The position numbers were made by a program, and so were the translations under genes. From the sequence record PP047754: a DNA stretch of 64,000 nucleotides; one strand, given 5' to 3'. A model generated the notes under the pieces. The model made no database searches. It saw only the letters and a program-made list of their open reading frames with translations, and had not been told where the DNA came from. Within the stretch, counting starts at the first letter, position 1. Each line of letters starts with the position of its first letter. This document shows, in pieces, positions 1 through 64,000 of this stretch. The DNA is from Escherichia phage KEP4.

Positions 1-101
1 TGCGCCGAAGTGGGCAACTGTTTACCGGACTGATCGGGTAGACCCAGGAGAGAGCAGGTAATCCCGATCAGGAGGATGAGGAGTAACATCATGTAAAACA
101 T
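1..101 (-). CDS. hypothetical protein, N-terminal fragment (hydrophobic N-terminus MFYMMLLLILLIG); gene runs off the window start
   Basis: minus-strand ATG at 101 with GAGGG 6 nt upstream; open frame to position 1; too short to judge. Confidence 0.3.
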   Translation of the reverse strand, partial: MFYMMLLLILLIGITCSLLGLPDQSGKQLPTSA

Positions 102-158
102 AGTGTTCCCTCCCTTCCATGCAACTAACTTTACTACAATTATTTATTGAATAAAGCG

Positions 159-728
159 TTATTTTAACACTTCTAACTTCACAACACGACGCAGAAGGTA
201 AACATATTCGCCAGCAGCTTCATGCGTCATATAATGGGTAGAAGGTGTGGAATGATTGTTCTGGGTTTCTTTTAATCCAACACGTTCTGCCCAACCATTA
301 ATAGAGTTCCCATAGAAACCGATAATCGCGCCAAAATAAATGCGCTGGCTTTCTGGCTCTAAAACATAGTTGACAGTGAAGCAAATATCAGAACGAATAG
401 ACTCCAGTTTCATACCAACACGACCTTCGGAGAATTCGTTACGAACATATAAATGACGGAAACGATCGCGCCGCGCTTGTGATGATTCTTCCAATTCTTG
501 TCGGAGTGAAGAAGTTACGTCAATATTAAATGAAAATGTTGGATTCTGTAAATCGGAACGGGCCAACTCTAACGCAGATTCAACAACGCGACGGAAATTG
601 ATACTTTTACCTGTCAGGCGTTTCACTTCATCTGTGATTGTTCCAAAAGGGATTTTCGTGGCGCGTTCCCCTTCGTATTTTGCCAATAAAGGAATAATGT
701 GTTTCATGATTGCTGTGTTAATGTGCAT
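159..728 (-). CDS. hypothetical protein (189 aa)
   Basis: 569-nt minus-strand ORF; GAGG SD 9 nt upstream of ATG at 728; no recognisable motif. Confidence 0.55.
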   Translation of the reverse strand: MHINTAIMKHIIPLLAKYEGERATKIPFGTITDEVKRLTGKSINFRRVVESALELARSDLQNPTFSFNIDVTSSLRQELEESSQARRDRFRHLYVRNEFSEGRVGMKLESIRSDICFTVNYVLEPESQRIYFGAIIGFYGNSINGWAERVGLKETQNNHSTPSTHYMTHEAAGEYVYLLRRVVKLEVLK

Positions 729-1044
729 TCCGGAGCCTCACCGAATTGATTAAATGTCTCCATTATTATATTGGAGATACGTTTATTGAATATAAACACA
801 GGAATGGCCAATAAAATAATGACAGTGATTATTAATAGGTAAAAACTACTTTTCTACAACATCAAGAAACTGTATCTTAACGCGGTGCCCTTCGAGTTGT
901 GAGTGTTAACGAACAACGAGAAGCAGCCTCCATGGCTGTGGAATGGGACTGCCTGTCAAGGCGGTGTTACGAGCGAGGGCGTCAGCCCCCTCGCGAGTAT
1001 ATTCGAATAAATTAAACGCGCGCGAGCGTTTTGATTCCCGTTGG

Positions 1045-1051
1045 CTAAATA
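1045..1051 (+). promoter_or_regulatory. late-promoter-like box CTAAATA
   Basis: CTAAATA about 40 nt upstream of the baseplate gene start; analogue of the T4 late promoter TATAAATA. Confidence 0.4.
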
Positions 1052-1091
1052 TCTTCAACACCATATTCAAACTCAGGTGATGGAGATTATC

Positions 1092-2873
1092 ATGGCCACG
1101 CAAACAGTTCCTTCACTCGACGTCAGAGCATTTGAATACATTATTAAACAGCGAATGAAAGCTGATCCCACCTTTAAAGATTATGACTTTGAAGGTTCTG
1201 GTCTTAGTGCGATTATTCGTTTGTTGGCATCTGACGCGAACGCCATAGCCTTTATGCAAAACATGCTTAATGGTGAAGGCCATTTGAAGACAGCAAATCA
1301 ACGTTCAAACGTCGGTTTATCTGCTGCATTTCTTTCCTACACGCCTGACAACTATCGGGCAGCATACATGTATGTCAACATCAAAGTTACGCCTTATGAC
1401 GCCAGCACAGCCCCCAATGAGATCATCATGGATCGGCGCGTAATGTTCGTTGGGGCAAAAGACGGCAGTTCCTACAACTTTACTGTTGAGAAACCAGTGT
1501 CGGCAACGTTGACTGCAGACGGTTATTACATGTTCAACAATGTAAAGTTGATACAGGGGAATTGGTTGTACAAGACATATGATGTTGAAGGAAGCGCGAT
1601 TTCAACATATACGATTCCTTCTGGGAATGTCGATATCAATCATATGGTCGTGCAAGTACAAGAATCAGAGTCTTCCGACGTTTCGACGACATATCAACGT
1701 TACAACAGTCCATTTGATCTGAGCCAATATGCCTACCTGTATTTCGTAGAATTGGGTATTGATGGTCTGTATGTGTTTGAATTCGGAGATGGTTATCTTT
1801 CGCGTCGAGTAGAAGATGGGAACGTCATATTCCTTCAATACTTAGAAACTTCTGGTGCTGATGGGAATGATATCACAAGCCTGTCATCAGCGTCATCCAT
1901 AGGCGGGTTTAACCAGGTCGATGTAGAATTGGTTTCCGAACGTAGCGCAGGTGGAGACGATCCGGAATCTATTGAGGACACTAAACGGTTGGCTCCTTTA
2001 GCTTATCAGGCTGATGGTGCTGCGGTTACAGAAACAGATTATGGTGTATTGACTGAAAGGTTATTCTCCAACGTCTCCCGAGCTAAATCATATGGTGGTG
2101 ACACGCTGTCTCCTCCTGATTCTGGCTATGTTTACATCGCTGTTATACCTTCTGTTGGTGAGACACTTTCGGACGCTGAGAAGGCCGATATCGTTGCTGC
2201 TCTGGACAAGTATAATGTGGGATCTATTACCCCCAAAGTGGTAGACTCCGAGATCACATATATCCAAGTCTCAACGACTATATTTTGGGATCCGACTTCT
2301 ACAGTCTACGTTGAAGAACAGATGAAAGTTGTTGTTGGAAACAGTATCGTTAAATGGGGTGAAAATAATCTCGGCGGATTTGACCAATTGTTTGACAAAG
2401 AAATATTGCAGGAAGCAATTACAAAAATGGAGCGTTCTATTAACTCGAATATTACTTCGGTTGGTTATAAACGCCATTTCAAACCCGATTATGGAGTCTT
2501 AGACAGTTTTACATTCAGTTATGGAAGAAGTATCAAACCTGGTTCTGTGAAAATAACGGGGTTCAAACCGCTTCCTGCCGAGGTGGATTTCACTTACTAC
2601 ATGCGCGACAATAATGGCGATTTGAACATGTATAAAGTGAATAACAATGACACGACAAAAGAGTTTTTAGTTCAAAAAACAGGGGTTGTAGATTATGCAA
2701 ATGGGGTTGTAGACCTTCAACAGATCACAGTCTCCAACTATAACCCTGAAGGGGTGACCATAGTCGTGTTACCGGATGGACTGAACCAGAACATACAGGC
2801 TACACAAAACCAAGTATTCAAGATTGGTGATGTGGTTGTTACGCCAGAGGTGCGCTATGTCCAAAGATCTTAA
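1092..2873 (+). CDS. baseplate wedge protein (T4 gp6-like), tentative
   Basis: 593-aa ORF; track start 1041 is TTG, ATG at 1092 has GGAG 6 nt upstream; position at head of the baseplate/tailspike block; product by synteny and size only. Confidence 0.5.
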   Translation: MATQTVPSLDVRAFEYIIKQRMKADPTFKDYDFEGSGLSAIIRLLASDANAIAFMQNMLNGEGHLKTANQRSNVGLSAAFLSYTPDNYRAAYMYVNIKVTPYDASTAPNEIIMDRRVMFVGAKDGSSYNFTVEKPVSATLTADGYYMFNNVKLIQGNWLYKTYDVEGSAISTYTIPSGNVDINHMVVQVQESESSDVSTTYQRYNSPFDLSQYAYLYFVELGIDGLYVFEFGDGYLSRRVEDGNVIFLQYLETSGADGNDITSLSSASSIGGFNQVDVELVSERSAGGDDPESIEDTKRLAPLAYQADGAAVTETDYGVLTERLFSNVSRAKSYGGDTLSPPDSGYVYIAVIPSVGETLSDAEKADIVAALDKYNVGSITPKVVDSEITYIQVSTTIFWDPTSTVYVEEQMKVVVGNSIVKWGENNLGGFDQLFDKEILQEAITKMERSINSNITSVGYKRHFKPDYGVLDSFTFSYGRSIKPGSVKITGFKPLPAEVDFTYYMRDNNGDLNMYKVNNNDTTKEFLVQKTGVVDYANGVVDLQQITVSNYNPEGVTIVVLPDGLNQNIQATQNQVFKIGDVVVTPEVRYVQRS

Positions 2874-3711
2874 TAATGGACACAACGGGGTTAAGTATGA
2901 AACTCCGTTGTTCTACCAGAATGATTTCCCTCTGTTCATAGAATTTATGGACACGTTTTTCAATTGGCTGTATAGACAGCAGGGGTTCACTCAAGAAGAG
3001 ATCTTGGCATATCTGGCAGATACGTCTAGTTGGATGAATCCCGAGAGTGAAGATTCTCCGGTTAAACAGCTGATTGATTTAAAGGCTGACAAGACTCCAG
3101 GCTCAGAGGCCAAGGATTATTTGTCTGATAAATTCTTGGTTCGTACCTTTGAGAACATGATGGCTCTGGATGCCGAAGAACTTTTAGATGCCGACGGAAG
3201 GCCGCTATTGTCAATAGAAGATAAGAACAAACAGATAGATGACTGGTATAATGATTTTGGTTTCCAACGAACTGTTGATAAATCATTTCAGGAATTTGGT
3301 CATTTTATCCCAGTTGGTTCGGATTCTTTGCTGACGGCAACGGGAGACAGGTTCTCAGTTTACATTGAAGGAACGAAACGGAGAACGCTAGATCATCCAC
3401 GTTGGTTGAAACTGTTAAAACATATCTATAAAATCCGCGGAACCAAGAAAGCAATTGAATTGTTCTTTTGGATATATTTTGGTTGTCCAGTCAGTGTCTA
3501 TTTCCCAAAAGAGGAAATAGGCGGTCTGGATGGCAATTTTGAATGTGACGGTATGACAGGGATGCGTGATGACTATTATTATGATGAGTACACTTACGTG
3601 ATAAGAGTCCCAGGCGACGTATCTGATTTCGAAGGCGTATTTGAACGTGTCTTCCGTCAGCATTTCCATCCTGCTGGGTTTACTGTATTCCTAGAAAGTT
3701 CAAGGAGCTAA
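2857..3711 (+). CDS. putative baseplate/tail structural protein (284 aa)
   Basis: ATG at 2857 with GAGG 7 nt upstream, overlaps upstream gene by 17 nt; no motif recognised. Confidence 0.5.
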   Translation: MSKDLNNGHNGVKYETPLFYQNDFPLFIEFMDTFFNWLYRQQGFTQEEILAYLADTSSWMNPESEDSPVKQLIDLKADKTPGSEAKDYLSDKFLVRTFENMMALDAEELLDADGRPLLSIEDKNKQIDDWYNDFGFQRTVDKSFQEFGHFIPVGSDSLLTATGDRFSVYIEGTKRRTLDHPRWLKLLKHIYKIRGTKKAIELFFWIYFGCPVSVYFPKEEIGGLDGNFECDGMTGMRDDYYYDEYTYVIRVPGDVSDFEGVFERVFRQHFHPAGFTVFLESSRS

Positions 3712-3713
3712 AA

Positions 3714-4904
3714 ATGGCCGATTTCCTGAGTCAATATACAGGTCAGCAGATAGATCAGATATTGGGTTCTGTTGACGACAAAGTAAGTAAAAATGACGTT
3801 ATTAACGATTTTGAAGTTAACGACCCATTGTTTCCACCATCTGCTCGCCTGACATATGAGTTGAAAAGATCTGTTGACACAATCAATGATACTCTGGCCA
3901 ACAAAGTTATTCGTACAGATAGTGGTGAACAAACAATCAATGGCAAAAAGACTTTCAATGCGTTGTTGGTGACCAATGGGGGCATACAAGTCCCCGCCGG
4001 AAAATCCGTTTCAATCACAGATGAACCAACGAACTCGACAGATGGTGTTAACCTGAGCATGTTGAGAAAGCATGGCGTCAGTGAAGACACTACCCCGCCT
4101 GGTTCTGGTTTGGCTGGGGAGTTGTTGACATCCGGATATTACAAATTCAATTTGGATTTCACCAGATTGTCTGCGTATACCGGACCAACGTTGCCGACTT
4201 CAGTTCCTGTACAGACAGATTCTGGAGCGCGTTATTGGACAATGACTGCATTTTTTGATGCGTTGTTTGCAGACAACCGATTTAATGGATATGTGACAAC
4301 GACAGCGTATGACGCAGATATGCTGAGTCTAGAGTCTCAAATTAATAACATCAACACGTCGTTGAACGGGAAAGTCAACACCTCGACTTACAACACTAAG
4401 ATGGCGTCGTTGGATTTGAGTATCTCCAATATCAACACGTCTCTGGGTAATAAAGTCGAGGTCAGCACATATAATACGAAGATGACTTCCTTGGACGGCA
4501 GTATCAGTTCTCTCACGACTGGTAAGGTCGATGTATCAACGTATAATGCCAAAATGACCACAATTGATAACAGTTTAGGGAACGCAGTTTATCGCACAAA
4601 AACAAACTTGTCGTCATACACGGTTTCGGCTTCGGGAACGACGGCTCTTCCAGATTTTGATTTGGTGAACCTTTGTCAAATACTGGTAACTGCGCAATGG
4701 GGGACAGGTAACGTTGTTGACACATATCGAGTAACCATAACTCGTGACGGAACGATCAAATCAGAGTTGTTGGTTCAGAAAAGTACGAGTGGTACAGTGA
4801 CGTTCACAGGGTCTGTGGTGGGCGGTAAATTGAGAATTTCCGTTGTTAATGCGAATACAACAACTGCTTGTTCTGTCGATTATTCTATTGCAGCTTCTTT
4901 CTAA
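3714..4904 (+). CDS. tail fibre-like protein with tandem 27-aa repeats
   Basis: 396 aa; N-terminal KVIRTDSGEQTINGKKTFN fibre-type motif; central repeats NINTSLNGKV-TSTYNTKM-SLD. Confidence 0.6.
   Translation: MADFLSQYTGQQIDQILGSVDDKVSKNDVINDFEVNDPLFPPSARLTYELKRSVDTINDTLANKVIRTDSGEQTINGKKTFNALLVTNGGIQVPAGKSVSITDEPTNSTDGVNLSMLRKHGVSEDTTPPGSGLAGELLTSGYYKFNLDFTRLSAYTGPTLPTSVPVQTDSGARYWTMTAFFDALFADNRFNGYVTTTAYDADMLSLESQINNINTSLNGKVNTSTYNTKMASLDLSISNINTSLGNKVEVSTYNTKMTSLDGSISSLTTGKVDVSTYNAKMTTIDNSLGNAVYRTKTNLSSYTVSASGTTALPDFDLVNLCQILVTAQWGTGNVVDTYRVTITRDGTIKSELLVQKSTSGTVTFTGSVVGGKLRISVVNANTTTACSVDYSIAASF
4347..4580 (+). repeat. two full and one partial 81-bp in-frame tandem repeats inside the fibre gene
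   Basis: units start at 4347 and 4428 (aacatcaacacgtc / aatatcaacacgtc); third unit degenerate. Confidence 0.6.
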
Positions 4905-4909
4905 AACTA

Positions 4910-4946
4910 AATACCCCTAGATGACATGAATACATTTAGGGGTATT
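4910..4946 (+). promoter_or_regulatory. hairpin fused to late-promoter box (CTAAATACCCC at 4907-4917); 10-bp stem aataccccta/taggggtatt
   Basis: perfect inverted repeat 4910-4919 / 4937-4946; right-arm GGGG lies 8 nt before ATG 4951. Confidence 0.6.
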
Positions 4947-4950
4947 ACAA

Positions 4951-7900
4951 ATGGCCAACAAACCAACACAGCCTCTTTTCCCTTTGGGTTTAGAAACTTC
5001 TGAGTCTTCGAACATAAAAGGCTTCAACAACTCCGGCACTATTGAGCATTCCCCTGGTGCCGTAATGACATTTCCTGAAGATACTGAAGTTACAGGTCTT
5101 CCATCTTCTGTGCGTTACAATCCTGATAGTGATGAATTTGAAGGTTATTACGAAAACGGTGGTTGGTTGTCTTTGGGTGGCGGCGGAATACGCTGGGAAA
5201 CGCTCCCTTACGCTCCCTCTAGCAATTTGTTAGAAGGTCGCGGCTATCTCATTAATAATACGACAGGGACTTCTACAGTGGTTCTCCCTTCCCCTACGCG
5301 CGTTGGTGATTCAGTTACAATTTGTGATGCCTATGGGAAATTCGCGACGTATCCATTGACTGTATCTCCAGCGGGAAATAACCTGTACGGCTCCACCGAA
5401 GATATGACGATATCCACCGATAACGTGTCGGCGACTTTCACTTGGTCTGGTGCCGAGCAGGGTTGGGTTGTTACATCTGGTGTTGGCCTCGGCCAAGGTC
5501 GTGTGTACAGTCGTGAGATTTTCACTCAAATTTTAGCATCTGAAACAAGTGCTGTCACTCTCAATACTCCACCAACAATCGTGGACGTGTATGCTGACGG
5601 AAAACGTCTTGCGGAATCCAAATATTCACTAGATGGGAATGTAATCACTTTCGACCCTTCTTTACCTGCCAGCACTGAATTGCAGGTAATAGAATATACT
5701 CCGATTCAGTTGGGCACTGGCGGCGGGGGTTCGGGCGCTTCTGCAATCACCTGGATTTACAATGGCGGATCCGCTATTGGTGGCGAAACCGAAATAACGC
5801 TAGATATCGTTGTAGATGATGTTCCGGCTATTGATATAAACGGGTCTCGTCAGTACAAAAATCTTGGATTCACGTTCGACCCATTGACGAGTAAAATCAC
5901 TCTGACGCAAGAACTGGAACCAGAAGATGAAGTTGTTGTGGTTATAAATGGGACACCAAACATTTATAACCAAATCGATCGTTCTTTACAGGAAGTTGCT
6001 CGCGCCTACAATTTTACAAATGCTCAAGTTATTTTGAGCAACGATTATACTTCTGTTCTGGATAATAAAGTCGTTATTTATGATACGACATCCCAACGTT
6101 CTTGGGGGATTCCATCTGGAATCCCAGCAGGTTCTACAGTGGTTTCCGTCAATGGGGATCAACTGAAGTACAAAAATGGATCAACTGAAACCACTGTTAC
6201 ATTGGTGAGTGTACCAGGTAGTGCAGAGAAATTGAAGAACGATCTGGCTTCAAACTCTGGTTCAGGTATGTTGAAAACTTCTAGAGGTGATACCGTAGAA
6301 GAAGAATTGACTTTCATTAATCAGAATATGGTCGTTCAAATTTCAGATTTCGCGAGTCTTAGAACTTTAGTGCCAGCCACAGCGGGTATCCGAGTCAAAT
6401 TGAAAGGTTATTATTCTGGTTCTGAAATCGGTGGCGGAGAATTCATTTCTGTCGCTGGAGATGCTGTTGATGATGCTGGGATGATTGCTCGAGTGTCAAG
6501 CAGCTTCTATTGGAAGAGAATTATCGACAAACACATTACTCCTGGCATGTATGGCATCAAAGGGAATCTTCCAGAAGATCCGGCAGTGAAACTGAACGCT
6601 ATGTTTACGGCTGCGGCTGCGGCTAACGCTTATGTCTTACTGAACGATGTCGACACTCTGGTCTGTAAAAGCCCTGTCGTGATTCCAGCACATTCATTAG
6701 TGTACGGCAACAAACGAACTATACTGAAACGTGATGCATCGTTGTCATATGCTAATGATTTCTTGACAATTATGAATGATTCATATGTCAAGGGGATCTA
6801 TGTTGATGGTAGCCGTTTAGATTCTCAGACTCCTCTAGAAGCAGTTTTGGTGCGTATCGCTGGGAATGTAACTATCCATAAGAGTGAGATCCGAAACAAT
6901 GCTGGCTATGGCGTTGTTGGTAACGCAGTCCCTGGTATTCGTATCACCAAGAACATTTTTTCCAACTTCGCCAAAGGTTGTGTAGCCATGTTTGGCGACG
7001 GAACAGCGACGAGTGATGATCTGCAAATTAATGATAACAGATTCTTTAACCTGGGCGCGGGAACCATTTATGTTGGCGGTTACTCAAACTTCCTTGTCGA
7101 CAAAAACGTCGGAAGAGGCACTTACGTGGGTTCTCCAGGAAACCGTCTGTATGTTGTGACCAATACTAACGGGACTATCACCCAAAGCGCTGGGCCAGAT
7201 TTTGGGCCATTGAAAACGGGTATGTTCTTTGTATTGCCTGGTGGTTCTGAACATATGATAACGGCGGTCAACAGCCTTACCAGTGTGACAGTAACCCCAC
7301 CACCGCCGTCGAACGCCACAGTTCGTGCAATCGCAGGGACAGGGGATCTTCTGGGCATCCAATCATGCTCCTACGGCACCATCAGCCGTAACAACCTGAC
7401 CGATTGCGTGACTTACGGAACTGGTGGAGGCACGATGGAGGGGAGCACTCTGGGTTGCAATTATGTCACTTGGGAAGACAACTTCATCCGCAACACAGGT
7501 AAGAACGGAATCAACGTCGGGCAATCAGGCGCTGGGGTTGCCACGTGTTCTATCCTGAGGAACACTCTGATACAGGTTGGTAACGGCGGTCAGGGTGTTG
7601 GCCCAGCGTATCTTCTGCCTTGGTTCGATACGCTAGGTATCGCTCTGTATCAGGGAAACCCAGGTTATATGGCGAATATGGACGTCAGTGATAACAACGT
7701 CTCTACATGGTCTGGCGATCTGAATGACGGCGCTGCTTGGTTTGGTATGAGCGGTTGTACGGAAGCCACTGTGACTTGTACAGGCAACAAATCTTCTGGT
7801 TATTCCGACGGCTATGTTCGTGGAGATATATTAGAAGTCACGTTGACAGGTTATGGTACAGGGGCGGCTGCGACTTCATTCGTTAGTGATGGTGAGTCTA

Positions 7901-8124
7901 TACAGATAACCGTTCAAACAGGTACTTCACCAACAGCTTCACCTTATTTTTCAGTGCGGAAGGCGATCCGCACCCGCCATCAACCGATGATAACGGCGCA
8001 GATCGTCACCACAACTGGGAACATGTCTCATTGTTGGGGTATGCAATCTAGTACAGCAGGAAACTGGATGGTGGGTCAGAATACAACTCCTTCGGGGCTT
8101 ACGACATATTACGCAAAAGGGTAA
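4951..8124 (+). CDS. tailspike protein, long form (1057 aa) with N-terminal attachment domains and a C-terminal beta-helix-like region
   Basis: shares an internal module with ORF 10771 (SLQEVARAYNF...VVIYDTTSQRSWGIPSGIP vs SIQEIARSANV...VVYDVAAQTSYGLPTIP); Gly/Asn-rich periodic C-terminus. Confidence 0.7.
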   Translation: MANKPTQPLFPLGLETSESSNIKGFNNSGTIEHSPGAVMTFPEDTEVTGLPSSVRYNPDSDEFEGYYENGGWLSLGGGGIRWETLPYAPSSNLLEGRGYLINNTTGTSTVVLPSPTRVGDSVTICDAYGKFATYPLTVSPAGNNLYGSTEDMTISTDNVSATFTWSGAEQGWVVTSGVGLGQGRVYSREIFTQILASETSAVTLNTPPTIVDVYADGKRLAESKYSLDGNVITFDPSLPASTELQVIEYTPIQLGTGGGGSGASAITWIYNGGSAIGGETEITLDIVVDDVPAIDINGSRQYKNLGFTFDPLTSKITLTQELEPEDEVVVVINGTPNIYNQIDRSLQEVARAYNFTNAQVILSNDYTSVLDNKVVIYDTTSQRSWGIPSGIPAGSTVVSVNGDQLKYKNGSTETTVTLVSVPGSAEKLKNDLASNSGSGMLKTSRGDTVEEELTFINQNMVVQISDFASLRTLVPATAGIRVKLKGYYSGSEIGGGEFISVAGDAVDDAGMIARVSSSFYWKRIIDKHITPGMYGIKGNLPEDPAVKLNAMFTAAAAANAYVLLNDVDTLVCKSPVVIPAHSLVYGNKRTILKRDASLSYANDFLTIMNDSYVKGIYVDGSRLDSQTPLEAVLVRIAGNVTIHKSEIRNNAGYGVVGNAVPGIRITKNIFSNFAKGCVAMFGDGTATSDDLQINDNRFFNLGAGTIYVGGYSNFLVDKNVGRGTYVGSPGNRLYVVTNTNGTITQSAGPDFGPLKTGMFFVLPGGSEHMITAVNSLTSVTVTPPPPSNATVRAIAGTGDLLGIQSCSYGTISRNNLTDCVTYGTGGGTMEGSTLGCNYVTWEDNFIRNTGKNGINVGQSGAGVATCSILRNTLIQVGNGGQGVGPAYLLPWFDTLGIALYQGNPGYMANMDVSDNNVSTWSGDLNDGAAWFGMSGCTEATVTCTGNKSSGYSDGYVRGDILEVTLTGYGTGAAATSFVSDGESIQITVQTGTSPTASPYFSVRKAIRTRHQPMITAQIVTTTGNMSHCWGMQSSTAGNWMVGQNTTPSGLTTYYAKG

Positions 8125-8137
8125 TATTGAATGCCTA

Positions 8138-8171
8138 AATACCCCATATTGGTCATCCTTTATGGGGTATT
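8138..8171 (+). promoter_or_regulatory. hairpin fused to late-promoter box (CTAAATA 8135-8141); 11-bp stem aataccccata/tatggggtatt
   Basis: perfect inverted repeat 8138-8148 / 8161-8171; GGGG 7 nt before ATG 8175; near-identical copy at 10726-10765. Confidence 0.65.
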
Positions 8172-8174
8172 ATC

Positions 8175-10715
8175 ATGATTTCTCAATTCAATCAACCACG
8201 CGGTTCCACTTCCATAGAAGTTAACAAACAATCTATCGCTCGAAATTTCGGTGTCAAAGAAGACGAAGTCGTTTATTTCACTGTCGGTATTGACCTCAGT
8301 GGATTTAAAGTAATTTATGATGAGTCTACCCAACGGGCTTATTCTCTCCCTTCCGGTATTGTTTCAGGGACAACTGCAATTAGTCTGGATGAAAGAGCTA
8401 TCCTCACTCATTCTTCTGGCTCTGTTGACCTTGGGGAATTAGCAGTAAGCCGCGAAGAATATGTGACTTTACCTGGTTCTTTTAATTTCGGCCATACCAT
8501 TAATGTGAAAAATGAACTTCTTGTTCACGATGATGAAAAATATCGATGGGATGGTTCTTTGCCAAAGGTAGTTGCCGCTGGTTCTACACCCGATAACTCA
8601 GGCGGTGTTGGCACAGGCGCGTGGATACCTGTTGGCATTAATTCTTTGTCTGGCGATGGTGGTTGGTCGCGTATCGGATCAGAATTTGGTAAATCTTTGA
8701 AAGAACATATTCAAAGTCTTCCCAGCTTGTCTGCTGTCAAATATATGACATTTGTTGAATACGCAGCCCTTTTGGCAGGAAACGACACGGTCAATCATGA
8801 CGTTAAAGTTCAGCAAGTTATGGATGAAGCGCATGAATTGAAATGCTCTGTTTATTTTCCAACAGGGCGTTATGTATTTGACACTGCAGTCAACGTTTGG
8901 ACATACGTTCGCGCTGTTTGGGGAGACGGTTCGGCCATTATCACCAGACGTTACGGAAGTCAGTTTAGTTCCCCTGGGGTGATAGATCCGGCGCATGATA
9001 CGCGTAAATTATTCCGAATGATGGGCGGAGCGTTGGGACCGCAGTCTATTCATGGTCTTATTATTGATGGTAATGCGCGTTCATTTACAGTCCCAAAACA
9101 TACTGATTCGGATCAAACTTATCCCAACCAAACTTATTATGGCGATGTTGAACCAGTCGATGTTGGCCCATATGTATTTGGACCGGAAGGAAATACTTCT
9201 GTTCCTGGCGCTTCTTACTATAACCATGATAAGAAAGAATCCGGTCTGACCGTTTTCGATATGGTGTTTAAAGATCAACCTGGTGGTGGTGTCGTAGGTA
9301 ATGGCCAAAACGTCCGTGTGTTTGGAAATCACTTTATGGGTTGGTATGACCATGCTGTGTATATCGCCGGAAGTAACTTTGCCTCGGAAGGAGACGGAAT
9401 TTTGTGTAGTGATATTGTTGTCACTGGTAACGTATTCCGAAATCGTATTAACAATCGAGGCAATGGAGCAGTCAAAGCACGATTTGGTGTTAATCGTTAC
9501 GCAGTTACAGGCAACTCCTTTGATATAGTTGACTATTGCATGGCATTTGAGATGGGTAATGGACCAGCGACTCAACCATTTGGCCAAATTGTTGTGGACG
9601 GCAACGTGTGCACTTCAGATGGTATGTTTATGCAAATCGGGAATGATATTGGGACTGAGTGGTTCTCGACCAATTGGCTCAAATCAATGACTATTACGAA
9701 TAACACAGCACGGTCGTTGGATCGCATTTTCTTGTTAGGGGTTAGCGGATCTTCCAGTTATATTATGGATGGGTTTTCTGTACAAGTGGCCAATAACCGA
9801 TTTTATGCGCCGTCATTTTTGTCCGTGTACACATTCATGACGAATACGGAATGGATGTTGAATAACAATATCGTGGAGATCACAGGAACTGCTATGATCA
9901 CAGGAGTTGATCAATCGAACATCAACAATTCACGGATATATCTTAAAGATAATGTTTTAGGAGTTCTCCGGACTGATGTTCAAGGTTATGCTGCAGTCAG
10001 TAATTTTCAACAAGTTGAAATTTCTAATAATACATTGCGTAATTTGTATTTCCAAATAGGAAGTTATACCACAGATCTGTTTATTAAAGGAAATACTGTT
10101 AACTACACATCTGCATTATCCAGTAAAAACTTGGCGCTCATGTATTCAAGTGCTGGGAATGGTTTGATAACAGCCGATATCAGTGATAATAAGTTTTTCG
10201 GTGGAGTTGGTCGTTGCCAACTTAAATTCAGTAGCAGCGCTTCTCTGGATTGTATTAACAACAAATTCTTTACAACTTCGGCACCGTTTTTGGAATTGCA
10301 TCCGGCTGGTTATACTCCACGTGTCGTTCGTATAAAGGACAATTTAATGCGTGGTGCAGGCGTATTGCTGGCTCCTCTTGCTTCTGGTGTTTCTTTGTCC
10401 GGTGCTGGGAATTATATGGTAATTTCGGGAAACACGTTGATGGCTAATAACCCATCTGCGCCTGAAAATATAACTTTGTATCAGGACACAGGTGCGCAGA
10501 GTTGGGTGGCCCATTATGAAACTATCAGATGTGTTCGAAATGATTTCAAATCTGCGCTGTTGGCGATTAATGCAACAGGGACAGCACAATCTGGTTTGAG
10601 TACTACCAATAAATTCTGGTTCGGGGATAACGCGACGATTAATACCACGGTTGTTTGTACTTATCCTGCTGGCAACAAAGCCAACACCGACATCACCCAG
10701 ACAGTTTCAGTTTAA
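8175..10715 (+). CDS. tailspike protein (846 aa), parallel beta-helix type
   Basis: N-terminal ~150 aa paralogous to ORF 13591; middle region has pectate-lyase-like repeats (GNGQNVRVFGNHF, VTGNVFRN, VTGNSFD). Confidence 0.7.
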   Translation: MISQFNQPRGSTSIEVNKQSIARNFGVKEDEVVYFTVGIDLSGFKVIYDESTQRAYSLPSGIVSGTTAISLDERAILTHSSGSVDLGELAVSREEYVTLPGSFNFGHTINVKNELLVHDDEKYRWDGSLPKVVAAGSTPDNSGGVGTGAWIPVGINSLSGDGGWSRIGSEFGKSLKEHIQSLPSLSAVKYMTFVEYAALLAGNDTVNHDVKVQQVMDEAHELKCSVYFPTGRYVFDTAVNVWTYVRAVWGDGSAIITRRYGSQFSSPGVIDPAHDTRKLFRMMGGALGPQSIHGLIIDGNARSFTVPKHTDSDQTYPNQTYYGDVEPVDVGPYVFGPEGNTSVPGASYYNHDKKESGLTVFDMVFKDQPGGGVVGNGQNVRVFGNHFMGWYDHAVYIAGSNFASEGDGILCSDIVVTGNVFRNRINNRGNGAVKARFGVNRYAVTGNSFDIVDYCMAFEMGNGPATQPFGQIVVDGNVCTSDGMFMQIGNDIGTEWFSTNWLKSMTITNNTARSLDRIFLLGVSGSSSYIMDGFSVQVANNRFYAPSFLSVYTFMTNTEWMLNNNIVEITGTAMITGVDQSNINNSRIYLKDNVLGVLRTDVQGYAAVSNFQQVEISNNTLRNLYFQIGSYTTDLFIKGNTVNYTSALSSKNLALMYSSAGNGLITADISDNKFFGGVGRCQLKFSSSASLDCINNKFFTTSAPFLELHPAGYTPRVVRIKDNLMRGAGVLLAPLASGVSLSGAGNYMVISGNTLMANNPSAPENITLYQDTGAQSWVAHYETIRCVRNDFKSALLAINATGTAQSGLSTTNKFWFGDNATINTTVVCTYPAGNKANTDITQTVSV

Positions 10716-10730
10716 ATTGAATTGAGCCTA

Positions 10731-10765
10731 AATACCCCATATTGGCAAATCCTTTATGGGGTATT
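10731..10765 (+). promoter_or_regulatory. hairpin fused to late-promoter box (CTAAATA 10728-10734); copy of the 8138 element
   Basis: inverted repeat 10731-10741 / 10755-10765; the in-frame ATG at 10756 lies inside the right arm. Confidence 0.65.
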
Positions 10766-10770
10766 TTCAA

Positions 10771-13536
10771 ATGACCAGAAATGTAGAAGAATTATTCGGC
10801 GGCGTAATCACAGCTCCCCACCAGATTCCTTTCACTTATAAATCAAGTGTCGGTGGAGAAACTTTCTTTTCTCTACCTTTCTATCCTGTCACTGGCGTAG
10901 TCACAATTAACGGCGGCATGCAAGTTCCGTTAGACAACTTCGAGATAGACGGGAATACGTTGAATCTCGGGCGCGCATTGTCCAAAGGCGATGTTGTGTA
11001 TTGCTTATTCGATAAAATTCTTTCACCAGAAGACACTGCCAAAGGCATCCGCATATACAAATTTCAAGCCGTGGGTGGAGAAACTGAATTCACGCCTGAC
11101 TTTACTTCTTATGGTGTACAGTCTCTTTATATCGGTGGCGAATACAAAACTCCTGATATAGAATATTCCTATAACAGCACGACAGGGAAAGTGTCTTTGC
11201 AAACTGCATTGACTGCAGGCGTTTGGGTAGTCGCTGAAATGTCTGTTAAACAACCGAATATCAGTCCGGCGTTTGATCGCAGTATTCAAGAAATTGCCCG
11301 TTCTGCTAATGTGAAAGACTCTGAAGTCATCGTTAGTACGGACACCATATCTTTATTGGATGGGAAGAAAGTTGTTTATGACGTAGCGGCGCAAACCAGT
11401 TATGGCTTACCAACCATTCCTGATGGTTCTGTCATTTCTTCTGTTAGTAATGGGCAACTTACTTATAATCCAGGTAATGTTGTAGTGGATTTGTTACCTT
11501 TAGAAGATTCATTTATTAATGTGATAAACACTCTGGGGCGCAATGATGGTGCCAAGTATATCGGAGAATGCCATTCTGTTGCTGATCTCAGGAATACTGA
11601 ACCCACTATGGATGGACAACGCATTATTCTTAAGCAACACACTGCGGGTACTCTTCTTGGTGGAGGGGTATTCCGTGCGTTAATTGATGGTACAGGAAAG
11701 ACTGATGATAACGGCACTGTGATCAAAACTGTTGGCGGCGCAGCCTGGTTACGTGTTAATGCTGATAGAGTTAACCCATTCATGTTTGGTGCTTTGGGCG
11801 GTTCTAATGATGATACTATTCCAGTACAATCTTGTGTGGACAGTGGTAAGGCCACACAATTAACTGGTGTACATTACGTTAGCAATATCCGGTTAAAATA
11901 TAATACGTCGTCTATTTATGGGTCTGGATTACATTACTCCAGGTTGCATCAGTTGCCTTCTGCTACTGGGAATTGTATTACCATAAAAGATACATGCTCC
12001 CTTATTGTATTAGACTCCTTTGGGGTATATGGCACAGGTGCACAACAAGGCACATCATTTACTGCGGGTACAACAGGTATCTATATAGAAACTCCTTCAG
12101 GTCTCTCAGCCGATTATCCGTTCCACACTACCGCAGACCCAAGACGCGACTTGTGTATTTCTAAGGTCCATATAGCAGGTTTTGATGAATATGGGTTAAA
12201 TATTGATAGTGGTAACTTTAGTGTTACTACAGATTCTCTTTTAGTCAACCACATCAATCAGGTGGGCGTCCGTTGTGCTACTACTGATTGGACTTGGACA
12301 AATATTCAGGTTAATACCTGCGGTAAACAATGTCTGGTTCTTGATGGTTGTGGTAATGGTCGTATTATTGGTGGTAAATTCATTTGGGCTAACTGGCAAC
12401 CTTATGGTACAGTAGGACAGTTCCCAGGCATTACTATTAATAATAGCCAGAATATGGTTATTAATGGTATTGAGGTACAAGATTGTGGCGGGAATGGCAT
12501 TGAGATTAGCGATTCATATTCAATTTCCATGAACGGATTGAACACCAATCGTAACGGCATCAACGCTAACAACACTTTCTACAACATCGTATTTAACAAA
12601 AGTGATGCAGTTATCAACGGATTCGTAGGACTCAATTATGCTGCGAATAGTGGTTCAGGTGCTAACTCTAGTGCAGGCAATTTTCAGTTCCTGTCTAATG
12701 ATTGCAGCGTCACCATTAATGGTGTGGTTGAGACTGGTTATATGGGCATTAACTTTATTGGTGATAACAATATTATCAACCCCACAAATTCCGAACTGAG
12801 CATTAACGGATTGGTTAATTATTCCAAGACTGGTTTGCAAACCATGAACGAGACCCCTACATTTGATGGTGTTAGCACTACACCTGTTTATGTAAGTGTC
12901 CCATCTTCTGTAGGGCAAGTAAATGGTCTGAGACTATCACAAGCCAACAAAGATAAATTACTGTACTCAAGAACAGCAGGTCCAGAAGGTATTACCATGG
13001 CTGCTGTTGTAGTACCTACCATATCTGGAGCTGAAGTATTTAACTTCATGGCCATTGGTTCAGGGTTTAGTGATACATCCAACAGTCTTCATCTTCAATT
13101 AGTTATAGACGCTTCTGGAAAACAAACAATTGCTTTGCTATTGGGGGGCGATGGTACAACCCAAATTTTATCTGGGGATTTACCTAACGACCTTAAACTA
13201 CAAAGTGGTGTGCCATATCATATAGCTATTGGTGCTAAACCTGGATATTTCTGGTGGAGTATTCTTAATATTCAGACGGGTAAGAGAATCAGACGGTCAT
13301 TCCGAGGCGCTTATTTAGCTGTACCATTTAATTCTATATTCGGATTAACTTCTTCATTAACATTCTTCTCGGATAGCAATGCTGGTGGGGATGCCTGTTC
13401 TGGTGTAGGTGCTAAAGTGTATGTTGGTATGTTCTCTTCTGAGAATGATTATGTAGCTTCACGGTACTACAACCTGATTAATCCTGTAGACCCTAATAAG
13501 TTAATTAGTTACCGTATATTGGATTCTTCTATTTAA
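10771..13536 (+). CDS. tailspike protein (921 aa) with N-terminal attachment domains and beta-helix
   Basis: start set to ATG 10771 (hairpin-spacer-ATG as at 4951 and 8175) rather than track ATG 10756; repeats GNGRIIGG, NGIEVQDCGGNGIEISD. Confidence 0.7.
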   Translation: MTRNVEELFGGVITAPHQIPFTYKSSVGGETFFSLPFYPVTGVVTINGGMQVPLDNFEIDGNTLNLGRALSKGDVVYCLFDKILSPEDTAKGIRIYKFQAVGGETEFTPDFTSYGVQSLYIGGEYKTPDIEYSYNSTTGKVSLQTALTAGVWVVAEMSVKQPNISPAFDRSIQEIARSANVKDSEVIVSTDTISLLDGKKVVYDVAAQTSYGLPTIPDGSVISSVSNGQLTYNPGNVVVDLLPLEDSFINVINTLGRNDGAKYIGECHSVADLRNTEPTMDGQRIILKQHTAGTLLGGGVFRALIDGTGKTDDNGTVIKTVGGAAWLRVNADRVNPFMFGALGGSNDDTIPVQSCVDSGKATQLTGVHYVSNIRLKYNTSSIYGSGLHYSRLHQLPSATGNCITIKDTCSLIVLDSFGVYGTGAQQGTSFTAGTTGIYIETPSGLSADYPFHTTADPRRDLCISKVHIAGFDEYGLNIDSGNFSVTTDSLLVNHINQVGVRCATTDWTWTNIQVNTCGKQCLVLDGCGNGRIIGGKFIWANWQPYGTVGQFPGITINNSQNMVINGIEVQDCGGNGIEISDSYSISMNGLNTNRNGINANNTFYNIVFNKSDAVINGFVGLNYAANSGSGANSSAGNFQFLSNDCSVTINGVVETGYMGINFIGDNNIINPTNSELSINGLVNYSKTGLQTMNETPTFDGVSTTPVYVSVPSSVGQVNGLRLSQANKDKLLYSRTAGPEGITMAAVVVPTISGAEVFNFMAIGSGFSDTSNSLHLQLVIDASGKQTIALLLGGDGTTQILSGDLPNDLKLQSGVPYHIAIGAKPGYFWWSILNIQTGKRIRRSFRGAYLAVPFNSIFGLTSSLTFFSDSNAGGDACSGVGAKVYVGMFSSENDYVASRYYNLINPVDPNKLISYRILDSSI

Positions 13537-13540
13537 AAAT

Positions 13541-13562
13541 ATACCCCTCTTCGGAGGGTATT
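13541..13562 (+). terminator. terminator-like hairpin (tacccctc-ttcg-gagggta) followed by TTT
   Basis: GC stem with ttcg tetraloop directly after stop 13536; shares the ATACCCC motif with the promoter hairpins. Confidence 0.5.
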
Positions 13563-13590
13563 TACTAGAGAAAAACAGGAGATTCTTATT

Positions 13591-15825
13591 ATGAATCCGC
13601 AATTTGCTCAACCAAAAGGTTCTACTTCAAAAGAATCGAATAAAGATAGCATCGCCCGTAAATTTGGGTGCAAAAAGTCGGAAGTCGTTTATGCGAAATC
13701 AGGACAGTCCTTGTCTGGTTATAAGGTTATTTATGACAAGGAAACACAGAGAGCGTATTCCTTGCCTGTAGATATTCCAGCAGGAACCACGGTTATTAGC
13801 CTTAGCGCCAGTGCTCTGCTTGTACACTCTGGGGGTTCTGTAGACCTGGGCGAACTAGCTTCCCAACGCAATGAATATAATGTATTACCTGGTTCTTTTA
13901 CTACTGGTGCAATAGTATCCACAAAGAATGATGTACTTACCCACAATGGTATCCAGTATCGTTGGAATGGTTCATTACCTAAAGTTGTACCTCAGAACTC
14001 TTTACCATCCAGTGATGATAATTGGATTGGCTTGGGTGCTTCTTATCTGAAGGAACAGCTTAACAGTACCAGTGGTGCATCCATGGTAGTACTGGCTAAT
14101 GGCAAAACCATTGAAGAAGAATTTGCCGAAGAAGCTGCATGGCAGAACCAAGAGAATATGGTGAGAACCGTTATTCCTAATGTTTATCACCATATCCGTG
14201 GCGTTCAGCGTCACTCTGGTAAAAACTTAGCATGGTCTGCTCCAGACGTTGCTATTGATAAACTTAACCCTACGGATACCGTCTTCTACCGTATGCCCCA
14301 GATTGTTAAAACTGGTGATGGTACTCTGATGATTTTCTGTAATGAGTTGCATGGTAACAATACAGATATTGGTGCTACTCCAGATCAGCAATGTAATATC
14401 GTTATGAAATACTCCATTGATAATGGGTGGTCTTGGTCGGCTAAGGTAGTGGTAGCTAACTTTGGGGCTACGTATCAGAACGGTGAGATTGCTGCTGTGT
14501 ATAACCCAGCAGATGGTCGGGTATACTGTTACTTTACTTCCTGCAAAGGCCAGTTGGGTTGGGGATACTCACAGCCAGGCAATGACCCTAATACATCATC
14601 CCAGATATATGTTACCTACTGTGATGCGGAAGCTCCTACTATATGGCGTACACCAGCTAACCTTACTGCTACCCTTAAGCCAGCAACGGCAGATTTTATC
14701 TGGACTTCACCAACTAAACCAGTTGTTTTACCGGATGGTAAGATGGCAATGATTGTGTCTACCGTCACTGGTTCACGGGTTGATTCTTTCCTTACCATCA
14801 TGAAGTATGACATTAAGTACAGCATGGACTACGTACTTAGTTCCGAAGAATCTGGTGGGGAAGTCGGACTGAACCTTTTGCCGGATGGTCGTATGGTGAT
14901 GAACTCTCGTGCTTACCACACCACAGACCTTAAAGGGCTTCAGAAATTCTATATCAGTGATCATCAGTTTAAGAACTGGCAGCACTTATCTGATTTAGTT
15001 ACATCGGATAGTAAGGGTGACCTGGTTCCTATTTTTGATGGGGTTAATGGTGTTCTTACTTGGGCGTTTACTTGTGCTAATGGTGTAGGTGATAATTCTA
15101 TTGGTCGTACTAACTACCGAGTATGGATTAGTCGTGACCTAGTTACTTGGGGGTTAGCTCCTACTGGGGATATCAACACAAGTGATTCTGTTGGGTACAT
15201 CGCATCAATGCCTGGTGGTGATGATGGTTATGTAATCTCTACATCTGAATCAGGTGGTTTTGGTGGTATTTGGTTTACTCAATGGAATGCTAAGTATATC
15301 CAGAACAGAAACTACAACCGCTATCACAAAGAGTTGCGAGAATTAGAGTCAGTAGATGAAACAGCAATGCTCGCATCCGGTGCTATTCCTAACTACTCTT
15401 TTTACGTAAACAAAGACTCCAACCTAATTAACTTCAACCGCAACGGTACTCCAGTTAAGATTCAGCAGTTGGGGGTTAGTCAGAATGCTGTTGATAAGTA
15501 CACTACAACTCAGACCCTAGCATCTATTCCTGTAGATGGTGTTGATATTGTATTAGTCACTGGTTCTGGTACTACTCTTACCCTTAGTGGGTTTAGCGGT
15601 GGATATATGGGCCAGCGTGTGACAGTTATCTCTGATTCATCTGGTGGTGGGGTGGTGCTTAAACGTGCTGATACAACATTGCCTACTGTAACGGACAGAT
15701 TCCACTTTAATGTGGCAGGAGCCTTTACTGCTTTGAGGGTAGACTATGCAACTAAGATGATGGCTACTTTAGTTAAGACTCCATCTGGTTGGTTCACGGA
15801 AAGTATTGCTAACGTAACAATCTAA
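13591..15825 (+). CDS. tailspike protein (744 aa) with sialidase/BNR-like beta-propeller catalytic domain
   Basis: AGGAG SD 9 nt upstream; N-terminal anchor domain paralogous to ORF 8175; FYRMPQIV (RIP-like) motif and Asp-box SIDNGWSW. Confidence 0.65.
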   Translation: MNPQFAQPKGSTSKESNKDSIARKFGCKKSEVVYAKSGQSLSGYKVIYDKETQRAYSLPVDIPAGTTVISLSASALLVHSGGSVDLGELASQRNEYNVLPGSFTTGAIVSTKNDVLTHNGIQYRWNGSLPKVVPQNSLPSSDDNWIGLGASYLKEQLNSTSGASMVVLANGKTIEEEFAEEAAWQNQENMVRTVIPNVYHHIRGVQRHSGKNLAWSAPDVAIDKLNPTDTVFYRMPQIVKTGDGTLMIFCNELHGNNTDIGATPDQQCNIVMKYSIDNGWSWSAKVVVANFGATYQNGEIAAVYNPADGRVYCYFTSCKGQLGWGYSQPGNDPNTSSQIYVTYCDAEAPTIWRTPANLTATLKPATADFIWTSPTKPVVLPDGKMAMIVSTVTGSRVDSFLTIMKYDIKYSMDYVLSSEESGGEVGLNLLPDGRMVMNSRAYHTTDLKGLQKFYISDHQFKNWQHLSDLVTSDSKGDLVPIFDGVNGVLTWAFTCANGVGDNSIGRTNYRVWISRDLVTWGLAPTGDINTSDSVGYIASMPGGDDGYVISTSESGGFGGIWFTQWNAKYIQNRNYNRYHKELRELESVDETAMLASGAIPNYSFYVNKDSNLINFNRNGTPVKIQQLGVSQNAVDKYTTTQTLASIPVDGVDIVLVTGSGTTLTLSGFSGGYMGQRVTVISDSSGGGVVLKRADTTLPTVTDRFHFNVAGAFTALRVDYATKMMATLVKTPSGWFTESIANVTI

Positions 15826-15831
15826 AATACA

Positions 15832-15857
15832 AGCCCCCAATAAGGGGGCTTTCTTTT
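15832..15857 (+). terminator. rho-independent terminator (agccccc-aataa-gggggct + TTCTTTT)
   Basis: 7-bp GC stem plus U-tract after the tailspike block. Confidence 0.75.
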
Positions 15858-15915
15858 GCTATGTCTCGTTAACCTGACAGGAACTGGAAGTTCAAAACTA
15901 TCTATTGGCTGTATA

Positions 15916-15922
15916 CTAAATA
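15916..15922 (+). promoter_or_regulatory. late-promoter-like box CTAAATA (also TATAAAAT at 15926-15933)
   Basis: about 35 nt upstream of ATG 15956. Confidence 0.4.
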
Positions 15923-15955
15923 TCTCTATAAAATGGCACTCGATGGAGCATCAAA

Positions 15956-18900
15956 ATGCAATCTACAAATTTAAACCGTCGCCCGTATTGGGATGACTGG
16001 AATCCTGGGAAACGTTTTTCACGGATTCTTTTTCGTCCGATGCCTATCAAGGTTCAGACTCGCGAACTGAATCAGATGCAGACTATTCTTCAGGATCAAA
16101 TTGAAAAACTGGGCAACCATTTGTTCAAAGATGGTTCTATGGTTATCCCTGGCGGTTTGACGATCACTAACGCCGCAGTCTCTTTGAAATTCACTTTGGC
16201 TGGTGGTACTGAATTCACTGATCTGGAAGGTATTTCTGAACTCTACGTTTTGGGGAAAGACAATAACGCCAAAGCGCGTGTGCTGTCTCTTGAACGTGAT
16301 CTGTCTGCTCCTGATACAATGCTGGCTATCCTTGAGATGACTGAAGCGGGTAATGCTGACGGATTCCATGTTAACGATAATCTGTATTTCCAGACTTACG
16401 ACGTGAATGATAATTTCATTCGTATTGGTTATGGGATCGCGGCTGCTGTGACTGGTTCTATCGTTGCTCGTATGACGAAAGGCGTTTACTTCATTCGTGG
16501 GATGTTCCTAGACGTTGATGACGCGACTCTTATCGTTGATAAAACTTCGAACACGTCTTCCCACCGCGTCGGATTTAAAGTCACTGAAACCATCGTGACT
16601 GAATCTGAAGACGAATCCCTTTATTCAAATGCTCAGGGAACGATTAACTCCAAAGCCCCAGGCGCTCATCGTCTTCGAATAGATCTGGTCTTATCTCGAT
16701 TTGATTATGATGCTGTGGTTGAAGACTTTGTTGAACTGGCCAAAGTTCGTGATGGTAAAATCCAGTCTATGGTGACTCAGTCCACCTATAATATTCTGGA
16801 AGACACGTTGGCCCAACGGACGTATGAAACCAACGGCGATTACAACGTTTCAACGCACCAGATCGACATCCGCGAACACCTGAAAGTCAATAACAATGGT
16901 GGTGTATTCAATGCTGCTGATGGCGGCGACGAAAGTAAATTCGTGTCTGTAATGAAACCAGGTATTTCCTATGTTCGCGGTCGCCGTATCGAAAACGTCG
17001 GGGAAGAGTTGGTGATCGTTGATAAGGCGCGGGATACCGATGTCCTGAACAACACCCCTGTTGCGGTGGCCACAGGCAATTATCTGGTCACTAAGAATTC
17101 TAAAGGTGTGCCAGTGATATCCCGCACCGTTCGATACAAATTACTGAATGCTTCAGGCGTTACCCAGGCTACAGCACTTTGTATATCAGCTGAACGTAAT
17201 TCAACAGAATTTCGTCTGTATATGCGCGACCTGGTCGTTACTGGCGATGCATCCACTATCACCAAAGTGTCTTACGAAGAAAGCGGTATCACCATGTTCT
17301 CTGCTGAACTGGAATCCAATCAGTTTAACCAGAGTTCTATGATAGATCTGATCTTCTCTCTTCCGGTATTCGGTGTCAAGACTTTAGCACCAACTGGCTC
17401 CGTGGATATCAACTACACTGTTCTCAGAACGTATAAAGTGACGTTGGACAACAGCGGCGCGGGTTCTATTTCTGCTCCATTGGGATATAGTTTTTCCCCA
17501 GAATTTTCGTTGTACTCTGCAGCGAAATCTGATGGTTCTGAAGCGCAGTTCGATATCTCTGGTTCTTTGTCTTTGACTGGTTCTCCGGTCGGTTCGGCGT
17601 TGCAGATTTCTCTGGGCAGTGGTAATGCTAACCAGTCAATCAATTTGCTGGCGCTGATGATTCGTACCACGGCCACAATCAAAACGAAGACCATCACTGA
17701 AACAACTGAAACAGTGACGTTCACCTCGCAGACTAGCCACCCTTTGGCGAATCACGATGGTTGGAAATTGGTGTCGGTCAAAAACGATACTGGCGCAGAC
17801 GTGACCTCCAGCTTCGTCCTAGATGGCGGACAGCGTGATGCAGGGTATTACAAGTCTAACTTGTTATCCAGCGCTGGAGCAATCTCAGGGACGTATACAG
17901 TGGTGTATCAATACTTCGCCCACAGTTCCGGTGATTTCTTCTCTGCTGATTCGTATACTTCGATGGATTATAAAGATATCCCGAATTATACATCTTCTAC
18001 ATCAGGCGCGGTGTACGGCCTGGCAGATAGTTTGGATTTCCGTCCGAAAATCACCAACGGAACTTCTGACACAGATATGGTTCGTCCAAACACTGCAGTT
18101 ATTCTGGACACAGAATATTATCTGCCGCGTATTGACGCGATTTATCTGGCAGATAACGGTGTGTTTGGTGTGGCTCGTGGCATCAGTTCGAACAATCTGG
18201 CTTCTCCAGCAATCCCAGCGAACGCCATGCGTTTGTATGAATTGTTGATCCCACCGTATACGCCGAATATTGATGATATCCAAATTCGCACTATTGACAA
18301 TCGTCGTTATACGATGCGCGATATCGGTAAACTGGAAACCCGTATTTCCAATGTTGAATACTATACCTCTCTGTCACAGTTGGAATCTTCAGCGATGACA
18401 CAGCAAGTGTTTGACCCCATCACGGGTAATCCTCGTTTCAAAAATGGTATTGCAGCTGATCCGTTCAAAGACTTCCGGTTGATTGATGACTTGTCTGAAG
18501 ATTGGATGGGTTCTATCGATACCGAAAACGGACGTCTGCGCCCGTTTGTACAACAAAACGTTGTTGACATGACTCCGGTTGGCTGGAACAAAGTGATGGA
18601 TGGGATGGTGGTTTGTAATTACACGCCTGAAATCTCAGTGAACCAAGAATATGCGACGACGACGATCAACGTTAACCCGTATGCAGTATTCAACTGGGAA
18701 GGTTTCTTGAAGATTAACCCGACCACGGACTACTGGTTCGAAAACTATTATGTTGCCCCGCGTATTATTAATGAAACGATCAACACCCGTGGTACTGTAC
18801 AAGAAGGTTCAGTGTACGGAACATGGCGGACTGTTTCTGTTTCTGATCGTGTTTGGGAGCCGCATGGTGCTGGTGGTGTGTGGTGGGGATATCGTTACCG

Positions 18901-20794
18901 CACGACTGTTTCTGCCCGTGATGTGACCACATACACATACACAGACAAAACAACCACGACCATGACTGGTGAACAGATTGTGGAGACGCAAGTTATCCCA
19001 TACATGCGCGAGATCGATATTTCTTTCGACGCATCTGGACTGCGACCTTTCACTCGTATGTATGCGTTCTTCTCTGGTCGTGACGTCAATCTGTATTGCA
19101 AACCGAATGGCGGTAATTTCGGTGACCCAATCACCACTGATGCCAATGGTGCTGTTAAAGGTGTATTCCGCGTTCCACAGAACGATACAATCAAGTTCAA
19201 CACAGGTGACAACGTGTTCCGCTTGACAGATAGCCCTGTTGATAGTAAATCTGCGGATGATACACTGACCAATGCAGAAATTGTTCATAAATCTTTCGGC
19301 AAGAAACAAGGTATTCAAAAGACCTTTGTCAACACTCGTGTCTTGGGTTACACTGCCAGCACTCGCACCGAAACTTCTACTTCTGAAGTTGTGGTCGACC
19401 AATGGCGTGATCCGATTGCCCAATCGTTTATGGTGGCGACTAAGATTGGCGGCGAGTATATCGAAGGCGTGGAAGTATTCTTCTCTACCAAATCTCGCGA
19501 TGTACCGATCACTTTGGAAATTCGCGAGATGGAGAATGGCTTACCTTCTCACACAGTCATTACTCGTAAGACTTTGAACCCATCTGAAGTGACGATCTCT
19601 ACAGACTCTTCCGGCGGTACGAAGTTCACCTTTGATTATCCGGTGTATCTGCAAGCATCGACTGAGTTTGCTATCGTTTTGTTGGCGAATACTCAGGATT
19701 ACAACGCGTATATCGCGGAAATGGGCAAGAAAAACCTTCTGTCCAACGAATATATCGCCAAACAACCGTATACAGGGGTGTTCTTCACTTCTTCAAACGG
19801 TTCAACTTGGTCTCCGAACCAAATGGCTGATATGAAATTCCGCATATATCGTTGCAACTTTGCGGCTGGTCAGAACGTTGTAACATTTGATCCGAAGCTC
19901 GGGCCAAAACAACGTCCTCTGGGTCTGAACACTCTCAACTGTGTGAGCGGGTCTTCTGTTGTGACGGTGTTTGCACCTGGTCATGGTTTGGTTGCTGGGA
20001 ACAATGTTACTCTGTCTGAATTGACAGGTGGTTGTGGGTTCACCCCAGAACAACTCAACAAAACATTTACCGTGACAGACGCAAGCTATACTTCATTCAA
20101 GATTGATGTTGGCGCAGCAGCAGACAGCAACGGTCAGATTGGTGGTGACAACGCATCTTTCTTGGGCAATTATCTGGTTGATATGTTCTATGCCAGTGTC
20201 ACCAATTCAGCTCTGGAAGGTTCAATTCTGAAATTGGAATATCGCTATCGCGATGCTACTTCCAATTCTATGTCTGATTGGGCTGAATTTGAAACTGACA
20301 CTGACGTGGCGTTGCCGACTGAAGGGATCTATCGTCAGGTCGGGGATTTCCAGATCCGAGCCACCATGACGCGCAGTGAAAACAACGTGTACACCGCTCC
20401 AATGATTGATGGTGATGACCTGAGCGTAATCTTCAACTCATACGGCGTGGATCCATTTGAAGATGTCTTCAAATATGTGACAAAAGACATCGGATTTGAT
20501 AACCCATGTTCGACTGTGAAGTTGTTCTTTGGTGCAATGCTCCCATCTCAGTCTTCTATGAAGGTGCAGGTGAAACTTCTTAGAGCAGGTCAGGAGATGG
20601 ATAGTGTGGCTTGGGAAGATGTTACTCCAACGTCGCCTCTGGTCAACGACGGTTCTACATTCTTTGAATATGAATACGACAAGACTGTGGCGAGCAATAA
20701 CCCGTTTGTTGGCCTGAAAGTCCGAGCGCTTGTACGGGGGAACCGCGTTGCTCCTCCATCATTCAAAGACTTCCGTCTTATTGCTCTGGCATAA
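15956..20794 (+). CDS. very large virion structural protein (1612 aa), function unassigned (possibly baseplate/wedge)
   Basis: 4.8-kb uninterrupted ORF with GGAG SD 7 nt upstream; lies between tailspikes and neck genes; no catalytic motif recognised. Confidence 0.6.
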   Translation: MQSTNLNRRPYWDDWNPGKRFSRILFRPMPIKVQTRELNQMQTILQDQIEKLGNHLFKDGSMVIPGGLTITNAAVSLKFTLAGGTEFTDLEGISELYVLGKDNNAKARVLSLERDLSAPDTMLAILEMTEAGNADGFHVNDNLYFQTYDVNDNFIRIGYGIAAAVTGSIVARMTKGVYFIRGMFLDVDDATLIVDKTSNTSSHRVGFKVTETIVTESEDESLYSNAQGTINSKAPGAHRLRIDLVLSRFDYDAVVEDFVELAKVRDGKIQSMVTQSTYNILEDTLAQRTYETNGDYNVSTHQIDIREHLKVNNNGGVFNAADGGDESKFVSVMKPGISYVRGRRIENVGEELVIVDKARDTDVLNNTPVAVATGNYLVTKNSKGVPVISRTVRYKLLNASGVTQATALCISAERNSTEFRLYMRDLVVTGDASTITKVSYEESGITMFSAELESNQFNQSSMIDLIFSLPVFGVKTLAPTGSVDINYTVLRTYKVTLDNSGAGSISAPLGYSFSPEFSLYSAAKSDGSEAQFDISGSLSLTGSPVGSALQISLGSGNANQSINLLALMIRTTATIKTKTITETTETVTFTSQTSHPLANHDGWKLVSVKNDTGADVTSSFVLDGGQRDAGYYKSNLLSSAGAISGTYTVVYQYFAHSSGDFFSADSYTSMDYKDIPNYTSSTSGAVYGLADSLDFRPKITNGTSDTDMVRPNTAVILDTEYYLPRIDAIYLADNGVFGVARGISSNNLASPAIPANAMRLYELLIPPYTPNIDDIQIRTIDNRRYTMRDIGKLETRISNVEYYTSLSQLESSAMTQQVFDPITGNPRFKNGIAADPFKDFRLIDDLSEDWMGSIDTENGRLRPFVQQNVVDMTPVGWNKVMDGMVVCNYTPEISVNQEYATTTINVNPYAVFNWEGFLKINPTTDYWFENYYVAPRIINETINTRGTVQEGSVYGTWRTVSVSDRVWEPHGAGGVWWGYRYRTTVSARDVTTYTYTDKTTTTMTGEQIVETQVIPYMREIDISFDASGLRPFTRMYAFFSGRDVNLYCKPNGGNFGDPITTDANGAVKGVFRVPQNDTIKFNTGDNVFRLTDSPVDSKSADDTLTNAEIVHKSFGKKQGIQKTFVNTRVLGYTASTRTETSTSEVVVDQWRDPIAQSFMVATKIGGEYIEGVEVFFSTKSRDVPITLEIREMENGLPSHTVITRKTLNPSEVTISTDSSGGTKFTFDYPVYLQASTEFAIVLLANTQDYNAYIAEMGKKNLLSNEYIAKQPYTGVFFTSSNGSTWSPNQMADMKFRIYRCNFAAGQNVVTFDPKLGPKQRPLGLNTLNCVSGSSVVTVFAPGHGLVAGNNVTLSELTGGCGFTPEQLNKTFTVTDASYTSFKIDVGAAADSNGQIGGDNASFLGNYLVDMFYASVTNSALEGSILKLEYRYRDATSNSMSDWAEFETDTDVALPTEGIYRQVGDFQIRATMTRSENNVYTAPMIDGDDLSVIFNSYGVDPFEDVFKYVTKDIGFDNPCSTVKLFFGAMLPSQSSMKVQVKLLRAGQEMDSVAWEDVTPTSPLVNDGSTFFEYEYDKTVASNNPFVGLKVRALVRGNRVAPPSFKDFRLIALA

Positions 20795-20846
20795 ATAGTG
20801 TTGAAAGGTGGGCGTAAAGCCCACCAAACCAATAGAGGATAAAGAT

Positions 20847-21095
20847 ATGCGTGGAATGAAAGTACAGGGGCACGCATCCATGTTGAGAAGCAGTTCTTGT
20901 CCAGGCGCGATCATTTGTACTGATCATGCTGCAGGTATGGCTGCATTGCAAGCCCGTCAACGCAACGAAACCCGTGAAGCCACCATTGTTGAACAATCAA
21001 ACCAGATATCGAATCTGGAGGCGACGATCAAAATGATGGCCGAAAAGTTGGGGATAGAAATCCCCGAAGGAGGTCAGAATGGCGACGCAAGCTGA
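20847..21095 (+). CDS. hypothetical small protein (82 aa)
   Basis: ATG 20847 with GAGGA SD; track start 20808 is an alternative. Confidence 0.45.
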   Translation: MRGMKVQGHASMLRSSSCPGAIICTDHAAGMAALQARQRNETREATIVEQSNQISNLEATIKMMAEKLGIEIPEGGQNGDAS

Positions 21096-21420
21096 AAGAT
21101 CTGGGCTTGATATCCGTGGTATCTTGACTGCTGTCGTGGCTTCTGCATTGGTCTCGGCGGCGTCGTTCCTTTGGTTTATGGGTGGGATGGAAACACGCGT
21201 GAATGTATTGGAGCGAGATTCTAATAAAATGGATCAGGTCCTTCAAAAGGTGAATGACATGAGTGAGCGCATGGCGATCATGAATACAGACCTCGCATAT
21301 GTCAAACAAAATATGGCTGAGTTAAAACTCAATAGCAGCAGCCTATCAGACGATGTCCGCACATTGCGGATTACTGTATCTGATTTGCAGCAACGAGGGA
21401 ATAACAATGGCCGTCAATAA
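21079..21420 (+). CDS. hypothetical membrane-anchored coiled-coil protein (113 aa)
   Basis: GAAGGAGG SD; N-terminal TM helix ILTAVVASALVSAASFLWFMGG then coiled-coil-like region. Confidence 0.5.
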   Translation: MATQAERSGLDIRGILTAVVASALVSAASFLWFMGGMETRVNVLERDSNKMDQVLQKVNDMSERMAIMNTDLAYVKQNMAELKLNSSSLSDDVRTLRITVSDLQQRGNNNGRQ

Positions 21421-22159
21421 AATTCGCGACAAGAAATCTTTTATGAACTATGTCTTGCGTAAATTGGGCGCTCCGGTCATCCAAATTAACCTTGACAGTT
21501 CACAAGTAGAAGATGCTGTTGATGATGCTCTACAGAAGTTTTGGGAATATCATCGCGACGGTAGCCAAGATGCGTTCTTCCTGTACCAAGTTAAGCAAGA
21601 AGATATCGACAAGGGTTATATTGAATTCCCAGAAGATATTGACGATGTGATTGAAGTTATCCCTGGACCTCCTATTGAGTCAATTGGAAACTGGGCAACT
21701 CCTCAATGGCAAATGGCCCAAGCCATGCTTGTACCAAAAGCGGCGCTTGTGTCTATTCGTCTCATTGATTACGTTTCCATGCAACAGCGCCTGTCTGATA
21801 TCACAAGCGTCTTGAATGTTCGTCGTAATTTTGTGTACAAGAAGTTCCAGCGACGCCTTTACCCGCAATTTGCTGCCACCATTGATGAAACTCTGGCTTT
21901 CCGTTGTTATCAGAATATCGACCCCGAATCGGAAGAAAACGCTGAAGCATGGAATGACATGTGGTTGAAAGCGTATGCGACTGCATTGGTTAAGCGCCGT
22001 TGGGCAGAGGTGCTTAAGAAGGCAAGAGGCATCCGTCTCCCAGGTGGTATCGAACTGGATGGTGATAGTATGTTCAGTGAGGCCGAGACCGAGATAGAGC
22101 GGTTGGAGGAAGAATTGCGTACTGGTCAGCAATACCCTATCGATTTTATGATGGGATAA
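21407..22159 (+). CDS. neck protein (T4 gp13-like)
   Basis: motifs LRKLGAPVIQINL, FWEYHRDG and C-terminal YATALVKRRWAEVLKKARGIRLPGGIELDG resemble T4 gp13; synteny. Confidence 0.75.
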   Translation: MAVNKIRDKKSFMNYVLRKLGAPVIQINLDSSQVEDAVDDALQKFWEYHRDGSQDAFFLYQVKQEDIDKGYIEFPEDIDDVIEVIPGPPIESIGNWATPQWQMAQAMLVPKAALVSIRLIDYVSMQQRLSDITSVLNVRRNFVYKKFQRRLYPQFAATIDETLAFRCYQNIDPESEENAEAWNDMWLKAYATALVKRRWAEVLKKARGIRLPGGIELDGDSMFSEAETEIERLEEELRTGQQYPIDFMMG

Positions 22160-22162
22160 GAG

Positions 22163-22189
22163 AAGGCGGGATAACCCGCCTTTCTTTTT
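22163..22189. terminator. bidirectional hairpin terminator (aaggcggg-ataa-cccgcctt, T-run on + side)
   Basis: follows gp13-like stop (22159) and overlaps the stop of the convergent minus gene (22188). Confidence 0.7.
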
Positions 22190-22400
22190 ATAACTTGATG
22201 TCGCGTTCGGAAGGATTTGAATTTGCTAGAATATAACCATCAACCACGTTCTTTTCATCCCACCATTCAATAAAATCATTCCCATCTTTGCCTTTAATAA
22301 GACCCACAATGTTATAAGAATTATTTGCGACTTTAGCGTCCACACAGATAATTCTCACACGCCTTCCGTCACGAGTTTCTTTAATATCTTCAACCTTCAT
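22188..22400 (-). CDS. hypothetical small protein (70 aa) on the opposite strand inside the neck module
   Basis: minus-strand ORF with GAGGA SD 9 nt upstream of ATG 22400. Confidence 0.5.
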   Translation of the reverse strand: MKVEDIKETRDGRRVRIICVDAKVANNSYNIVGLIKGKDGNDFIEWWDEKNVVDGYILANSNPSERDIKL

Positions 22401-22431
22401 TTATCAATTCCTCAAAAGAATTAATGATTGA

Positions 22432-22456
22432 CTAAATACCTTCAAAATTGAGGGTA
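22432..22456 (+). promoter_or_regulatory. late-promoter box CTAAATA plus hairpin (taccttc/gagggta) whose 3' arm GAGGG is the SD of the next gene
   Basis: same architecture as the tailspike-upstream elements; 7-bp stem with one G-U pair. Confidence 0.5.
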
Positions 22457-22461
22457 AAGTC

Positions 22462-23103
22462 ATGGCTACTTCAAAATATTTCAACTATACAGCACACCAA
22501 GGTACTCAGAAATTAATTGACGACTTGGTGGTCGAGATGATACAACTACGTGGGATTGACGTCAAGTATATTCCACGTTCCATCGTTGAAAAATACCCAA
22601 TTTTAAACGAGGCTGAACATAAATTCGACCAGGCGTTCGATATCGAAGTATACATGCAAGATTACCAAGGCTTTAACACCCAAATGTGGGAGAAGTTTGG
22701 CGGTATTCAATTACAAGATGAAGTGACGTTCACCATTGCTCGTCGCCGTTTTTCGGAAGTGATTGGTAATGGGCCAGGACTTGAGCAGATGCCTCAAGAA
22801 GGTGATTTGATATACCTCCCAATGGCGAACAAGATATTCAAAGTGAATAACCCGAATAACGACGAAGAATTTATGCAATTCGGTAAATGGTACACATATT
22901 CCTTACCGTGCACGTTGTTCCAATATGGTAATGAAGATTTTGATACTGGTGTATCTGAAATTGACGACATCGATAAACGTTTACAAGATCTAGACGGCGA
23001 TGGTGTCTATAAAGATGCCAGTCTACAGACAGATAACCAATTTGCGGACGAAATAGAGAAAGATCTTTCGCCCAATAAAATGAAGATAGACTTCGGGGAA
23101 TAA
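22462..23103 (+). CDS. neck protein (T4 gp14-like), tentative
   Basis: 213 aa; assigned by position between gp13-like and gp15-like genes. Confidence 0.55.
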   Translation: MATSKYFNYTAHQGTQKLIDDLVVEMIQLRGIDVKYIPRSIVEKYPILNEAEHKFDQAFDIEVYMQDYQGFNTQMWEKFGGIQLQDEVTFTIARRRFSEVIGNGPGLEQMPQEGDLIYLPMANKIFKVNNPNNDEEFMQFGKWYTYSLPCTLFQYGNEDFDTGVSEIDDIDKRLQDLDGDGVYKDASLQTDNQFADEIEKDLSPNKMKIDFGE

Positions 23104-23105
23104 TC

Positions 23106-23804
23106 ATGGCCAGACCATTTGAAAAATATTTCTACCATGAATCGTTGTTGAAATACATTCATGTCTTCAACGCTATCATGTCAGATTTAAAAGTCAAAAC
23201 CGAACGTGGCTTGATGGAAATCCCGCTGCATATGGCTATTGGCCGTCGCAATGACCTCAACAGGAACGTGCCAGCCAATATGCTGCCATTTGCGACTATG
23301 TCCTTCGGTCAATTCGAAATTAATAAACAAGTGACCAAGTCGTATCATAATCAGATATCGACTGCAACTGCGCGGTCCAAACAACGAATTCCGATCATTA
23401 TAGATTTTGAATATAACATCAGAACGAAGAAACTGGTCGAAATGCTACAGGTGTTGGAACAAATTTATTCTGTGTTCACTCCTTCTATTGATTGTCAGAT
23501 AAAAGACAACGATACGTTATCTCAAGATCAAAACGTGAAGATTATGTTGACATCCCATACCATTTCCGATAACTGGGAAGGGGATGCCGCTGAATCACCC
23601 CATATAGATTGCACCTTTAATTTTCAATTACATGGGCACATTTATGGCGAAGATTATTGGGTCGATGACGGCTCTGGCGGTGGTGATCCGAACGTTATCA
23701 AAGAGATAATTATTGAAATGTCTAATGATTTGAACACGCCATGGTCGGAACTGCCTGAGTGGTTCCGAGTTGACAAAGATGGCATACATCATCCGGAGGA
23801 TTGA
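23106..23804 (+). CDS. tail sheath stabiliser / tail terminator (T4 gp15-like)
   Basis: 232 aa; synteny and loose similarity to T4 gp15. Confidence 0.6.
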   Translation: MARPFEKYFYHESLLKYIHVFNAIMSDLKVKTERGLMEIPLHMAIGRRNDLNRNVPANMLPFATMSFGQFEINKQVTKSYHNQISTATARSKQRIPIIIDFEYNIRTKKLVEMLQVLEQIYSVFTPSIDCQIKDNDTLSQDQNVKIMLTSHTISDNWEGDAAESPHIDCTFNFQLHGHIYGEDYWVDDGSGGGDPNVIKEIIIEMSNDLNTPWSELPEWFRVDKDGIHHPED

Positions 23805-23806
23805 TC

Positions 23807-24487
23807 ATGAGCAATATGTCAGAAAGGTTACTTGCGACGCTAGACGCGGTGACTGCCAGAGATGAAGTTGGTAAGGAGGCGATGGAAGCCGTCTCTCCAC
23901 GTCCAGGTATTGACTTCGATGAAAAAACGGGCGAGTGGTTTGGTGAACGCCCAGAAGGTTATCAGCCGATTCCAGAACCTCCATCATTGGAAGATATCGC
24001 GTCCAAAGAATCCAAGGTTCCGGAGTTTGCGGATACTGATGCCACAACAGATTACAAGCGGATACGCGACACAACATATGCCATGCAAGAAGCCACGATG
24101 TTCATGATGGGGCAAGCTGCTAAATTAGCTGCATCTACCGAAGCCCCAAGAGCGTTTTCCGTGTTTCGTGAATTGGGCGAACTCATGCGCGGCCTGAACA
24201 AAGACCTGATGGAAAACCAAAAAACCATCAAAGCTGTGACAGGGGATAAAGAACCGCCGACTGATGACACAACCGTGGATGTTACCACTTCACCCGACGG
24301 GACCACAACAGTATCTGTTGGGAAGAAAGCGAGATCTTCGCGCGATTTATTGAAAACGATCGAAGATGCACGCCGCCGCGCTGAAGAACGCGCCCAGGCA
24401 AAAGCCACCCAACAAACCGAAGATGAAATTATCGACGGAGAAACGGTTGACGTGAAGGAAGAAGACGATGGCGTATCAGAAGCGTGA
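23807..24487 (+). CDS. terminase small subunit (T4 gp16-like)
   Basis: GGAGGA SD 6 nt before ATG 23807 (track start 23801 is TTG); segment MQEATMFMMGQAAKLAAS...FRELGELMRG resembles T4 gp16; directly upstream of TerL and overlapping it. Confidence 0.7.
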   Translation: MSNMSERLLATLDAVTARDEVGKEAMEAVSPRPGIDFDEKTGEWFGERPEGYQPIPEPPSLEDIASKESKVPEFADTDATTDYKRIRDTTYAMQEATMFMMGQAAKLAASTEAPRAFSVFRELGELMRGLNKDLMENQKTIKAVTGDKEPPTDDTTVDVTTSPDGTTTVSVGKKARSSRDLLKTIEDARRRAEERAQAKATQQTEDEIIDGETVDVKEEDDGVSEA

Positions 24488-26678
24488 TATAGAATATGCT
24501 CCGATAAAAACGGGGTTTAAAATCGACGACGTGAAATTGCGTATGGACCAGACGTTCATGCGCAAGCCTTCTGTGCGCGCTCCACGAGTCGAGTTGATGC
24601 TAACAGATGAACAAGAAGACGAATTTGTTGAATGTTCAATGGACGCGCATTACTTCGCTGCCAATTACTATAAGATAACGACAATCGATAAAGGCTTTAT
24701 CCTTTTCGATATGCATGATTATCAGAAACAATTATTTCACGATTTTCAAGATTATCGTTTCAATGCCGTTGTCCAGGCGCGTCAGTCCGGTAAATGCGTC
24801 CGTGGTGATACTCTTGTTTATGTCTATGATACAGTCAGTCAACAAGAGTTGCATCTCACCATAGAAGAGCTTCACAAGCGCTTCGAAGGACCGAACCATG
24901 CTGTGCCACTGAATACCATTGGCAACCACAATAAGTTTGTAGACAGCCGTTTCGGGAAACGATATTTTGTTGAGTCCGACACTGGCTGGGTTCCGGTTAT
25001 TGCCGCTCATAAAACGAAAGAATACGCTGAATACGTGGTCAGGACTGAAACCGGACGCACAATTCATGTCGCAGATGAGCACATGTTCTTCAATGAATAT
25101 GGGCGCGAAGTATTTGCTAAAGACATGGAGGCCGGAGATGCCATAATGACCCAGGAGGGAATAGAATTCATCTCTGAGATCTGGGAGACTGGTGAGTACC
25201 ACCACATGTATGACTTGCAAGTCAAGTCCAGCGATCAACGTTATTACACGAATGGGTTCCTCAGCCATAATACCACGGTCGTGGCTGCGTTTCTTCTTTG
25301 GTATGCGATGTTCCACTCAGACAAAGAAATCGCGGTACTGGCAAACAAAGAGAAACAAGCGATTGAAATTCTTGACCGTATCAGGAAGGCGTATCAGGAC
25401 CTCCCATTCTTCCTTCAGCAGGGTTGTGAGAAGTTTGGTTCTACACTGATAGAGTTTGAGAACGGCTCTAAGATATATGCTTATGCAACGTCTTCGGACT
25501 CTATTCGTGGTCGTTCTGTATCTCTCTTGTACGTGGACGAAGTCGCATTCATCGAAAATGACTTTGAATTTTGGGAATCAACATTCCCAGCGATCGCATC
25601 TGCTGATACTTCACGTTGTATTCTGACCAGTACTCCGAAAGGCCAGCGAGGGTTGTTCTATGATATCGTCACCAAAGCAGACCCGCGCCATCCGCAATAC
25701 AACGACTTCCATCTTACCGAAGTCCCTTGGTACAAGGTTCCGGCGTACACCAAAGACCCTGATTGGGAAACCAAACAACGCGCTCGTCTGGGGGATGCCC
25801 GTTTTGACCAGGAATTTGGAATCAAGTTCCGTGGTTCTGTAGGTTCATTGATACCAGCCAAATGCTTGGATAAAATGACATCCAAGTTATATCGAGAGCC
25901 TAATGAATTCACCAAAATTTACAAGGAATATGACCCGCAACGCATCTACTTCGGGATTGCAGATACGGGGAAAGGTGTTGAAGGAGATTATTCGGTTCTG
26001 ACAATTCTGGATATAACGGAATACCCGCATGTCATAGCGGCCAAGTACAGGAACAATACAATACCTCCGATGATGTATGCATACACGATAGCCGATATGT
26101 GTACTGAATACGGGGAATGCCCTGTCCTTGTAGAAACCAACAACGACGTTGGTGGACAGGTTATTACGATCTTGTATCAAGAAATTGAGTATCCAGAGAT
26201 CATATTCACGTCGACGGATAACAAAGGGACAGGGAAACGGATTGGTGGTCGTAAACCAGAGCCAGGCATTAACACCAACAGGAAAGTGCGATCTATTGGT
26301 TGTGCTAACCTGAAAGCGCTTATTGAGAAAGAAATGTTGGTGATTGAAGATCAAGACACGATAGATGAACTCAGCACATTCGTGTTCCGTGGTGCGCGTT
26401 ATGAAGCAGATGATGGATGTCACGACGACTGCGTTATGCCGTTGGTATTATATTCTTGGGCAGTTAAACAAGAATGGTTCAGTGATCTGACTTCTACCAG
26501 TATTTCTCAAGACATGAGAAATAGAATGTCTTCGACTGAGTCACAACAAGTATTCCCGTTTGGTGGTTTAGTCGTGGGAGACACTCCATCTGGAACTGAG
26601 CATCTCCCTGGGTTCGGTGGTGTTCAAGTCTTCGACGAACGTTCAGGGATGACCATGGATGAGTGGTTTAAGAATTGA
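24468..26678 (+). CDS. terminase large subunit (T4 gp17-like), intein-containing
   Basis: extein reads ARQSGK/TTVVAAFLLW (T4: SRQLGKTTVVAIFLAHF), downstream YVDEVAFI Walker B-like and nuclease region; 736 aa vs ~610 for T4. Confidence 0.9.
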   Translation: MAYQKRDIEYAPIKTGFKIDDVKLRMDQTFMRKPSVRAPRVELMLTDEQEDEFVECSMDAHYFAANYYKITTIDKGFILFDMHDYQKQLFHDFQDYRFNAVVQARQSGKCVRGDTLVYVYDTVSQQELHLTIEELHKRFEGPNHAVPLNTIGNHNKFVDSRFGKRYFVESDTGWVPVIAAHKTKEYAEYVVRTETGRTIHVADEHMFFNEYGREVFAKDMEAGDAIMTQEGIEFISEIWETGEYHHMYDLQVKSSDQRYYTNGFLSHNTTVVAAFLLWYAMFHSDKEIAVLANKEKQAIEILDRIRKAYQDLPFFLQQGCEKFGSTLIEFENGSKIYAYATSSDSIRGRSVSLLYVDEVAFIENDFEFWESTFPAIASADTSRCILTSTPKGQRGLFYDIVTKADPRHPQYNDFHLTEVPWYKVPAYTKDPDWETKQRARLGDARFDQEFGIKFRGSVGSLIPAKCLDKMTSKLYREPNEFTKIYKEYDPQRIYFGIADTGKGVEGDYSVLTILDITEYPHVIAAKYRNNTIPPMMYAYTIADMCTEYGECPVLVETNNDVGGQVITILYQEIEYPEIIFTSTDNKGTGKRIGGRKPEPGINTNRKVRSIGCANLKALIEKEMLVIEDQDTIDELSTFVFRGARYEADDGCHDDCVMPLVLYSWAVKQEWFSDLTSTSISQDMRNRMSSTESQQVFPFGGLVVGDTPSGTEHLPGFGGVQVFDERSGMTMDEWFKN
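24795..25271 (+). mobile_element. mini-intein (159 aa) inserted in the TerL Walker A P-loop between GK and T
   Basis: starts Cys (CVRGDTLV, block A), contains GRTIHVADEH (block B-like), ends FLSHN followed by Thr +1; no homing-endonuclease domain. Confidence 0.75.
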
Positions 26679-26681
26679 TCA

Positions 26682-26688
26682 CTAAATA
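26682..26688 (+). promoter_or_regulatory. late-promoter-like box CTAAATA upstream of the sheath gene
   Basis: immediately after TerL stop; about 40 nt before ATG 26731. Confidence 0.4.
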
Positions 26689-26730
26689 TCTTTCAAATTG
26701 AGCGAAACTCTACCGAGAAGGAATGATATT

Positions 26731-28626
26731 ATGGCAACTCAAAGCTTCAGCGTTGCGCCGTCCGTTCAGTGGACTGAGCGTGATGCCACGCTTCAGACGT
26801 CCCCGTCCGTTGTTGTTCAGGGCGCGACCGTCGGCAAATTTCAATGGGGTGAAGTTGAACTTCCAGTGCTGGTGACTGGTGGTGAGACAGGTTTGGTGAA
26901 GAAATTCTTCAAACCCAACGACAGCACCGCGACCGATTTTCTCGTAATCGCGGACTTTTTGTCTTACAGCTCTATGGCATGGGTGACCCGTGTTGTTGGT
27001 CCTCTGGCCAAGAACTCTGTTACCAAAGGTCAGACAGCGATTGCGATCAAAAACAAACTGGATTTTGAAACAGCAAGTCCTTCGGCGTCCATCACTTGGA
27101 CTGGTCGTTATCCAGGTTCCCTGGGTAATGATATTGCTATCAATGTTTGTGATGCTGCTGGGTTCTCAACTTGGGAATTCCGTAATAACTTTGCATACGC
27201 ACCTCAGTCTGGTGAATTCCATGTAGTTGTCGTAGACAAAGTTGGTCGCATTACCGACTCTGCTGGCGCGGTCGGTCAGGTTGACCGTATCTCCGTTTCT
27301 GGTACGGCTACTGCTGCTGGCACCATCAGTGTGGCAGGTGAAGATATCGCATATCTGGATACTGATACTCCAGCCGATTTGGCAACCAAAATCGGCACAG
27401 CGCTAACTTCCCTGACAAGTGTTTATTCTTCTGTTGTCGTGAAGTCCAACACTGTCATCGTGACACATAAAGCTATCGGTCCTCAGGCCGTTACAGCTAT
27501 CGTTCCTGATGATAAAGGACTGACTGCAACAGCCGTAATCACTACTGTTGGCGCTTCTGGTTCCATCATTGAAAAATACGAACTGATGCAGAACACCCAG
27601 GGTTCTAAAAAATCCGATGGCGCGAATGCGTACTTCAAAGACGTGATCAACGATACTTCAAATTGGGTGTATACCTTCGCGAGCGAACTGGTTGCAGGTG
27701 TCGTTGAATTAGAAGGCGGCGTAGACGATTATAACATCAACCGCGTGGCAGCTATCCAAGTCTTGAACAATGCTGAAGCATATGATGCGAAGCCAGTATT
27801 TGCGTACTGTGAAGAACTGATTGAGCAACAAGCATTGATCGACTTATCTACTGAGCGAAAAGATACTGTATCTTTCGTATCCCCGCTCCGTGATACGGTT
27901 GTTGGCAACCGTGGTCGTGAAATGGATGATGTCGTTGCTTGGCGTGAAAGTCTGGTGCGCGACTCCTCCTATTTCTTCATGGACGACAACTGGGCATACG
28001 TGTACGATAAATACAACGATAAGATGCGTTGGATTCCGGCTTGTGGCGGCACCGCAGGTGTTTGGGCGCGAAGCATTGAAATCGCGGGTATCTACAAATC
28101 TCCGGCGTTCCACAACCGTGGTAAATACAACAACTATAATCGAATGGCGTGGTCTGCGTCTTCTGATGAACGTGCTGTGTTGTACCGCAATCAGATCAAC
28201 AGCATCGTAACCTTCTCCAATGAAGGCATCGTCCTGTATGGTGACAAAACTGGCCTGACCCGCCCGTCGGCGTTTGACCGCATCAACGTTCGTGGTCTGT
28301 TCATCATGGCTGAGCAGAACATCGCCGCAATCGCCAAATACTATCTTGGTGAGAACAATGACGCGTTTACACGTGGTCTGTTCAGCAATGCGGTTCGTCC
28401 ATATATTCGCCAGCTGGCGAATATGGGCGCGATTTACGATGGTAAAGTCAAGTGTGATGAAGATAACAACACTGCTGATGTCATTGCGGCAAACCAAATG
28501 GTTGCTGGTATCTGGTTGAAACCGGAATACAGCATAAATTGGGTGTATCTTGACTTTGCTGCAGTTCGACCAGATATGGAGTTCAGCGAAATCGAATCCG
28601 GTGGCGGCATCGTTGCTGCTTCATAA
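26731..28626 (+). CDS. tail sheath protein (T4 gp18-like)
   Basis: GKFQWGEVELP near the N-terminus as in T4 gp18 (GKFQWGPAFQ); 631 aa; synteny; track start 26698 is TTG. Confidence 0.85.
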   Translation: MATQSFSVAPSVQWTERDATLQTSPSVVVQGATVGKFQWGEVELPVLVTGGETGLVKKFFKPNDSTATDFLVIADFLSYSSMAWVTRVVGPLAKNSVTKGQTAIAIKNKLDFETASPSASITWTGRYPGSLGNDIAINVCDAAGFSTWEFRNNFAYAPQSGEFHVVVVDKVGRITDSAGAVGQVDRISVSGTATAAGTISVAGEDIAYLDTDTPADLATKIGTALTSLTSVYSSVVVKSNTVIVTHKAIGPQAVTAIVPDDKGLTATAVITTVGASGSIIEKYELMQNTQGSKKSDGANAYFKDVINDTSNWVYTFASELVAGVVELEGGVDDYNINRVAAIQVLNNAEAYDAKPVFAYCEELIEQQALIDLSTERKDTVSFVSPLRDTVVGNRGREMDDVVAWRESLVRDSSYFFMDDNWAYVYDKYNDKMRWIPACGGTAGVWARSIEIAGIYKSPAFHNRGKYNNYNRMAWSASSDERAVLYRNQINSIVTFSNEGIVLYGDKTGLTRPSAFDRINVRGLFIMAEQNIAAIAKYYLGENNDAFTRGLFSNAVRPYIRQLANMGAIYDGKVKCDEDNNTADVIAANQMVAGIWLKPEYSINWVYLDFAAVRPDMEFSEIESGGGIVAAS

Positions 28627-28633
28627 AATGACC

Positions 28634-28660
28634 AACCCCGCTTCGGCGGGGTTTTCCTTT
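28634..28660 (+). terminator. rho-independent terminator (aaccccgc-ttcg-gcggggtt + TTCCTTT)
   Basis: 8-bp GC stem, ttcg tetraloop, U-tract after the sheath gene. Confidence 0.85.
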
Positions 28661-28683
28661 GTCTTATTGATTTGAGTTATTGA

Positions 28684-29142
28684 ATGATATACGCATACAA
28701 AATTGAAACGATAACTAATGGAAAGGTCTACATCGGTGTGACCAATCACCCACAACGAAGATATGATCAGCATTTTGCGAATGCTTTTCATCATGGAGTC
28801 CAAAGTGAATTGTATGATGCCATGCGTAAGTATGGAACATCTGGATTTACTTTCGTTGTAATTGCTCAGACCGATGAAGTCCATAAATGGGAATTAGAGA
28901 AGCAACTCATCGCTCAATATAATTCTTATGAGATGGGTTACAACATGAATAAAGGCGGTAATGATGGAAGTCATATGCTGGGTAAAACTGCAGCAAAATT
29001 GACATCTACAGGTGAACACATTGGTCTTGTTTCTCTCATAGATCCCCGTTGGGAATTGTGTGAAATCGAACCCGTTTTAAGCAATGTTGACCACGGATTT
29101 GATTTTTCTTCCATGAAGATTAAAAGATTGACGACTAATTAG
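28684..29142 (+). CDS. GIY-YIG nuclease (free-standing, homing-endonuclease-like; 152 aa)
   Basis: IYAYK...KVYIGVT...RRYDQH...E...YNMNKGG matches GIY / YIG / Arg / Glu / Asn catalytic pattern; inserted between sheath and tube genes. Confidence 0.7.
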   Translation: MIYAYKIETITNGKVYIGVTNHPQRRYDQHFANAFHHGVQSELYDAMRKYGTSGFTFVVIAQTDEVHKWELEKQLIAQYNSYEMGYNMNKGGNDGSHMLGKTAAKLTSTGEHIGLVSLIDPRWELCEIEPVLSNVDHGFDFSSMKIKRLTTN

Positions 29143-29172
29143 AATTGTGTACTCTTATTTGGAGATATAAAA

Positions 29173-29706
29173 ATGGCGACAGTCAATGAGTTTCGCGCAG
29201 CCATGTCACGAGGGGGCGGCGTACAACGCCAACACCGCTGGCGTGTGACTGTAAACTTTCCTTCTTTTGTTGCTGGTTCCGACACAATTCGTGACGTGTC
29301 CTTGCTGGCTGTAACCACCAACACCCCAACAGGTCAGCTGGGCGAAATTCTGGTGCCCTGGGGTGGTCGTGAACTTCCGTTCCCAGGGGATCGTCGTTTC
29401 GAAGCGCTTCCTGTGACGTTCATTAACGTGGTGAACAACGCTCCATACAATGCTTTTGAAGTGTGGCAGCAATTCATCAACGGTAGTGAAAACAACCGCG
29501 CCAGCGCGAATCCAGATGATTATTTCCGTGATATCATCATGGAACTTCTGGACGCGAATGACAACGTGACTAAGACATGGACTTTGCAGGGTGGCTGGCC
29601 TCAAAACCTCGGCCAATTGGAACTCGATATGTCGGCAATGGACTCTTACACACAGTTCACTGTCGACTTGCGTTATTTCCAAGCCGTTTCTGACAAGTCA
29701 TTGTAA
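29173..29706 (+). CDS. tail tube protein (T4 gp19-like)
   Basis: 177 aa; C-terminal WTLQGGWPQNLGQLELD resembles T4 gp19 GLWPTNVGELQLD; GGAG SD. Confidence 0.8.
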   Translation: MATVNEFRAAMSRGGGVQRQHRWRVTVNFPSFVAGSDTIRDVSLLAVTTNTPTGQLGEILVPWGGRELPFPGDRRFEALPVTFINVVNNAPYNAFEVWQQFINGSENNRASANPDDYFRDIIMELLDANDNVTKTWTLQGGWPQNLGQLELDMSAMDSYTQFTVDLRYFQAVSDKSL

Positions 29707-29719
29707 TGTCCTCGGTGCT

Positions 29720-29738
29720 GGGGGAATGTTATTCCCCC
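29720..29738 (+). terminator. hairpin gggggaat-gtt-attccccc after the tube gene (weak terminator or attenuator)
   Basis: 8-bp perfect inverted repeat; no clear U-tract. Confidence 0.4.
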
Positions 29739-29773
29739 TCACTAATTACAAGAAAATGTTGAGGACTTAGATC

Positions 29774-31456
29774 ATGGCTGGATACGGCAGAGGGTTCTTC
29801 GGTTTGTTTGGCGGCGGCGGTTTAGTCAATGCCAAAGTCGACACCGATAAGTTAGCCCAAAAACAAGATGAATTGTTGCTCACCAAGGCGACAGTTGTTG
29901 CTCTGGACGATGCTCAAGACGGTTCTATAATCCTTCAGGGCGGTGCAAACACCTACAACTATGTTGGCGTTGAGAGTGAACTTCTCAGCGTTAAAACAGT
30001 TGTGGAAGAATATCAGTCCATGGCTCAACAGCCTGAAATTCGCAAAGCGGTGGACATTATTGTCAATGATGTTGTCACCTGTGAGGAAGATGAAACTCCA
30101 GTGACAGTAAACCTTGACAAAGTTGAAGGGATATCTGATACTGTTAAAGAATCTATCACCGAATGCTTCAAAGAAGTTATGCACTTGATGGACTTTGACA
30201 ATACAGCATATCAGAAGATCCGGAAATGGTATGTTGACGGTCGACAAGCATATCATGTCATCGTTGATCCCACGAATAAAAAAGGCGGGATCAAGAAATT
30301 GGTTATGCTTGATTCTCGTTGCATTCGTCCTGTCTATATCGTTGAGAAGGCGATGCGTGAAGGCGGTATTGAAGCAATAGAATCTGTAACATTGAAGTAT
30401 TATTACAACCCGAATTATAATCGAAACCAATTCACTGGCCAATCTGGTACTTCCCAGAACTTCCAGCCTTCACAGCAAGAACTCGTATTCGATGACGAAA
30501 GCATTGTTTACATCGATAGTGGTGAAGAGCCATTGGCCAATGGTATTGTCCCAGGCCTTTTAAATCCTGCTATCCGTCCGTTGAACAACCTGGTTACGAC
30601 TGAAGATGCGACTGTAATTTATGCCATCACTCGCGCCCCTGAGAAACGCGCATTCTATCTTGACGTCGGTACTCTCGGTAAGAAATCTGCTGAAGAATAC
30701 ATGACCATGATGATGGGTAAATTCAAAAACCGCAACGCATATGACCGCACCACTGGTAAGATAACAGGTAATGCCCATCTTATGGGTATTGCAGAGGATT
30801 ATTGGTTGCCGCGCCGCGAAGGTCAGAATGCTACAGAGATTGCGACTGTTGGGGGTGGGAATCAATTGGGCGAAATGGATCACGTGAACTATTTCCGTGA
30901 AAAACTCTATGATGCTCTAATGATCCCTAAGAGCCGCCTCCAAGAGGAAGGATCTATTAACATTGGGGGTTCTAACCTTGCGGAGATTACACAGGAAGAG
31001 CTGCGCTTCAGCAAGTTCTGTGCTGGGTTACGACGCCGTTACTCCCATTTCTTCATGGAATTCTTGCGCCGCCAGTTAATTTTGAAAGGCGTTACGGATG
31101 AAAAGGATTGGAATGAGAAGATCAAACCGTTTATAAAGTTTGAATTCACATCCGATAGTTACATTCGTGAACAACAAGAAAACGCTATCTTGAATGATCG
31201 TCTGGCTTCATTGAACACTGTTGAGCCATTTGTTGGTTCCATTTTCTCCATAGACTACGTCATGAGAAATGTATTGCGTATGTCTGATGAAGAAGTTAAA
31301 GAACAACAAACGAAGATCGCGGAAGAGAAAAAGAAAGGTCTCTATCCGAAGGTTCAAGCAGATGAAACTGGCAATTATAGCGGTTCAGATGTTAGTCCGT
31401 TGAAGTTTAAACCTGAGACTATCCCATTCTCCGGTTCAACAGACGATAGTATTTAA
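29774..31456 (+). CDS. portal protein (T4 gp20-like)
   Basis: 560 aa; ITRAPEKRAFYLDVGTL and EDYWLPRREGQ resemble T4 gp20 (ITRAPDRRVWYVDTGNM, EDYWLQRRDGK). Confidence 0.85.
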   Translation: MAGYGRGFFGLFGGGGLVNAKVDTDKLAQKQDELLLTKATVVALDDAQDGSIILQGGANTYNYVGVESELLSVKTVVEEYQSMAQQPEIRKAVDIIVNDVVTCEEDETPVTVNLDKVEGISDTVKESITECFKEVMHLMDFDNTAYQKIRKWYVDGRQAYHVIVDPTNKKGGIKKLVMLDSRCIRPVYIVEKAMREGGIEAIESVTLKYYYNPNYNRNQFTGQSGTSQNFQPSQQELVFDDESIVYIDSGEEPLANGIVPGLLNPAIRPLNNLVTTEDATVIYAITRAPEKRAFYLDVGTLGKKSAEEYMTMMMGKFKNRNAYDRTTGKITGNAHLMGIAEDYWLPRREGQNATEIATVGGGNQLGEMDHVNYFREKLYDALMIPKSRLQEEGSINIGGSNLAEITQEELRFSKFCAGLRRRYSHFFMEFLRRQLILKGVTDEKDWNEKIKPFIKFEFTSDSYIREQQENAILNDRLASLNTVEPFVGSIFSIDYVMRNVLRMSDEEVKEQQTKIAEEKKKGLYPKVQADETGNYSGSDVSPLKFKPETIPFSGSTDDSI

Positions 31457-31463
31457 AGTTCAA

Positions 31464-31470
31464 CTAAATA
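31464..31470 (+). promoter_or_regulatory. late-promoter-like box CTAAATA
   Basis: 28 nt upstream of ATG 31498. Confidence 0.4.
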
Positions 31471-31497
31471 TAGAAAATTAATTCGGAGATCAAAATC

Positions 31498-31668
31498 ATG
31501 AGCGCAATTGATATCGTTCGTGCAGTAATTGACGGTGACACTGAAACTGCTGTTGCAGAATGCAACATGGAACTTGATGCACGTAGTCAAGAACTATTAA
31601 ACCAAGGCACCGCATATGTTCTGGATTCTATCGCAGCTGATATGAATTCAAACAACAACGGCCAGTAA
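31498..31668 (+). CDS. small prohead core protein (T4 gp67-like position), 56 aa
   Basis: not in ORF track (<60 aa); ATG with GGAG SD, acidic 56-aa product between portal and protease genes. Confidence 0.5.
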   Translation: MSAIDIVRAVIDGDTETAVAECNMELDARSQELLNQGTAYVLDSIAADMNSNNNGQ

Positions 31669-31676
31669 GGAGATGC

Positions 31677-31994
31677 ATGATGGAAATCACAGAGATCGCC
31701 ACGTTCGCTGATTTCCTGGCCTCTCGTATGGACGAGCAGCGAGTCATCGATAAAGTGAACGCTCGTGGTAAACGCCGCCGCCGCTTGAAATGTGCCCCTG
31801 GGTTCAAATTGTCGGCTGATGGTTCACGTTGTGAAGTTATGGACGCCAGCGAACGTCGTGTTCGCAAGATCGGCAACCGCAAAGCCCTCCGCTCTAAAAA
31901 GCGTATGGGAATGGGCTATCAACGTAAAATCGAGCGCCGCAAGAAAAAGGCTATGAAGTTCCGCAAAATGATGGGACTGAGTAAGAACAAGTAA
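31677..31994 (+). CDS. highly basic prohead core / internal head protein candidate (T4 gp68-like position)
   Basis: 105 aa with Arg/Lys-rich C-terminal half (GKRRRRLK, RKALRSKKR, ERRKKKAMKFRK); AGGAG SD. Confidence 0.55.
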   Translation: MMEITEIATFADFLASRMDEQRVIDKVNARGKRRRRLKCAPGFKLSADGSRCEVMDASERRVRKIGNRKALRSKKRMGMGYQRKIERRKKKAMKFRKMMGLSKNK

Positions 31995-32001
31995 GGAGTT
32001 T

Positions 32002-32670
32002 ATGATGAAACTGTTGCGTGAGATCACAGCGATAGGGAAGGATCTTCAAATCGGTGAGGCCACAACCTCAACTGGTGGGAAGGCCATGTTCATCGAAGGT
32101 CCGTTTGTGATGTGTAACCAAGTCAACCGTAACGGGCGTAACTATGATCTGCAGAAAGTGGGTATTCCTGCTGTCGAAGCATACGACAAAGAGTATATCC
32201 AAGATCGTCGCGCAATCGGTGAAGTCACACATCCTGACTATCCTTTCCCTAATCTGGTGGAAGCTGCGCTCAAAACCGAATCCCTTCGCTGGGAAGGCAC
32301 TAATGCCATCGGTCGGGCGCGAATTTTAAATACACCAAAAGGCCAAATCATACGTGCATTGGCCGAAGCAGACTTCAATCTGGCCGTGTCTACACGTGGC
32401 CTGGGTGAGACCAAGTCAGTAAACGGTTATGATGACGTTCAGCCTGGCTTTATGCTCACCGCTGTTGATGCAGTCGACCGTCCTTCTGGACAAGTTTGTT
32501 ATGTTAAGGCTGTGAGTGAATCTGTTGAATGGCAGCTTGATGAGGCTTCGGGTATTTGGATGCCTCGTGATGTTAAAGGGAAAGTTGTAGACCAGTTGGT
32601 GAAAACCAATATCCAGGTTGAAGACGATTTCCTGCGCCGCCTTGATGCAGCATTGAATCATCTGGGCTGA
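32002..32670 (+). CDS. prohead core protease (T4 gp21-like)
   Basis: 222 aa at the gp21 position; AAGGAG SD fits ATG 32005 better than 32002. Confidence 0.75.
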   Translation: MMKLLREITAIGKDLQIGEATTSTGGKAMFIEGPFVMCNQVNRNGRNYDLQKVGIPAVEAYDKEYIQDRRAIGEVTHPDYPFPNLVEAALKTESLRWEGTNAIGRARILNTPKGQIIRALAEADFNLAVSTRGLGETKSVNGYDDVQPGFMLTAVDAVDRPSGQVCYVKAVSESVEWQLDEASGIWMPRDVKGKVVDQLVKTNIQVEDDFLRRLDAALNHLG

Positions 32671-32681
32671 ATTTCAGCTCA

Positions 32682-32688
32682 CTAAATA
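32682..32688 (+). promoter_or_regulatory. late-promoter-like box CTAAATA
   Basis: 29 nt upstream of scaffold ATG 32717. Confidence 0.4.
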
Positions 32689-32716
32689 CTGAAAAATCGT
32701 TCAGAAGGAAACTATC

Positions 32717-33556
32717 ATGAAACCTGAATTGCAAAATCTGTTTGAAGGCGTTAACGGCATCAGCCCAGATTTCCTGGATAAAGTATCCAATTTGCTGGAA
32801 TCGAAAGTTGAAGCGGCTCGTCTGAAAGCTATCCAAGAAACCGAAGCAGCTGGCAACGTCGAGCGCCTGAATTTGGTAGAATCTCACCAGAAAGAAATCG
32901 CCGACCTGAAAGAAAATTTCATTCTGCAATTGGCTGGGAAAGTTGACTCATTCCTCAACGCGGTGGTTGAAGAATGGGCTAACAAAAATGCCCCAGCTAT
33001 TGACGCTCAGATCAAAACTGAAGCTGCTGAACGCTTCCTCACTGGTTTCTCCAACGTGCTGAAAGAAGCAGGTGTGAGTTTCGCTACTGACCCAGACGGT
33101 CAGATTGCTGCCCTCACCAGTCGCCTTGCTGAAGCAGAACAACGCGCCAGCATTGCCAATACTGAATTGGCTCAGCTCAAAGAAAGTGAAACCAAACGCC
33201 AGCGCAATGATGTCATTGATCGTATTTGTGAAGGTATGGTTGACACCAAGAAAGACACTGTTGTCAACCTGCTGGAAGGTATTGAATTCCAGACCGAGTC
33301 TGAATTTGAATCCCGTGTGCGCACCTTCCGTAACCTGGTAGAAGGCAAAGATGACTTCTCTGATAAAGTCGGCAAAGACAATGAAAAAGGCAAGCCGGAT
33401 GGCGACAATTCTGAAAAAGACATCAAAGAAGGTAAAAAACCGAAGAAAGAAGGTGAAGCCGACGATGATGACGATGACGATGATGACAAAGACGAAGTTG
33501 GCAAAGAAGTCAACGAAGCCGTCCGTCGCCAGATCAGTGCTTTGATGAACGGCTAA
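32717..33556 (+). CDS. prohead scaffolding core protein (T4 gp22-like)
   Basis: 279 aa, alpha-helical, acidic C-terminal run EADDDDDDDDKDE; synteny. Confidence 0.8.
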   Translation: MKPELQNLFEGVNGISPDFLDKVSNLLESKVEAARLKAIQETEAAGNVERLNLVESHQKEIADLKENFILQLAGKVDSFLNAVVEEWANKNAPAIDAQIKTEAAERFLTGFSNVLKEAGVSFATDPDGQIAALTSRLAEAEQRASIANTELAQLKESETKRQRNDVIDRICEGMVDTKKDTVVNLLEGIEFQTESEFESRVRTFRNLVEGKDDFSDKVGKDNEKGKPDGDNSEKDIKEGKKPKKEGEADDDDDDDDDKDEVGKEVNEAVRRQISALMNG

Positions 33557-33569
33557 TTTTAGCAGCCAC

Positions 33570-33597
33570 AGCCCTCGAAAGGGGGCTTGATTTTGAA
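33570..33597 (+). terminator. terminator-like hairpin (agccctc-gaaa-gggggct + TGATTTTG)
   Basis: 7-bp stem (one G-U pair), GNRA-type loop, U-rich tail between scaffold and capsid genes. Confidence 0.55.
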
Positions 33598-33647
33598 CTA
33601 CTAAGTAATTTCAACTTAACTGAATATCAATGTAAGGAACGAGCATC

Positions 33648-34970
33648 ATGACTAAGAAACTTGTAACCGAAGAAATGCGCAAACAGTGGCTGCCAGTTCT
33701 CCAAAAAGAATCTGAAGCTATTCAACCTCTGTCTGCCGAAAACGTAACCATCCGTCTGATGCAGAACCAGGCTGAATGGAACGCAAAAAACCTGGGCGAA
33801 TCTGACGCACCTGGTTCTGTGAACAGCACTGTCGGTAAATGGCAGCCAGTTCTGATCGACATGGCAAAACGTCTGGCGCCGATCAACATCGCGATGGACT
33901 TCTTCGGTGTTCAGCCGCTGTCTGGTCCTGACGGTCAGATCTTTGCACTGCGCGCTCGCCAGGGTGTTGGTGACAGTTCCAACACCGCACAGTCTCGTAA
34001 AGAACTGTTCATGCAGGAAGCCGATTCCGGCTATTCCGGTGATGGTACTGTACAGGCTGGCGACCCGTCAGGCTTTAGTCAGGCTGAAATCGAAGGTTCT
34101 GGCTCTGGCGTGACCACTATCGGTAAAGGTATGCCGTCAACCGACGCGGAACTGCTGGGTACTACCACCAATCCGTGGGCGCGTGTTGGTATCACCGTTC
34201 AGAAAGCGACCGTTACTGCCAAGTCTCGCGGCCTGTATGCTGATTACAGCCATGAACTGCGTCAGGATATGATGGCAATTCACGGCGAAGACGTGGATAA
34301 TATCCTGTCTGACGTGATGGTAACTGAAATTCAGGCGGAAATGAACCGTGAATTCATCCGTACCATGAACTTCAGTGCTGTTCGCTTCAAAAAATTCGGA
34401 ACCAACGGTGTTGTTGATATCGCGCAGGACATCTCTGGTCGTTGGGCGCTGGAAAAATGGAAGTTCCTGACTTTCATGCTGGAAGTTGAAGCGAACGGTA
34501 TCGGTGTTGACACCCGTCGTGGTAAAGGCAACCGTGTTCTGTGTTCTCCGAACGTGGCATCCGCTCTGGCGATGTCTGGCATGCTGGACTATGCTCCAGT
34601 TCTGCAGGAAAACACTAAACTGGCTGTTGACCCGACTGGCCAGACCTTCGCTGGTGTTCTGTCCAACGGTATGCGCGTCTATGTTGACCCGTATGCTGTA
34701 GCAGAATATATCACTCTGGCATACAAAGGCGCAACTGCGCTGGATGCTGGTATCTTCTTCGCGCCGTATGTGCCGCTGGAAATGTACCGCACCCAGGGTG
34801 AAACCACCTTCGCTCCGCGTATGGCGTTCAAAACCCGTTACGGCATCTGTGCTAACCCGTTCGTACAGATTCCGGCTAACCAAGACCCGCAGGTTTACGT
34901 GACTGCTGACGGTATCGCTCAAGACAGCAACCCGTATTTCCGCAAAGGTCTGATCAAATCTCTGTTCTAA
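33648..34970 (+). CDS. major capsid protein (T4 gp23-like)
   Basis: FFGVQPLSGPDGQIFALRA, AKSRGLYADYSHELRQD, ICANPF and NPYFRKGLIK match conserved T4 gp23 segments. Confidence 0.9.
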   Translation: MTKKLVTEEMRKQWLPVLQKESEAIQPLSAENVTIRLMQNQAEWNAKNLGESDAPGSVNSTVGKWQPVLIDMAKRLAPINIAMDFFGVQPLSGPDGQIFALRARQGVGDSSNTAQSRKELFMQEADSGYSGDGTVQAGDPSGFSQAEIEGSGSGVTTIGKGMPSTDAELLGTTTNPWARVGITVQKATVTAKSRGLYADYSHELRQDMMAIHGEDVDNILSDVMVTEIQAEMNREFIRTMNFSAVRFKKFGTNGVVDIAQDISGRWALEKWKFLTFMLEVEANGIGVDTRRGKGNRVLCSPNVASALAMSGMLDYAPVLQENTKLAVDPTGQTFAGVLSNGMRVYVDPYAVAEYITLAYKGATALDAGIFFAPYVPLEMYRTQGETTFAPRMAFKTRYGICANPFVQIPANQDPQVYVTADGIAQDSNPYFRKGLIKSLF

Positions 34971-34988
34971 TCGACAGGTTTTGATAAC

Positions 34989-35016
34989 AAACCCCGCTTC
35001 GGCGGGGTTTTTCTTT
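34989..35016 (+). terminator. rho-independent terminator (aaaccccgc-ttcg-gcggggttt + TTTTCTTT)
   Basis: 9-bp stem, ttcg loop, U-tract after the capsid gene. Confidence 0.9.
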
Positions 35017-35104
35017 ATAGGGATTCACTATAAGACCGCTAATAGTTTTCAATAAATGGGCAATGAACGATCATTACCCAACTTTCACAATAGGAATACA
35101 ACTC

Positions 35105-35299
35105 ATGGCAAAAGAAACTCTTAACAATGAAAACTCCAACTTTGCAGAATGGCATACCGAATTAGAGCGCGTTGCCCGTTCTCAACATGGTTCTGCCGCT
35201 GATGCAGATGCTTGGCGTGAAGATTATGAATCTGGAAAAACTCCACGTCAGGCTTGGGAAGACGAATGGGGGTGGGATGATGCCGACTCTAATCCGTAA
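35105..35299 (+). CDS. hypothetical acidic small protein (64 aa)
   Basis: ATG 35105 with AGGA SD; Trp/Asp/Glu-rich; track start 35063 is an alternative. Confidence 0.45.
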   Translation: MAKETLNNENSNFAEWHTELERVARSQHGSAADADAWREDYESGKTPRQAWEDEWGWDDADSNP

Positions 35300-35510
35300 G
35301 ATATATCTGGATAAGAACTATTTGGAATCTAAAATCGAAGTTTTCACGGCTCAAAAAATATTTGAAGACGGTGAAACGAGATATTATCTGAATCCAGACC
35401 TTTATCTCCCAGGAAGTAATTTGAATCGCGACATATCCCAAATAGATGGCACAATCATTCGTTGGGAAATAGCGACGCAAGAAGACAACTGTCACAACAT
35501 AACACTTTGA
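35277..35510 (+). CDS. hypothetical small protein (77 aa)
   Basis: ATG 35277 after GGGGGTGGG; overlaps upstream stop. Confidence 0.4.
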   Translation: MMPTLIRKIYLDKNYLESKIEVFTAQKIFEDGETRYYLNPDLYLPGSNLNRDISQIDGTIIRWEIATQEDNCHNITL

Positions 35511-35525
35511 AGAGAGAACTACATC

Positions 35526-35972
35526 ATGTCTAAACAAAATTATATCTTTATTAGTCCAGGACGTTCCCAGTTTTTTCGTAGCGACATCGATACACCTATC
35601 GAAGGTTTTCGCATTTTCAAATGCTATAAATTGGCCAGCGGTGACATTGATTATCAAAGTCACGACAATGACCGCCAAGACTTGGTTGATAACGGTTGGG
35701 AAGAAATAGATTCTCCTCAATATCTGACCGTCAACCTTTATTATATGAAGGAAAGCGGTAAATATTATTCGACTGGGGAGTTGAAAATCCGAGTTTCAGA
35801 AGCCCAATCCAATCCAGCAAAAAGTTGGTATGACACGCAAGAGTTAGTGCGTGATCTCCTGAAGAAAGGCGAACTGCCTGGCTTGGTTAAAGGTTCCCGT
35901 TTTGATACCTTCATGTCCTGTGAACAACACCCGTGCTATGTTCCGACTTTATTTAAAATCAGCAACATATGA
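35526..35972 (+). CDS. hypothetical protein (148 aa)
   Basis: ORF only; weak SD. Confidence 0.5.
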   Translation: MSKQNYIFISPGRSQFFRSDIDTPIEGFRIFKCYKLASGDIDYQSHDNDRQDLVDNGWEEIDSPQYLTVNLYYMKESGKYYSTGELKIRVSEAQSNPAKSWYDTQELVRDLLKKGELPGLVKGSRFDTFMSCEQHPCYVPTLFKISNI

Positions 35973-35983
35973 GAGATTAATAT

Positions 35984-36358
35984 ATGAGCAATTTACCACT
36001 GCTTCAAGTCGGCGATGTGTTCGTTCTCACAGAAGAAATGACCATTGAAACTCAGGTGCCTAAACATTTCTTGTATTCTAATTGCAAGGGAGATTGGCAA
36101 ACGGACTCTGGTTATATCACCCCTGAGGGATTCTTCGGTTACATGCAAGGGCATTATGTCGTTACCAAAACAGCTCTACAAGGAGGTAGCGCTGGTCACG
36201 ACCCATACCCAGACGGTCATCATGTTTGGGCACAGCATACCGAAAATGAACGCATCAGGATCTGTTTTTATCAGACAGGCAGCTTCAGAAACATGCACCG
36301 TAACGTTCCAGTAGTCGGAAAAGCCAAGGCGCAAACATGGACTTGGGAGAAATTATGA
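35984..36358 (+). CDS. hypothetical protein (124 aa)
   Basis: GAGAGA SD 7 nt upstream. Confidence 0.5.
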   Translation: MSNLPLLQVGDVFVLTEEMTIETQVPKHFLYSNCKGDWQTDSGYITPEGFFGYMQGHYVVTKTALQGGSAGHDPYPDGHHVWAQHTENERIRICFYQTGSFRNMHRNVPVVGKAKAQTWTWEKL

Positions 36359-36591
36359 GAATCAAAAAGATTGGAGCAAGCCCGTTGACGGGCACTATCT
36401 TCCAAGGTACATTGAATACCAAAACCAGTATGTGGGTAGGTGAGAAGACCGACGTGACTAACGACTGTGTAGCGGCTACGGCTGAACACATGCGCCACAT
36501 CAAGAAAGACTACTGCTTCCCTACTAAAGACGGCAAGTTTCTGGTGCTGAGCGCTGAGGTTCACGACACTCTTCCTGATCGCTTCAAATAA
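36355..36591 (+). CDS. hypothetical protein (78 aa)
   Basis: ATGA overlap with upstream stop (translational coupling). Confidence 0.45.
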   Translation: MRIKKIGASPLTGTIFQGTLNTKTSMWVGEKTDVTNDCVAATAEHMRHIKKDYCFPTKDGKFLVLSAEVHDTLPDRFK

Positions 36592-36610
36592 ATTTAAAAT
36601 TTATTCAATA

Positions 36611-36640
36611 AACGGGGTTTACTTCTTCAATAAACCCCGT
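36611..36640 (+). promoter_or_regulatory. hairpin aacggggttta-cttcttcaa-taaaccccgt
   Basis: 10-bp stem; contains the 15-mer ggggtttacttcttc also present at 55264-55278. Confidence 0.4.
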
Positions 36641-36694
36641 ATACTTCATTCCATAAGCAGCACAACACTGACTCTGAAATGAAGGAACTACATC

Positions 36695-37159
36695 ATGACA
36701 ACCGTAAAAATCTCCGTCTGGGCATTCAACAATTTCACCAAATTTGACGCGTTTGTTAAAAACGCTCTGGGCATCACCAACATAGAATCTTTCACTTCTT
36801 ATGACCGCGAAGATCAGGTCAAAATGCTTCGTCCTGAAATCGACCTTGATGCAATGCTGAACGCCATCAAGAATCACGATGACAATCTGGCTGAATTCGA
36901 AAACCTCCGCACCTCTATCTTCAAAAAGAATGGTGGCATCCGTAAGCTGAGCAACAAAACCATCAAATATGTCACCGAAGGGTTCTTTGTGGTGTTCGAC
37001 TTCATAGAAACCAAGCCGAACGAACTTCGTAAAGATTTAGACGGCAACGTTATCACCCTGAAAATGTTTGGCGAAGCCAAGGCCGATATGATGCGTGACG
37101 GCCTGTGTGATGAGACATTCACATACGACGAATATTGCGATCAGTGCCAAGATCTGTAA
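36695..37159 (+). CDS. hypothetical protein (154 aa)
   Basis: AAGGA SD 8 nt upstream. Confidence 0.5.
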   Translation: MTTVKISVWAFNNFTKFDAFVKNALGITNIESFTSYDREDQVKMLRPEIDLDAMLNAIKNHDDNLAEFENLRTSIFKKNGGIRKLSNKTIKYVTEGFFVVFDFIETKPNELRKDLDGNVITLKMFGEAKADMMRDGLCDETFTYDEYCDQCQDL

Positions 37160-37180
37160 TTTGTTCTAAACCATTTGAAC

Positions 37181-37201
37181 GGGTATGTTAAAATCATACC
37201 C
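37181..37201 (+). promoter_or_regulatory. hairpin gggtatg-ttaaaat-cataccc in the 5' leader of ORF 37228
   Basis: 7-bp perfect inverted repeat 27 nt upstream of the start. Confidence 0.4.
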
Positions 37202-37227
37202 AACCCCTACAAATAGAGGACTATAAC

Positions 37228-37545
37228 ATGGCTTGTAAAACACCAGAAATGAAATTAGTTGTTTCGTCAAAGGGGCGTCGCAGCCGCAGTCGAAATCTCA
37301 TCACCCGTTTAGATATTCTACGTCAAAAATATCAAGGTCACAGCGTGTTCACACGCATCCGTAACGCATTAAAGGAAGGGCGAATCGAGTTGGAGCTATA
37401 TCGTCCAAACGGTTCGACTCGTGCGTATCAGACCACCGACGGTTTGCTGGAACTGATCCGCCTCTCGGGAATGAGCATAGAACCTCGTTCATCAGGGACT
37501 CCCTTGTGCAGCCTGTATGTAATCGGCAATCTTGGGGCGCTGTGA
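37228..37545 (+). CDS. hypothetical basic protein (105 aa)
   Basis: AGAGGA SD; Arg-rich N-terminus (KGRRSRSRNLITR). Confidence 0.5.
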   Translation: MACKTPEMKLVVSSKGRRSRSRNLITRLDILRQKYQGHSVFTRIRNALKEGRIELELYRPNGSTRAYQTTDGLLELIRLSGMSIEPRSSGTPLCSLYVIGNLGAL

Positions 37546-37550
37546 GTTCT

Positions 37551-37973
37551 ATGAAGAAGTATATCGTTCTTATAACGGGTTCCCGTTCTATAACTGAGCG
37601 GGATAAAATCTTCGCCAAACTGGATGAACTGTTAGATCCCCACGAGATCGAAACTTTTATAGAAGGTGAAGCGGTTGGTGTGGACTTGATATCTCGTGAT
37701 TGGTGTGAAATCAATTATGTTCATGTTACACCAATGGAGATCCCTAAGAATTATCACACGATATATGGGAAAGGCGCAGGAAACCAACGTAACAAAGATA
37801 TGTTAGACAAAGCTACAACCCTGGCCAAACAAAAAGGTCTTGAGGTCTTTGGAATTGCATTATGGGATGGTTCGTCTACTGGGACGCAAGACATGATTAC
37901 CCGCATGAAAAAAGCAGGTGTCAATGTCAATATCACTCTCATGGGCAAACCCAAAACCAAACGATTGTTATAA
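37551..37973 (+). CDS. SLOG-type (DprA/LOG-like, DUF2493-like) Rossmann-fold protein, tentative
   Basis: KKYIVLITGSRS...EGEAVGVDLISRDWC pattern; 140 aa; track start 37506 is GTG. Confidence 0.4.
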   Translation: MKKYIVLITGSRSITERDKIFAKLDELLDPHEIETFIEGEAVGVDLISRDWCEINYVHVTPMEIPKNYHTIYGKGAGNQRNKDMLDKATTLAKQKGLEVFGIALWDGSSTGTQDMITRMKKAGVNVNITLMGKPKTKRLL

Positions 37974-38007
37974 ATATGTTTGCCTTCACACCCATATGGA
38001 GTTAGCT

Positions 38008-38178
38008 ATGCTGCAATTAATTTTGATTCTTTGTGTCGCTTTTACCATGTACTTTCTGGCGCGAATCAGTTATATCACACTAAATGATCTGAAAGATACA
38101 CCACGCGAACCTAAATTTATATTTCTAAAGAAATACACCAAAAAGTTCTGCGAGAATTTTATCTATCATCTTCCGTGA
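38008..38178 (+). CDS. small membrane protein (56 aa, one TM helix)
   Basis: GGAG SD 6 nt before ATG 38008; LQLILILCVAFTMYFLARISYI hydrophobic segment. Confidence 0.4.
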   Translation: MLQLILILCVAFTMYFLARISYITLNDLKDTPREPKFIFLKKYTKKFCENFIYHLP

Positions 38179-38179
38179 T

Positions 38180-38207
38180 TATAAATACCCCCAAAATTGG
38201 GGGTATT
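38180..38207 (+). promoter_or_regulatory. exact T4-type late promoter TATAAATA (38180-38187) fused to hairpin aataccccc-aaaatt-gggggtatt
   Basis: 9-bp perfect stem 38184-38192 / 38199-38207; GGGGG 6 nt before ATG 38210. Confidence 0.65.
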
Positions 38208-38209
38208 TT

Positions 38210-38938
38210 ATGAACGCACAAATCTACGATGTCCTTTCCTCTGGTAATGCATTTAGCAACCCGCTTCCGTCCCTCTCCGGTCCCTCACAGGATTTAATCA
38301 CCAGTGGTAGTACCAATATACCATTGATAACTGCCAACGCGACTCCGGAGATGCAGGCGGCTATGGTTGCTGGTGGACTAACACCAGAAAAACTCACAGC
38401 AGCCACCACCATGTATAGCGCCGCCAACACGGGGATAACGACACTGAACACATATGGAGACCAAAGTATCAATGACGCGTATTCTCGCATCGGTACTTCC
38501 GTGTCATACAAATCAGGTCTGAAGGGTATATCACGAGAGCCAAACAATTGTGATTTGATCAACAAGGCTTTTGGTGTTGTTCAGGATTTAGGACGCCAAT
38601 GGCTGAATGCTATGGAAGGTGCTCTACAGACCGTAACAAACAAGATATCGGAATTGTATGACATGATTATGGAAGGTGCCTCAGAAGGGATGGCAAAACT
38701 ACAGCAATTGGCTGCTGAAGTAACAGGACATATCAATGAGGCAATAACCGCCGTCAATGGAGTTATAAACGATATCACCGATGGGATAGCTGCAGAACTT
38801 GCTCATATTGAAAGTATGATCAAAGAATGTCTAAACTTCTCTTTTGCGAATGTTCTTGGAGAATGGGCTAAAGATCTCTGTGCTGGAGGCGTTATTGATA
38901 AAATAGGGACTCCAGAATTAAAAGAGTCCCTGAAATAA
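38210..38938 (+). CDS. hypothetical late protein (242 aa), likely virion-associated
   Basis: driven by late-promoter/hairpin element; Ala/Thr-rich N-terminus, alpha-helical C-terminus. Confidence 0.55.
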   Translation: MNAQIYDVLSSGNAFSNPLPSLSGPSQDLITSGSTNIPLITANATPEMQAAMVAGGLTPEKLTAATTMYSAANTGITTLNTYGDQSINDAYSRIGTSVSYKSGLKGISREPNNCDLINKAFGVVQDLGRQWLNAMEGALQTVTNKISELYDMIMEGASEGMAKLQQLAAEVTGHINEAITAVNGVINDITDGIAAELAHIESMIKECLNFSFANVLGEWAKDLCAGGVIDKIGTPELKESLK

Positions 38939-39592
38939 TCAATGTCTAGCGGGGAGAACTCCCACTGGTTCGATACCTTCCATCACCAGGGAGTTCACCC
39001 CAACATCACTCATTCGAATCCATACTTTACCGCCTGGTCTTATTTCATAGATGTTCATTTCATTACCCACAGCAGATCCATTAACGAAAACACCCTGAGT
39101 GGCAATTCGGATCGGAGATTTGGTGTTATTAACTATCTGAAATGATATTGCAACGTCTCTGGTGATTTCTACGTCCCTTGCTTGAGTATTCCTTCTGAGT
39201 TTGTCAAAGAAAGAAGGGTTGAAAGTCGCTATGATGCTATTATTCTGAGAGTAATAAATACTTGCGGATAGATATGGGATCTTTCCTTCGTCACCTTTCC
39301 TCAATAGGGGAATCGTGGTTTTCCAGTATGGTCTCAGTGACTGGTTGTTATCATCAAAACAACCAACAGCTTGAAGAGTCTGGAAGTTCTGAAAATCAGA
39401 TACTACTTGATTCAGAATATTTTTATTGCATTTATCAATGTCGGCTGAGATGTTAACAGGTATGGTTCTGATTTCAGGATCCCAGAGGTCGGTTACAGAA
39501 ATGACGGACGTGACAAAGATACGGCAACTTGTGAGTGCAAGCACCATTATCATCGTCATGATCCATTTTCTGAATCCGCGTATCAGGAACAC
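38939..39592 (-). CDS. putative lipoprotein on the opposite strand (217 aa from GTG 39592; 206 aa from ATG 39559)
   Basis: GTG 39592 with GGAG 9 nt upstream; n-region RGFRKW, h-region IMTMIMVLALTS, lipobox LTSC; abuts the stop of ORF 38210. Confidence 0.5.
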   Translation of the reverse strand: MFLIRGFRKWIMTMIMVLALTSCRIFVTSVISVTDLWDPEIRTIPVNISADIDKCNKNILNQVVSDFQNFQTLQAVGCFDDNNQSLRPYWKTTIPLLRKGDEGKIPYLSASIYYSQNNSIIATFNPSFFDKLRRNTQARDVEITRDVAISFQIVNNTKSPIRIATQGVFVNGSAVGNEMNIYEIRPGGKVWIRMSDVGVNSLVMEGIEPVGVLPARH

Positions 39593-39622
39593 TAAAACGT
39601 TCTCCACAGCAAAGGTGCTAAC

Positions 39623-40117
39623 ATGACAGGTGTACAATTCAAAAACGAAAATCCTAATTTCGCGGCTTCCGATAAATGGCGCTTAACTATCGGAGACCTA
39701 ATATTGCTTACTCGTTCAATACATGACTTCAGTATTCCTGGAGTGTATTCTGAAGGTATCGAGGGACCATCCCCTGGCGATGTGCTCAACTCCATACCTT
39801 CAGAACGTCTCACGTATGACCCCATCGTATTTACGTTCGTTATCGATGAGAGTTGGTACAACTGGGAACAGATTTACAATTGGATTGCGTCCAATGCTGG
39901 ATCTGATTTAGCTGTTAGCCGTGACATCACCATCGACCTTCTTGATAACATGAATCGACCTGTTGGTCTACAATTGTTGTTGGAAGAAGCCCGTCCCACA
40001 GCTTTGGACAACGTATTGGTGGATGTGGATGCTGCGGTTCCCCAACTGGTCACGACTGTCACGTTCAAATATTTGAAACTGACTCCGACTCGCGTCACCC
40101 GCGAAATTGATAAATAA
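39623..40117 (+). CDS. hypothetical protein (164 aa)
   Basis: ORF only. Confidence 0.5.
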   Translation: MTGVQFKNENPNFAASDKWRLTIGDLILLTRSIHDFSIPGVYSEGIEGPSPGDVLNSIPSERLTYDPIVFTFVIDESWYNWEQIYNWIASNAGSDLAVSRDITIDLLDNMNRPVGLQLLLEEARPTALDNVLVDVDAAVPQLVTTVTFKYLKLTPTRVTREIDK

Positions 40118-40158
40118 TAAGTTATAATACAGAGAGTTGAAACAGCAGGGAATAAATC

Positions 40159-40614
40159 ATGAGCGAAACAAAACTTGAAACGATGAAAACCGAAGATATA
40201 ATGGCAGAATTGGAGCCTCTTATTTCGGTAAATCCTGAAGACATGAACTTAGACCAAATGTCATTGAAAATTGGTCGTTCGTGGATGACTGTGCAACGCC
40301 ATTATATTCGTGAAGGAAGATATCTGGAGTATCTAACTGGCAAATTCCGCCAAATAGATCTCTATTTACGCCGATTTTATGCAGGGGAATTGCCGCCCAA
40401 CGTTTATGTTGAACGCCCATTAAAAGTTCGACCCCTGAAATCTGATATAGATGTTTGGGTAAAAGCAGATGATGATTATATCGAATTGTCTAGCATGCTT
40501 CAAGAGCAGAAAGCCAAAGTCAAGTTTATCGAAAGTTGCTTAGATCGTTTGAACAAACTCGGATATGAAGTGAAGAATGCTATTGATTGGCGAAAATATT
40601 TGGATGGGATGTAA
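40159..40614 (+). CDS. uvsY: recombination mediator UvsY-like protein, tentative
   Basis: 151 aa; C-terminal CLDRLNKLGYEVKNAIDWRKY resembles T4 UvsY ALDAIKSRGFAIKHIQDMRAF; sits upstream of uvsW. Confidence 0.4.
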   Translation: MSETKLETMKTEDIMAELEPLISVNPEDMNLDQMSLKIGRSWMTVQRHYIREGRYLEYLTGKFRQIDLYLRRFYAGELPPNVYVERPLKVRPLKSDIDVWVKADDDYIELSSMLQEQKAKVKFIESCLDRLNKLGYEVKNAIDWRKYLDGM

Positions 40615-41360
40615 TGGTTTCTCTACAGGCTTTGCGCAAACTTAATGACTTTGAAAATCGTCATCATACATTTCAGCAATATTCCTTGCCGTTTAAGGAA
40701 CTGACTTGCGTAACTACCGAAAATGGTCGTCACTATGTTTCCCCCACTGGAGTCAAACTAACTTCAGTGACGACCATGTTAGGGCGTACTGGTGACCACA
40801 CATGGTTAGAAGCCTGGCGGGACAAGTTGGGGCATGAAGCTGCTGATATAGAAACACATCGTTGCGCAGACCGTGGGGAAAAACTTCATTTGGCTTGTGA
40901 GTTGTATCTCAAAAACAGACCAATGAAGGAAGTTCTGGAAGCTGCAGGGGAATACGTGTTTATGTTCAAACAGGTTTTCCCCTACCTTAACAAAATGAGC
41001 AAGATATATGCACAAGAGATTCCATTATATAGCGAAGTCCTGGGTCTTGCTGGTCGTGTTGACCTCATCGGGGTTTACGAAGGAATTCCAAGCATAATCG
41101 ATTTCAAAACATCTAACACCCTAAAAACTCGAAGCATGATAGAAGATTATAGTATTCAATTGTGTCTATACTCAGTCATGTTTCAACAAATGTTTAATGT
41201 CAAGATAGAGCGTTTAATCAATATTATATCCAACGAAAATGCCCTTGTTCCCACCATAATCGAATTCGATCGCAAAGACGTTATTTCTAAAATGTTTGAC
41301 CGTGTCCGTCTGTATCACAAAATGGACAAAGAACAGAAAGGAATCTGGGCGGATCGCTAA
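40614..41360 (+). CDS. PD-(D/E)XK-family nuclease (Cas4/RecB-like fold), tentative
   Basis: GRVDLIGVYEGIPSIIDFKTS fits the D...(I/V)DxK motif; TAATG overlap with the upstream gene. Confidence 0.45.
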   Translation: MVSLQALRKLNDFENRHHTFQQYSLPFKELTCVTTENGRHYVSPTGVKLTSVTTMLGRTGDHTWLEAWRDKLGHEAADIETHRCADRGEKLHLACELYLKNRPMKEVLEAAGEYVFMFKQVFPYLNKMSKIYAQEIPLYSEVLGLAGRVDLIGVYEGIPSIIDFKTSNTLKTRSMIEDYSIQLCLYSVMFQQMFNVKIERLINIISNENALVPTIIEFDRKDVISKMFDRVRLYHKMDKEQKGIWADR

Positions 41361-41363
41361 ATA
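41357..41363 (+). promoter_or_regulatory. late-promoter-like box CTAAATA overlapping the upstream stop codon
   Basis: 27 nt upstream of uvsW ATG 41390; GGGGG 9 nt before the ATG. Confidence 0.35.
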
Positions 41364-41389
41364 CTCCATAATATTGGGGGAAATTAGTG

Positions 41390-42889
41390 ATGTCTGAGAT
41401 CCAAATAGTCAAAGTGAACGAAGTTAGAATGCGGATCCTCGCCGAGGATTATATCCGTGAAGAACTCAACGATTACTTCAAATTTGAAGATCCTAATTTC
41501 CAACCGAATCCGTTCAGTAAATGGGACGGCGTAGTGCGGCTGTTCACAAAGAGTTCTGGGCTTATCGACATCGGCCTGTTATTTGAGGTGTTCAAATTCT
41601 GTAAGATGAACGGTTACACCATCAAATTAGATCCGACCTTAAAATATATTCAAGATATTCCGGATGAAGAAATTCATGCGTTCATCGATACATTGAATGC
41701 GGTGTACCGAGACGAAAACAAACAATATCAAAAAGCGATTGTCCGTGATTATCAATTTGATTCTGTTGCCACAGCAATACGCCAAAGCAGATGTGTCCTC
41801 GAAGCTGCCACGAGTGCTGGCAAATCCTTTATTTTGTACATCATGGCGCGTTACTACAGGCAACGCAGAGATGCCCTCGAAAGTAATCTGAGGACGTTAA
41901 TTGTTGTACCATCCATTCATTTGGTGACTCAGTTGTATGACAACTTCGAAGAATATAGCCACGGGACAGAATGGAAGCCATTGATGAACGTCCAGACAAT
42001 ATACGAAGGGGCAACGAAAGAGATTTTCAAACCCATAGTTATTTCAACTTGGCAAGGTATCCAGAACCAACCCAAAGAGTGGTTCCATCAATTTGGAGAT
42101 ATCGTCGTTGACGAAGTACATACATCAAAATCAGATAAATTGTCTTACATCTTGAACAACTGTATTAACGCTGATCAACGTTTGGGAGTAACCGGAACCC
42201 TGGCGAATACAAAGGTCGCAGGGTTACAAGTCGTTGCTCACTTTGGCGCATATCATAAAATTATTACAGCGCGCGATTTAATCGATCTAGGATATGCGGC
42301 AGACATCAATGTTAATATGATTGAAGTCATACATCCTATGGCAGACTGTATTGAAATGCACGGTGCTGAGTATCAAAAGGAAATAGAATTCCTCATTGCT
42401 AACGAACGCCGAAATGAATTGATAGCTCGAATGGCTCTATCTTTGAAAGGGAACGTGGCAGTCATGTTCGAACGTATCGATGCACACATGATGTTGGTTT
42501 ATGAAATGCTATCGGCAGTCAAGAAAAACGTATTCGTCATCAACGGGGAAGTCAAGACAGAAGTTCGTAAACAGATTCAGGCTGCTATGGAAGAAGGGGA
42601 AGATATAACACTGTTGGCATCATATGGTACTATGCAACAGGGCGTATCTATCAAAAAACTCCATCATCTGATATTGGCCCATCCCAGCAAATCTTATATC
42701 CGTGTTATACAGACATTGGGGCGTTTGATGCGTCAGCATTCCTCTAAGGATGTTGCGCGAATCTGGGACCTGGTAGACAACCTGCGTTACAACGGTTCCT
42801 ACAACCATGCTCTCAGGCATTCTCATGAGAGATATAAATTTTATCTTATGGAGCGCCACCCTGTTAAAATGAAAAAAGTGGCGCTCTAA
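41390..42889 (+). CDS. uvsW: UvsW-type SF2 DNA helicase
   Basis: WDGVVRLF, ATSAGKS (Walker A), VDEVH (DExH), STWQGIQNQPKEWFHQFG, KKLHHLILAHP, IQTLGRLMRQHSSK, IWDLVDN parallel T4 UvsW motifs; track start 41387 is GTG. Confidence 0.9.
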   Translation: MSEIQIVKVNEVRMRILAEDYIREELNDYFKFEDPNFQPNPFSKWDGVVRLFTKSSGLIDIGLLFEVFKFCKMNGYTIKLDPTLKYIQDIPDEEIHAFIDTLNAVYRDENKQYQKAIVRDYQFDSVATAIRQSRCVLEAATSAGKSFILYIMARYYRQRRDALESNLRTLIVVPSIHLVTQLYDNFEEYSHGTEWKPLMNVQTIYEGATKEIFKPIVISTWQGIQNQPKEWFHQFGDIVVDEVHTSKSDKLSYILNNCINADQRLGVTGTLANTKVAGLQVVAHFGAYHKIITARDLIDLGYAADINVNMIEVIHPMADCIEMHGAEYQKEIEFLIANERRNELIARMALSLKGNVAVMFERIDAHMMLVYEMLSAVKKNVFVINGEVKTEVRKQIQAAMEEGEDITLLASYGTMQQGVSIKKLHHLILAHPSKSYIRVIQTLGRLMRQHSSKDVARIWDLVDNLRYNGSYNHALRHSHERYKFYLMERHPVKMKKVAL

Positions 42890-42894
42890 CCATT

Positions 42895-43260
42895 TCAAAT
42901 ATCTTGATTCACATAGGCGGGGGTTGCCTCGCCTTCTTTGTTGGAACCAAATAAACAGTCGATCGTGCCAATACATTGTTGTAGCACTTTCGGCTCAAGA
43001 ATCTGAGAAAACAATTCTTCATTAGATGCCAGCAGTGGAACAACTTTCACTTCCCGCGCCTGGCCTTGTTGAATAATGCCAACATACAGACCTTTGTTAT
43101 TTGGGAGTAATGGTATCACCAACATCGGTGACACAATAAACCCCGATGTACAGAAAAGGCTTTGTAAATAAACGCCTTTTAATGACGAACGTTGTTCTGA
43201 TATGGAAAGAATTGCTTCTTGGTCTTCCCCTACTGCGTATAAACCAACAAATTGCTTCAT
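42895..43260 (-). CDS. hypothetical protein (121 aa), convergent with uvsW
   Basis: minus-strand ORF with ATG at 43260; no motif recognised. Confidence 0.45.
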   Translation of the reverse strand: MKQFVGLYAVGEDQEAILSISEQRSSLKGVYLQSLFCTSGFIVSPMLVIPLLPNNKGLYVGIIQQGQAREVKVVPLLASNEELFSQILEPKVLQQCIGTIDCLFGSNKEGEATPAYVNQDI

Positions 43261-43599
43261 ATATTATTTCTCACGTGTTAGCAAACTTGGCTACATAATA
43301 ATGTCATGCTCTGTTTAGACCAAATAAAATATTTTACTTGTTGAATAAAAATCGCTTTCTTGTTGAACAATCCGTGCGTAATATACGAGTTGTGAGCTTT
43401 GCGAGCAACGAGTATTATCACGAGCGAAGCGAGTAGACTGATAAAGAAAGGTTTTATTAAAACAGAATATTATAAATGCCGTCAGGCATTTATTTATCGC
43501 GCGTAGGGCAATTTATCACTTGTTCTATAACTACAAACACGCGATACTAATTTGCGTCAAATATGACTTGAACCCCACTATATTTTGAGGATACAACTA

Positions 43600-44268
43600 A
43601 TGCAAGAGATCACTCTCTCCGAACGCACTTTACAACTGCTGGCTAACTTTGAAACCATCTGCCCCTCTATCGTTCTGGCACCTGGTAAAAAGTTGCGCAC
43701 TGTTAACGATTCCAGTACAGTTATCGCTATTGCCGACATTGACGAAGACTTCCCGTTCGAATTCCCGATTCTGGATCTGACCAAATTGCTGGCAATCCAG
43801 CGTCTGCCGAGTTTTAAAGGCGGTAAAATTGAAATGTCGGAAGACCACATTTTGCTGAAAGGTGAAAACTCCCAACTGCAATTCTGGCGTTCCGCTAAAG
43901 AACTGACTGTCGTTCCGGCAGACAGCATCGATCTCCCGTCTGTAGAATTTGAAGCAACAGTCACTCCTGAAAAAATGAAAGAGCTGACCCGCGCATGTTC
44001 TACTCTGGGCCACAAAACTGTACGCCTGGTTGCCAGCGGCGGTAAAACTCGTCTGGTGGGCACGACCACTACTATCGACAATTCCAACGATTACACTGTT
44101 GAGTTGGGTGAAACAACTCTGGGTGATTTTGCTATGCCTGTTGATGTGGTCAACCTGAAAATGATCGAAGGCAACTACGTGATCCGCGCCTGTGCCGAAA
44201 TGCAACTGGTTAACTTCCAATCCGCAGACGGCACCATCAACTATTACGTCGGCATGCAGCTGGATTAA
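43600..44268 (+). CDS. sliding clamp (T4 gp45-like)
   Basis: 222 aa; N-terminus TLQLLANFETICPSIVLAPG parallels T4 gp45 TTALLKNFATINSGIMLKSG; GAGGA SD; precedes clamp-loader genes. Confidence 0.8.
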   Translation: MQEITLSERTLQLLANFETICPSIVLAPGKKLRTVNDSSTVIAIADIDEDFPFEFPILDLTKLLAIQRLPSFKGGKIEMSEDHILLKGENSQLQFWRSAKELTVVPADSIDLPSVEFEATVTPEKMKELTRACSTLGHKTVRLVASGGKTRLVGTTTTIDNSNDYTVELGETTLGDFAMPVDVVNLKMIEGNYVIRACAEMQLVNFQSADGTINYYVGMQLD

Positions 44269-44298
44269 TCAATAACGATTCGGCGCTTTATTATCGGT

Positions 44299-44320
44299 GG
44301 CGGGGGTTTCCCCGCCCTTT
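44299..44320 (+). terminator. terminator-like hairpin (ggcgggg-gttt-ccccgcc + CTTT)
   Basis: 7-bp GC stem after the clamp gene. Confidence 0.6.
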
Positions 44321-44346
44321 GAAACGTTTTATCTAAAGAGGCTGCA

Positions 44347-45336
44347 ATGTCTAACATCACTATCGTCACAGATCAATACGCGTGGGAAAACAAATATCGT
44401 CCTGACAATCTGGATGAGATCGTCCTCCCTTCAGACGTCCGTGCAAAAATCCATGGCTATGTTACATCAGGTAATGGAAACATCCCCTCAATGCTGTTCT
44501 ATTCCCCTCAGCCTGGTACGGGCAAGACTACTTCTGCTCTGGCTGTGTGCAACGAAATCGGTTGTATCAAACCGTTGACGATCAATGCGTCACTGGATAA
44601 CAGCATTGATGTCATCCGTGACCGTGTTATTCAATACGCAACTGGCGTCAGTGTTTTCGGTGGCCGCAAAGTCGTTATCCTCGATGAAGTTGAGCGACTT
44701 TCCATGGCGGCGCAGGAATCCCTGAAAGGCATCGTAGAGAAAGTCTCAAAAAACTGCTCCTTCATCCTGACGACTAATGCGAAACAGCGCGTTAACGAAC
44801 CTCTGCGTTCCCGCTGTCGTGAAATTGATTTTATCTGGTCTGAAAAGGAAGCAGATGAAGTTAAACTTCAATTCATGCGTCGTTGCGCAACTATCCTGAC
44901 AGAGGAAGGCATTCCGTATGAAGCTGGTGTAATTGCTTCCATTGTGAAATCATATTTCCCAGATAATCGCAAAATTATGGGAACTCTTCAGGATAATGCC
45001 ACCACGTTTGGTAAAATCGATGAACGCGCTCTGGCACAGGTTAAAGCAGGGGAATTCCAAGCGTTGGTGGATTTCCTAAAAACCAATGATTGGGCTGGGA
45101 TGAAGCAGTGGGTGACCGACAACCAAAACTACATCACTGAAGATTTTTATTCCCGTTTCTTCCATTTCTGCGTTCCCCAGAACAAGGAAAAGACTCCTTT
45201 GATTCAAAACGAGTCAATCCCTGATCTGGTATGTGTCTGTGGTCAGTCTCAGATTGAACATCGTTCCGTCGGCGACGTCTGGTTACACGGCGTTTACTTC
45301 TTGACTAACGTCATGCTCAACATCAAATGGAAGTAA
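44347..45336 (+). CDS. clamp loader large subunit (T4 gp44-like AAA+ ATPase)
   Basis: Walker A PQPGTGKTT, Walker B ILDEVE, sensor SRC motif (RSRCREI). Confidence 0.85.
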   Translation: MSNITIVTDQYAWENKYRPDNLDEIVLPSDVRAKIHGYVTSGNGNIPSMLFYSPQPGTGKTTSALAVCNEIGCIKPLTINASLDNSIDVIRDRVIQYATGVSVFGGRKVVILDEVERLSMAAQESLKGIVEKVSKNCSFILTTNAKQRVNEPLRSRCREIDFIWSEKEADEVKLQFMRRCATILTEEGIPYEAGVIASIVKSYFPDNRKIMGTLQDNATTFGKIDERALAQVKAGEFQALVDFLKTNDWAGMKQWVTDNQNYITEDFYSRFFHFCVPQNKEKTPLIQNESIPDLVCVCGQSQIEHRSVGDVWLHGVYFLTNVMLNIKWK

Positions 45337-45340
45337 TATT

Positions 45341-45763
45341 ATGGCCGCTCCGTCACTGTTCGATTACCTCGGTGCGTTGAATAGCACCAAAGAGAATCTG
45401 TTGATGACCGAAGACCCCGAAATCAGAAAGGCTTTTGATCCTTTCATGACTCGGCGCGGCCTTGCTCAGAGTAAAGACACGCTTGTGGTTGCTGAACAAA
45501 TGAACCGCTTCCATGCCATTACTCCTTGGATGCAATGGAACCTGGCGTTTCATAGCATTCCGGCAAAACGTCGCTATGGCAAGTGGTCTAAGAAGGGAGC
45601 TATGGATCCTGATGTGAAATTGATTTCTGAGTATTATTACATCAGTCCTGAAAAGGCTTCAGAATATGTTCGATTCCTGCCGAAAGAAGTCCTGGCTGAA
45701 ATCAAGGCGAAGGTCGAACGTTCCAACAGCAACGAAAAAGCCAAACCGCGCAAGGCTAAGTAA
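45341..45763 (+). CDS. clamp loader small subunit (T4 gp62-like)
   Basis: 140 aa; AKRRYGKWSK matches T4 gp62 GKRYGKWAK; synteny. Confidence 0.7.
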   Translation: MAAPSLFDYLGALNSTKENLLMTEDPEIRKAFDPFMTRRGLAQSKDTLVVAEQMNRFHAITPWMQWNLAFHSIPAKRRYGKWSKKGAMDPDVKLISEYYYISPEKASEYVRFLPKEVLAEIKAKVERSNSNEKAKPRKAK

Positions 45764-45792
45764 TTCAAATAATTGTTAAAGGGGTATGAGTC

Positions 45793-46257
45793 ATGGCGCG
45801 TAATACGCTGGACATCTTAAAACTTTCAGCTGTCAACGATGAGGCCAGCATTGTTGACTGTATGGTTGAAGTTCAATTGAACCAAGACAAACCAGGGATT
45901 TTCCTGGGTATCAAGGAAACGCTGAGTCGGATAGGGGTTAACACTCGTCAAGAGCCTAACACCTTGTATCAAACGTGCCATATCCTGCATAAATTTGGCA
46001 GATATCACATCGTGCATTTCAAGCATTTGTTCATGCTAGATGGGCACTACAACGGCTTTACGCGTGAAGATGTCCTGCGTATGAATCGGATTATACGGCT
46101 TCTGGAGCAATGGAATATGGTTAAGATCTTGCATCCGGAACAAATAACCGAAGTGGCTGACATGTCTCGGATCAAAGTTGTAAAACATGACCAAGTTTCT
46201 GAGTGGAAATTGGTTCCAAAATACACTATTCGCCCAAGTCGGGCAAAAAGCGAATAA
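45793..46257 (+). CDS. regA: translational repressor RegA
   Basis: LYQTCHILHKFGRYHIVHFKHLFMLDG and EWKLVPKYTI match T4 RegA (LYQSCHILQKKGLYYIVHFKEM...EWKLVPKYTIG); about 25-30 aa longer at the N-terminus if ATG 45793 is used. Confidence 0.85.
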   Translation: MARNTLDILKLSAVNDEASIVDCMVEVQLNQDKPGIFLGIKETLSRIGVNTRQEPNTLYQTCHILHKFGRYHIVHFKHLFMLDGHYNGFTREDVLRMNRIIRLLEQWNMVKILHPEQITEVADMSRIKVVKHDQVSEWKLVPKYTIRPSRAKSE

Positions 46258-46273
46258 CTGGAGTCGCTATATT

Positions 46274-47137
46274 ATGACAACTACATTTAATAAAAACGTG
46301 AGATTGAATTTGGCTTTTGGTAATGCGGCTGGAGATATTACAGCCCCTGACTTCGGTAAAATTCGCAATCAGGCCAAACTGGTTCTGGAAGAGACCCGCG
46401 AATTACTGGAAGCGGCTTATTTCGATCATGACATCAAACTTGAGCTGGTGGCAACTCCAAAAGAAGACACCGATGATGTTGATATGGATAAAATCCTGAA
46501 AGCCATCATGGACGCTCAGGGTGATATCACAACTGTTAATGACGGCGTGGCCCATATCGCTGGTTTTAATGGTGATGAATGTTTACAACGTGTGTTTGCC
46601 TCTAACATGAGCAAATTTATTCGCTCAGAAGATGAAGTCGGTCCGGCACTGGAATATTATTATTCACGCGGTTTCCCAGATGGCCAGTTACGCGTTGAAG
46701 GTGAATTCCCTCAGGCATGCATCAAAGTGAATGAGACTGTGATGTGGAATGGAAAAGAATATCCGAAAGGAAAATTCCTGAAAAACATGGCTGTGTTCAA
46801 AGAGCCTGATTTCTCTGATATGCTGACGAATACCCCTTCCCGTCAGATCAATGACATCGTTGCCAGCATGGCAATTGAAGAAGGTCAGGTATTTGTTGAT
46901 GATCTGAACGGCGTGGCGTTGGTATCTCCAAAAACGTTGGAAGTAATTCTTTCTATGGCAGTTGAAAAATCTTCTCGACCCGTAGATGTTAACGGCCAAA
47001 TTGAAAGTTATGTGCCAGCGTATATCATTAACGATACCAATATGCCTAAGCTGTGTGGGGTGTGGGGTGCTAATGTTCGTGTATACGCGTGCGCACCTGT
47101 TCAAAACACTGTGACACACCTCTCTCGCTTCGATTAA
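46274..47137 (+). CDS. hypothetical protein (288 aa); N-terminal EExxELLEA segment is MazG/all-alpha NTP-pyrophosphatase-like (weak)
   Basis: ATG 46274 (track start 46187 overlaps regA); LVLEETRELLEAAYFDHD. Confidence 0.5.
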   Translation: MTTTFNKNVRLNLAFGNAAGDITAPDFGKIRNQAKLVLEETRELLEAAYFDHDIKLELVATPKEDTDDVDMDKILKAIMDAQGDITTVNDGVAHIAGFNGDECLQRVFASNMSKFIRSEDEVGPALEYYYSRGFPDGQLRVEGEFPQACIKVNETVMWNGKEYPKGKFLKNMAVFKEPDFSDMLTNTPSRQINDIVASMAIEEGQVFVDDLNGVALVSPKTLEVILSMAVEKSSRPVDVNGQIESYVPAYIINDTNMPKLCGVWGANVRVYACAPVQNTVTHLSRFD

Positions 47138-47160
47138 TATAATCCGTTATTCACTAAACA

Positions 47161-47188
47161 ACAGAGGCTATAATGGCCTCTGTTTTTG
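47161..47188 (+). terminator. rho-independent terminator (acagaggc-tataat-ggcctctgt + TTTTTG)
   Basis: 8-9-bp stem, U-tract. Confidence 0.8.
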
Positions 47189-47206
47189 TATTCTAGAGAG
47201 GATACC

Positions 47207-48433
47207 ATGAAAGATAAACCGTGTGACATTCCTTATTGCGGTGTTCGGGAAGCTAAAATTAAATCTGCACATCCCATGTTAAGCCCATTCCATAAACAAC
47301 TCGCATACGAATGGATGAGCGAGCGCTATAAGATCCACGTGAGAAAGGACGTCCAGCGTCTTCCTGCTCCTTGGACGGATAATCCCATACTACGGCAGGT
47401 CAAGTTCTGTAACGTCCGGAGAGAGCACGACAGGCAGTCTCTTAACCTGATCAATAATATCGTCAAGAACGACGCTCTGAGCATGGCCGACAAAATGTTC
47501 AACTGTGTTCTGTTCCGCATGTTCAATCTCTGGGATCCGATCAAGGTGGCGCTCGAGGGCGCTATGACGATTTCAGACTTTGCTAAAATCAACCTGGACG
47601 AGACCCGCGCCCGTCTTCAGAAGTTTGAATCTGAAGGTGGTAAGATCTTCACCAACGCATTCAACACAGGCGGTCTAAAACAATGTCTGGCGTTCCCCGA
47701 ACTTGTTGTCAACCACAAGGAGCAGCGCTTCGGTGGCATGATGGTTAAGGTACACCGTGTTGGCCAGGGTGTCGTGGATGAATTGGATTACAAGGTCGCC
47801 AAGAAGCTGGTTGAAGAGAATCCTGGGGAGTACACCATTGAGGGTTGGGAGCCGTACATGCCAATGCGTGTCATCCGCTCTTTGAAGGCATTCGTCAACA
47901 AGTACCCCGATTACTTCAATGATCTTTTACGTCTTGACTCTCCGCTGAAAGTTTACCAGCGCATGTATGATGACATTGAAGGGCTTGGGCCATTCCTGGC
48001 ATATCAGATCTGGGTGGACTTCACATACATCCCTGAGTATCCATTCAGTGAGAATCATTTCACTATTGCTGGTCCAGGTTGCCGTGCGGGTATTGACCTG
48101 ATGTTCCTGGATAAGGACGGCATGACTCATGAAGAATGCATATTCTGGGTTCGTGATCATCAGTATCAATTGTTTGCTCAGTATGGTTATGTCCAAGAGC
48201 AGTTCTGGTCAGCCGAAGCGCCGGAAGATCAGTGCATGAACGTCATGCAGCTGGAGAACATGTTCTGTGAATTGAGCAAGTACACCCGCTGTGTTGAGGC
48301 TATCGAGAGAGGGGAAAAGCCACGCGGCAAGGTCGGTTATGATGGAGGCGGGAGATACAAAAATCGATGCGATGAAATTGTCCTCAATCGCGGATCGGTC
48401 AATTTATTAGATCGTTTGAAGAAACCTGAATAA
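47207..48433 (+). CDS. hypothetical protein (408 aa); speculative DNA/nucleotide-modification enzyme
   Basis: GAGAGG SD; Cys/His-rich N-terminus (CDIPYCG, KFCNVRREHD); no Walker motif; function not assignable by eye. Confidence 0.55.
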   Translation: MKDKPCDIPYCGVREAKIKSAHPMLSPFHKQLAYEWMSERYKIHVRKDVQRLPAPWTDNPILRQVKFCNVRREHDRQSLNLINNIVKNDALSMADKMFNCVLFRMFNLWDPIKVALEGAMTISDFAKINLDETRARLQKFESEGGKIFTNAFNTGGLKQCLAFPELVVNHKEQRFGGMMVKVHRVGQGVVDELDYKVAKKLVEENPGEYTIEGWEPYMPMRVIRSLKAFVNKYPDYFNDLLRLDSPLKVYQRMYDDIEGLGPFLAYQIWVDFTYIPEYPFSENHFTIAGPGCRAGIDLMFLDKDGMTHEECIFWVRDHQYQLFAQYGYVQEQFWSAEAPEDQCMNVMQLENMFCELSKYTRCVEAIERGEKPRGKVGYDGGGRYKNRCDEIVLNRGSVNLLDRLKKPE

Positions 48434-48546
48434 AGAATCGCGTTACTTCGTTCTTCAATAACTTTTTCAACGTATATATTGACCTCACTTTAACGACGCG
48501 CCCCGATAAGGGCGCTCACTTTGAACTGAAACAGGAAGACTATACC

Positions 48547-50562
48547 ATGGCAGAATTCAAACCCTTCGCAACGGCAGTTAATAACAACGTGCTGGCGATG
48601 TCCGCAACTGGTCTGTTCATGACCAATATCGATAAAGATGCTCTTTGGGATCTGTATCTGGCATCTTTCCCTGCTGGTACCAACCCGCTCTACCGTGAGC
48701 GTACTGAGCACGACTGCACCTGCTGTAAACAATTCATCCGTAACATCGGCGGTGTGGTCACCATCGACTCCGACCTGAACGTAATTTCTATCTGGGACAA
48801 CATTGATCTGGGTAATGAATATGACGTGGTGGCTGCGGCTCTTTCCGCGTATGTCAAACAACACGCAATCGTCGATGTTTATTTTAACGATTCTGCCAAA
48901 GTCGGCCTGTCTCACAATCACGAAATGAAAGACGGCAATGTCCGCACCTACAACCACTTCCACACCGACCTGCTGGGTAGCTATGTTCTGCGTCCGGACG
49001 CAATCGCTTCGAAAAAAGGTGAAATCCGCCAGGCTATTGAATTGTTTGAACGCGGTCTGCGTGAAATTACTCTGGAATCAGCTGAAATCGTTCTGGAACT
49101 GATTGACCAGAATTCTCTGTATCGCGGCGCAGAACACAAAGCAGCAGTGAAGGGATTTGTTGAAACCAAAAAGGCATATGAACAAATCCCCGAATCAGCC
49201 CGTTCTCTGTGGGCATGGCATACTGGATACCGTTCAAACAATCATGTTCCACACGGCATCCGTAACACAGTTATCGGCACTCTGCTGACAGATATCAGCG
49301 AAGGCGTGGAACTGGAAAAGGCTGTTAAATCGTTTGAATCCAAAGTTGCTCCGGCGAACTACAAACGTCCGACAGCGCTGGTTTCAAAATCCATGATCGA
49401 AAACGCTCAGAAAGAAGTTATTGCTCTGGGTTTGGAAGACTCACTGGCGCGTCGTTATGCGGTTTATGATGATCTGACAATCAACAACGTTCTGTTCGCA
49501 GATCTGGCTGCTCAGAAAGCGATGGATCCGTTTGCTCAGCTGGCTGCCGAAGTGAAAACTCCGACCAAGTCCCTGGAAAAAGTTGAAGAGATCAGCGTTG
49601 ATGATTTCCTGAGCAATGTTCTGCCAAAAGCGCATTCAATGGAAGTGCTTGTAGAGAATTCTCATACTAGCAACCTGATGTCCCTGGTTGCTCCGGCGAA
49701 CCCAGATGCGCCTAACCTGTTCAAGTGGAACAACGGTTTCTCCTGGTCTTACAACGGTGAAGTGACCGATTCCATTAAAGAACGTGTAAAGGCTGCTGGC
49801 GGTAAAGTTGACGGGTATCTGCGCGTTTCCTTGGCGTGGCACAATAACGACGACCTCGATCTGCATATGTTCAACAACATGGAGCACGTTTACTTCCGCG
49901 ATCGCCGCTCTATGACAGGTGCCCATCTGGATATCGATATGAACGGTATGGATGGTATTGATCCAAACCGCGCTCCGGTGGAAAATATCATCTTTACAGA
50001 TGAAAGCAAGCTGCGCGATGGTGAATACCGTTTCGAAATCCACAACTACAATCAACGTGAAAAAATCGACGAAGGGTTTGAAGTCGAAGTAGAATACAAA
50101 GGCGCAACGCATCGTTTCAGCCATCCTGGCCTGAAAGATCAGGGACGTATCACCGCAGTCATCTTGACTGTTAAAGACAAACAAGTTGTTGGCATTAAGT
50201 CCGAACTGGCTAATGTTGATAAGTCTAAAGAAGTTTGGGGTATCAAGACAGCGACCTTCCAGAAAGTACAGCTGGTCCTGAACTCACCAAACCATTGGGA
50301 TGGCGAGCAGACAGGCAACAAGCACGTGTTCTTCATCCTGGAAGGTTGTGCTAATCCTGAAGGTACTCGTGGTTTCTACAACGAATATCTGAAGCCAGAA
50401 CTGGATAAACATCGTAAGGTTTTTGAAATGTTGGGTAGTAAAATGAAAGTCCAGCCGAATGAAAACCAACTGTCCGGTCTGGGATTCTCGACGACGCAAC
50501 GCAACCATGTGTTCGTCAAAGTGTCCGGCGCGTTTAACCGTACTGTAAAAGTCATTTTCTAA
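48547..50562 (+). CDS. hypothetical large protein (671 aa)
   Basis: AGGAAG SD 8 nt upstream; TEHDCTCCKQF motif; no recognisable catalytic signature. Confidence 0.6.
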   Translation: MAEFKPFATAVNNNVLAMSATGLFMTNIDKDALWDLYLASFPAGTNPLYRERTEHDCTCCKQFIRNIGGVVTIDSDLNVISIWDNIDLGNEYDVVAAALSAYVKQHAIVDVYFNDSAKVGLSHNHEMKDGNVRTYNHFHTDLLGSYVLRPDAIASKKGEIRQAIELFERGLREITLESAEIVLELIDQNSLYRGAEHKAAVKGFVETKKAYEQIPESARSLWAWHTGYRSNNHVPHGIRNTVIGTLLTDISEGVELEKAVKSFESKVAPANYKRPTALVSKSMIENAQKEVIALGLEDSLARRYAVYDDLTINNVLFADLAAQKAMDPFAQLAAEVKTPTKSLEKVEEISVDDFLSNVLPKAHSMEVLVENSHTSNLMSLVAPANPDAPNLFKWNNGFSWSYNGEVTDSIKERVKAAGGKVDGYLRVSLAWHNNDDLDLHMFNNMEHVYFRDRRSMTGAHLDIDMNGMDGIDPNRAPVENIIFTDESKLRDGEYRFEIHNYNQREKIDEGFEVEVEYKGATHRFSHPGLKDQGRITAVILTVKDKQVVGIKSELANVDKSKEVWGIKTATFQKVQLVLNSPNHWDGEQTGNKHVFFILEGCANPEGTRGFYNEYLKPELDKHRKVFEMLGSKMKVQPNENQLSGLGFSTTQRNHVFVKVSGAFNRTVKVIF

Positions 50563-50600
50563 TTGATTTTGACCACAAATTCGTAATAAGGAACAATGAA

Positions 50601-50972
50601 ATGTTTGATCAAGCAACCCGTTTAAAACTGCGTTTCAACTCTAACAAAGGTCTGCTATCTGTTGAGCAGGTTTGGGATCTGAATCTGAACGCACTGAACG
50701 AGCTGGCGAAAGATCTGAGCCGTCAGGTGAAAGAAGCAGCCAGCGATGAAGAAGACTTCATCGGTGTGAAAAGCGCGGTCGATTCTCAGTTACAACTGCG
50801 GTTCGATATCGTGAAAGCGATCATCGGTGTTAAACTGAAAGAACGCGATGAAAGCGCGACCGCAGCAGAGCGTAAAGCGAACAACCAGGCGATCATGGAA
50901 CTGATCCAGCGTAAGAAACAACAGGAACTGGAAGGTCTGTCTGTTGAAGAACTGGAAAAACTCCTGAAATAA
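50601..50972 (+). CDS. hypothetical helical protein (123 aa)
   Basis: AAGGA SD; predicted coiled-coil C-terminus. Confidence 0.5.
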   Translation: MFDQATRLKLRFNSNKGLLSVEQVWDLNLNALNELAKDLSRQVKEAASDEEDFIGVKSAVDSQLQLRFDIVKAIIGVKLKERDESATAAERKANNQAIMELIQRKKQQELEGLSVEELEKLLK

Positions 50973-50992
50973 TCTGACGGCTCCGGCCTGAG

Positions 50993-51020
50993 AAACCCCG
51001 CCGTGTGCGGGGTTTCTTTT
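50993..51020 (+). terminator. rho-independent terminator (aaaccccgc-cgtgt-gcggggttt + CTTTT)
   Basis: 9-bp stem plus U-tract closing the 47207-50972 unit. Confidence 0.85.
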
Positions 51021-51031
51021 GGACAAAAATC

Positions 51032-51442
51032 ATGAAATCTATTACGTGTGATTACTGCGGTCAACCTGCCCAATACGTCGGGTGTGATGTTGTATACCCC
51101 CACCGCCCCGACCTCCGCAATCTGAAGTTCTGGGTATGCTCGCCATGCGACGCTCGTGTGGGTTGCCATACCCATGGGGATGGTAGACAACCTCTGGGAA
51201 GGATGGCGAATGCCGCTCTCCGTGCTGCTAAGCAGGAAGCTCATAGATCGTTTGACCCTATCTGGAAAGGTGGGCAGAGGAGCAGGAGTGATGCTTACAG
51301 CTGGCTGGCTCATAATCTGGGGATCAAGAAGCGCGATTGCCATATCGGCTTGTTCGATATCGATATGTGCCGTAAAGTAGTCGCTGTGTGTAATCAACTA
51401 AAGGCACAAGATAATGTCAAAGGAAATACAAGAAGCATTTGA
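51032..51442 (+). CDS. zinc-ribbon protein (136 aa)
   Basis: CDYCG...C(x)VGC and CSPCDARVGCH Cys clusters; ATG 51032 (track start 51005 is GTG inside the terminator). Confidence 0.5.
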   Translation: MKSITCDYCGQPAQYVGCDVVYPHRPDLRNLKFWVCSPCDARVGCHTHGDGRQPLGRMANAALRAAKQEAHRSFDPIWKGGQRSRSDAYSWLAHNLGIKKRDCHIGLFDIDMCRKVVAVCNQLKAQDNVKGNTRSI

Positions 51443-51665
51443 AAATTTATCTCAGGTAATGACCGACTGTAACCGCCGGAATTATTGTGATGAAGCGTAT
51501 ACCAAATTGAAAACTACTGTTGAAACCGAGCTGGCAGGTCTTTCCGTTTTCAAAGATATTCAGACCGAAGCGCTATATCTGTCGGATGAAGATTTAAGGC
51601 GTTGCCCCCGCAAGATTTACCAATTACTGGATCGTTTGGTGAAAGTGGGGGTGAATAATGGGTAA
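51414..51665 (+). CDS. hypothetical protein (83 aa)
   Basis: AAGG SD 9 nt upstream. Confidence 0.45.
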   Translation: MSKEIQEAFENLSQVMTDCNRRNYCDEAYTKLKTTVETELAGLSVFKDIQTEALYLSDEDLRRCPRKIYQLLDRLVKVGVNNG

Positions 51666-52383
51666 TCGTGAAGGGATTAAACTCACACCAGAACTTCTGA
51701 AGTCACATATTGCTGAAGTGATTTATGAAGACCGTGAAGTTGGTGGTCACCGCGTCATTACATGCCATTTCAAGATGGACAATGGGTTCGTTGTGTGGGG
51801 TAAGAATAGTTCCACATCGGTAGACCCTGCCAACTTCGATGAAGAAATGGGCAAGCAGCTGGCCTATGAAAAGACCTTTTCTCAACTGTGGGAACTGGAA
51901 GCATATCGCGCGATGGTAGAAAAGCAGATCATCGATGTGTCTGCCGAAGATGCTAAGATCAACATTGATGAATATGTGTCAGAAAGGGAAGCGATACATG
52001 AGATGGGTGGTTCTGAATTTCTTAAGGGTAAAGGACAATCCATCGTGTTTCGTCATCCCAAAGATCCAAGTCGGGGATTTCGCGTTGAATTTGTTCGCAC
52101 CGATAATGAACGTTATAACGAACGACGCAATGGTGAGGCACGATCTTTGGTGGAAGCGTATCTTCGCTCGTTCATGACTTCTGAAGAACTAAATTCTGAA
52201 CTTGTCTTGCGTTTGGCGAAAACGTGTAATGCTGCTTCAGGGGATTATCCGTGGTGTGACCTGTCAGAAGACAAACGCCAAGCAGCCTGTGATCGTGTTA
52301 AGAAATTCTTGTTAGATCCGAAAGCCCAACCTGGTGATTCCGTAGGGGCACTGTATAGAGCCATTGTGGTGTCCTACTTGTAA
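51658..52383 (+). CDS. phage protein with N-terminal N4 gp49 / Sf6 gp66-like domain, tentative
   Basis: HRVITCHFKMDNGFVVWGKNSSTSVDPANFDEEMGKQLAYEKTFSQLWELEAY fits the family pattern as I recall it. Confidence 0.45.
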   Translation: MGNREGIKLTPELLKSHIAEVIYEDREVGGHRVITCHFKMDNGFVVWGKNSSTSVDPANFDEEMGKQLAYEKTFSQLWELEAYRAMVEKQIIDVSAEDAKINIDEYVSEREAIHEMGGSEFLKGKGQSIVFRHPKDPSRGFRVEFVRTDNERYNERRNGEARSLVEAYLRSFMTSEELNSELVLRLAKTCNAASGDYPWCDLSEDKRQAACDRVKKFLLDPKAQPGDSVGALYRAIVVSYL

Positions 52384-52650
52384 TTCTTCAAAAGTCTTTC
52401 AAAATCAATAACGTCCGGCAAAATGCTGGGCGTTTCAATTAATAAGCCAAGGTATAATGGCCCAACTGAAAACGCGGGGGAATTTCTTTGTCCAAGCCAT
52501 TCATTCGTTCCGGAGTTGATTCTCTAGACTCCCAATTTAAGCCGAGCGAAGTTTTAATCCAACAAATTGAAACCAATCGTGAATTCATAGAACACATGTT
52601 GGCAAAGCCGGAAGGTGAAGCCGCTCAAACCACCAAAGAAGGTAATAACG

Positions 52651-54867
52651 ATGATTGAATCATTAACATTTAAAAATGCGGTAGCAACCGTCGCGCCGTC
52701 TAACCATGTAATCGTTGTGGATATCTCCGGTTCCATGTACCGTTCACTTCCTGAAGTTCGCAAGCATCTGAAGGAAAATCTCCCGTCTCTGGTTAAACCA
52801 GAAGATACCGTCAGCATTCTTTACTTTTCATCCCGTGGTGATTTCGGTACGGTATTCGCTGGCCGTCAGATCAATAGCGCGACCGATCTCAGTGAAATCA
52901 ATAAACTGATTGACCGCTTCCTGCAACCGTCCGGTTGTACGGGATTTGTAGAACCTCTGAAGTTGGCTGCTGAAACCGCGTTGAGCCTGAACAAACCTGG
53001 TTATGTCAATAACCTGGCGTTCATGACCGACGGCTATGACAACTGCTGGCGCTCTAATGAAATTCTGGCAGCAGCTGAAGTACTGCCCAAGGCGTTCGAT
53101 AATATTACATTCATCGAATATGGCTGGTATTGTAACCGCGAACTTCTGGCTCTGATGTCCGAGCGTTCTGGCGCGACTCACGTGTTTGCCGAAGGTCAGA
53201 CTGAATATCAGACCGAACTGGAAAACGTACTGAAATCATCTACGCCGAAAGTGGTTGTTGATGTTCCCCTGGTTTACACTCATGCCATCTACGTTGAAAA
53301 CGGCGTGGCAACTGTGCTAGCCGTACAACCCGATGAAGAACACCCGATTGGCCACGTCAGCATCCCTGAAAGCGTTTCTCAGCTGTGGGTTGTAAACCCT
53401 AACATGATCGACCAGCTGGATAATCTGGCAGACACCCAGGCGGCATACGTGCTGGCATTCTATGGCGTGTACACCATGGACGCCGATCTGGTCTGGGCCG
53501 CGCTGAAGAAGACGGGTGACGTCCGCTTCATCAAACAATACAGCAACTGTTTCACCAAGCAGGACTATTCCAACATCAAAGTCGATCTGACCCAGGCTAT
53601 CGTGGATGAAACTCTACGCGGCGTAGATGGCATCGATTACAATATGGTTCCAGCTGAAGATGCAACGACCATTGTTGATGTCTTGACCTACCTGGCCGAA
53701 GCCGATGTCTCTGTTGTCACTAAGCATCCATTGTTCTCTTACAACAGCATCGGTCGCGGCACTGTGCAGAAAGTTGATGACACTGAAGACAAGCTGGCTG
53801 AACAAATCGCCGAAGCCAAAACCAAAGCAGAGCGTAAAGCGCTGGCTCTCAAACTGGCTGAGCACGAAGATTGGACACCGGAATTTACTCCGGTTGATGA
53901 CAAAGGGATTGTCCCAATTAGCAATCTGGTCTACAATTCAGAGCGCCCTAACATCAGCATTCAGACCGTTCAGCATGGGACGGTTGTTGTGCCGGAGTTC
54001 GTACAGAAGAAATATGAACTCCCTGAAGAACTGGGAACCTGGCGTTATCGTAATTACACCATCGTCAAAGATGGAATCATCAACCTGAAGACGATGCCGA
54101 TTACTGCCGAATCTCCGATTGTCCGAGCTAAGGTTGTCCAAGATTTGATCGCCATGGGCGTTAATGTATTTGGTGGACCGGAAATCTTCATCGTTAATTT
54201 AGAAAGCGTTCCGATGGTCAACCGCGCCATGACCAAGAACATCAGTGCTGCCGAATTCTTCGCTGACAACGTTCGTCGCGAAGCGCTGAAGGCAAAACAG
54301 AAAGTTCTGAAATTCTATCGTGATGAACTGGTTGGCAAAGGCAATGCAACTGGTCTGGCTTCTAAATATGGTAAAGAAGCCGCCGATTTCTTGTCGGCAA
54401 ATGGCATTCGCGACTACGGGTTCTCGCCGAAAACTACTTCTGTGGAATCAACCGATGTCTACATGAGCCGTGAGCTGAATGTGAAAATCAAAGGTGCTTC
54501 GTCGCTGCCGAGCATTGCGTCAGTTATCAAAAAGCAAGCAGATGGTAAAAAACTGAATGTCGCTGATCAGTTGATTGCCAATGCTTTGGCCGAATACGAC
54601 GCTTTTGTTAAATCGCCAATGATCACCAGCGTACCTGAAGAGACTCAGAAAAAGCTGATTGAAAGCTGGATCGGGGACGCAGCAAAAGCGGCCATTAACG
54701 AAGTCCGCGCCCTGAACAAAACTCTGTCTAAAGTAGTTTACGGCATCGTCGCTGGTCATGGTTGGTTCACTGATTTGGATCTGGAAGAGTCTACGATGGA
54801 TGTAGAAGTTGATGGGGTGAAATACACCGTCACTGCCGAACTGGCCGAAAAAGAAATCAAAATCTAA
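52651..54867 (+). CDS. von Willebrand factor A (vWA) domain protein, 738 aa
   Basis: N-terminal MIDAS-type motif VVDISGSM with downstream TDGYDN; track start 52615 is GTG; 267-bp untranslated region upstream. Confidence 0.65.
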   Translation: MIESLTFKNAVATVAPSNHVIVVDISGSMYRSLPEVRKHLKENLPSLVKPEDTVSILYFSSRGDFGTVFAGRQINSATDLSEINKLIDRFLQPSGCTGFVEPLKLAAETALSLNKPGYVNNLAFMTDGYDNCWRSNEILAAAEVLPKAFDNITFIEYGWYCNRELLALMSERSGATHVFAEGQTEYQTELENVLKSSTPKVVVDVPLVYTHAIYVENGVATVLAVQPDEEHPIGHVSIPESVSQLWVVNPNMIDQLDNLADTQAAYVLAFYGVYTMDADLVWAALKKTGDVRFIKQYSNCFTKQDYSNIKVDLTQAIVDETLRGVDGIDYNMVPAEDATTIVDVLTYLAEADVSVVTKHPLFSYNSIGRGTVQKVDDTEDKLAEQIAEAKTKAERKALALKLAEHEDWTPEFTPVDDKGIVPISNLVYNSERPNISIQTVQHGTVVVPEFVQKKYELPEELGTWRYRNYTIVKDGIINLKTMPITAESPIVRAKVVQDLIAMGVNVFGGPEIFIVNLESVPMVNRAMTKNISAAEFFADNVRREALKAKQKVLKFYRDELVGKGNATGLASKYGKEAADFLSANGIRDYGFSPKTTSVESTDVYMSRELNVKIKGASSLPSIASVIKKQADGKKLNVADQLIANALAEYDAFVKSPMITSVPEETQKKLIESWIGDAAKAAINEVRALNKTLSKVVYGIVAGHGWFTDLDLEESTMDVEVDGVKYTVTAELAEKEIKI

Positions 54868-54875
54868 ATCTAATT

Positions 54876-54899
54876 GGCGGGGAAACCCGCCTTTACTTT
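54876..54899 (+). terminator. terminator-like hairpin (ggcggg-gaaa-cccgcc + TTTACTTT)
   Basis: 6-bp GC stem after the vWA gene. Confidence 0.55.
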
Positions 54900-54911
54900 C
54901 AGGAAATGAAT

Positions 54912-55223
54912 ATGAGCAACAAACCGACTTATGTTGATGTCATGCGCGATTTGGCCCAATACGCATGTGACAACCTGAACATGGAAACTTGGCGCGACGG
55001 CGATCATAAAGAAAAGTTCGATAATATCGACGACAACATCGATGCGTTGGCTCCTCTTCGGGCCAAGAGCGATCTCGGCGGTGATGATCTTGACATGATT
55101 GAACTCATCATGGAAGTTGAAGAACAATATGATGTTGAAATCAGTGATGACTGGGTAGGCAAACATGGTGATGATCCCACGCTCGGCGAATTAGCTGAAT
55201 TGGTAGTTGCCCTCAGCAAGTAA
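54912..55223 (+). CDS. acyl carrier protein-like protein with Asp at the phosphopantetheine-attachment position
   Basis: SDLGGDDLDMIELIMEVEEQYDVEI aligns with ACP helix II ([24 protein letters not shown]) but has D where the conserved Ser lies (codon 55086-55088 gat). Confidence 0.6.
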   Translation: MSNKPTYVDVMRDLAQYACDNLNMETWRDGDHKEKFDNIDDNIDALAPLRAKSDLGGDDLDMIELIMEVEEQYDVEISDDWVGKHGDDPTLGELAELVVALSK

Positions 55224-55231
55224 ACCAAAAG

Positions 55232-55259
55232 AATCCCCAATATTTATTGGGGATTTTTA
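55232..55259 (+). terminator. rho-independent terminator (aatcccca-atatttat-tggggatt + TTTAC)
   Basis: 8-bp stem plus U-tract. Confidence 0.7.
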
Positions 55260-55343
55260 CTTTTAGGGGTTTACTTCTTCTAAAGAATATCCTATTATTC
55301 AATAACTGGCTAACGTGGGGTTGGCTAGAAAAGGAGATACAAA

Positions 55344-55583
55344 ATGAAACTACCAGGTCATATTGAAGTTTATATGCGGTTATACAAAGAAGGTAACGCC
55401 GCTGCTAAAGAACTACACGAACTGATTTTGTCATACGGCGTTAAGTCTGTTACAGAAGTAAAGAACAACAAAATAGACGGCGAATATGTGTCAATCAATG
55501 GGCGTGGTCTGAAAACCAACCCAACATATTTTGTGGGTGTCCATTTAGACACAGGGAAAGAAGTCGTGGAGATCGTGGCATAA
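55344..55583 (+). CDS. hypothetical protein (79 aa)
   Basis: AAGGAG SD 7 nt upstream. Confidence 0.5.
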   Translation: MKLPGHIEVYMRLYKEGNAAAKELHELILSYGVKSVTEVKNNKIDGEYVSINGRGLKTNPTYFVGVHLDTGKEVVEIVA

Positions 55584-55822
55584 TGTCTAATAAGAAAGTT
55601 GAAACGACGGTAGAAATTGATCGTAATTGGGGATTACTCCGCGCTAAAGGTTTTCGTCGTGTTTATATGACCAAGGAAGTTTATGTTCAGCGTCGCGACG
55701 TTATTATCAGCAAGAAAGGTAAAGAGTGGGTTGCTGAAGAAGTTGACATTGAAACAGGTGTCGTGGGCAAAGTAAAAGCGAAGGCGGCTATTTTGTTTTC
55801 TCTTCTGAAGCATATCAATTAA
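55583..55822 (+). CDS. hypothetical basic protein (79 aa)
   Basis: TAATG overlap with upstream gene. Confidence 0.5.
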   Translation: MSNKKVETTVEIDRNWGLLRAKGFRRVYMTKEVYVQRRDVIISKKGKEWVAEEVDIETGVVGKVKAKAAILFSLLKHIN

Positions 55823-55835
55823 TTCTATAAACTCC

Positions 55836-55863
55836 GGCGGGGTATGATTACCCCGCCTATTTG
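55836..55863 (+). terminator. terminator-like hairpin (ggcggggta-tgat-taccccgcc + TATTTG)
   Basis: 9-bp stem. Confidence 0.6.
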
Positions 55864-55906
55864 AAATTGCAGGAACTTATATCATGATCTCTGTCGAGGG
55901 TATAAT

Positions 55907-56194
55907 ATGACAAAGGAACAAGAACTCGCTTTGTTCTCTATGGTTCGCAGTAATGTTAAATTGAGTTTTAGACAAGTGGACTCCATTATTGATCTTATGA
56001 AAATTAAGAATTCCATAGATAACGATCATTTGCGCACCGCTCTTTTGGGATTGTTGGAATTCGTTTTGCGCGGATCTGATCTTGGACCAGTGAATGATAT
56101 TGACGACCTGACCAAATTGTTAAACACTGGCGGTGATGGTTTCGATACCGCTCGTATTCTGATTAACTGTGGTCCTAACAAAGAAGAGGTATGA
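55907..56194 (+). CDS. hypothetical protein (95 aa)
   Basis: GAGGG SD 6 nt upstream. Confidence 0.5.
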   Translation: MTKEQELALFSMVRSNVKLSFRQVDSIIDLMKIKNSIDNDHLRTALLGLLEFVLRGSDLGPVNDIDDLTKLLNTGGDGFDTARILINCGPNKEEV

Positions 56195-56195
56195 T

Positions 56196-56354
56196 GTGGA
56201 CAAAGATTTGGTTTGGGAAATCGTGAAAGGTATCCTGGTAATAATTGCTGTGGTCTTTATCCTAGGAGGAAACTTCTTCTATTGGTTATTGCGGTATGAA
56301 GAGAAGCGTCGAGAGCGGAAAGAACAGAAGAGAAAAGATCGATGGATGAACTAA
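56196..56354 (+). CDS. small single-TM membrane protein (52 aa), tentative
   Basis: GTG start with GAGG SD; ILVIIAVVFILGGNFFYWLL then KRRERKEQKRK tail. Confidence 0.3.
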   Translation: MDKDLVWEIVKGILVIIAVVFILGGNFFYWLLRYEEKRRERKEQKRKDRWMN

Positions 56355-56386
56355 CTAAGGGATAACCCTATATCCCGAGGTGTGTC

Positions 56387-56836
56387 ATGTTTCTTACATC
56401 CTTTATTGACTGGATGAATATCATAAATGGCCTGAGGATTCCTGTTGGGAATCTTGGGCTTTCTCGTTCTTCTATGCCGCAAATCGATACCGACAAACAA
56501 GAAGATTTTCACAAATATCTTGAAGACAACGGCGTGTCCATAGATGCTGCGCAAGTGCCCATCAAAATGCTTCGTCTTACCCAGAACGAAATCAATAAAA
56601 TGAAGGTCTGGAAGATCATGAAGCAAATCAGAAATAAGAAACCTATGGGTAGAGTTTGGGTGTCTTCTGACAATTACGTTGTTGACGGTTCTCACCGATT
56701 TGTCGCTGCGTTGAACATGGATGGTAAACAGCGCATGAAGGTCTACAAAGTTGATTTGCCTGCGATGGAATTCGTAAAACTCGCCAAACAATTTCATGGT
56801 GTGCGGTACAGAACGGTCAGCGATACCCGTTTCTGA
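56387..56836 (+). CDS. ParB-like nuclease domain protein, tentative
   Basis: VVDGSHRFVAA matches the ParB/sulfiredoxin-type DGxHR motif; GAGG SD. Confidence 0.45.
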   Translation: MFLTSFIDWMNIINGLRIPVGNLGLSRSSMPQIDTDKQEDFHKYLEDNGVSIDAAQVPIKMLRLTQNEINKMKVWKIMKQIRNKKPMGRVWVSSDNYVVDGSHRFVAALNMDGKQRMKVYKVDLPAMEFVKLAKQFHGVRYRTVSDTRF

Positions 56837-56915
56837 ATACGATAGTTTATTGAAACCCTTTACTCAACATGGTGAGTCGACTATCATTTTATCCAATGAA
56901 ATAAGGAGAATCACC

Positions 56916-57605
56916 ATGAAACGTTTAATCCTCGGGGTTGTGCTGGCAGGTCTGGCATTACCCGCCGCCGCCAAGCTGAACTCCACAGGTGACAAACTGT
57001 GGTCTGATCTTTCCTACTGTGCTGGGTTCTCCCAGGCGGTCGCTATCGACAAGTCCGGTTCCATAGAGAATTTCGCTGAACTTTGGAACACGGGTAACGT
57101 CTCCACTGCTGTTGTTAATGCTGGGATTGAGTTCAACCGTTACAAACAGGGAGCCTACAACTTGAAAGGCTACCTGAATGACGATGAATTTAACCGAGGA
57201 GGCATGGAGGCTGGCGATCTCATCATGACTGGCCGTATGGGCACACAAGGCCGTATGACTGTAAGGCAATGCCGTTCTCTCCCCTCTCCGGCATTACAGA
57301 AGGGTGTGCAAATCGGGCGTCGACATTTGGATCTGATCAATGATGGCAACCAATGCATCAAGGTGTTTGAATATAGTGCCGACCAAGAATCAGATCGACG
57401 TTTGAAAAAGGAATGGCGGACACGTGCCCTTGGATTGAGAGCATGGCTCGTAGAAAACGATTATTACTACGAGGATCGTGTTCAGAACGGATTGAAAGAT
57501 CTTTCTACTAATTTGTCTGTCAATCTAGACGACCCAAGGCTTTCGCGTGAACTCAAGCAAACACGGATTGACTGCGACAATATGATGAAGGAGAACGAAA
57601 GATGA
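56916..57605 (+). CDS. exported protein with signal peptide (229 aa)
   Basis: AAGGAG SD; MKRLILGVVLAGLALPAAAK signal peptide; track start 56796 overlaps the upstream gene. Confidence 0.55.
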   Translation: MKRLILGVVLAGLALPAAAKLNSTGDKLWSDLSYCAGFSQAVAIDKSGSIENFAELWNTGNVSTAVVNAGIEFNRYKQGAYNLKGYLNDDEFNRGGMEAGDLIMTGRMGTQGRMTVRQCRSLPSPALQKGVQIGRRHLDLINDGNQCIKVFEYSADQESDRRLKKEWRTRALGLRAWLVENDYYYEDRVQNGLKDLSTNLSVNLDDPRLSRELKQTRIDCDNMMKENER

Positions 57606-57922
57606 GAAACATAATATTCTTGTTATTCTTTTCTATGTTGGCATCATTCCAAGTTGTGGCAACTCCGGCTAGCAAATTGAATATCTGTGCGGCCTGGTTG
57701 TCTACTTATCAACAATTTCACCCTGATGATAAAGATACATCCATCCTTTTATCAGATTATGAAGGTGAGTTGAAACGCCTTGATCTCTACAGCGTGGATC
57801 AAATAGAGAATGCTTTGGATTTGCCAATGATGGAGTCCGCTGCCGACAATAGCAAACAGACGATCAAAGATCTGACTATGTGTCGGGAAATAGCGACTAA
57901 TTTCGTTGGAAATCAAAGATAA
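57602..57922 (+). CDS. small exported protein with signal peptide (106 aa)
   Basis: AGGAG SD; MRNIIFLLFFSMLASFQVVA signal-like N-terminus; ATGA overlap with upstream gene. Confidence 0.5.
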   Translation: MRNIIFLLFFSMLASFQVVATPASKLNICAAWLSTYQQFHPDDKDTSILLSDYEGELKRLDLYSVDQIENALDLPMMESAADNSKQTIKDLTMCREIATNFVGNQR

Positions 57923-57972
57923 TTTTCAGGTTAAAATTTAACTTCCATTGAACTGAAAGGAAATACTTCGTG

Positions 57973-58935
57973 ATGATTATTACTAAAAAGATCGCCGAAT
58001 CGATCGTTGAAAAGAATAAGATGTTCGCGCCCAACAAAGCAAAGGTCATTCTGATTCACGAAGACGGGCGCGTCATCTTCGCTGAGAAGTTTGAGCAGGG
58101 TTGTGCTTTCTGGTTCGCAGATACTATGCGCGAAAGCAAGCTGCAGGGCATCATCTATAAATTGACTCTGGTTGCCAAGCGCAATGATCAGGGTGATTGG
58201 GTTACGGTCTGCGATTTCAGCTCTAAAGTTGAAACTAAACCCAAAACCCGCCAAGAAAGGATTTTAGAGGCTCAGGAAAAACTTCGAGTCGCTCGCACAT
58301 CATCCGCGGAGAAGCCGGAAATCAAACCAGCCGTTATGCCTGTCACCAAACTGCCTCCAGTGAGTGAAAAATCTGTTGAGCAGTACGCCGAGAAGCGCAA
58401 GGGTGACGGCATGTCTGTTTCTAAGATGTGTAAGATTGTTGAGCCTTTTAAGGGCGATTCTCCACATGAGCCGAATCCAGTATCTGAATCCCAGCGTTTG
58501 GTGAAACTGGAAGACGGCCATGTTGTGGAGAAGTCTGTTTTGACAGTAGAACCGTTCTTTCCAGATACAGCAAAAGTCAAATCGCTGGCTGAAAAAGTTC
58601 ACGGTTCAGAATTCATCTCCCTGCGCGAACTCGAACCACCTACCCGCCGCCGGATCGCAAATGAGTTATTTGTGTCTTTCAGACCTGACGGGAAGATCAT
58701 CCTGTGTAAAGCCCTGCGGGATTCTCTACCTTGGACAACCTTGAACATGGTAGTGACACGCGACTTCAATAGATTCGGTATCATGCAAGGCAAGGATTAC
58801 AACGTTAACCAGAGCGGCACTTACGTCAATCGTGCCATGTGTTCCAAGTTGGTCTTCCCTGAAGATACCGGAACCATACGTGTTCGTTTAGAATGGGATG
58901 AAACCCTGAACATGTATGTTGGTGATATAAAATAA
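57973..58935 (+). CDS. hypothetical protein (321 aa)
   Basis: ORF only; GTG 57970 is an alternative start. Confidence 0.55.
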   Translation: MIITKKIAESIVEKNKMFAPNKAKVILIHEDGRVIFAEKFEQGCAFWFADTMRESKLQGIIYKLTLVAKRNDQGDWVTVCDFSSKVETKPKTRQERILEAQEKLRVARTSSAEKPEIKPAVMPVTKLPPVSEKSVEQYAEKRKGDGMSVSKMCKIVEPFKGDSPHEPNPVSESQRLVKLEDGHVVEKSVLTVEPFFPDTAKVKSLAEKVHGSEFISLRELEPPTRRRIANELFVSFRPDGKIILCKALRDSLPWTTLNMVVTRDFNRFGIMQGKDYNVNQSGTYVNRAMCSKLVFPEDTGTIRVRLEWDETLNMYVGDIK

Positions 58936-58947
58936 TTCAATAACATT

Positions 58948-58978
58948 AAGGCGGTTATTATTAAACCGCCTTTTATTT
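58948..58978 (+). terminator. rho-independent terminator (aaggcggtt-attatt-aaccgcctt + TTATTTG)
   Basis: 9-bp stem plus U-rich tail. Confidence 0.75.
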
Positions 58979-58992
58979 GAGAGATCTATATT

Positions 58993-59661
58993 ATGAATAA
59001 GAAGAGTCGTATCATCATCGGCGCGGATCAGGGAAATCTGTATTTTGATACAACTGGTGCTATCGCCCACGCCATCCTTCCAACAGGTATTTCTGTTTAT
59101 TGCGTCGAACATCCAGATCCAGCGATCAAACGACTTTGTTACATCCATCGTGAAAAGGGATTGATCGTATTACCAGAAGGCGCAATTATGCGCGCTCGTT
59201 TTTGGCCGATTGATTTTAATTCCATGAGCAATAGGGAGATCGACGCCCGTTTCTTCGCATATAATATGAACCGGACTCTAAAAAATGAAACTCAGAGAGT
59301 TGTTCATTTCGACAATGAAACTCATGGAGTGACGTTAGAATTCAGAATTCGTGGTGAAGCTATTCAGGTGAAGAAATCAAGCTGGAAAACTGAAGGGACG
59401 TTCACATATGATTATGCGTTAATCGACAAATTGTGCAATCAGTTTCGCATTAGTCTGACTGCCAACGACGATTTAGGTCAGTATGTTGTATGGACAGCCC
59501 GTTCACCACATATGAACGGTATCATGATGGAGAGTGAAACTCGTAATCGCGCTGTGCTCCAACTGCTGCTGTTAGACGCGTATTCTCGCAACCCGTTGGA
59601 ATATCTGTCTCGGGAACAGATTGATAACGCGCTTTCTCATTGTAACCGTCTGGAGGTGTAA
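58993..59661 (+). CDS. hypothetical protein (222 aa)
   Basis: ORF only. Confidence 0.5.
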   Translation: MNKKSRIIIGADQGNLYFDTTGAIAHAILPTGISVYCVEHPDPAIKRLCYIHREKGLIVLPEGAIMRARFWPIDFNSMSNREIDARFFAYNMNRTLKNETQRVVHFDNETHGVTLEFRIRGEAIQVKKSSWKTEGTFTYDYALIDKLCNQFRISLTANDDLGQYVVWTARSPHMNGIMMESETRNRAVLQLLLLDAYSRNPLEYLSREQIDNALSHCNRLEV

Positions 59662-59662
59662 T

Positions 59663-59950
59663 ATGTCCGGCGTATGGTGTGATGTATTATTAGTGAGATT
59701 TTCAAATGGGATGGATAACCAGATTATTTCATTCTTTTATCCTGTTCCCTTTTCTTCTATGGGTCTGACTGTCAAGCGCGTTCTTGACATAGAAGAAAAC
59801 CTCAACGCTATGCCGTATATGGCGCGACCACACGTGCTGGGTTGTGAACTGTTAAACGAAATGATGATTGATGAGAATCTTGTTGAAACAATTATCACGC
59901 GTGAACAGATGAAAACCATACTGGCTCAGGGAGAACCCCATGTCGAATAA
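59663..59950 (+). CDS. hypothetical protein (95 aa)
   Basis: GGAGG SD 6 nt before ATG 59663. Confidence 0.5.
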   Translation: MSGVWCDVLLVRFSNGMDNQIISFFYPVPFSSMGLTVKRVLDIEENLNAMPYMARPHVLGCELLNEMMIDENLVETIITREQMKTILAQGEPHVE

Positions 59951-60260
59951 ACCGTTTGAACTTAAATTTCGCGTTTGGCATATTCCCCAGGTTCCTGGGA
60001 TCGCTTTTCATGTTGAGGTTCCAACATTTGAAGAAGCGCAGCGCCTGAAGAATGCTCTGGGTGATTATGATTTGTTCCAGTTCAACAACAATATCAAGCC
60101 GGATTATTGCAATGCTTCGGGCATTCAGATTTATCAACATGATCTGACCGATGATGATCTTAATGATATGGGTCTGGATGATCGTTGGGTTGATATGGAA
60201 GATGTTGACGAACTCAACGATTATTTCGAGCATCTGCGCAGTACAGGGTGGGAAATATGA
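59940..60260 (+). CDS. hypothetical acidic protein (106 aa)
   Basis: GGGAGA SD; Asp-rich C-terminal half. Confidence 0.5.
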   Translation: MSNKPFELKFRVWHIPQVPGIAFHVEVPTFEEAQRLKNALGDYDLFQFNNNIKPDYCNASGIQIYQHDLTDDDLNDMGLDDRWVDMEDVDELNDYFEHLRSTGWEI

Positions 60261-60565
60261 TTTCAAAATATATTGTAAAGCCTGGGGATACTCTGTCCAG
60301 GATCGCTCTAAAATTATATGGTGATGCCCAACAGTATATCAAATTAGCCAGATTCAACAATATCCAAAACCCAGGCCATATCACGGTTGGTCAGATTATT
60401 TGTTTACCCACACCTGTCGAAGACAAAGAACACATTATGATTCCGGTTCAACCGACTCAGAAGTGTTTGGATGCGATAGCTGGTTTATTTCGGCCAGGTT
60501 TTTGTGATGGAACTATTGAACGTCACATTTATCAAGCGATTGTGGAAAACGCAGGTGTAAAATGA
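60257..60565 (+). CDS. LysM-domain (peptidoglycan-binding) protein
   Basis: YIVKPGDTLSRIALKLYGDAQQYIKLARFNNIQNPGHITVGQIICLP is a canonical LysM motif; ATGA overlap with upstream gene. Confidence 0.65.
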   Translation: MISKYIVKPGDTLSRIALKLYGDAQQYIKLARFNNIQNPGHITVGQIICLPTPVEDKEHIMIPVQPTQKCLDAIAGLFRPGFCDGTIERHIYQAIVENAGVK

Positions 60566-60771
60566 TCGGATTAATTCGTTACCTGTTCATATTCGTAATT
60601 TCAACATTCATTTTATTTTTCTTTTTCAAATACTTGAAAGAGACTAAAATCTACCGAAGTAAACGTTGGCGCAAACGGGTGAGGGTAACTTTCCTGCTGC
60701 TGATTTCTTCGGTTACAATAACCGCACTCACATTGGGTGCATATATCTACATTTTTGAAGGGGTACATTGA
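60562..60771 (+). CDS. small membrane protein with two TM helices (69 aa); holin-like topology
   Basis: two hydrophobic segments separated by KETKIYRSKRWRKRVR; ATGA overlap. Confidence 0.45.
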   Translation: MIGLIRYLFIFVISTFILFFFFKYLKETKIYRSKRWRKRVRVTFLLLISSVTITALTLGAYIYIFEGVH

Positions 60772-61562
60772 TGTTCAAGAAATTGGTGTTCGGTGCAATT
60801 ATGGTTCTGGCTGCAAGTCTACTTTCTGGTTGTGGCGGCGTTATCGATGAAGGTAATGTCGGCGTTCGCACCCAATGGGGTGAAGTAGACATGAACCCTG
60901 TAACAGCGGGGATCTACACCAGCTTTGTTTCAAGCGTGGATGTTTACACGACCAAAGAAGCCGTTGTGAGTCTGACTAAAATGACGCCAAAGGCCAAAGA
61001 CAACCTGACTCTGGAAGACTTGGATGTGGATGTTTATTACACACCCAATGTCGCAAAGGTTCCGTGGTTCCATACCAAATTTGCTGGCCAGAGCGCCGAA
61101 CTCGATGATGGCACGATAGCGGTGGGTTTCAATCTAGTTAAAACTGCTGCAGCATCTTCTTCGATGGACGCCGTTTCTTCTCTTGATTCTATGACAATTC
61201 ACACCCAACGTGCTGAATTAGAGAAGATGATTAAAGACCGCACTCAGCAACAATTAGAGACTGCTGCGCCTGGCATGTTCACAATCACACGCGTGTTGGT
61301 CAAAAAGGCGCTGACGGATCCTTCTATTGAGCAGTCTATCCGTGATAATGTTATGGCGGACAAACGATTGGATACGGCAAGAAAGAACGTTGAAATTCGC
61401 GAGCAAGAAGCCCAAGCGAACCAGAAACTGACCACTTCGCTGACGCCTGAATATCTTCAACATGAATATAACATGGTATTACAATCATGTGCCAATAGTG
61501 GAAAATGTACTCTGATCGTTGACGGATCCGGCTCAGGTAAAATGCTGAACGTCGGCAAATAA
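60771..61562 (+). CDS. lipoprotein with SPFH/band-7-like domain, tentative
   Basis: signal plus lipobox MVLAASLLSGC; GNVGVRTQWGEV resembles the SPFH domain start; GAAGGGG SD. Confidence 0.5.
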   Translation: MFKKLVFGAIMVLAASLLSGCGGVIDEGNVGVRTQWGEVDMNPVTAGIYTSFVSSVDVYTTKEAVVSLTKMTPKAKDNLTLEDLDVDVYYTPNVAKVPWFHTKFAGQSAELDDGTIAVGFNLVKTAAASSSMDAVSSLDSMTIHTQRAELEKMIKDRTQQQLETAAPGMFTITRVLVKKALTDPSIEQSIRDNVMADKRLDTARKNVEIREQEAQANQKLTTSLTPEYLQHEYNMVLQSCANSGKCTLIVDGSGSGKMLNVGK

Positions 61563-61645
61563 ACGCTTTATTCAATAATATTTGTTAGGTAAGCTGTAGT
61601 CCTCTTGTAGTGAAACATTGTAAACAACTAACTGGAGTAATCCGA

Positions 61646-61924
61646 ATGAACCGTACTGATTTTATCGCTCACATCGCCCAGACTCAGGGTATGACCAAAG
61701 GCGAAGCAGAGAAGATCGTGGCATCCTTTATCAACGGCGTAAAAACTGCAGTCGCAGCTGGCCAATCTGTCCAATTCGTCGGCTTTGGCGCGTTTGAAGT
61801 TAAACATCAGGAAGCGCGCACTGGCCGCAACCCGCTGAACGGGCAAGCGATTCAGATCGAAGCGAAAAATGTTGTTAAATTCAAAGTCGGTGAAGGTCTG
61901 AAAGCTGCTGCCAACGGCCAGTAA
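61646..61924 (+). CDS. HU/IHF-family histone-like DNA-binding protein
   Basis: MNRTDFIAHIAQTQGMTKGEAEKIV...FGAFEVKHQEARTGRNPLNGQAIQIEAKNVVKFKVG is a canonical HU fold signature; GGAG SD. Confidence 0.8.
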   Translation: MNRTDFIAHIAQTQGMTKGEAEKIVASFINGVKTAVAAGQSVQFVGFGAFEVKHQEARTGRNPLNGQAIQIEAKNVVKFKVGEGLKAAANGQ

Positions 61925-61973
61925 TCACATCCAGAGCGGTCGTGCCTAGCACAGCGTGTTAGGCTAAAAGAGA

Positions 61974-62002
61974 AAGCCGAGGTTAATGCCTCGGCTTTTT
62001 CG
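61974..62002 (+). terminator. rho-independent terminator (aagccgagg-ttaatg-cctcggctt + TTTTCG)
   Basis: 9-bp stem plus U-tract after the HU gene. Confidence 0.85.
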
Positions 62003-62049
62003 TTGTTGGAATTCGGGTAAACTATAACAGAACCCAAAGGAGGAACAAC

Positions 62050-63771
62050 GTGACAGCATTTAATCAATACCGAAAGGCGATTGACGCCATAGGCCGTAAG
62101 GTTCCTATAGAAGAAATACAAAGCCTTGCCAAAAACGAATTTCCATATGACAAGGCGAACCAAGGCCAGATGGAATGTATCGTCGAAGCCGTTGATGCCT
62201 TGGTCAACAAAAAGGTCAAACACGTGATCATTGAAGCCCCAACTGGCGTGGGGAAATCTTTGATTGGGACAACAATTCATAAAGTGATTCGCCATTTGGT
62301 TTTACAGGCCGATCCTTATGGGCAATTCCGCACGTCTATCAGTACGCCTACCAAAGGTCTACAAGATCAGTATGCTGCTGAAAAGGCGGTAGCGATAGAC
62401 ATCCTGAAAGGCAAGAAGAACTATCGTTGCCACGTACACCCAGATGTGTATTACAACGCTGTGCAATGCCGTATAGCATGCCGCGACGGGCATTGTAGCA
62501 AACGCCGTTGTCCTTATGTACAGGCGCGTAATTTGTGGACGGATATTTCATCATTGCGTTGTACTAATGCTGCCATGATGATCGAAATGTGTACAACCAT
62601 CTGCATGAAGCCCGAAAACCGTTCCGATATGCTGATCCTTGACGAGTGCCATAAAATGCCCTCTACGCTCCTAGAGCACACGATCATGGAATACAATACA
62701 AAGGCCGTGGAGGGGCTGCGTTCTATCCCTGAGGGCAAGGAGATCGTCTCTACCATTGGTGATATCGTAGAACGTACCAAGGACTATGTCCTGGGCAAGT
62801 TATATTCTTTGTCTGGTGAACTACATTCAATGTTTGAAGACCTCCATCTCAAAGTAGAAAATTTGTTGGAAGTTCTTGAAGAATTGGTCGAAGATGATCG
62901 CTTGAGTGAAAGCCAAGTGATGAAACTCGCCGACATTATAGATGTCTTGCATAACTTGAGTGATTATTGTGGTATTATGTCACAAACCCAAGCAAGTACA
63001 TTTATTGTGCAAGATAAGGGGGAAGATTTTATCCGGTTTAAACCTGTTATGCCTTCTGATGTAAGCGAATTCGGGTTATTCCGAAAAGCCGATTATCACG
63101 TTCATATGTCAGCAACGATCTGTGGTATAGATTCGTATGCTCGTTCATTGGGTATTCGACAGGGGGATTATCATTCCATTCAGATCGGCAATCCTATCCC
63201 AATTGAAAACAGAAAAGTCAACTATATGCCCATAGTGAAGATGACTAACAATATGGGCGACTATGAAATGAAAAGGTTGACGGAATATATTGATGAAATA
63301 ATCGCGTTCCACCCAGGTCAGTCCGGCATTATCCATACAGTGAGTTATGATCGCGCCTTGGCAATACAAAAATTCAGCAAATATCAGAATTTTATCCATG
63401 TTCCGCGTACCCGAAAGGCGTTGATGGATATTATGGAAAATGCTTTTAGAACAAAGTCCCCATGCGTCATTGCCAGTCCGGCTATGGAAGAAGGTTATGA
63501 TTTCAAAGGGGATTACAGCCGTTTCCAAATACTGATCAAAGTCCCTTATGATTATCTGGGCGATCCACTGATAGCACATATCAATTCAGTGGATCCGTCG
63601 GCATATTTCCGCAATGCAGTACTGCGCATTGTTCAAATGTGTGGACGTTCGGTCAGGGGTGTTGATGACTGGGCTGCGACATACATCATTGATTCATCCT
63701 TTGAATCTCTTATGATGCGCAACCCAGAATTCTTCCCAACCTGGTTCACCGATGCAGTGTTTGAGGTTTAA
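62050..63771 (+). CDS. DinG/Rad3(XPD)-family Fe-S helicase
   Basis: GTG start with AAAGGAGG SD; Walker A APTGVGKS, DEAH-type LDECH, Cys cluster (CHVHPD...CRIACRDGHCSKRRC), motif VI QMCGRSVRG. Confidence 0.75.
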   Translation: MTAFNQYRKAIDAIGRKVPIEEIQSLAKNEFPYDKANQGQMECIVEAVDALVNKKVKHVIIEAPTGVGKSLIGTTIHKVIRHLVLQADPYGQFRTSISTPTKGLQDQYAAEKAVAIDILKGKKNYRCHVHPDVYYNAVQCRIACRDGHCSKRRCPYVQARNLWTDISSLRCTNAAMMIEMCTTICMKPENRSDMLILDECHKMPSTLLEHTIMEYNTKAVEGLRSIPEGKEIVSTIGDIVERTKDYVLGKLYSLSGELHSMFEDLHLKVENLLEVLEELVEDDRLSESQVMKLADIIDVLHNLSDYCGIMSQTQASTFIVQDKGEDFIRFKPVMPSDVSEFGLFRKADYHVHMSATICGIDSYARSLGIRQGDYHSIQIGNPIPIENRKVNYMPIVKMTNNMGDYEMKRLTEYIDEIIAFHPGQSGIIHTVSYDRALAIQKFSKYQNFIHVPRTRKALMDIMENAFRTKSPCVIASPAMEEGYDFKGDYSRFQILIKVPYDYLGDPLIAHINSVDPSAYFRNAVLRIVQMCGRSVRGVDDWAATYIIDSSFESLMMRNPEFFPTWFTDAVFEV

Positions 63772-63998
63772 TAACCCGCAATAAACGATAAATGGCACTT
63801 GATATTTGGTTCAAGTGTCGTTATCGTGATAATCATATTGTCCACATCTTGGCTGAAAGATATATTTGCGATCGGTTTGGTTTGAACATGATTATACAGG
63901 CTATAAATCAGATCTTCACCACGATAACCGATTTTGCCATCAGTGTCCTGCCAATGACCGAGGGTAGACTCTCGAGCGTGTACTCGGAATTCGACCAT
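63768..63998 (-). CDS. hypothetical protein (76 aa or longer), convergent with the helicase; may extend beyond the window
   Basis: minus-strand ORF with ATG at 63998, 2 nt from the window end. Confidence 0.35.
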   Translation of the reverse strand: MVEFRVHARESTLGHWQDTDGKIGYRGEDLIYSLYNHVQTKPIANISFSQDVDNMIITITTLEPNIKCHLSFIAGY

Positions 63999-64000
63999 AT

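Follow-up and report, generated by a model that had tools for sequence, protein, structure and literature searches.

In bacteriophage T4, the Seg endonucleases drive intron-less homing and marker exclusion from positions between conserved genes (PMC2988022, PMC1564403). Orthodox GIY-YIG homing endonucleases bind DNA through a C-terminal region composed of NUMOD and/or HTH modules (PMC1564403, PMC2988022), and the DNA-binding regions of phage homing enzymes are typically of the beads-on-a-string type (PMC2988022). In the genome paper of phage CBA120, orf195 was listed as one of two putative homing endonucleases and called a segD homologue (PMC3184105). Here, we analyzed an orthologue of orf195, a 152-aa GIY-YIG nuclease encoded between a tail sheath and a tail tube gene and referred to below as the short form, in a window of 64,000 nucleotides (the whole stretch of DNA under study).

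Like the short form, the T4 Seg proteins (SegA-G) are free-standing between conserved genes, with a patchy occupancy of their slots and no promoter of their own. However, the short form is only 152 aa long, is devoid of a NUMOD/HTH C-terminus and, in contrast to the sporadic T4 Seg genes, is conserved and vertically inherited across genera. I-TevI, encoded by the T4 td intron (PDB 1LN0, 1MK0), is the best sequence and structural match of residues 1-94; the catalytic residues are common to both proteins, and in both the catalytic domain is followed by a flexible linker. Unlike I-TevI, the short form is not intron-encoded and contains no zinc finger, minor-groove helix, or HTH, and the β-module that follows its hinge is without counterpart in the solved I-TevI DNA-binding domain. 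Finally, T4 I-TevIII, which is mobilized in trans by MobE, resembles the short form in having lost a large part while persisting beside endonuclease genes (PMC2790892), but I-TevIII is considered inactive in T4, whereas the short form keeps an intact catalytic domain under strong purifying selection.

The gene and its two neighbors in the window are as follows.

28684-29142, plus strand: 152-aa GIY-YIG nuclease gene (short form), ATG start, stop codon included (Pfam, PHROG 5123)
26731-28626, plus strand: tail sheath gene, gp18-like (Pfam Phage_sheath_1C, PHROG 23); the ATG at 26731 is the start of the annotated orthologues
29173-29706, plus strand: tail tube gene, gp19-like (Pfam/PHROG), with a GGAG ribosome-binding site at 29161-29164

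An earlier reading of the sequence alone (hereafter, the sequence-only reading) had described the ORF as a 152-aa protein with the full GIY-YIG catalytic pattern. Every motif it quoted was found in the ORF translation (MIYAYK, KVYIGVT, RRYDQH, WELEKQ, and GYNMNKGG), Pfam GIY-YIG (PF01541) matched residues 2-87 (E = 1e-10, score of 42.2 against a cut-off of 22.6), and the 152-position profile of PHROG 5123 ("homing endonuclease with GIY-YIG motif"), which is distinct from the broader homing-endonuclease PHROGs 314 and 7168, aligned over 152 of 152 positions (E = 2e-93). The same reading held that the ORF interrupts a T4-syntenic gp18-gp19 junction, and Pfam and PHROG indeed place the sheath gene before it and the tube gene after it, in the T4 order of terminase large subunit, tail sheath (gp18-like), tail tube (gp19-like), and portal (gp20-like).

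The 3-kb stretch formed by the sheath, nuclease, and tube genes is 98-99% identical to that of the Salmonella phages dinky, SP1, Se-S, and ISTP3 and of many other Kuttervirus members (Ackermannviridae), and the window can be assigned to a Vi1/CBA120-like Kuttervirus genome. Dozens of GenBank phage records contain an annotated protein 100% identical to the nuclease, labeled "GIY-YIG endonuclease", "homing endonuclease with GIY-YIG motif", or "putative homing endonuclease SegD"; the gene carries a "SegD homologue" label in CBA120 (orf195) and in vB-SalM-SJ3. It is already known, as an annotation, as an accessory gene of Vi1/CBA120-like phages. In the literature searched, genome papers list the gene only, and we found neither an experimental characterization of the 152-aa protein (activity, target site, or expression) nor a paper pairing Kuttervirus with GIY-YIG. 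An ORF with at least 80% aa identity occupies the equal position in about 197 phage records, and metagenomic relatives at 54-60% aa identity carry it at the matching position. Because it recurs in this way, the ORF is more than a product of chance.

The encoded protein was divided on the basis of alignments and of structure prediction.

28684-28965, plus strand: residues 1-94, I-TevI-like GIY-YIG catalytic domain (HMMER to PDB 1LN0/1MK0, AF2, Foldseek)
28966-28980, plus strand: residues 95-99, predicted flexible hinge (pLDDT <50 at residues 95-98, between confident blocks)
28981-29079, plus strand: residues 100-132, single "TGE-DPRW" β-module, GKTAAKLTSTGEHIGLVSLIDPRWELCEIE (alignment, profile search, AF2)
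29080-29139, plus strand: residues 133-152, short and poorly conserved tail with a basic IKR end (alignment, low pLDDT)

In the HMMER alignment, Y5, Y16, R26, H30, E72, and N87 of the short form correspond to Y6, Y17, R27, H31, E75, and N90 of I-TevI. These six catalytic-site residues are invariant across alignments of 14 and 124 sequences, and the GIY and YIG elements are 11 residues apart (IYAY5 ... VY16IG). AlphaFold gave a pLDDT of only 56 with a 9-sequence alignment; the model used here was predicted from the 124-sequence alignment, with a pLDDT >90 for residues 1-93. When this predicted model was compared to known structures with Foldseek, the I-TevI catalytic domain ranked first (TM 0.82-0.84, rmsd 1.7-1.9 Å), followed by UvrC. 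From its intact predicted domain and its catalytic residues, the nuclease is most likely catalytically competent. Its earlier description as a Seg-like, free-standing homing endonuclease is supported by its being an I-TevI/Seg-type GIY-YIG gene with all six I-TevI catalytic-site positions conserved. Past residue ~96, Pfam and NCBIfam matched nothing in the short form. Of the features of an orthodox GIY-YIG homing endonuclease, it shows the free-standing insertion between conserved genes (between the sheath terminator and a promoter-like motif of the tube gene) and has no NUMOD and/or HTH C-terminus.

A nuclease of this size could alternatively be equivalent to T4 endonuclease II (DenA), a small GIY-YIG enzyme through which host DNA is broken down and its nucleotides recycled. 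The short form is similarly small, with no long DNA-binding domain, and the DNA of the phage is modified (PMC1564403, PMC5889632), but a late structural cluster behind a terminator is an ill-suited place for an early host-shutoff function, and we consider this explanation the least probable of those weighed here. A kinship with endonuclease II was also looked for and rejected: a PDB sequence search (E<=1) returned only I-TevI, and the top 50 Foldseek matches contained I-TevI, UvrC, Eco29kI, and Slx1 but no EndoII.

The sequence-only reading had also stated that no obvious DNA-binding extension was present. This is correct for the NUMOD3/HTH C-terminus, which is missing, but too strong for the protein as a whole, since residues ~100-132 form a confidently predicted, repeat-type β-module that is putatively DNA-binding. 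The module was modeled as a β-hairpin plus a strand (AF2 pLDDT ~86), and its consensus, GKxAAxLxSTGExIGxVSLxDPRWxxxEI, is the best-conserved part common to the short form and its full-length paralogues; the tail that follows (residues 133-152) shows 35-68% aa identity between lineages. An exhaustive profile search found the ~36-aa module repeated 4-7 times in tandem in the proteins P0012, P0016, P0019, P0023, and P0028, where the repeats stand after SegE-like GIY-YIG or HNH nuclease domains. No family or structure matching the module was found in Pfam, NCBIfam, PHROG, or PDB-profile searches, the sole sub-threshold match being a YlmC/YmxH (PRC-barrel-like) model. A tblastn search with four repeats against isolate phages matched only the Ackermannviridae sheath-tube locus, so that metagenomes are the only known source of the multi-repeat proteins. 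By analogy with phage homing enzymes, the module looks like one "bead" of a beads-on-a-string region and may contact DNA. Left with no more than part of its linker, an I-TevI-type catalytic domain would probably have little affinity for DNA by itself.

Full-length GIY-YIG endonucleases (Menlow; barely and "F-LimII" of XF4) share with the short form the slot, the strand, and the TGE-DPRW module, but have ~95 more residues, with NUMOD3-like and HTH-like segments and a C-terminal NTTGW. Over residues 4-132, identity to the short form is 57-59% for the 230-aa Menlow enzyme and ~40% for the barely-type 237-aa one. Beyond the equivalent of residue 132, the Menlow enzyme gave a weak NUMOD3 match and a weak HTH match and ends with the conserved NTTGW, whereas the short form has a short tail in place of this ~95-aa NUMOD3/HTH-like C-terminus. 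The suspicion that the ORF was possibly truncated is thus corroborated by the longer paralogues found in the slot, and by this comparison the 152-aa form is a shortened version of these paralogous enzymes. Nucleotide homology between the short form and Menlow ends at 29056 and restarts at 29128, just before a shared ACTAATTAG sequence in which the full-length and short reading frames both close; the intervening 71 nt are without detectable counterpart in this nucleotide comparison, and the truncation may have arisen by deletion or by replacement. In a neighbor-joining tree of the first 140 residues, the short forms group together with the Menlow-type long forms as sister, with weak bootstrap for short-form monophyly. 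In a library of 1.84 billion proteins, only two clusters fell below 1e-30, namely the short form and the Menlow type, and the short form appears as a narrow family tied to the sheath-tube locus.

We then considered the edges of the slot occupied by the nuclease gene and the expression signals around it.

28634-28663, plus strand: intrinsic terminator of the sheath gene, left edge of the slot (stem AACCCCGC / GCGGGGTT, TTCG loop, T-rich tail)
26682-26688, plus strand: CTAAATA motif, candidate late promoter upstream of the sheath gene (motif position)
29135-29141, plus strand: CTAATTA motif, candidate late promoter of the tube gene, right edge of the slot (conservation)

The terminator upstream of the nuclease gene had been called strong, in agreement with its hairpin (28634-28653): 6 of the 8 bp in the stem are GC pairs, the loop is TTCG, and a T-rich run follows; one of two alleles of this terminator is present in all relatives. 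On the other side, the nuclease stop codon TAG (29140-29142) falls within the CTAATTA motif of the tube gene. About 38 nt before the tube ATG, every locus fetched has ACTAA[AT]TAG, and this holds for the empty sites of Ag3 and Bue1 as well. The edges are thus identical in kind at every fetched locus, occupied or empty, with the sheath terminator on the left and ACTAA[AT]TAG on the right. The empty site of Ag3 (...ATTGAAAGC|ACTAATTAG...) is essentially the sequence preceding the nuclease ATG fused to the sequence at its stop, and the short-form unit is therefore hardly larger than the ORF itself.

CTAA[AT]TA occurs 14 times on the plus strand of the window, and 11 of the 14 copies are intergenic, shortly upstream of the next gene start, at a distance of 28-44 nt in most cases. 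Two outliers, at +16 and +213 relative to the nearest listed ORF, become 49 nt when the probable sheath ATG at 26731 is used and 34 nt when a 56-aa ORF at 31498 is taken into account. The motif precedes the sheath, tube, portal, and other genes (the portal copy is CTAATTA at 29742), and we infer that it is a late-promoter element of this phage family; in the CBA120 paper, such an element had not been identified (PMC3184105). In the window, the stretch from the sheath terminator to the nuclease ATG is free of the motif, the ribosome-binding site of the nuclease gene is weak (GAG), and a sigma-70 promoter scan gave four sites for 2.8 expected, with no sign of a promoter belonging to the nuclease gene. 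With no CTAA[AT]TA of its own and a weak GAG, expression of the nuclease would therefore need late read-through of the terminator. Sequestration of the ribosome-binding site and start codon was considered separately and rejected: a fold of 28620-28700 pairs the region of the sheath stop with the nuclease start, but the partner is not kept in Vi01.

The gap between the sheath and tube genes was found in at least six states of occupancy among the relatives compared.

State a: empty, with a 75-78-bp spacer (Shigella phages Ag3, Gloob, and MK-13; Salmonella P46FS4; Enterobacter EspM4VN; Erwinia Bue1)
State b: short form alone (the window, Vi01, CBA120, Klebsiella Taipeivirus, about 197 records; metagenomic loci L011 and L013, at 54-60% identity)
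State c: a single full-length GIY-YIG enzyme of 230-237 aa (Salmonella barely and SKML-39; Dickeya XF4, "F-LimII"; Yersinia YEP3; Klebsiella Menlow)
State d: a long form and the short form arranged in tandem (rabagast; the distant metagenomic locus L014)
State e: a 262-aa GIY-YIG enzyme on the reverse strand plus the short form (PhaxI)
State f: a ~590-aa Hef-like enzyme on the reverse strand (Dickeya Limestonevirus, Salmonella phage Mutine)

The tandem of long and short forms was also found, by span or annotation, in SJ2, UTK0005, FKP10, and SeF3a, and the LIMEstone1 paper lists the state f enzyme at the sheath-tube gap as F-LimVIII (PMC3296691). The sequence-only reading had proposed a comparison of the junction in relatives, and in this comparison the nuclease gene is not universal: the site is empty in six of the phages listed above, and other endonucleases reside there elsewhere. 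From these occupancies, the sheath-tube gap is a hot spot for endonuclease genes. The slot was occupied in every Kuttervirus and Taipeivirus locus examined, and the empty sites were found in other genera (Agtrevirus, EspM4VN, and Bue1). Within Kuttervirus, the phages barely, pertopsoe, Se-J, and Mutine have no short form, and in most genomes, including the window, the short form stands alone. It was not seen in Agtrevirus, although empty sites occur there and the hosts overlap. Phage Kamild retains, upstream of the tube gene, a remnant of a long-form gene consisting of its last codons (...TTGWQLIRIV).

The divergence of the nuclease gene was then compared to that of its flanking genes.

Window versus Klebsiella phage phi1_146029: nuclease dN/dS 0.08, dS 1.32; sheath dS 1.18; tube dS 1.58
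Klebsiella phage versus Vi01: nuclease dN/dS 0.07, dS 1.41; sheath dS 1.27; tube dS 1.31
L011 versus L014: nuclease dN/dS 0.09, dS 1.62; sheath dS 0.98; tube dS 0.63

These pairwise Nei-Gojobori ratios are approximate, as a dS >1 is near saturation, but the difference between a nuclease dN of ~0.1 and a dS >1 is unambiguous in these alignments despite this near-saturation. The length of the nuclease (151-156 aa) is kept down to 54% identity, and no frameshift was encountered across 54-100% identity. Taken together, the low dN/dS, the constant length, and the invariant catalytic residues show, at the level of the aligned sequences, that the nuclease is under purifying selection acting on the protein and is not decaying. 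The signs of decay expected of a dying gene (relaxed selection, frameshifts, and lost catalytic residues) are absent, with dN/dS at 0.07-0.09 and a constant length. In two between-genera comparisons, the dS of the nuclease equals that of its flanks, and it follows that the three genes have descended together from a time before the genera diverged.

These data bear on the possibility that the short form is an inert remnant, that is, a dead gene held in place by the packed late operon and by the overlap of its 3' end with the tube promoter. It is truncated compared to its paralogues, and its stop lies inside the conserved CTAATTAG motif, as such a remnant might be. However, all its catalytic residues are invariant, it has undergone no frameshifts or changes in length over 54-100% identity, and a dN/dS of ~0.08 with saturated synonymous sites indicates a constraint on the protein rather than on the DNA, which makes an inert remnant very unlikely. 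Nor does it seem probable that the short form hitch-hikes, spreading or acting only with a neighboring full-length endonuclease. The tandem arrangements of state d fit such a dependence, and there is a precedent in the defunct I-TevIII of T4, whose trans-homing is promoted by MobE (PMC2790892), but the short form stands alone in most genomes, the window included, and its protein-level purifying selection would be left unexplained.

Within Kuttervirus, the picture is less regular. Between the window and Vi01, the nuclease dS is 0.12, versus 0.61 for the sheath gene and 0.36 for the tube gene, and the locus is a mosaic in which stretches of 100% identity are interspersed with stretches of 80-88%. 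This mosaic fits frequent recombination around the locus and is no proof of homing. The barely-type long forms behave differently: the endonuclease gene is 75% identical at the nucleotide level between barely and rabagast, versus 95-98% for the flanks, and 91% identical between SKML-39 and XF4, versus 83-87% for the flanks. Long forms of the barely type are, moreover, polymorphic within Agtrevirus beside empty sites. These identities, partly discordant with the flanks, suggest mobility of the long forms, which look like the currently mobile players, whereas the short form looks like a long-term resident. Judged from the alignments, the short form gives no sign of current mobility: it has diverged in step with its flanks and is confined to certain clades. 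Because its divergence tracks that of the flanks, vertical descent is favored over ongoing homing.

The interpretation that we prefer, with about an even chance of being right, is that the short form is a minimal nuclease of the Seg/I-TevI type that is selectively maintained and used in competition between phages. Its ancestor would have been full-length, carrying NUMOD3 and HTH in addition to the GIY-YIG domain and a linker module. After loss of the C-terminal DNA-binding anchor, what may have remained is the nuclease domain with its flexible hinge, followed by a single β-module of ~35 aa and a short basic tail. The likely source of its transcript is the candidate late promoter at 26682-26688, from which transcription would read through the sheath terminator, and this read-through would supply the nuclease late and in small amounts. 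In a mixed infection, it might then nick or cut the sheath-tube region of relatives carrying a different allele of the locus, and cutting of the rival allele would favor the inheritance of its own flanking structural genes, as in intron-less homing or in marker exclusion, which the sequence-only reading had also put forward as a possible role. In this scheme, the route of expression, the nuclease activity, the target, and the competitive role are all inferred.

Several observations speak against this competitive role: the short form lacks the HTH-type anchor on which the affinity and specificity of GIY-YIG homing enzymes depend, it was not seen in Agtrevirus despite the empty sites and overlapping hosts, and its divergence follows that of the flanks. 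The loss of this anchor, together with the clade-wide vertical distribution, leaves real room for a domesticated function, in which the nuclease does not spread by itself and is kept for a benefit to the phage. Possible uses would be late DNA processing, attack on unmodified foreign or host DNA, and the exclusion of parasites, with hypermodified thymidines shielding the phage's own genome. In support of this idea, the short form is near-fixed in Kuttervirus, Taipeivirus, and a Serratia-type lineage, where it co-diverges vertically with a dN/dS of ~0.08 over a dS >1, while under the classical homing cycle a fixed gene is expected to decay; the C-terminus that confers specificity has been lost, and no invasion of the empty Agtrevirus sites by the short form was seen. 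In addition, many nucleases are blocked by the 5-NeOmdU present in the DNA of Ackermannviridae (PMC5889632, PMC6449724, PMC11721090), and DNA modified in this way could allow a nuclease of low specificity to spare the genome of its own phage. On the other hand, no domain hints at a second function, selfish seg/mob genes typically have such a position, a weak ribosome-binding site, and no promoter of their own, and the gene is dispensable, since barely, pertopsoe, Se-J, and Mutine do without the short form. A domesticated nuclease thus remains a tentative, minority explanation. A more specific version appears doubtful at present: the short form would be a domesticated minimal nuclease, made of the catalytic domain, the hinge, and one undescribed ~36-aa TGE-DPRW DNA-binding repeat, that Ackermannviridae have long kept, with no self-spreading, as a weapon or guard in phage-phage or phage-parasite conflicts, and the repeat found 4-7 times in tandem in uncultured phages would be a new modular DNA-recognition unit.

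The gene itself is ordinary in kind; what is added here is its selected-for truncated state, the six-state hot spot in which it lies, and the unnamed repeat module. Vi1/CBA120-like phages are widely used in the biocontrol of Salmonella and E. coli O157. If confirmed, the repeated β-module may be of interest for building compact nucleases from I-TevI-type domains, and an anchor-less nuclease of the homing type under long selection would provide a natural case for studying how selfish nucleases persist or become domesticated. The sheath-tube gap with its six states would likewise offer, if confirmed, a compact model for the competition between homing endonucleases in a family of phages with hypermodified DNA.

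When the sheath gene (window 26760-28680) and the tube gene (window 29280-29760) were compared with those of phages Vi01, rabagast, and barely, divergence within Kuttervirus was strongly mosaic, blocks of 98-100% identity being interleaved with blocks of 78-88%. The 3'-most ~200 nt of the sheath gene were divergent (80-86%) in all pairs examined. The terminator that follows this gene was found as two alleles.

Window 28634-28653, and in the 14 loci of relatives (L001-L014) the spacer directly after the sheath stop codon: sheath terminator.

The allele CCCCGC-TTCG-GCGGGG is carried by the window, Vi01, the Klebsiella phages, PhaxI, Mutine, and Kamild, and GCCCTC-TTCG-GAGGGC by Ag3, barely, rabagast, and three metagenomic loci (L011, L013, and L014). 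The genes for the short form (the 152-aa GIY-YIG nuclease) are 99% identical in rabagast and Vi01, but their terminator alleles differ, as if the barely-type long form, a full-length enzyme occupying the same slot, arrives with its own terminator.

Other endonuclease genes were also found between the sheath and tube genes.

L004 (Dickeya phage Kamild), ~6760-6800: ahead of the tube gene, a 3'-terminal remnant (...LKTTGWQLIRIV) of a GIY-YIG gene encoding the long form.
L003 (Salmonella phage Mutine), 4861-7025: a 120-aa ORF and a reverse-strand 591-aa protein.

The Kamild remnant adjoins a reverse-strand Hef-like gene, which indicates that endonuclease genes replaced one another successively at this slot. 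In Mutine, the 120-aa ORF gave no family match, and the 591-aa protein, which combines DUF7487 repeats with a DUF559/MTES_1575 restriction-endonuclease-like domain, is 77% identical to the Hef-like F-LimVIII of Limestonevirus.

The short form itself contains a single module of a ~36-aa repeat with the pattern G.AA...(S/T)TGE.LG.V...DPRW.TGEI, for which searches of Pfam and PDB returned no match.

Window 28981-29079: ~36-aa repeat, single module.
Metagenomic proteins P0012, P0016, P0019, P0023, P0028, P0031, P0054, and P0102: ~36-aa repeat.

In proteins of uncultured phages, four to seven tandem copies are placed after SegE-like GIY-YIG or HNH nuclease domains; among isolate phages, the repeat was found only at the sheath-tube locus of Ackermannviridae.

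An insertion was detected in the large terminase subunit (ORF 24468-26678).

Window 24795-25271: mini-intein-like insertion, 159 aa.

Running from Cys110 to His-Asn268 and followed by Thr, it splits the Walker A motif exactly (QSGK/C...HN/TTVVAAF), and the terminase of Erwinia phage Bue1, which has no insertion, reads QSGKTTVVAAF uninterrupted. Pfam Intein_splicing matched residues 125-228 below the cut-off (E=4e-6). The terminase genes of Ag3, Kamild, Mutine, Menlow, and Vi01 are equally long (~2208-2217 nt), suggesting that the insertion is widespread across the phage family.

Finally, the motif CTAA[AT]TA, often extended as CTAAATAcCcc, was intergenic and shortly upstream of the next gene start in 11 of its 14 plus-strand occurrences in the window.

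Window 4907, 8135, 10728, 15916, 22432, 26682, 29135, 29742, 31464, 32682, and 41357, plus strand: intergenic CTAA[AT]TA.

According to the ORF table, 28-44 nt separate most of these 11 copies from the gene start; two distances (49 and 34 nt) were measured separately to the probable gene start and differ from the table values. A late-promoter element was described as unidentified in the CBA120 genome paper (PMC3184105), and CTAA[AT]TA is a candidate for this element in the phage family.

Follow-up and report, generated by a model that had tools for sequence, protein, structure and literature searches.

A homologue of the T4 gp68 basic domain, probably a prohead core protein, encoded beside the prohead protease gene of Escherichia phage KEP4

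Between the portal and prohead protease genes of Escherichia phage KEP4 lies a gene for a small, strongly basic protein of 105 aa that, based on profile comparisons, is homologous to the basic domain of T4 gp68. This protein is probably the Ackermannviridae orthologue of gp68, which is a minor constituent of the scaffolding core in proheads. Our analysis covered a stretch of 64,000 nucleotides (record PP047754; hereafter the window), in which positions 29700-34000 share 99.7% identity with Salmonella phage SeSz-1 (Kuttervirus, Ackermannviridae, ViI-like phages). The gene is an ordinary one and its identity is already known, as public records name a prohead core or gp68-like protein. By tblastn the protein is present in 307 phage records, 175 of them at 99% identity or more, under the labels "hypothetical protein", "putative prohead core protein" and "head scaffolding protein", and one database record carries the label "gp68-like protein"; NCBIfam has no model for it. 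The gene, its ribosome-binding site and its neighbours are arranged as follows.

29774..31456, + strand: portal protein, homologue of T4 gp20 (PF07230, E 1e-148).
31498..31668, + strand: 56-aa acidic ORF (pI 4.05, net charge -8) occupying the slot of T4 gene 67, matching phrog_4097 only.
31667..31672, + strand: Shine-Dalgarno sequence AAGGAG, read from the sequence, overlapping the TAA stop of the 56-aa ORF upstream.
31677..31994, + strand: CDS of the putative gp68-like prohead core protein (phrog_3503, E 1.5e-52; 100% identical proteins in many Kuttervirus genomes).
32002..32670, + strand: prohead protease, homologue of T4 gp21, directly downstream of the gp68-like gene (PF03420 Peptidase_S77, E 3.6e-28).
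32717..33556, + strand: major scaffolding protein, homologue of T4 gp22, net charge -23, with a poly-Asp tail (PF25623 T4_CASP, E 2e-44).
33648..34970, + strand: major capsid protein, homologue of T4 gp23 (PF07068, E 2.5e-122; 36% identity to T4 gp23).

Reading of the sequence together with conservation confirms that the CDS at 31677-31994 (+) is a real ORF. It has two in-frame ATGs, at 31677 and 31680, and the second, which gives 104 aa, is the start used in most database records of the protein. The TAAGGAG...ATGATG arrangement at the start of the gene is seen again at its junction with the protease gene (31992-32007). We found no terminator-like sites between the portal, gp68-like, protease and scaffold genes; thus, the genes from portal to scaffold, including the gp68-like gene, are likely co-transcribed. 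The T4-type late promoter consensus TATAAATA was not found near the gp68-like gene, and its two sites in the window, both at about 38 kb, represent the chance level.

The original prediction described a 105-aa product with a C-terminal half dominated by Arg and Lys, encoded between the portal and the prohead protease in the slot where T4 encodes core proteins, and both descriptions are borne out. The protein contains 34 K+R and 11 D+E residues (computed pI 11.41, net charge +23), and the share of K and R is 42% in residues 53-105 and 47% in residues 59-105. Of the window's ORFs that start with ATG and encode at least 60 aa, it ranks second in basicity; the sole more basic ORF is an out-of-frame artefact of the poly-Asp tract of the scaffold gene. 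The flanking genes are identified by their PF07230 and PF03420 matches, and the occupant of the slot appears to be a true gp68 homologue (see below). The order in the window (portal, 56-aa ORF, 105-aa ORF, Peptidase_S77 protease, T4_CASP scaffold and Gp23) is that of T4 genes 20-67-68-21-22-23, with the gp68-like ORF placed, as T4 gene 68 is, between the portal gene plus a small acidic ORF and the protease gene. The gene encoding the conserved basic module of this protein is also immediately 5' of a Peptidase_S77 protease gene in seven of seven other genomic contexts, usually with the portal gene just before it. IMG/VR locus scans with two family members (P0022 and P0043) as queries found nothing.

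The scaffold, with its net charge of -23 and poly-Asp tail, is a candidate electrostatic partner of the gp68-like protein, and the 56-aa acidic protein could be a second, putative acidic partner. The 56-aa ORF has no GP67 match in Pfam and no gp67-related match in the Pfam, PHROG and family searches, and its own family is tiny. Its counterpart in Sajous1 (gp153) gave 2 spectra in virions.

The window protein is assigned to the gp68 family through profile-profile comparison and transitive matches. Its match to phrog_3503 ("head scaffolding protein") runs end to end, and T4 gp68 itself matches the same PHROG (E 0.0017). Conversely, the PHROG of T4 gp68 (phrog_1049) is matched by 39 of 110 long family members (best E 1.4e-11); the window protein itself gives no match to phrog_1049 at E <=0.1. 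Direct BLASTP of the window protein against T4 gp68 is insignificant (E 12), with the last 35 aa aligned at 46% identity. We compared a 150-sequence module alignment with a 121-sequence T4 gp68 family alignment using hhalign, and the two profiles align with a probability of 97.4% and an E of 1.1e-11 over 78 columns, pairing residues 17-102 of the window protein with residues 64-141 of T4 gp68. Controls made from the reversed gp68 alignment and from 22 column-shuffled versions of the basic half reached a probability of at most 1.6% (E >=0.03). As all of these controls are far weaker, the gp68 match is not a composition effect. The best-conserved stretch common to the window family and T4 gp68 is KKALKRRKALGLS. 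A weak precomputed match to PF26830 (Phage_T4_gp68) is recorded for one family intermediate (P0032), and the hits of a Foldseek search of BFVD predicted structures include models named "prohead core protein", one of which is from the Tevenvirinae phage CfP1 (probability 0.99, TM 0.58).

T4 gp68, a 17K protein, belongs to the scaffolding core and is listed at 240 copies in proheads, at none in mature heads and as uncleaved (PMC9026906). It has been linked to the determination of head size (Keller et al. 1984, cited in PMC9026906; also PMC1079782), and according to PMC9958956 it is a core protein that gp21 degrades to small peptides.

Within the window protein, the region homologous to gp68 and the peptide that precedes it comprise the following elements.

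31677..31736, + strand: N-terminal peptide (aa 1-20, net charge -4, predicted helix at aa 10-18), a proposed core-targeting propeptide.
31728..31736, + strand: M18-D19-E20, a predicted prohead-protease motif ([LIVM]-x-E, cut after E), conserved at the N-terminal edge of the module.
31737..31991, + strand: conserved basic module, aa 21-105 (profile search, hhalign and an AF2 model with pLDDT 90.3).
31791..31832, + strand: Cys39...Cys52 beta-hairpin (CAPGFKLSADGSRC), resembling the last two-cysteine EGF sub-domain.
31845..31970, + strand: two long Arg/Lys-rich helices, aa 57-76 and 79/81-98, predicted by AF2 and ending in the KKAMKFRKMMGL family signature (conserved A92, R96 and G100).

An exhaustive search with an HMM built from 18 close relatives recovered the module in 218 diverged clusters (E <=1e-3), and phrog_3503 and phrog_33445 cover "head scaffolding" proteins of ViI-like, Menderavirus, PhiW-14-like and pf16-like phages. 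The module is about 85 residues long and lies no more than 5 residues from the C-terminus in 140 of 149 representatives, and the part that precedes it ranges from 0 to 447 residues in length. With a 20-residue N-terminal peptide (net charge -4) and the +27 module, the window protein represents a minimal form of the family. Column statistics show that C39, G42 and C52 are invariant in all 150 diverged members, and that G31, G57, T73, G78, A92, R96 and G100 are near-invariant across the same 150 sequences. An origin of the long members by fusion of gp67 and gp68 was considered but is not supported: none matches phrog_1064 or PF17634 at E <=0.01, and residues 1-45 of T4 gp67 reach a best E of 0.07 against their N-terminal parts (reversed controls, 1.3). 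In some phages the slot between portal and protease is filled by a single gene, which keeps the fusion as a lead only.

The AF2 model of residues 15-105, based on a diverse alignment of 30 sequences, is confident (mean pLDDT 90.3, pTM 0.68) and consists of four short strands (22-27, 33-38, 43-45 and 52-54) followed by two basic helices (57-76 and 79-98) that form a helical hairpin. A full-length model from a shallower alignment has the same topology (pLDDT 72.6) and an extra helix, residues 10-18, that ends at M18-D-E20. The PDB contains no sequence match to the protein, and a Foldseek fold search of the PDB gave nothing significant, the top hits being the EGF2 domains of factors VIIa and Xa (best E 0.42). 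The C39-C52 segment shares with the C-terminal sub-domain of EGF a local C-x2-G-(F/Y)-x-L-x-x-D-G-x2-C pattern and a predicted beta-hairpin. Membership in the EGF domain family was rejected, as Pfam cEGF (PF12662) scores 17.8 bits against a cut-off of 26.6 (E 0.003) and only 2 of the 6 EGF cysteines are present; the gp68-like protein is, moreover, a cytoplasmic phage protein. We therefore treat the likeness as a local hairpin resemblance and not as family membership. The two cysteines could form a disulfide in the released virion or bridge a dimer through a metal.

The T4 prohead protease gp21 has a specificity for L/I-x-E (PMC9026906). The original prediction had suggested a search for prohead-protease cleavage motifs, and a near-invariant [LIVM]-x-E is present at the N-terminal edge of the basic domain: across the 150 diverged members, position 18 is L in 93, I in 27, V in 13 and M in 9, and position 20 is E in 145. 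The two sides of this junction differ in charge and in motif content. In the N-terminal parts the median net charge is -24 and [LI]xE motifs number 504 vs 347 expected from shuffles; in the modules the median net charge is +28 and the motifs number 10 vs 25.7 expected. These counts come from mutually related sequences and so are not independent. No [LI]xE occurs inside the module in 143 of 149 members; thus, most modules should survive the protease. In the window protein we predict cleavage after E20, which would leave a mature product of 85 aa (10.05 kDa, pI 11.9, net charge +27; computed).

The N-terminal peptide is predicted to have a targeting role. Its residues T9, F10, D12 and F13 are invariant among close relatives of the window protein, and the stretch TFADFLAS (positions 9-16) resembles the T4 capsid-targeting sequence (CTS) TYQEFIAE; T4 IPII and IPIII begin MKTYQEFIAE. 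A strict CTS-like N-terminal decapeptide, defined by an aromatic residue at positions 4 and 7, I or L at 8 and E at 10, occurs in 8 of 149 members vs 0.12 expected by shuffling (e.g. MKSFKKFIAE). The stretch in the window protein fails this strict pattern, being shifted and having no P1 Glu.

These features, together with detections in virions, bear on an alternative that accepts the gp68 homology and that we consider unlikely, namely a T4 IP-type internal head protein, in which the protease removes a CTS and the +27 domain stays with the DNA, to be ejected with it or to organise it. In its favour are the extreme basicity of the protein, a layout of short N-terminal peptide, [LIVM]-x-E and basic body that is also that of T4 IPII and IPIII (MKTYQEFIAE|A...), the excess of strict CTS-like decapeptides and the general absence of [LI]xE from the modules. 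The predicted fold is also compact, at about 10 kDa, and would be unlikely to pass through the 14-17 A pores of T4 capsomers (PMC9546572).

Virion proteomics of two related phages adds to this case. The 101-aa orthologue in LIMEstone1 (ORF141) received the score "confirmed structural protein" in CsCl-purified virions in which the LIMEstone1 scaffold and protease were not detected; the score comes from 1 peptide with 8.91% coverage, or 9 of 101 residues, a length that agrees with CEVMVASER or, allowing for one missed cleavage, with MDEQKVIDK. Sajous1 gp154, which belongs to the 90% identity cluster of the window protein, gave 2 spectra in CsCl-purified virions. Trypsin leaves only about 5 usable peptides from the gp68-like protein. 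The detections are minimal, and the Sajous1 virions also gave the protease (13 spectra) and the scaffold (4 spectra), which makes carry-over plausible.

Other observations argue against an internal head protein. Mature T4 heads are listed with 0 copies of gp68 (PMC9026906), the CTS-like stretch of the window protein is off the positional pattern and has no P1 Glu, and no sequence similarity links the protein to IPII or IPIII, neither of which gave a significant hit by BLASTP or with the module HMM (bit scores of about 0-18; best BLASTP E 0.049, on 26 residues). With a copy number of 240 borrowed from T4, +27 domains would contribute about 6,500 charges vs about 314,000 phosphates in a 157-kb genome. 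Neutralisation of about 2% makes bulk DNA condensation implausible. The original prediction of a DNA-condensing or injected protein was made to depend on detection in capsids, and orthologues do occur at trace level in virions of LIMEstone1 and Sajous1. The idea itself is neither directly supported nor refuted; these trace detections contrast with the zero copies listed for T4 gp68.

A broader form of the same idea would make the gp68 basic module, across the T4 superfamily, an internal head protein that is released by the protease and resistant to it. The variable acidic N-terminal part, which in some members starts with a CTS, would serve only to deliver the module into the core and mask its charge, and the two-cysteine +27 domain, perhaps disulfide-bonded or metal-bridged, would stay with the DNA in the mature head; the 0 copies reported for T4 would then be a detection artefact that affects a small and highly basic fragment. 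We regard this as improbable.

Several observations count against our preferred reading of the protein as a gp68-like core component. T4 gp68 and most family members begin with a long acidic half that contains several cleavage sites, a region missing from the window protein, whose predicted cleavage site has Met at P3 in place of Leu or Ile (Met in 9 of 150 members). The presence of orthologues in purified virions is a poorer fit to a scaffold that is fully removed, and depletion of the motif inside the module would be needless for a purely transient scaffold component. Furthermore, the T4 phenotype, loss of the prolate shape, cannot be the conserved role when ViI-like heads are isometric, and reviews give conflicting accounts of the cleavage of T4 gp68 and of its essentiality.

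Much less probable is a cytoplasmic nucleic-acid-binding regulator or chaperone that never enters heads, for example one that regulates translation of the head operon or, as a chaperone, shields the charge of the acidic scaffold. Only the basic composition and the tight coupling to the head operon speak for it, but the protein is a homologue of one located biochemically in T4 prohead cores, the protease motif is conserved at the edge of its domain, orthologues are found in purified virions, and searches of Pfam and NCBIfam gave no match to an RNA- or DNA-binding family. A spurious chance ORF in the spacer between portal and protease, which only the small size of the gene would suggest, is already refuted by conservation and peptide evidence, namely the full-length PHROG match (E 1.5e-52), the fold-defining residues conserved across 218 diverged clusters, the confident AF2 model and the orthologue peptides found by mass spectrometry.

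As a gp68-like core protein, the product would be expressed late, its gene sharing one compact transcription unit with those for the portal, the protease and the scaffold. Its CTS-like N-terminal helix (aa 1-20) and its basic folded C-terminal domain would bring it into the acidic core on the portal, a core that would contain the gp22-like scaffold (net charge -23, poly-Asp tail) and the 56-aa acidic protein (net charge -8). Once activated, the prohead protease would cut after E20 (M-D-E|Q), at the junction of helix and domain, and free the 85-aa, +27 domain (10.05 kDa, pI 11.9), which has no further L/I-x-E sites. By analogy with T4, most of the protein would leave or be lost before or during DNA packaging, and a small amount would stay in virions. 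We infer incorporation into the core, the binding partners, the E20 cleavage and the fate of the freed domain from these comparisons; the gene itself, its synteny, the conserved motif, the two cysteines and the conservation of the predicted fold are established by the analysis, as is the gp68 homology.

The heads of ViI-like phages are isometric. As these phages keep the gene, its conserved role is likely to be in core assembly generally and not in the control of prolate length. This argues for a qualification of the suggestion in PMC1079782 that isometric heads perhaps have no need for such proteins.

Identification of the gene is of little consequence by itself, given that the phage genus is well sequenced and that the gene, a recognisable homologue of one for a T4 core protein, already carries such an annotation. 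What is added beyond the known is modest and testable: a conserved, foldable two-cysteine module encoded beside the protease gene, with a protease motif at its edge. The retention of gp68-type proteins by isometric ViI-like phages suggests for them a conserved role beyond setting how long the prolate T4 head becomes. Knowing what becomes of the freed basic domain once the head has matured would shed light on a part of the T4-type scaffolding core that is poorly characterised, and might help in designing cargo packaging by means of targeting sequences.

Compared with known systems, the window protein is closest to T4 gp68 in three respects. Both have a homologous basic C-terminal domain with an end-anchored KKA(M/L)K-RK--GLS tail, both have L/I/M-x-E at the N-terminal edge of that domain (M18-D19-E20 aligns with L65-N66-E67), and both are encoded directly upstream of the prohead protease, after the portal and one small acidic ORF. 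The N-terminal regions differ: T4 gp68 has an acidic half of 67 residues (net charge -13) with four L/I-x-E sites besides the junction, whereas that of the window protein is only 20 aa long (net charge -4) with one ITE and the junction MDE. T4 gp68 also does not have the Cys-x2-G-x9-Cys hairpin that is invariant in the module family, and is 7 residues shorter there. T4 heads are prolate and gp68 mutants make isometric ones, whereas ViI-like heads are already isometric, and the phenotype is therefore not directly transferable. Proteins of phrog_33445, whose C-terminus is matched by the module (E 4e-17), differ in having a long acidic N-terminal extension, and there a single gene fills the whole interval between portal and protease (e.g. 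a 269-aa Stenotrophomonas phage protein). T4 IPI, IPII and IPIII are likewise small basic prohead-core proteins in which a short N-terminal peptide is followed by an L/I-x-E cleavage site, and the TFADFLA of the window protein is similar to the TYQEFIA of the T4 CTS, some relatives beginning MK(T/S)F--FI-E. Unlike the gp68-like module (+27), however, the T4 internal proteins have net charges of +4 and +9, their genes are scattered in the T4 genome and do not occupy the slot between portal and protease, and they are present at about 360 copies per mature head, as against 0 for gp68 (PMC9026906).

The gene encoding the 105-aa gp68-like prohead core protein lies between a small acidic ORF and the protease gene. 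At both junctions TAAGGAG is followed by ATGATG, and the stop codon overlaps the Shine-Dalgarno sequence:

31498-31668, + strand: acidic ORF of 56 aa (pI 4.05, net charge -8), in the slot of T4 gene 67
31666-31682: junction from the 56-aa ORF to the 105-aa ORF, TAAGGAG...ATGATG
31992-32007: junction from the 105-aa ORF to the protease gene, TAAGGAG...ATGATG

With its doubled start codons, this arrangement, identical at the two junctions, points to tightly coupled translation. Homology between the 56-aa product and gp67 (PF17634, phrog_1064) was not detectable. Its family, phrog_4097, is very narrow, and its counterpart in phage Sajous1, gp153, was represented by two spectra in virions. A 64-aa ORF (33351-33545, + strand; 33% Lys/Arg) does not represent a second basic protein: it is just the poly-Asp/Glu tract of the scaffold gene, which spans 32717-33556, read in another frame.

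Elsewhere in the window, a homing endonuclease ORF, annotated in the same way in Salmonella phage SeSz-1, is inserted between the genes for the tail sheath and the tail tube:

28684-29142, + strand: GIY-YIG homing endonuclease ORF, 152 aa

At the equivalent site, phage LIMEstone1 carries a different homing endonuclease, F-LimVIII.

A protein 100% identical to the 105-aa Kuttervirus product is also encoded in GenBank OR844942.1, an unannotated 111-kb record titled 'Enterococcus phage Efm 3-10'. Mislabelling of, or contamination by, a Salmonella/E. coli phage sequence probably accounts for this record. The LIMEstone1 orthologue (prohead core protein, ORF141) is listed at 38.57 kDa in Table 2 of PMC3296691, and as annotated has 101 aa (about 12 kDa). 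The listed mass looks like a table error, because the 8.91% coverage reported there corresponds to 9/101 residues.

In several distant T4-like phages, the whole portal-protease interval is taken up by a single gene of 222-462 aa bearing the basic module of this family, and a separate small ORF is absent from it, as on these contigs:

L005, 6001-7389: single module-bearing gene (P0043)
L007, 5001-5669: single module-bearing gene (P0032)
L008, 3740-4549: single module-bearing gene

A few members (P0043, P0047 and P0132) have the module in an internal position, with ~80-190 more residues after it. HNH/NUMOD4 endonuclease matches were found in one of the 110 long relatives scanned. Judging from N-terminal sequences, our guess is that the carrier is P0081 (249 aa), with the matches N-terminal to the module; this relative could have arisen by fusion to a homing endonuclease, or could be an artefact of gene calling.

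A strict positional pattern for the T4 capsid-targeting sequence (CTS) matched 8 of 149 gp68-like family members, compared with 0.12 expected. The carriers of a CTS-like N-terminal decapeptide are metagenomic relatives:

P0132, P0110, P0063, P0096, P0142, P0150, P0165, P0067

In some gp68-like relatives, the first ten residues (e.g. MKSFKKFIAE or MKTFDQFITE) are almost identical to the CTS of the T4 internal proteins, MKTYQEFIAE.

What the first reader, a model, noticed from the sequence alone, without database searches (positions are those of the whole stretch)
37551..37973. SLOG/DUF2493-like nucleotide-binding protein in the small-ORF island
The ITGSRS and GEAVGVD...RDW pattern is reminiscent of the DprA/LOG-like Rossmann family often found in phage and conflict systems, where it may process nucleotide signals or DNA ends. 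It lies within an 11-gene island of unknowns between the capsid gene and uvsY (35063-40117).
Basis: inference. Interest (0 to 1): 0.4.

Follow-up and report, generated by a model that had tools for sequence, protein, structure and literature searches.

The report
DprA-like phage protein with clamp-type tail
This small phage gene really does encode a DprA/LOG-type (SLOG, ex-DUF2493) nucleotide-binding fold, an already catalogued but untested family, and its invariant tail copies the tail that another protein of the same phage probably uses to dock on the DNA sliding clamp.

Summary
The ORF at 37551-37973 (+, 140 aa) is real. The window is a Kuttervirus (Ackermannviridae) genome. The protein passes Pfam's threshold for YAcAr (PF10686, formerly DUF2493). 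Its AlphaFold model is confident (pLDDT 93.7), and DprA structures are the best PDB matches.

It keeps DprA's G-S-R loop and R-N helix, which hold a flipped-out ssDNA base in H. pylori DprA. It lacks the catalytic Glu of LOG enzymes and every GTPase motif, so the database label "GTP-binding domain" has no support.

One point is new. The last 11 residues (LMGKPKTKRLL) are better conserved than the domain. They match the C-terminal tail of the phage's own gp33 (…LKSKKLI), which in T4 is the sliding-clamp-binding motif. In a Vibrio Ackermannvirus, gp33 and the DNA polymerase share this tail type.

My best reading (about 0.4) is a base- or nucleotide-binding module tethered to the gp45 clamp and acting on replicating DNA. 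The main rival is a soluble ADP-ribose-signal sensor or hydrolase used against host defence.

Interest is modest. Clamp binding is inferred, not shown.

The parts
37551..37973 (+). CDS of the 140-aa YAcAr-family SLOG protein (stop codon included)
   Evidence: ORF and translation. Pfam PF10686 above threshold. Orthologue alignment A1. AF2 model with pLDDT 93.7.
37575..37589 (+). T-G-S-R-S loop after strand 1 (residues 9-13). It corresponds to the DprA 'G-S/T/A-R' ssDNA-binding motif.
   Evidence: Invariant in A1. G10 and R12 are >=90% conserved in 94 distant relatives. It aligns on H. pylori DprA G50-T-R52 and on E. coli Smf G-S-R. The motif is defined in PMC3950713.
37665..37685 (+). G-E-A-V-G-V-D (residues 39-45), the GxAxGxD loop/helix after strand 2
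   Evidence: G39, G43 and D45 are invariant across the family. It aligns with SGGALGVD of HpDprA and SGLARGID of Smf.
37776..37802 (+). A-G-N-Q-R-N-K-D-M (residues 76-84), the family-wide AGxxRNxxM helix start. R80-N81 correspond to the R-N of DprA motif 2.
   Evidence: R80 and N81 are invariant in 94 relatives. A weak truncated hhalign places them on Smf R211-N212. HpDprA R143/N144 contact the inserted base (PMC3950713).
37863..37895 (+). W-D-G-S-S-T-G-T-Q-D-M (residues 105-115), counterpart of the LOG 'PGGxGTxxE' loop. Met115 sits where LOG has its catalytic Glu.
   Evidence: Mean column identity 0.925 over residues 103-116. G111 is invariant, S109 and T112 are >=90% conserved in the family. 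Sequence read directly.
37938..37970 (+). C-terminal tail L-M-G-K-P-K-T-K-R-L-L, a flexible, clade-specific, nearly invariant peptide. It is inferred to be a sliding-clamp-binding motif.
   Evidence: Column identity is 0.92 for the tail against 0.655 for the domain. The 131-140 block has pLDDT 60. Relatives outside the clade stop aligning at about residue 128-130. It matches the gp33 tails of Ackermannviridae and the Pol tail of Vibrio phage 1.244.A.
37228..37545 (+). Upstream 105-aa gene (PHROG 4663). It stops 5 nt before the YAcAr ATG and is a conserved neighbour.
   Evidence: Stop/start spacing. The gene sits upstream of YAcAr in Taipeivirus Magnus (35% identity, 4-nt overlap) and in Erwinia phiEa2809 (25% identity). 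The AF2 model has pLDDT 77, with a disordered basic N-terminus followed by a small alpha/beta domain; there is no significant PDB match.
43600..44268 (+). gp45-type sliding clamp gene (222 aa, acidic). It is the inferred receptor of the tail.
   Evidence: Annotated as sliding clamp in phage Mutine. ORF and translation. pI 4.7, net charge -11.

Best explanation
The gene encodes a stand-alone YAcAr-family SLOG domain, a trimmed DprA-like Rossmannoid fold of about 130 residues. The domain is followed by a flexible basic-hydrophobic tail of about 10 residues.

The domain keeps the pocket residues that in DprA hold one flipped-out base of single-stranded DNA: the G-S-R loop, GxAxGxD and the R-N helix. 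It lacks the acid of LOG-type N-glycosidases. It is therefore most likely a binder of a base or nucleotide moiety, not a LOG-like hydrolase.

The tail (K-T-K-R-L-L-COOH) has the same sequence type and position as the tail of the phage's gp33. In the T4 paradigm that tail is the motif that docks gp33, gp55 and the DNA polymerase onto the gp45 sliding clamp.

I infer that the protein rides on the phage clamp and acts on newly replicated or recombining DNA. It would be an accessory ssDNA/base-binding factor working with the UvsX/UvsY/Dda-type machinery. By occupying clamp sites it may also compete with gp33 and the polymerase.

Shown here: the ORF, family membership, fold, motif conservation, and tail conservation and its likeness to gp33 and Pol tails.
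Inferred: ligand identity, clamp binding and biological role.
For: Family and fold
- Pfam YAcAr above threshold. AF2 pLDDT 93.7. DprA is the top PDB fold match.
- BFVD matches to viral DUF2493/YAcAr proteins with TM 0.7-0.8.
- A family profile hits HpDprA at E 8.8e-4 and Smf at E 8.9e-4.
- 51 of 94 relatives weakly hit Pfam DNA_processg_A.

Pocket
- G10, R12, G39, A41, G43, D45, R80, N81 and G111 are invariant or >=90% conserved over 94 distant relatives.
- These correspond to the DprA signature motifs that contact dT5 in the HpDprA-ssDNA crystal (PMC3950713).

Tail
- Identity is 0.92 for the tail against 0.655 for the domain. The tail carries +4 charge, the domain -1; the clamp has pI 4.7.
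- In the SE14 genome only gp33 and a membrane protein share my tail pattern.
- gp33 is a true T4-gp33 homologue: Pfam PF16805, E 4.6e-19.
- gp33 keeps K[ST][KR][KR][LI]x-COOH in eight Ackermannvirus lineages, even where the body is only 27-36% identical.
- In Vibrio phage 1.244.A, Pol ends KARKLW and gp33 ends KTRKLF. This mirrors T4, where the gp43, gp33 and gp55 tails are interchangeable clamp-binding motifs (PMC2988020; PMC7892883).
- At the same position, non-Ackermann T4-like polymerases carry the classical TLEDFF-type motif.

DNA-metabolism context elsewhere
- The gene lies directly upstream of dda in a KVP40-like phage.
- It lies near a UvsX-like gene in a Campylobacter phage.
- DUF2493 is fused to a Dda-like SF1B helicase in ICP1 HelB (bioRxiv 671271).
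- Neighbours in 72 viral contigs are enriched for 5'-3' exonuclease, ThyA/ThyX, PolA, DnaB and dCMP deaminase.

Other family members carry other clamp-type tails
- P0061 ends …KTSLDMFYE; T4 gp33 ends …NTLDFLL. L061 ends …NLEDLF. L049 ends …EQLRLF.
Against:
- The clamp-motif assignment for Ackermannviridae rests on positional homology to T4, whose own motif is acidic-hydrophobic, not basic.
- The Kuttervirus polymerase tail (…HKRRVNLLSMMGKKG) is only loosely similar, and gp55 has no such tail.
- One of the three proteins matching my tail pattern was a membrane protein, so such tails do occur by chance.
- The enrichment of T4-like tails among other family members is weak and post hoc (3/218 against 2/1248, p 0.026).
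- The aromatic residue of DprA motif 2 is replaced by an invariant Gly. The RN alignment to Smf is weak (E 0.21).
- The domain is not basic (pI 6.3) and lacks one beta-alpha unit of DprA.
- The gene sits among unknown small ORFs, not in a replication operon. Its neighbours across phages have no fixed partner.
Confidence: 0.4

Rival explanations
1. A soluble counter-defence protein. The SLOG pocket would bind (as a sponge or sensor) or cleave NAD+/ADP-ribose-derived immune signals such as cADPR isomers. Iyer, Burroughs and Aravind proposed this for viral YpsA-like/YAcAr SLOG domains. On this view the tail is unrelated to the clamp.
For: Published prediction for this very family (PMC7824862; PMC9503650). 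SLOG domains of ThsA sense gcADPR (literature cited there). Viral SLOG domains are fused to Macro, NADAR or DUF4326 in other viruses (a Marseillevirus phosphatase-SLOG fusion is seen). One of 137 neighbouring genes in viral contigs is a Tad3 Thoeris inhibitor. The gene lies in an island of small accessory ORFs.
Against: No experimental support exists for any viral YAcAr protein (one search states they are uncharacterised). There is no PADLOC or NCBIfam hit. The LOG catalytic Glu position is Met115. The closest sequence and fold relative is DprA, not ThsA or LOG. Recurrent neighbours and fusions are DNA-replication proteins and helicases. This view does not explain an invariant tail of gp33 type.
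Confidence: 0.25
2. A clamp-occupancy regulator. The protein's main job would be to compete, through its gp33-type tail, with gp33 and the polymerase for gp45. This would time the switch between replication and late transcription. The SLOG pocket would act as a nucleotide-level sensor.
For: The tail is the same type as gp33's, and the gp33 clamp-binding motif is essential for T4 late transcription. Two T4-type late-promoter consensus sequences (TATAAATA) lie immediately downstream of the gene. It is a small single-domain protein.
Against: Entirely inferential. Most family members lack such a tail. The Vibrio Ackermannvirus has gp33 and Pol tails of this type but lacks this gene altogether, so any such regulation is dispensable.
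Confidence: 0.12
3. A classical DprA-type recombination mediator that coats ssDNA and loads the phage RecA homologue UvsX, independently of the clamp.
For: DprA is the nearest characterised relative. Phage annotators call relatives 'DprA-like'. UvsY, an exonuclease and UvsW lie 2-4 kb downstream. A UvsX-like gene lies nearby in a Campylobacter phage.
Against: The protein has 140 aa against a DprA domain of about 205 aa. The region carrying DprA's dimer interface is missing or different (PMC3950713). The domain has net charge -1. The protein itself does not hit Pfam DNA_processg_A. The phage already has UvsY as mediator.
Confidence: 0.1
4. A GTP-binding protein, as annotated in RefSeq and PHROGs.
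For: Only the label 'GTP-binding domain' of PHROG_289 and the RefSeq annotation derived from it.
Against: There is no P-loop, NKxD or DxxG motif and no GTPase family hit in Pfam or NCBIfam. The PHROG_289 profile is a 500-column chimera covering three consecutive genes. It traces to a merged 475-aa annotation in Salmonella phage 38.
Confidence: 0.01

Closest known systems
YAcAr family (Pfam PF10686, formerly DUF2493) of the SLOG superfamily, YpsA-like clade (Burroughs et al. 2015, as cited in PMC6459960)
   Same: The protein passes the curated Pfam threshold. The full-length profile finds 19,240 relatives of mostly 115-150 aa with the same GSR / GxAxGxD / AGxxRNxxM / WDGxSxGT motifs. UniRef already names the orthologues 'YspA cpYpsA-related SLOG domain-containing protein'.
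   Different: This clade adds an invariant K-[ST]-K-R-L-[LIFM] C-terminal tail that is absent from the rest of the family. It has also lost the family's near-invariant Trp at the position of His69.
DprA/Smf DNA-processing protein A (PF02481; PDB 4ljr, 3uqz)
   Same: Best fold match and the only significant sequence match among solved structures. The G-S/T-R loop, GxAxGxD and R-N residues that form DprA's base-binding pocket are shared.
   Different: It is about 65 residues shorter. It has no SAM or winged-helix accessory domains. The aromatic residue of motif 2 is replaced by Gly. It falls below the Pfam DprA threshold. There is no evidence for DprA's dimer or RecA interfaces.
T4 gp33 / gp55 / gp43 sliding-clamp-binding motifs (SCBM)
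   Same: A short flexible C-terminal peptide attached to an unrelated body. The same tail type occurs in the phage's own gp33, and in one lineage in its polymerase.
   Different: The T4 motif is hydrophobic and acidic (gp33 …NTLDFLL). The Ackermannvirus tails are basic and hydrophobic. Their binding to gp45 has not been demonstrated for any protein.
ICP1 HelB (SF1B Dda-like helicase with C-terminal DUF2493)
   Same: The same domain is attached to a DNA-tracking machine. Here it would be attached non-covalently to the clamp, there covalently to a helicase. The domain is adjacent to dda in a KVP40-like phage.
   Different: A stand-alone protein here. The role of the domain in HelB is also unknown.
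LOG cytokinin-activating phosphoribohydrolases (PF03641)
   Same: The same superfamily fold and an equivalent G-x-G-T loop.
   Different: The PGGxGTxxE motif is not kept: Met115 replaces the Glu. There is no Pfam hit.

Membership tests
YAcAr / SLOG superfamily (PF10686) | Match to the curated family HMM above its gathering score | tested here: met
   35.1 bits against a cut-off of 28.2, E 1.1e-8. 93 of 94 profile-search relatives also match.
YAcAr / SLOG superfamily (PF10686) | Rossmannoid alpha/beta sandwich with a polar or Gly-rich loop after strand 1, and conserved residues after strand 2 and in the later helix | tested here: met
   The AF2 model shows alternating strands and helices: E4-10, H17-27, E33-38, H44-54, E59-61, H66-95, E98-105, H110-121, E125-130. 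The conserved motifs sit at these positions. Strand order in the sheet was not inspected.
DprA / Smf (PF02481) | Motif 1 'G-S/T/A-R' in the loop after the first strand (Wang et al., PMC3950713) | tested here: met
   G10-S11-R12 is invariant and aligns on HpDprA G-T-R and Smf G-S-R.
DprA / Smf (PF02481) | Motif 2 'F/L/Y-x-x-R-N/D' | tested here: inconclusive
   R80-N81 are invariant, but the -3 position is an invariant Gly, not an aromatic or Leu. The alignment to Smf F-P-R-R-N is weak (E 0.21).
DprA / Smf (PF02481) | Match to the DNA_processg_A HMM; a domain of about 205 residues with a dimer interface | tested here: not met
   No PF02481 hit for this protein at E<=1. Relatives hit only below the threshold. 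The protein has 140 aa with five strands.
DprA / Smf (PF02481) | Binds ssDNA and loads RecA | not testable with these tools
   Needs EMSA or fluorescence anisotropy, and UvsX filament assays.
LOG phosphoribohydrolases (PF03641) | PGGxGTxxE motif with catalytic Glu | tested here: not met
   The sequence reads D-G-S-S-T-G-T-Q-D-M. The Glu position is Met115, which is invariant in the clade. No Pfam hit.
GTP-binding proteins (database label) | P-loop GxxxxGK[ST], DxxG and NKxD motifs | tested here: not met
   None is present. The label comes from the chimeric PHROG_289.
Sliding-clamp-binding proteins of T4-type phages | A short flexible C-terminal peptide resembling the tails of the same phage's gp33, polymerase or gp55 | tested here: met
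   The tail block has pLDDT 60. KTKRLL compares with Kuttervirus gp33 KSKKLI, VP-1 gp33 KTKRIL(K), and Vibrio 1.244.A Pol KARKLW and gp33 KTRKLF. The match to the Kuttervirus Pol tail is only loose, and there is none to gp55.
Sliding-clamp-binding proteins of T4-type phages | Physical binding to the gp45 clamp | not testable with these tools
Needs a pull-down, ITC or AF-multimer.
ThsA-type SLOG signal sensors / anti-defence sponges | Binding of cADPR-type signals; match to defence-system models | tested here: inconclusive
   No PADLOC hit. Ligand binding is not testable here.

The most novel reading that the evidence does not exclude
Ackermannviridae have replaced the acidic-hydrophobic clamp-binding motif of T4-type phages with a basic-hydrophobic one, [KR]-[STA]-[KR]-[KR]-[LI]-[LIFW]-COOH. 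A DprA-like SLOG domain has acquired this motif. This would make it the first SLOG/YAcAr protein shown to be a sliding-clamp client that inspects bases or ssDNA behind the fork, for instance in the hypermodified 5-hmdU-derived DNA of these phages. Other YAcAr proteins have independently picked up T4-type or beta-clamp-type tails, so clamp tethering would be a recurrent feature of this uncharacterised family.
Probability: 0.3. Interest if true: 0.6.

Novelty: new member of a known kind. Interest (0 to 1): 0.38.

Why it matters
YAcAr/DUF2493 proteins are among the commoner unexplained phage genes. Here they were found in 585 of 50,697 phage records by tblastn and in 19,240 cluster representatives. 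Iyer et al. report SLOG domains in 19-31% of medium and jumbo phages. No function has been tested for any of them.

If the tail is a clamp-docking peptide, the family gets a concrete and cheap experiment: binding of the tail peptide to gp45. It would also shift the prevailing prediction from soluble ADP-ribose signalling towards DNA-bound action. Separately, it would define the clamp-binding motif of Ackermannviridae, which helps find other clamp clients in these therapeutically used phages.

If the tail is not a clamp-docking peptide, the finding is an ordinary member of a catalogued domain family.

Tried and rejected
- Sequence searches of the PDB with the single protein and with the narrow orthologue profile found nothing meaningful. 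Only the broad profile reached DprA.
- NCBIfam and PADLOC gave no hit.
- A third SE14 protein with a similar tail (gp070, …RTYKRLF) looked like support because it lies 2 kb from the amino-acid:DNA transferase gene. It turned out to be a two-TM membrane protein, so I dropped it.
- BLAST clustering of neighbours in 72 viral contigs found no conserved partner gene. Pfam counts on 137 neighbours show only a loose bias towards replication and nucleotide metabolism.
- Ten longer family members showed no informative fused domains.
- Plasmid hits (34 records, all non-mobilizable) gave no support for my recollection that DUF2493 sits in conjugative leading regions.
- The fold of the conserved upstream partner matched nothing significant in the PDB.
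- The T4 late-promoter consensus is not enriched in the window (2 found, 2.4 expected), so expression timing could not be assigned.
- No paper was found linking SLOG or DUF2493 to phage sponge proteins.
- The paper that defined the SLOG superfamily (Burroughs et al. 2015) is not held in the library.

Full report
**Origin and observation**

The window is a Kuttervirus (Ackermannviridae, ViI-like) genome. Positions 35000-40200 are 99.3% identical to Salmonella phage SE14.

The flagged ORF is real: 37551-37973 on the + strand, ATG start, 140 codons, TAA stop. The upstream ORF ends at 37545, five bases before the ATG, and all orthologues start at this Met. The 155-aa GTG version in RefSeq SE14 is therefore an over-extension.

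Two details of the stated context need correcting. 39623-40117 is the tail-completion/sheath-stabiliser gene, and uvsY is 40159-40614.

**Family and fold**

- The protein passes Pfam's curated cut-off for YAcAr (PF10686, 'YspA, cpYpsA-related SLOG family', formerly DUF2493): 35.1 bits against 28.2.
- Thirty-three orthologues at 44-98% identity, all from Ackermannvirus-like contigs, keep invariant T-G-S-R, G-x-A-x-G-x-D, G-x-x-R-N and W-D-G-x-S-T-G-T motifs.
- A profile search of 1.84 billion cluster representatives found 19,240 relatives at E<=1e-3. Most are stand-alone proteins of 115-150 aa.
- Across 94 diverse relatives, G39, G43, D45, R80, N81 and G111 are invariant. G10, R12, A41, A76, G77, M84, S109 and T112 are at least 90% conserved.
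- AlphaFold2 gives a confident model (pLDDT 93.7) of alternating strands and helices. Only the last ten residues are uncertain, with a block pLDDT of 60.
- Foldseek against the PDB ranks DprA first (3uqz, 4ljk, 5mll; prob 1.0), then the DprA-like ShosA, with the Moco carrier protein further down.
- Against viral models the best matches are DUF2493/YAcAr and 'DprA-like' proteins, with TM 0.7-0.8.
- By sequence, the 94-member profile hits H. pylori DprA at E 8.8e-4 and E. coli Smf at E 8.9e-4. 51 of 94 relatives weakly touch Pfam DNA_processg_A.

**What the motifs say**

Wang et al. (PMC3950713) defined two signatures of the ssDNA-binding DprA domain: G-S/T/A-R and F/L/Y-x-x-R-N/D. Their residues R52, R143 and N144 contact a thymine inserted into a small pocket.

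The first signature is fully kept here (G10-S11-R12) and aligns on DprA G50-R52. Of the second, R80-N81 are invariant, but the aromatic position is an invariant Gly. The alignment of this half to Smf is weak.

The loop equivalent to LOG's PGGxGTxxE reads D-G-S-S-T-G-T-Q-D-M, with Met115 at the catalytic Glu position. There is no P-loop, NKxD or DxxG motif.

The RefSeq and PHROG label 'GTP-binding domain' has no basis. PHROG_289 is a 500-column chimera covering this gene, the next small TM ORF and the DUF7217 gene. It traces to a merged 475-aa annotation in Salmonella phage 38.

I conclude that the domain is a binder of a base or nucleotide moiety. It is closest to DprA, it is not a LOG-type hydrolase, and it is not a GTPase. 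It fails DprA membership on size and on the HMM threshold. So it may work like DprA's pocket, but it is not a DprA.

**The tail**

The last 11 residues (LMGKPKTKRLL) are better conserved than the domain. Mean column identity is 0.92 against 0.655, and pairwise identity 0.88 against 0.53. Relatives outside this clade stop aligning at residue 128-130.

I scanned all ORFs of the SE14 genome for a basic cluster followed by two hydrophobic residues at the C-terminus. Three proteins matched: this protein, gp33 (…LLKGELKSKKLI) and gp070. gp070 proved to be a membrane protein and was discarded.

gp33 is a true homologue of the T4 late-transcription co-activator (Pfam PF16805, E 4.6e-19). Its tail is kept in eight Ackermannvirus lineages:
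- KSKKLI, KSKKIL, KSKKLV (two lineages), RSKKLI
- KTRKLF (two Vibrio phages), KTKRILK

This holds even where the body is only 27-36% identical.

In T4, the C-terminal tails of gp33, gp55 and the polymerase are interchangeable sliding-clamp-binding motifs, and that of gp33 is essential (PMC2988020; PMC7892883). T4 gp33 ends …NTLDFLL.

In Vibrio Ackermannvirus 1.244.A the polymerase ends …KKARKLW and gp33 ends …KTRKLF. This reproduces the T4 pattern with a basic-hydrophobic motif.

Enterobacterial Ackermannvirus polymerases end …HKRRVNLLSMMGKKG. At exactly the same position, non-Ackermann T4-like polymerases carry …ATLEDFF.

The phage clamp (43600-44268) is strongly acidic, with pI 4.7.

Taken together, the tail is most simply read as the Ackermannvirus version of the clamp-binding motif. 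This is an inference.

**Wider hints**

A few other family members end in other clamp-type peptides:
- P0061 …KTSLDMFYE, P0050 …TTLDDF and L061 …NLEDLF (T4 type)
- L049 …EQLRLF (bacterial beta-clamp QLxLF type)

The T4-type tails occur in 3/218 family members against 2/1248 neighbouring ORFs (p 0.026). This comparison is post hoc and weak.

Elsewhere the gene lies directly upstream of dda in a KVP40-like phage, near a UvsX-like gene in a Campylobacter phage and beside a DNA polymerase in phage ZCEC13. The domain is fused to a Dda-like helicase in ICP1 HelB.

Neighbours within two genes in 72 viral contigs include 5'-3' exonuclease (5), ThyA/ThyX (4), gp23 capsid (4), PolA, DnaB, dCMP deaminase and ResIII helicase (2 each). 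There is no fixed partner.

**Local context**

A strong terminator follows the capsid gene at 34989-35010. About ten small ORFs follow, and only DUF-type families are recognised among them.

The 105-aa gene immediately upstream (37228-37545) is a conserved neighbour in Taipeivirus, where it overlaps YAcAr by 4 nt, and in Erwinia phage phiEa2809. Its model has pLDDT 77 and shows a disordered basic N-terminus plus a small alpha/beta domain. It has no significant structural match.

The Vibrio Ackermannvirus lacks the whole island and has no YAcAr gene. The protein is therefore accessory.

**Rivals**

The main rival is the published prediction that viral YAcAr/YpsA-like SLOG domains sense or degrade NAD+/ADP-ribose-derived immune signals. 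It cannot be excluded. However, it explains neither the DprA-type motifs, nor the DNA-replication neighbourhoods and helicase fusion, nor the gp33-type tail.

A pure clamp-competitor role and a classical UvsX-loading role are less likely variants. The GTPase label is contradicted by the sequence.

**Verdict**

This is a correctly spotted member of a known but experimentally uncharacterised domain family. The one feature beyond the catalogue entry is the clade-specific tail of gp33 type, which suggests that the protein is a sliding-clamp client.

Confidence:
- Family and fold: about 0.95.
- Base or nucleotide binding without LOG-type catalysis: about 0.6.
- Clamp tethering: about 0.4-0.45.

Interest is modest at 0.38.

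Noticed in passing
window 37551-38938; PHROG_289; BFVD A0A0N7CDB8: The PHROG_289 profile ('GTP-binding domain', 500 columns) matches three consecutive genes: YAcAr (columns 20-146), the small TM ORF 37918-38178 (columns 133-207) and DUF7217 at 38210-38938 (columns 259-500). Salmonella phage 38 carries a single 475-aa annotated protein that is 86% identical over the YAcAr part. A merged or frameshifted annotation seems to have created a chimeric family and spread a baseless functional label through RefSeq.
   Followed up: partly
window 37969-37976 and 38180-38187: The only two exact copies of the T4 late-promoter consensus TATAAATA in the 64-kb window lie 210 bp apart. One overlaps the YAcAr stop codon, about 30 nt upstream of the ATG at 38008. 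The other is 23 nt upstream of the DUF7217 ATG at 38210. The overall count is not above chance (2 found, 2.4 expected).
   Followed up: partly
SE14 gp33 (L002 816-1058); L005-L011; Vibrio phage 1.244.A Pol (MG592609.1 133401-134480, minus strand): Ackermannviridae gp33 proteins all end in a basic-hydrophobic tail, K[ST][KR][KR][LI]x. In one Vibrio lineage the family-B polymerase has the same tail (KARKLW). T4-like polymerases outside the family end in TLEDFF-type tails at the homologous position. This suggests a family-wide change of the sliding-clamp-binding motif.
   Followed up: partly
window 37228-37545: A 105-aa ORF (PHROG 4663) with a variable Arg/Lys-rich N-terminus and a conserved 75-residue alpha/beta domain. 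It is translationally juxtaposed to YAcAr, and the two genes are kept as a pair across three Ackermannvirus genera. Its fold matched nothing significant in the PDB.
   Followed up: partly
window 43600-44268: An intact 222-aa gp45-type sliding clamp gene. The corresponding stretch of RefSeq SE14 (about 105895-106563) carries no annotation, although the Mutine record annotates the gene.
   Followed up: no
L065 (IMGVR_UViG_3300026488_000015), ORFs ending at 2226, 5992 and 6372: This is a T4-like contig stretch that also encodes gp46/gp47-like proteins and a clamp-loader subunit. Three ORFs, including the YAcAr homologue, end in an acidic stretch followed by Trp (…LEDISEEW, …FFTEDEW, …EKDLDEW). 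This may be another shared docking tail.
   Followed up: no
L062 7661-8887: A phage C-5 cytosine DNA methyltransferase three genes from a YAcAr gene ends in …TSLEEFI, which resembles the T4-type clamp-binding motif.
   Followed up: no
MG592609.1 11241-15093 (L096): Vibrio Ackermannvirus 1.244.A has only a homing-endonuclease-like gene and one small reverse ORF between the capsid gene and the tail-completion/uvsY genes. The whole small-ORF island of enterobacterial Ackermannviruses, including YAcAr, is absent.
   Followed up: yes
P0002 (Escherichia phage PhaxI orthologue), residues about 72-99: This orthologue is otherwise 84% identical, but it has a locally scrambled stretch (…LLWESAGNQRNPRYADNALSWQSKKILRV…) across the R-N helix. 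It looks like a pair of compensating frameshifts or a sequencing error.
   Followed up: no
SE14 48314-49537 minus strand (L002), outside the window: gp075 matches Pfam ADDT (amino acid:DNA transferase, E 1.8e-57). It is presumably the counterpart of the ViI thymidine-hypermodification transferase.
   Followed up: no

Follow-up and report, generated by a model that had tools for sequence, protein, structure and literature searches.

The gene for a 242-aa protein of the DUF7217 family is directly preceded by a short element in which a late-promoter-like box and the Shine-Dalgarno sequence of the gene are tied together by a perfect hairpin, and this feature is real, conserved, and selected. The interpretation that we favor, at a probability of about 0.55, is drawn by analogy with the gating known from T4 genes such as e and soc, in which only transcripts initiated at the embedded late promoter would be translated. 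The activity of the promoter and the position of +1 are assumed from T4, and we infer read-in of transcription from upstream; the ORFs at 35105-38178 are co-directional, and no strong terminator was called between 35010 and 38180.

The element lies in a window of 64 kb (the whole stretch of DNA analysed here, 64,000 nucleotides), in a region that has ~99% identity to Kuttervirus phages (Ackermannviridae, ViI-like) such as ISTP3, SE14, and SFP10. The gene order runs from the major capsid gene through a run of small ORFs, an ORF with a YAcAr/SLOG domain (37506-37973), and a 55-aa membrane-type ORF with a predicted transmembrane segment (38008-38178, plus strand, phrog_4845) to the DUF7217 gene (38210-38938, plus strand, 242 aa), which is followed by a convergent minus-strand DUF7424 gene, a gp3-like tail-completion gene, uvsY, an exonuclease gene, and uvsW. 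This order around the 242-aa ORF is kept in all ten metagenomic relatives, with protein identity down to 47%, and small ORFs of 55-65 aa orthologous to the 55-aa ORF have been called at eight of the ten metagenomic loci.

On the plus strand, positions 38180-38212 read tataaatacc cccaaaattg ggggtatttt atg. The box TATAAATA (38180-38187), with its conserved core TAAATA at 38182-38187, resembles the -10 element of a late promoter and shares its last 5 nt with the 5′ arm of the hairpin (38183-38193). Next to it, CCCCC at 38188-38192 forms the anti-Shine-Dalgarno strand at predicted positions -5 to -1, and the predicted late transcription start, derived from T4 geometry, is the A at 38193, 6 nt past the box. 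The 3′ arm (38198-38208) carries the Shine-Dalgarno GGGGG (38199-38203) and then TATTTT, with 6 nt to the ATG. The preliminary description had placed the octamer and the inverted repeat within 38180-38207 and the ATG of the 242-aa ORF at 38210, both of which agree with the sequence, and had reported a perfect 9-bp hairpin before the gene; the hairpin is indeed perfect, but its length was undercounted, since the arm AAATACCCCC (38183-38192) pairs with the arm GGGGGTATTT (38199-38208) over 10 perfect bp, or 11 bp with an AAAT loop if A38193:T38198 is counted. Only 1 nt separates the end of the stem from the ATG, and on the other side 4 nt separate the stop codon of the 55-aa ORF (TGA, 38176-38178) from the first paired base. 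Folded as RNA, 38150-38240 reaches -22.7 kcal/mol (z = -3.8), a stability that none of 200 shuffled sequences attained, and the short form of the hairpin folds at -17.8 kcal/mol (z = -4.3). An Rfam scan of the whole 64-kb window matched no RNA family.

Comparison of 17 orthologous lineages, aligned without gaps and anchored on the invariant TAAATAC and GTATT, provided 13 stem pairs for analysis. Both anchors are unchanged in all 17 lineages although the flanking DNA is merely ~50-70% identical, and the base before TAAATAC is A, T, or C; CBA120-type Kutterviruses carry TTAAATA at this site, and other genera carry TTTAAATA or CCTAAATA. Changes on both sides have occurred in 6 of the 13 pairs, and 91% of the cells in the alignment are paired, compared with 37-53% for controls in which the partner was slid; the observed values were reached in none of 500 shuffles. 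The inner pairs covary from CCCC/GGGG to CTCC/GGAG, CCCTCC/GGAGGG, or CCCCTGA/TCAGGGG. On this comparative evidence the pairing of the hairpin is under selection. In every case the 3′ arm is a G-rich Shine-Dalgarno (e.g., GGGG, GGAG, GGAGGG) located 6-9 nt from the ATG, and no Shine-Dalgarno outside the 3′ arm was present at the module sites inspected, which comprised the DUF7217 lineages and the sister modules described below. The base at the predicted start is a purine in 15 of the 17 lineages.

The degree to which such a hairpin would bury the ribosome-binding site can be expressed as an opening cost, i.e., the predicted energy needed to free positions -14 to +3, computed both for read-through RNA and for late RNA that starts 6 nt past the box. 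For DUF7217 the predicted cost is 21.1 kcal/mol on the read-through RNA and 3.9 kcal/mol on the late-start RNA, and the mean at 32 other gene starts is 7.2 +/- 3.3 kcal/mol. All seven of the most occluded among 37 gene starts have TAAATA preceded by A, C, or T at 15-50 nt upstream (hypergeometric P = 1.7e-4; Mann-Whitney p = 0.005). The box overlaps the 5′ arm, and given the assumed T4 spacing, the start at A38193 falls past that arm. The mean unpaired probability of the Shine-Dalgarno had also been tried as a measure; it proved to be a poor discriminator because the G-run takes weak alternative partners in late RNA, and was replaced by the opening energy. In the late RNA model the G-run is still partly paired, with a probability of being unpaired of about 0.2-0.4.

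Simple counts of the box do not distinguish it from chance. In 64 kb, TATAAATA occurs twice (2.4 expected) and the bare 7-mer YTAAATA 19 times (18.6 expected), so that the signal lies only in position and context. The combined motif TAAATACC is found 6 times against 1.7 expected, a number reached in 0 of 100 shuffles, and the window contains 10 perfect hairpins of 10 bp or more, compared with 0.65 expected in Markov-simulated sequence; four of these ten have TAAATA in the 5′ arm. CTAAATA recurs 15-50 nt 5′ of the genes for gp6-like, VriC, sheath, gp22, tailspikes 1-3, gp14-like, and uvsW, and is the phage's own late motif. The preliminary description had attached meaning to the verbatim match with the T4 octamer, which turned out to be a red herring, as the phage has its own motif and the preceding base varies among lineages; judged by these sequences, the exact octamer at 38180 is an accidental variant of N-TAAATA. 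CTAATTA precedes the tube (29150-29173) and portal (29740-29773) genes, and CTAAGTA precedes the capsid gene (33600-33647), which are possible weaker or variant late boxes 5′ of the most abundant proteins.

In T4-related phages, gp55-dependent promoters consist of an 8-bp TATA-like box (TATAAATA) without a -35 element before structural genes (PMC2988020), an organization that the present element shares. The TATA box of T4 is located at -13 to -6, about one helical turn before the start, and for Aeromonas phage Aeh1 a gp55-type consensus (a/g)CTAAATA, with (a/g)C at -13/-12, is recognised (PMC2988020). ViI-like phages encode gp55, gp33, and gp45, of which gp55 and gp33 have been reported for CBA120, ViI, and AG3, and their late promoter had still not been identified as of 2011 (PMC3184105); homologues of gp45, gp44, and gp62 are annotated in the syntenic region of phage Mutine. 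We found no mapped late promoters, RNA 5′ ends, or RNA-seq time course in the literature on Ackermannviridae/Kuttervirus, and the early-promoter motif TTCAAT-N14-TATAAT has no copy between 29.6 and 41.1 kb of the window. T4 late promoters are AT-rich just downstream of the box (PMC2988020), and unlike them the DUF7217 element has CCCCC at 38188-38192. At the hairpin-free promoters of the window the 5 nt past the box are TCTTC, TCTCT, TCTTT, TAGAA, and CTGAA, and the highly expressed sheath and gp22 genes have the box with an AT-rich and unpaired leader. Since the discriminator is CCCCC instead of the AT-rich segment of T4, the DUF7217 promoter would be a weak one at best.

A regulatory motif “CTAAATAcCcc” has been reported for ViI-like phages, as quoted in the EspM4VN paper (PMC7283392), and is the same element as the one before DUF7217. 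In EspM4VN, one copy (98591-98601) lies 34 nt before the DUF7217 gene (98625) and another, at 101772, precedes uvsW. The passages of that paper which deal with the motif give it bare, mentioning neither a pairing of cCcc with the Shine-Dalgarno nor a hairpin (PMC7283392).

The same design recurs before seven genes of the window, namely DUF7217, tailspikes 1-3, gp14-like, gp6-like, and uvsW. The preliminary description had recognized the module of the tailspike genes in the DUF7217 element and a further copy at 22432 before the gp14-like gene, and both observations were borne out: the copies at 4907, 8135, 10728, and 22432 each consist of C or T followed by TAAATACC and GGGGTA, with an ATG after 6-9 nt. 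These plus-strand modules belong to tailspike gene 1 (4907-4950, ATG 4951), tailspike gene 2 (8135-8174, ATG 8175), tailspike gene 3 (10728-10770, ATG 10771), and the gp14-like neck gene (22432-22461, ATG 22462; anti-Shine-Dalgarno CCTTC, Shine-Dalgarno GAGGG), and their predicted opening costs fall from read-through to late RNA from 19.7 to 6.3, 19.5 to 6.1, 17.3 to 5.6, and 13.4 to 4.4 kcal/mol, respectively. The cassettes of tailspikes 2 and 3 (8131-8174 and 10724-10770) are ~90% identical, including the “loop,” which is an extended stem (AUAUUGG..CCUUUAU) with a variable tip of 4-5 nt, and their sequence is also found before different tailspike genes in other genera (L116, L133, and others; Klebsiella, Dickeya). 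A related hairpin at 13541-13564, ATACCCCTC-ttcg-GAGGGTAT, precedes tailspike gene 4 (ATG 13591); it has no plus-strand TAAATA and is followed by a separate AGGAG Shine-Dalgarno. The minus-strand match to TAAATACC at 13557 is its palindrome read backwards, and this hairpin has the appearance of a relative of the cassette that is a terminator only.

The gp6-like and uvsW starts, which showed the two highest opening costs among the controls, have the same architecture in different sequences. At the uvsW gene (41357-41389, plus strand; opening cost 15.0 to 4.2 kcal/mol), CTAAATA is followed by the anti-Shine-Dalgarno CTCCA, the Shine-Dalgarno TGGGGG, and GTG/ATG, with Shine-Dalgarno and start codon alike buried in a double helix (-16.2 kcal/mol, z = -4.0); Klebsiella- and Dickeya-type genera have retained the element. 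At the gp6-like baseplate gene (1045-1091, plus strand; 16.6 to 10.5 kcal/mol), CTAAATA is combined with the anti-Shine-Dalgarno TCTTC and the Shine-Dalgarno GGAGA, with GGCUA pairing across the AUG (-19.4 kcal/mol, z = -4.1). In both cases the 5 nt behind CTAAATA, at predicted positions -5 to -1, pair with the Shine-Dalgarno, the start codon lies inside the outer helix, and no U-run follows. Late-only expression of uvsW matters in T4, and because uvsW must be late-only there, the uvsW element is the cleanest candidate for early-versus-late gating.

Taken as T4 e/soc-type gating, the DUF7217 cassette would combine a gp55-type late promoter (N-TAAATA) and the Shine-Dalgarno GGGGG with a hairpin that ties the two together, in that CCCCC between the TATA box and the start, along with the last bases of the box, is complementary to the Shine-Dalgarno and its flank. 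RNA from an upstream promoter would carry both arms and form a hairpin of about -18 kcal/mol that buries the ribosome-binding site, and DUF7217 would be poorly translated from such read-through RNA, part of which may terminate at the U-run behind the hairpin. RNA begun at the embedded promoter, at the predicted A38193, would be free of the 5′ arm, and its 17-nt leader would be open and translated. The predicted outcome is that DUF7217 protein would be made only while the late transcription machinery is active.

The precedent for this scheme is found in T4 e (lysozyme), soc, 49, and I-TevI, where a hairpin that covers the ribosome-binding site keeps early read-through RNA from being translated, and transcripts from a late promoter situated in the 5′ strand of this hairpin escape the block (PMC3014915). 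The DUF7217 element has in common with these genes a late TATA box in the 5′ strand, a Shine-Dalgarno in the helix, a predicted late start inside the hairpin such that late RNA would be without the inhibitory strand, and a structure conserved among relatives. It differs in belonging to Ackermannviridae and in its N-TAAATA or CTAAATA box and GC-rich discriminator. Furthermore, unlike the T4 examples, it is a stereotyped cassette that is used again and again, before at least seven genes, and whose anti-Shine-Dalgarno falls exactly on predicted positions -5 to -1, and most of the cassette genes lie downstream of structural rather than early genes.

The second and only other TATAAATA of the window (37969-37976) overlaps the stop of the YAcAr/SLOG ORF and sits 32 nt before the ATG (38008) of the 55-aa ORF, and N-TAAATA is found at the equivalent place in 8 of the 17 lineages; going by this sequence, the 55-aa ORF may be late as well, and if so, the early-versus-late rationale would vanish at the DUF7217 locus. 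Moreover, the upstream stop codon is so close to the stem (4 nt) that ribosomes terminating there would open the hairpin, which could result in coupled rather than blocked translation.

An unlikely alternative holds that the hairpin is a plain Rho-independent terminator of the block 35105-38178, with TAAATA as the A-rich mirror of the U-run in a bidirectional terminator and its likeness to a promoter devoid of function. As in intrinsic terminators, a GC-rich stem with a 4-6 nt loop precedes a U-rich run, here TATTTTAT, which has 6 T in 8 counted from the last G-C pair, near the 6-7 of 8 at clear terminators of the window (34989, 28634, and 22163). The site is annotated “terminator” in phages Mutine, Maynard, Magnus, and May, and the TATTTT run after the stem is retained in 16 of 17 lineages, so that the sequence of this locus would suit a terminator equally well. 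An A-tract, however, does not need an exact TAAATAC across 17 lineages, and a consensus terminator scan left the DUF7217 site uncalled. The element further differs from intrinsic terminators in that its 3′ arm doubles as the Shine-Dalgarno of the next gene and that an invariant promoter-like hexamer flanks it on the 5′ side. The sister copies also speak against this reading, as their U-runs are poor (TATTACAA, TATTATCA, TAAAGTCA) or, at uvsW and gp6-like, missing, and the gp14-like module follows a divergent minus-strand gene and no co-directional one. In addition, the upstream stop codon is just 4 nt from the stem, and ribosomes that come this close normally hinder termination.

The exact cassette was also searched for in IMG/VR, a scan used only as a control for ATG distance, with all counts referring to the matches listed. 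Among these, exact TAAATACCCC..GGGGTATT was followed by an ATG within 8 nt, i.e., at Shine-Dalgarno distance, in 27 of 27 matches in Ackermannviridae contigs, one of these matches being the palindrome read on the reverse strand, compared with 35 of 112 in other viral contigs; exact-cassette matches occur in many unrelated contigs at about chance level. Such a constant distance to a start codon is not what a plain terminator would call for. A terminator role and late-only gating can nevertheless coexist.

Proximity of the upstream stop codon raises another alternative, that the hairpin serves translational coupling on a polycistronic late RNA, with a ribosome ending at the UGA (38176-38178) melting the 5′ arm and freeing the Shine-Dalgarno, so that the output of DUF7217 would be proportional to that of the 55-aa protein. 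Between this stop and the stem there are 4 nt, in all lineages the distance from the stop to N-TAAATA is 0-6 nt, the gap at tailspike 1 is 5 nt, and the possible late promoter at 37969 would place both genes on a single late RNA. We nonetheless regard coupling as improbable, and among the modules only this one and that of tailspike 1 would allow it: tailspikes 2 and 3 have 13-14 nt between the upstream stop and the stem, the gp14-like module has no upstream co-directional ORF, lineage L154 lacks the small ORF and still has the module, and the invariance of TAAATA is left unexplained.

Composite terminator/promoter cassettes of the PeSL type, known from T4-type phages, in which an early sigma-70 promoter beside a stem-loop flanks accessory genes in hyperplastic regions (PMC2839356, PMC4122927), are likewise short, repeated, and conserved intergenic cassettes of stem-loop and promoter at the boundaries of exchangeable genes, and differ from the present element in that the latter has its promoter, a late one, within the stem, which also holds the Shine-Dalgarno. 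That the cassette (~45 nt) is mainly a joint of this kind for module swapping by homologous recombination is highly improbable: the near-identical copies at tailspikes 2 and 3, the same sequences before unrelated tailspike genes in Klebsiella, Dickeya, and other genera, the resumption of SE14 homology exactly at 10722 (start of the tailspike 3 module) and again at 13545 (hairpin before tailspike 4), and the PeSL precedent in T4-type phages (PMC2839356, PMC4122927) are in its favor, but the DUF7217 locus is syntenic and unswapped in every lineage examined, variable tailspike C-termini next to conserved N-termini likewise account for the block edges, and the covariation indicates selection on RNA pairing, beyond DNA identity.

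The product of the gene, to which the late-only gating would apply, is a protein of 242 aa, 25.5 kDa, and pI 4.5, and its residues 1-242 match positions 1-238 of the Pfam profile PF23854 (DUF7217) with E = 1.9e-101 and 339 bits against a cut-off of 29. The AlphaFold2 model is an all-helical bundle (mean pLDDT 79.4, pTM 0.74), and structure comparison of this model yielded no informative structural neighbor. The preliminary description had suggested a late gene for a virion or morphogenesis component, and mass spectrometry of virions from two relatives supports this. In Dickeya phage LIMEstone1, ORF129 was detected by virion MS/MS as an “unknown structural protein” of 25.03 kDa, with two peptides and 18% coverage (PMC3296691). 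We take ORF129 to be the DUF7217 orthologue because its mass matches the 25.02 kDa computed for the orthologue of lineage L028, which lies two genes from gp3 = ORF127. In Salmonella phage Sajous1, gp166 gave 8 spectra from CsCl-purified virions, equal to the 8 spectra of gp168, the neighboring tail-completion protein (PMC10892097), and the identity of gp166 as the DUF7217 orthologue was checked in the sequence record. The “ferrojan horse operon” of Sajous1 (gp214-217; PMC10892097) had been considered as containing the DUF7217 gene, and the record shows it to be a different locus. DUF7217 is thus a conserved minor (low-copy) virion protein, and the motif and the presence of the protein in virions together support the gene being late. 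Full-length homologues with ~29% identity are present in Felixounaviruses and Erwinia phages, some of them labelled “putative membrane protein,” and in phage wV8 (L165) the homologue (3947-4708) lies between a tRNA cluster and the terminase gene terL.

Several aspects of the annotation of this locus deserve mention. In the RefSeq record of SE14 (NC_049512; L002 38459-39034) the gene starts at an internal ATG and measures 576 nt instead of 729 nt, and in the metagenomic gene call P0015 the start is too far upstream, so that the hairpin is translated as “MIPKYPHHPWGYFL.” The profile phrog_289 (“GTP-binding domain,” 500 positions) matches three adjacent ORFs of 37506-38938 serially with its positions 7-146, 133-207, and 259-500; it was probably built around a fused or mis-called protein, and it has given the YAcAr ORF its “GTP-binding domain” label in RefSeq records. 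Within the last codons of the DUF7217 ORF there is another hairpin of 8 bp (38905-38931, AGGGACTC..GAGTCCCT), which on the minus strand is followed by ATTTTAT and comes directly after the stop codon of the convergent DUF7424 gene, and is likely a terminator embedded in the coding sequence.

The principle of a hairpin that gates translation according to the promoter used is already known from T4, and for Ackermannviridae the accounts quoted above had noted only the bare motif. A broader proposal, which we put forward tentatively, is that the element is a portable “late-only” cassette of the Ackermannviridae in which the promoter discriminator acts as the anti-Shine-Dalgarno, and that it is also an insulator of tailspike genes and a joint for their exchange between genera. 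If this were true, promoter choice would be hard-wired to translatability in a class of genes for low-copy virion proteins and late enzymes (tailspikes, neck, baseplate, uvsW, and DUF7217), and the cassette would be a late-gene counterpart of PeSLs with a translational function added. The “cCcc” half of the published CTAAATAcCcc motif would gain an explanation in its pairing with the Shine-Dalgarno. For annotation, the finding is a warning against treating such hairpins as simple terminators, and it puts the gene start at the ATG immediately behind the hairpin, where several public records shorten or lengthen the ORF; it also draws attention to DUF7217 as a minor virion protein that is conserved and shared with Felixounaviruses. 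ViI-like phages are widely used in the biocontrol of Salmonella, E. coli O157, and Dickeya, and where tailspikes are swapped for host-range engineering the cassette would be the natural unit to leave intact. For the family as a whole, it offers a testable rule for how ViI-like phages may confine the expression of tailspikes and low-copy virion genes to the late period.
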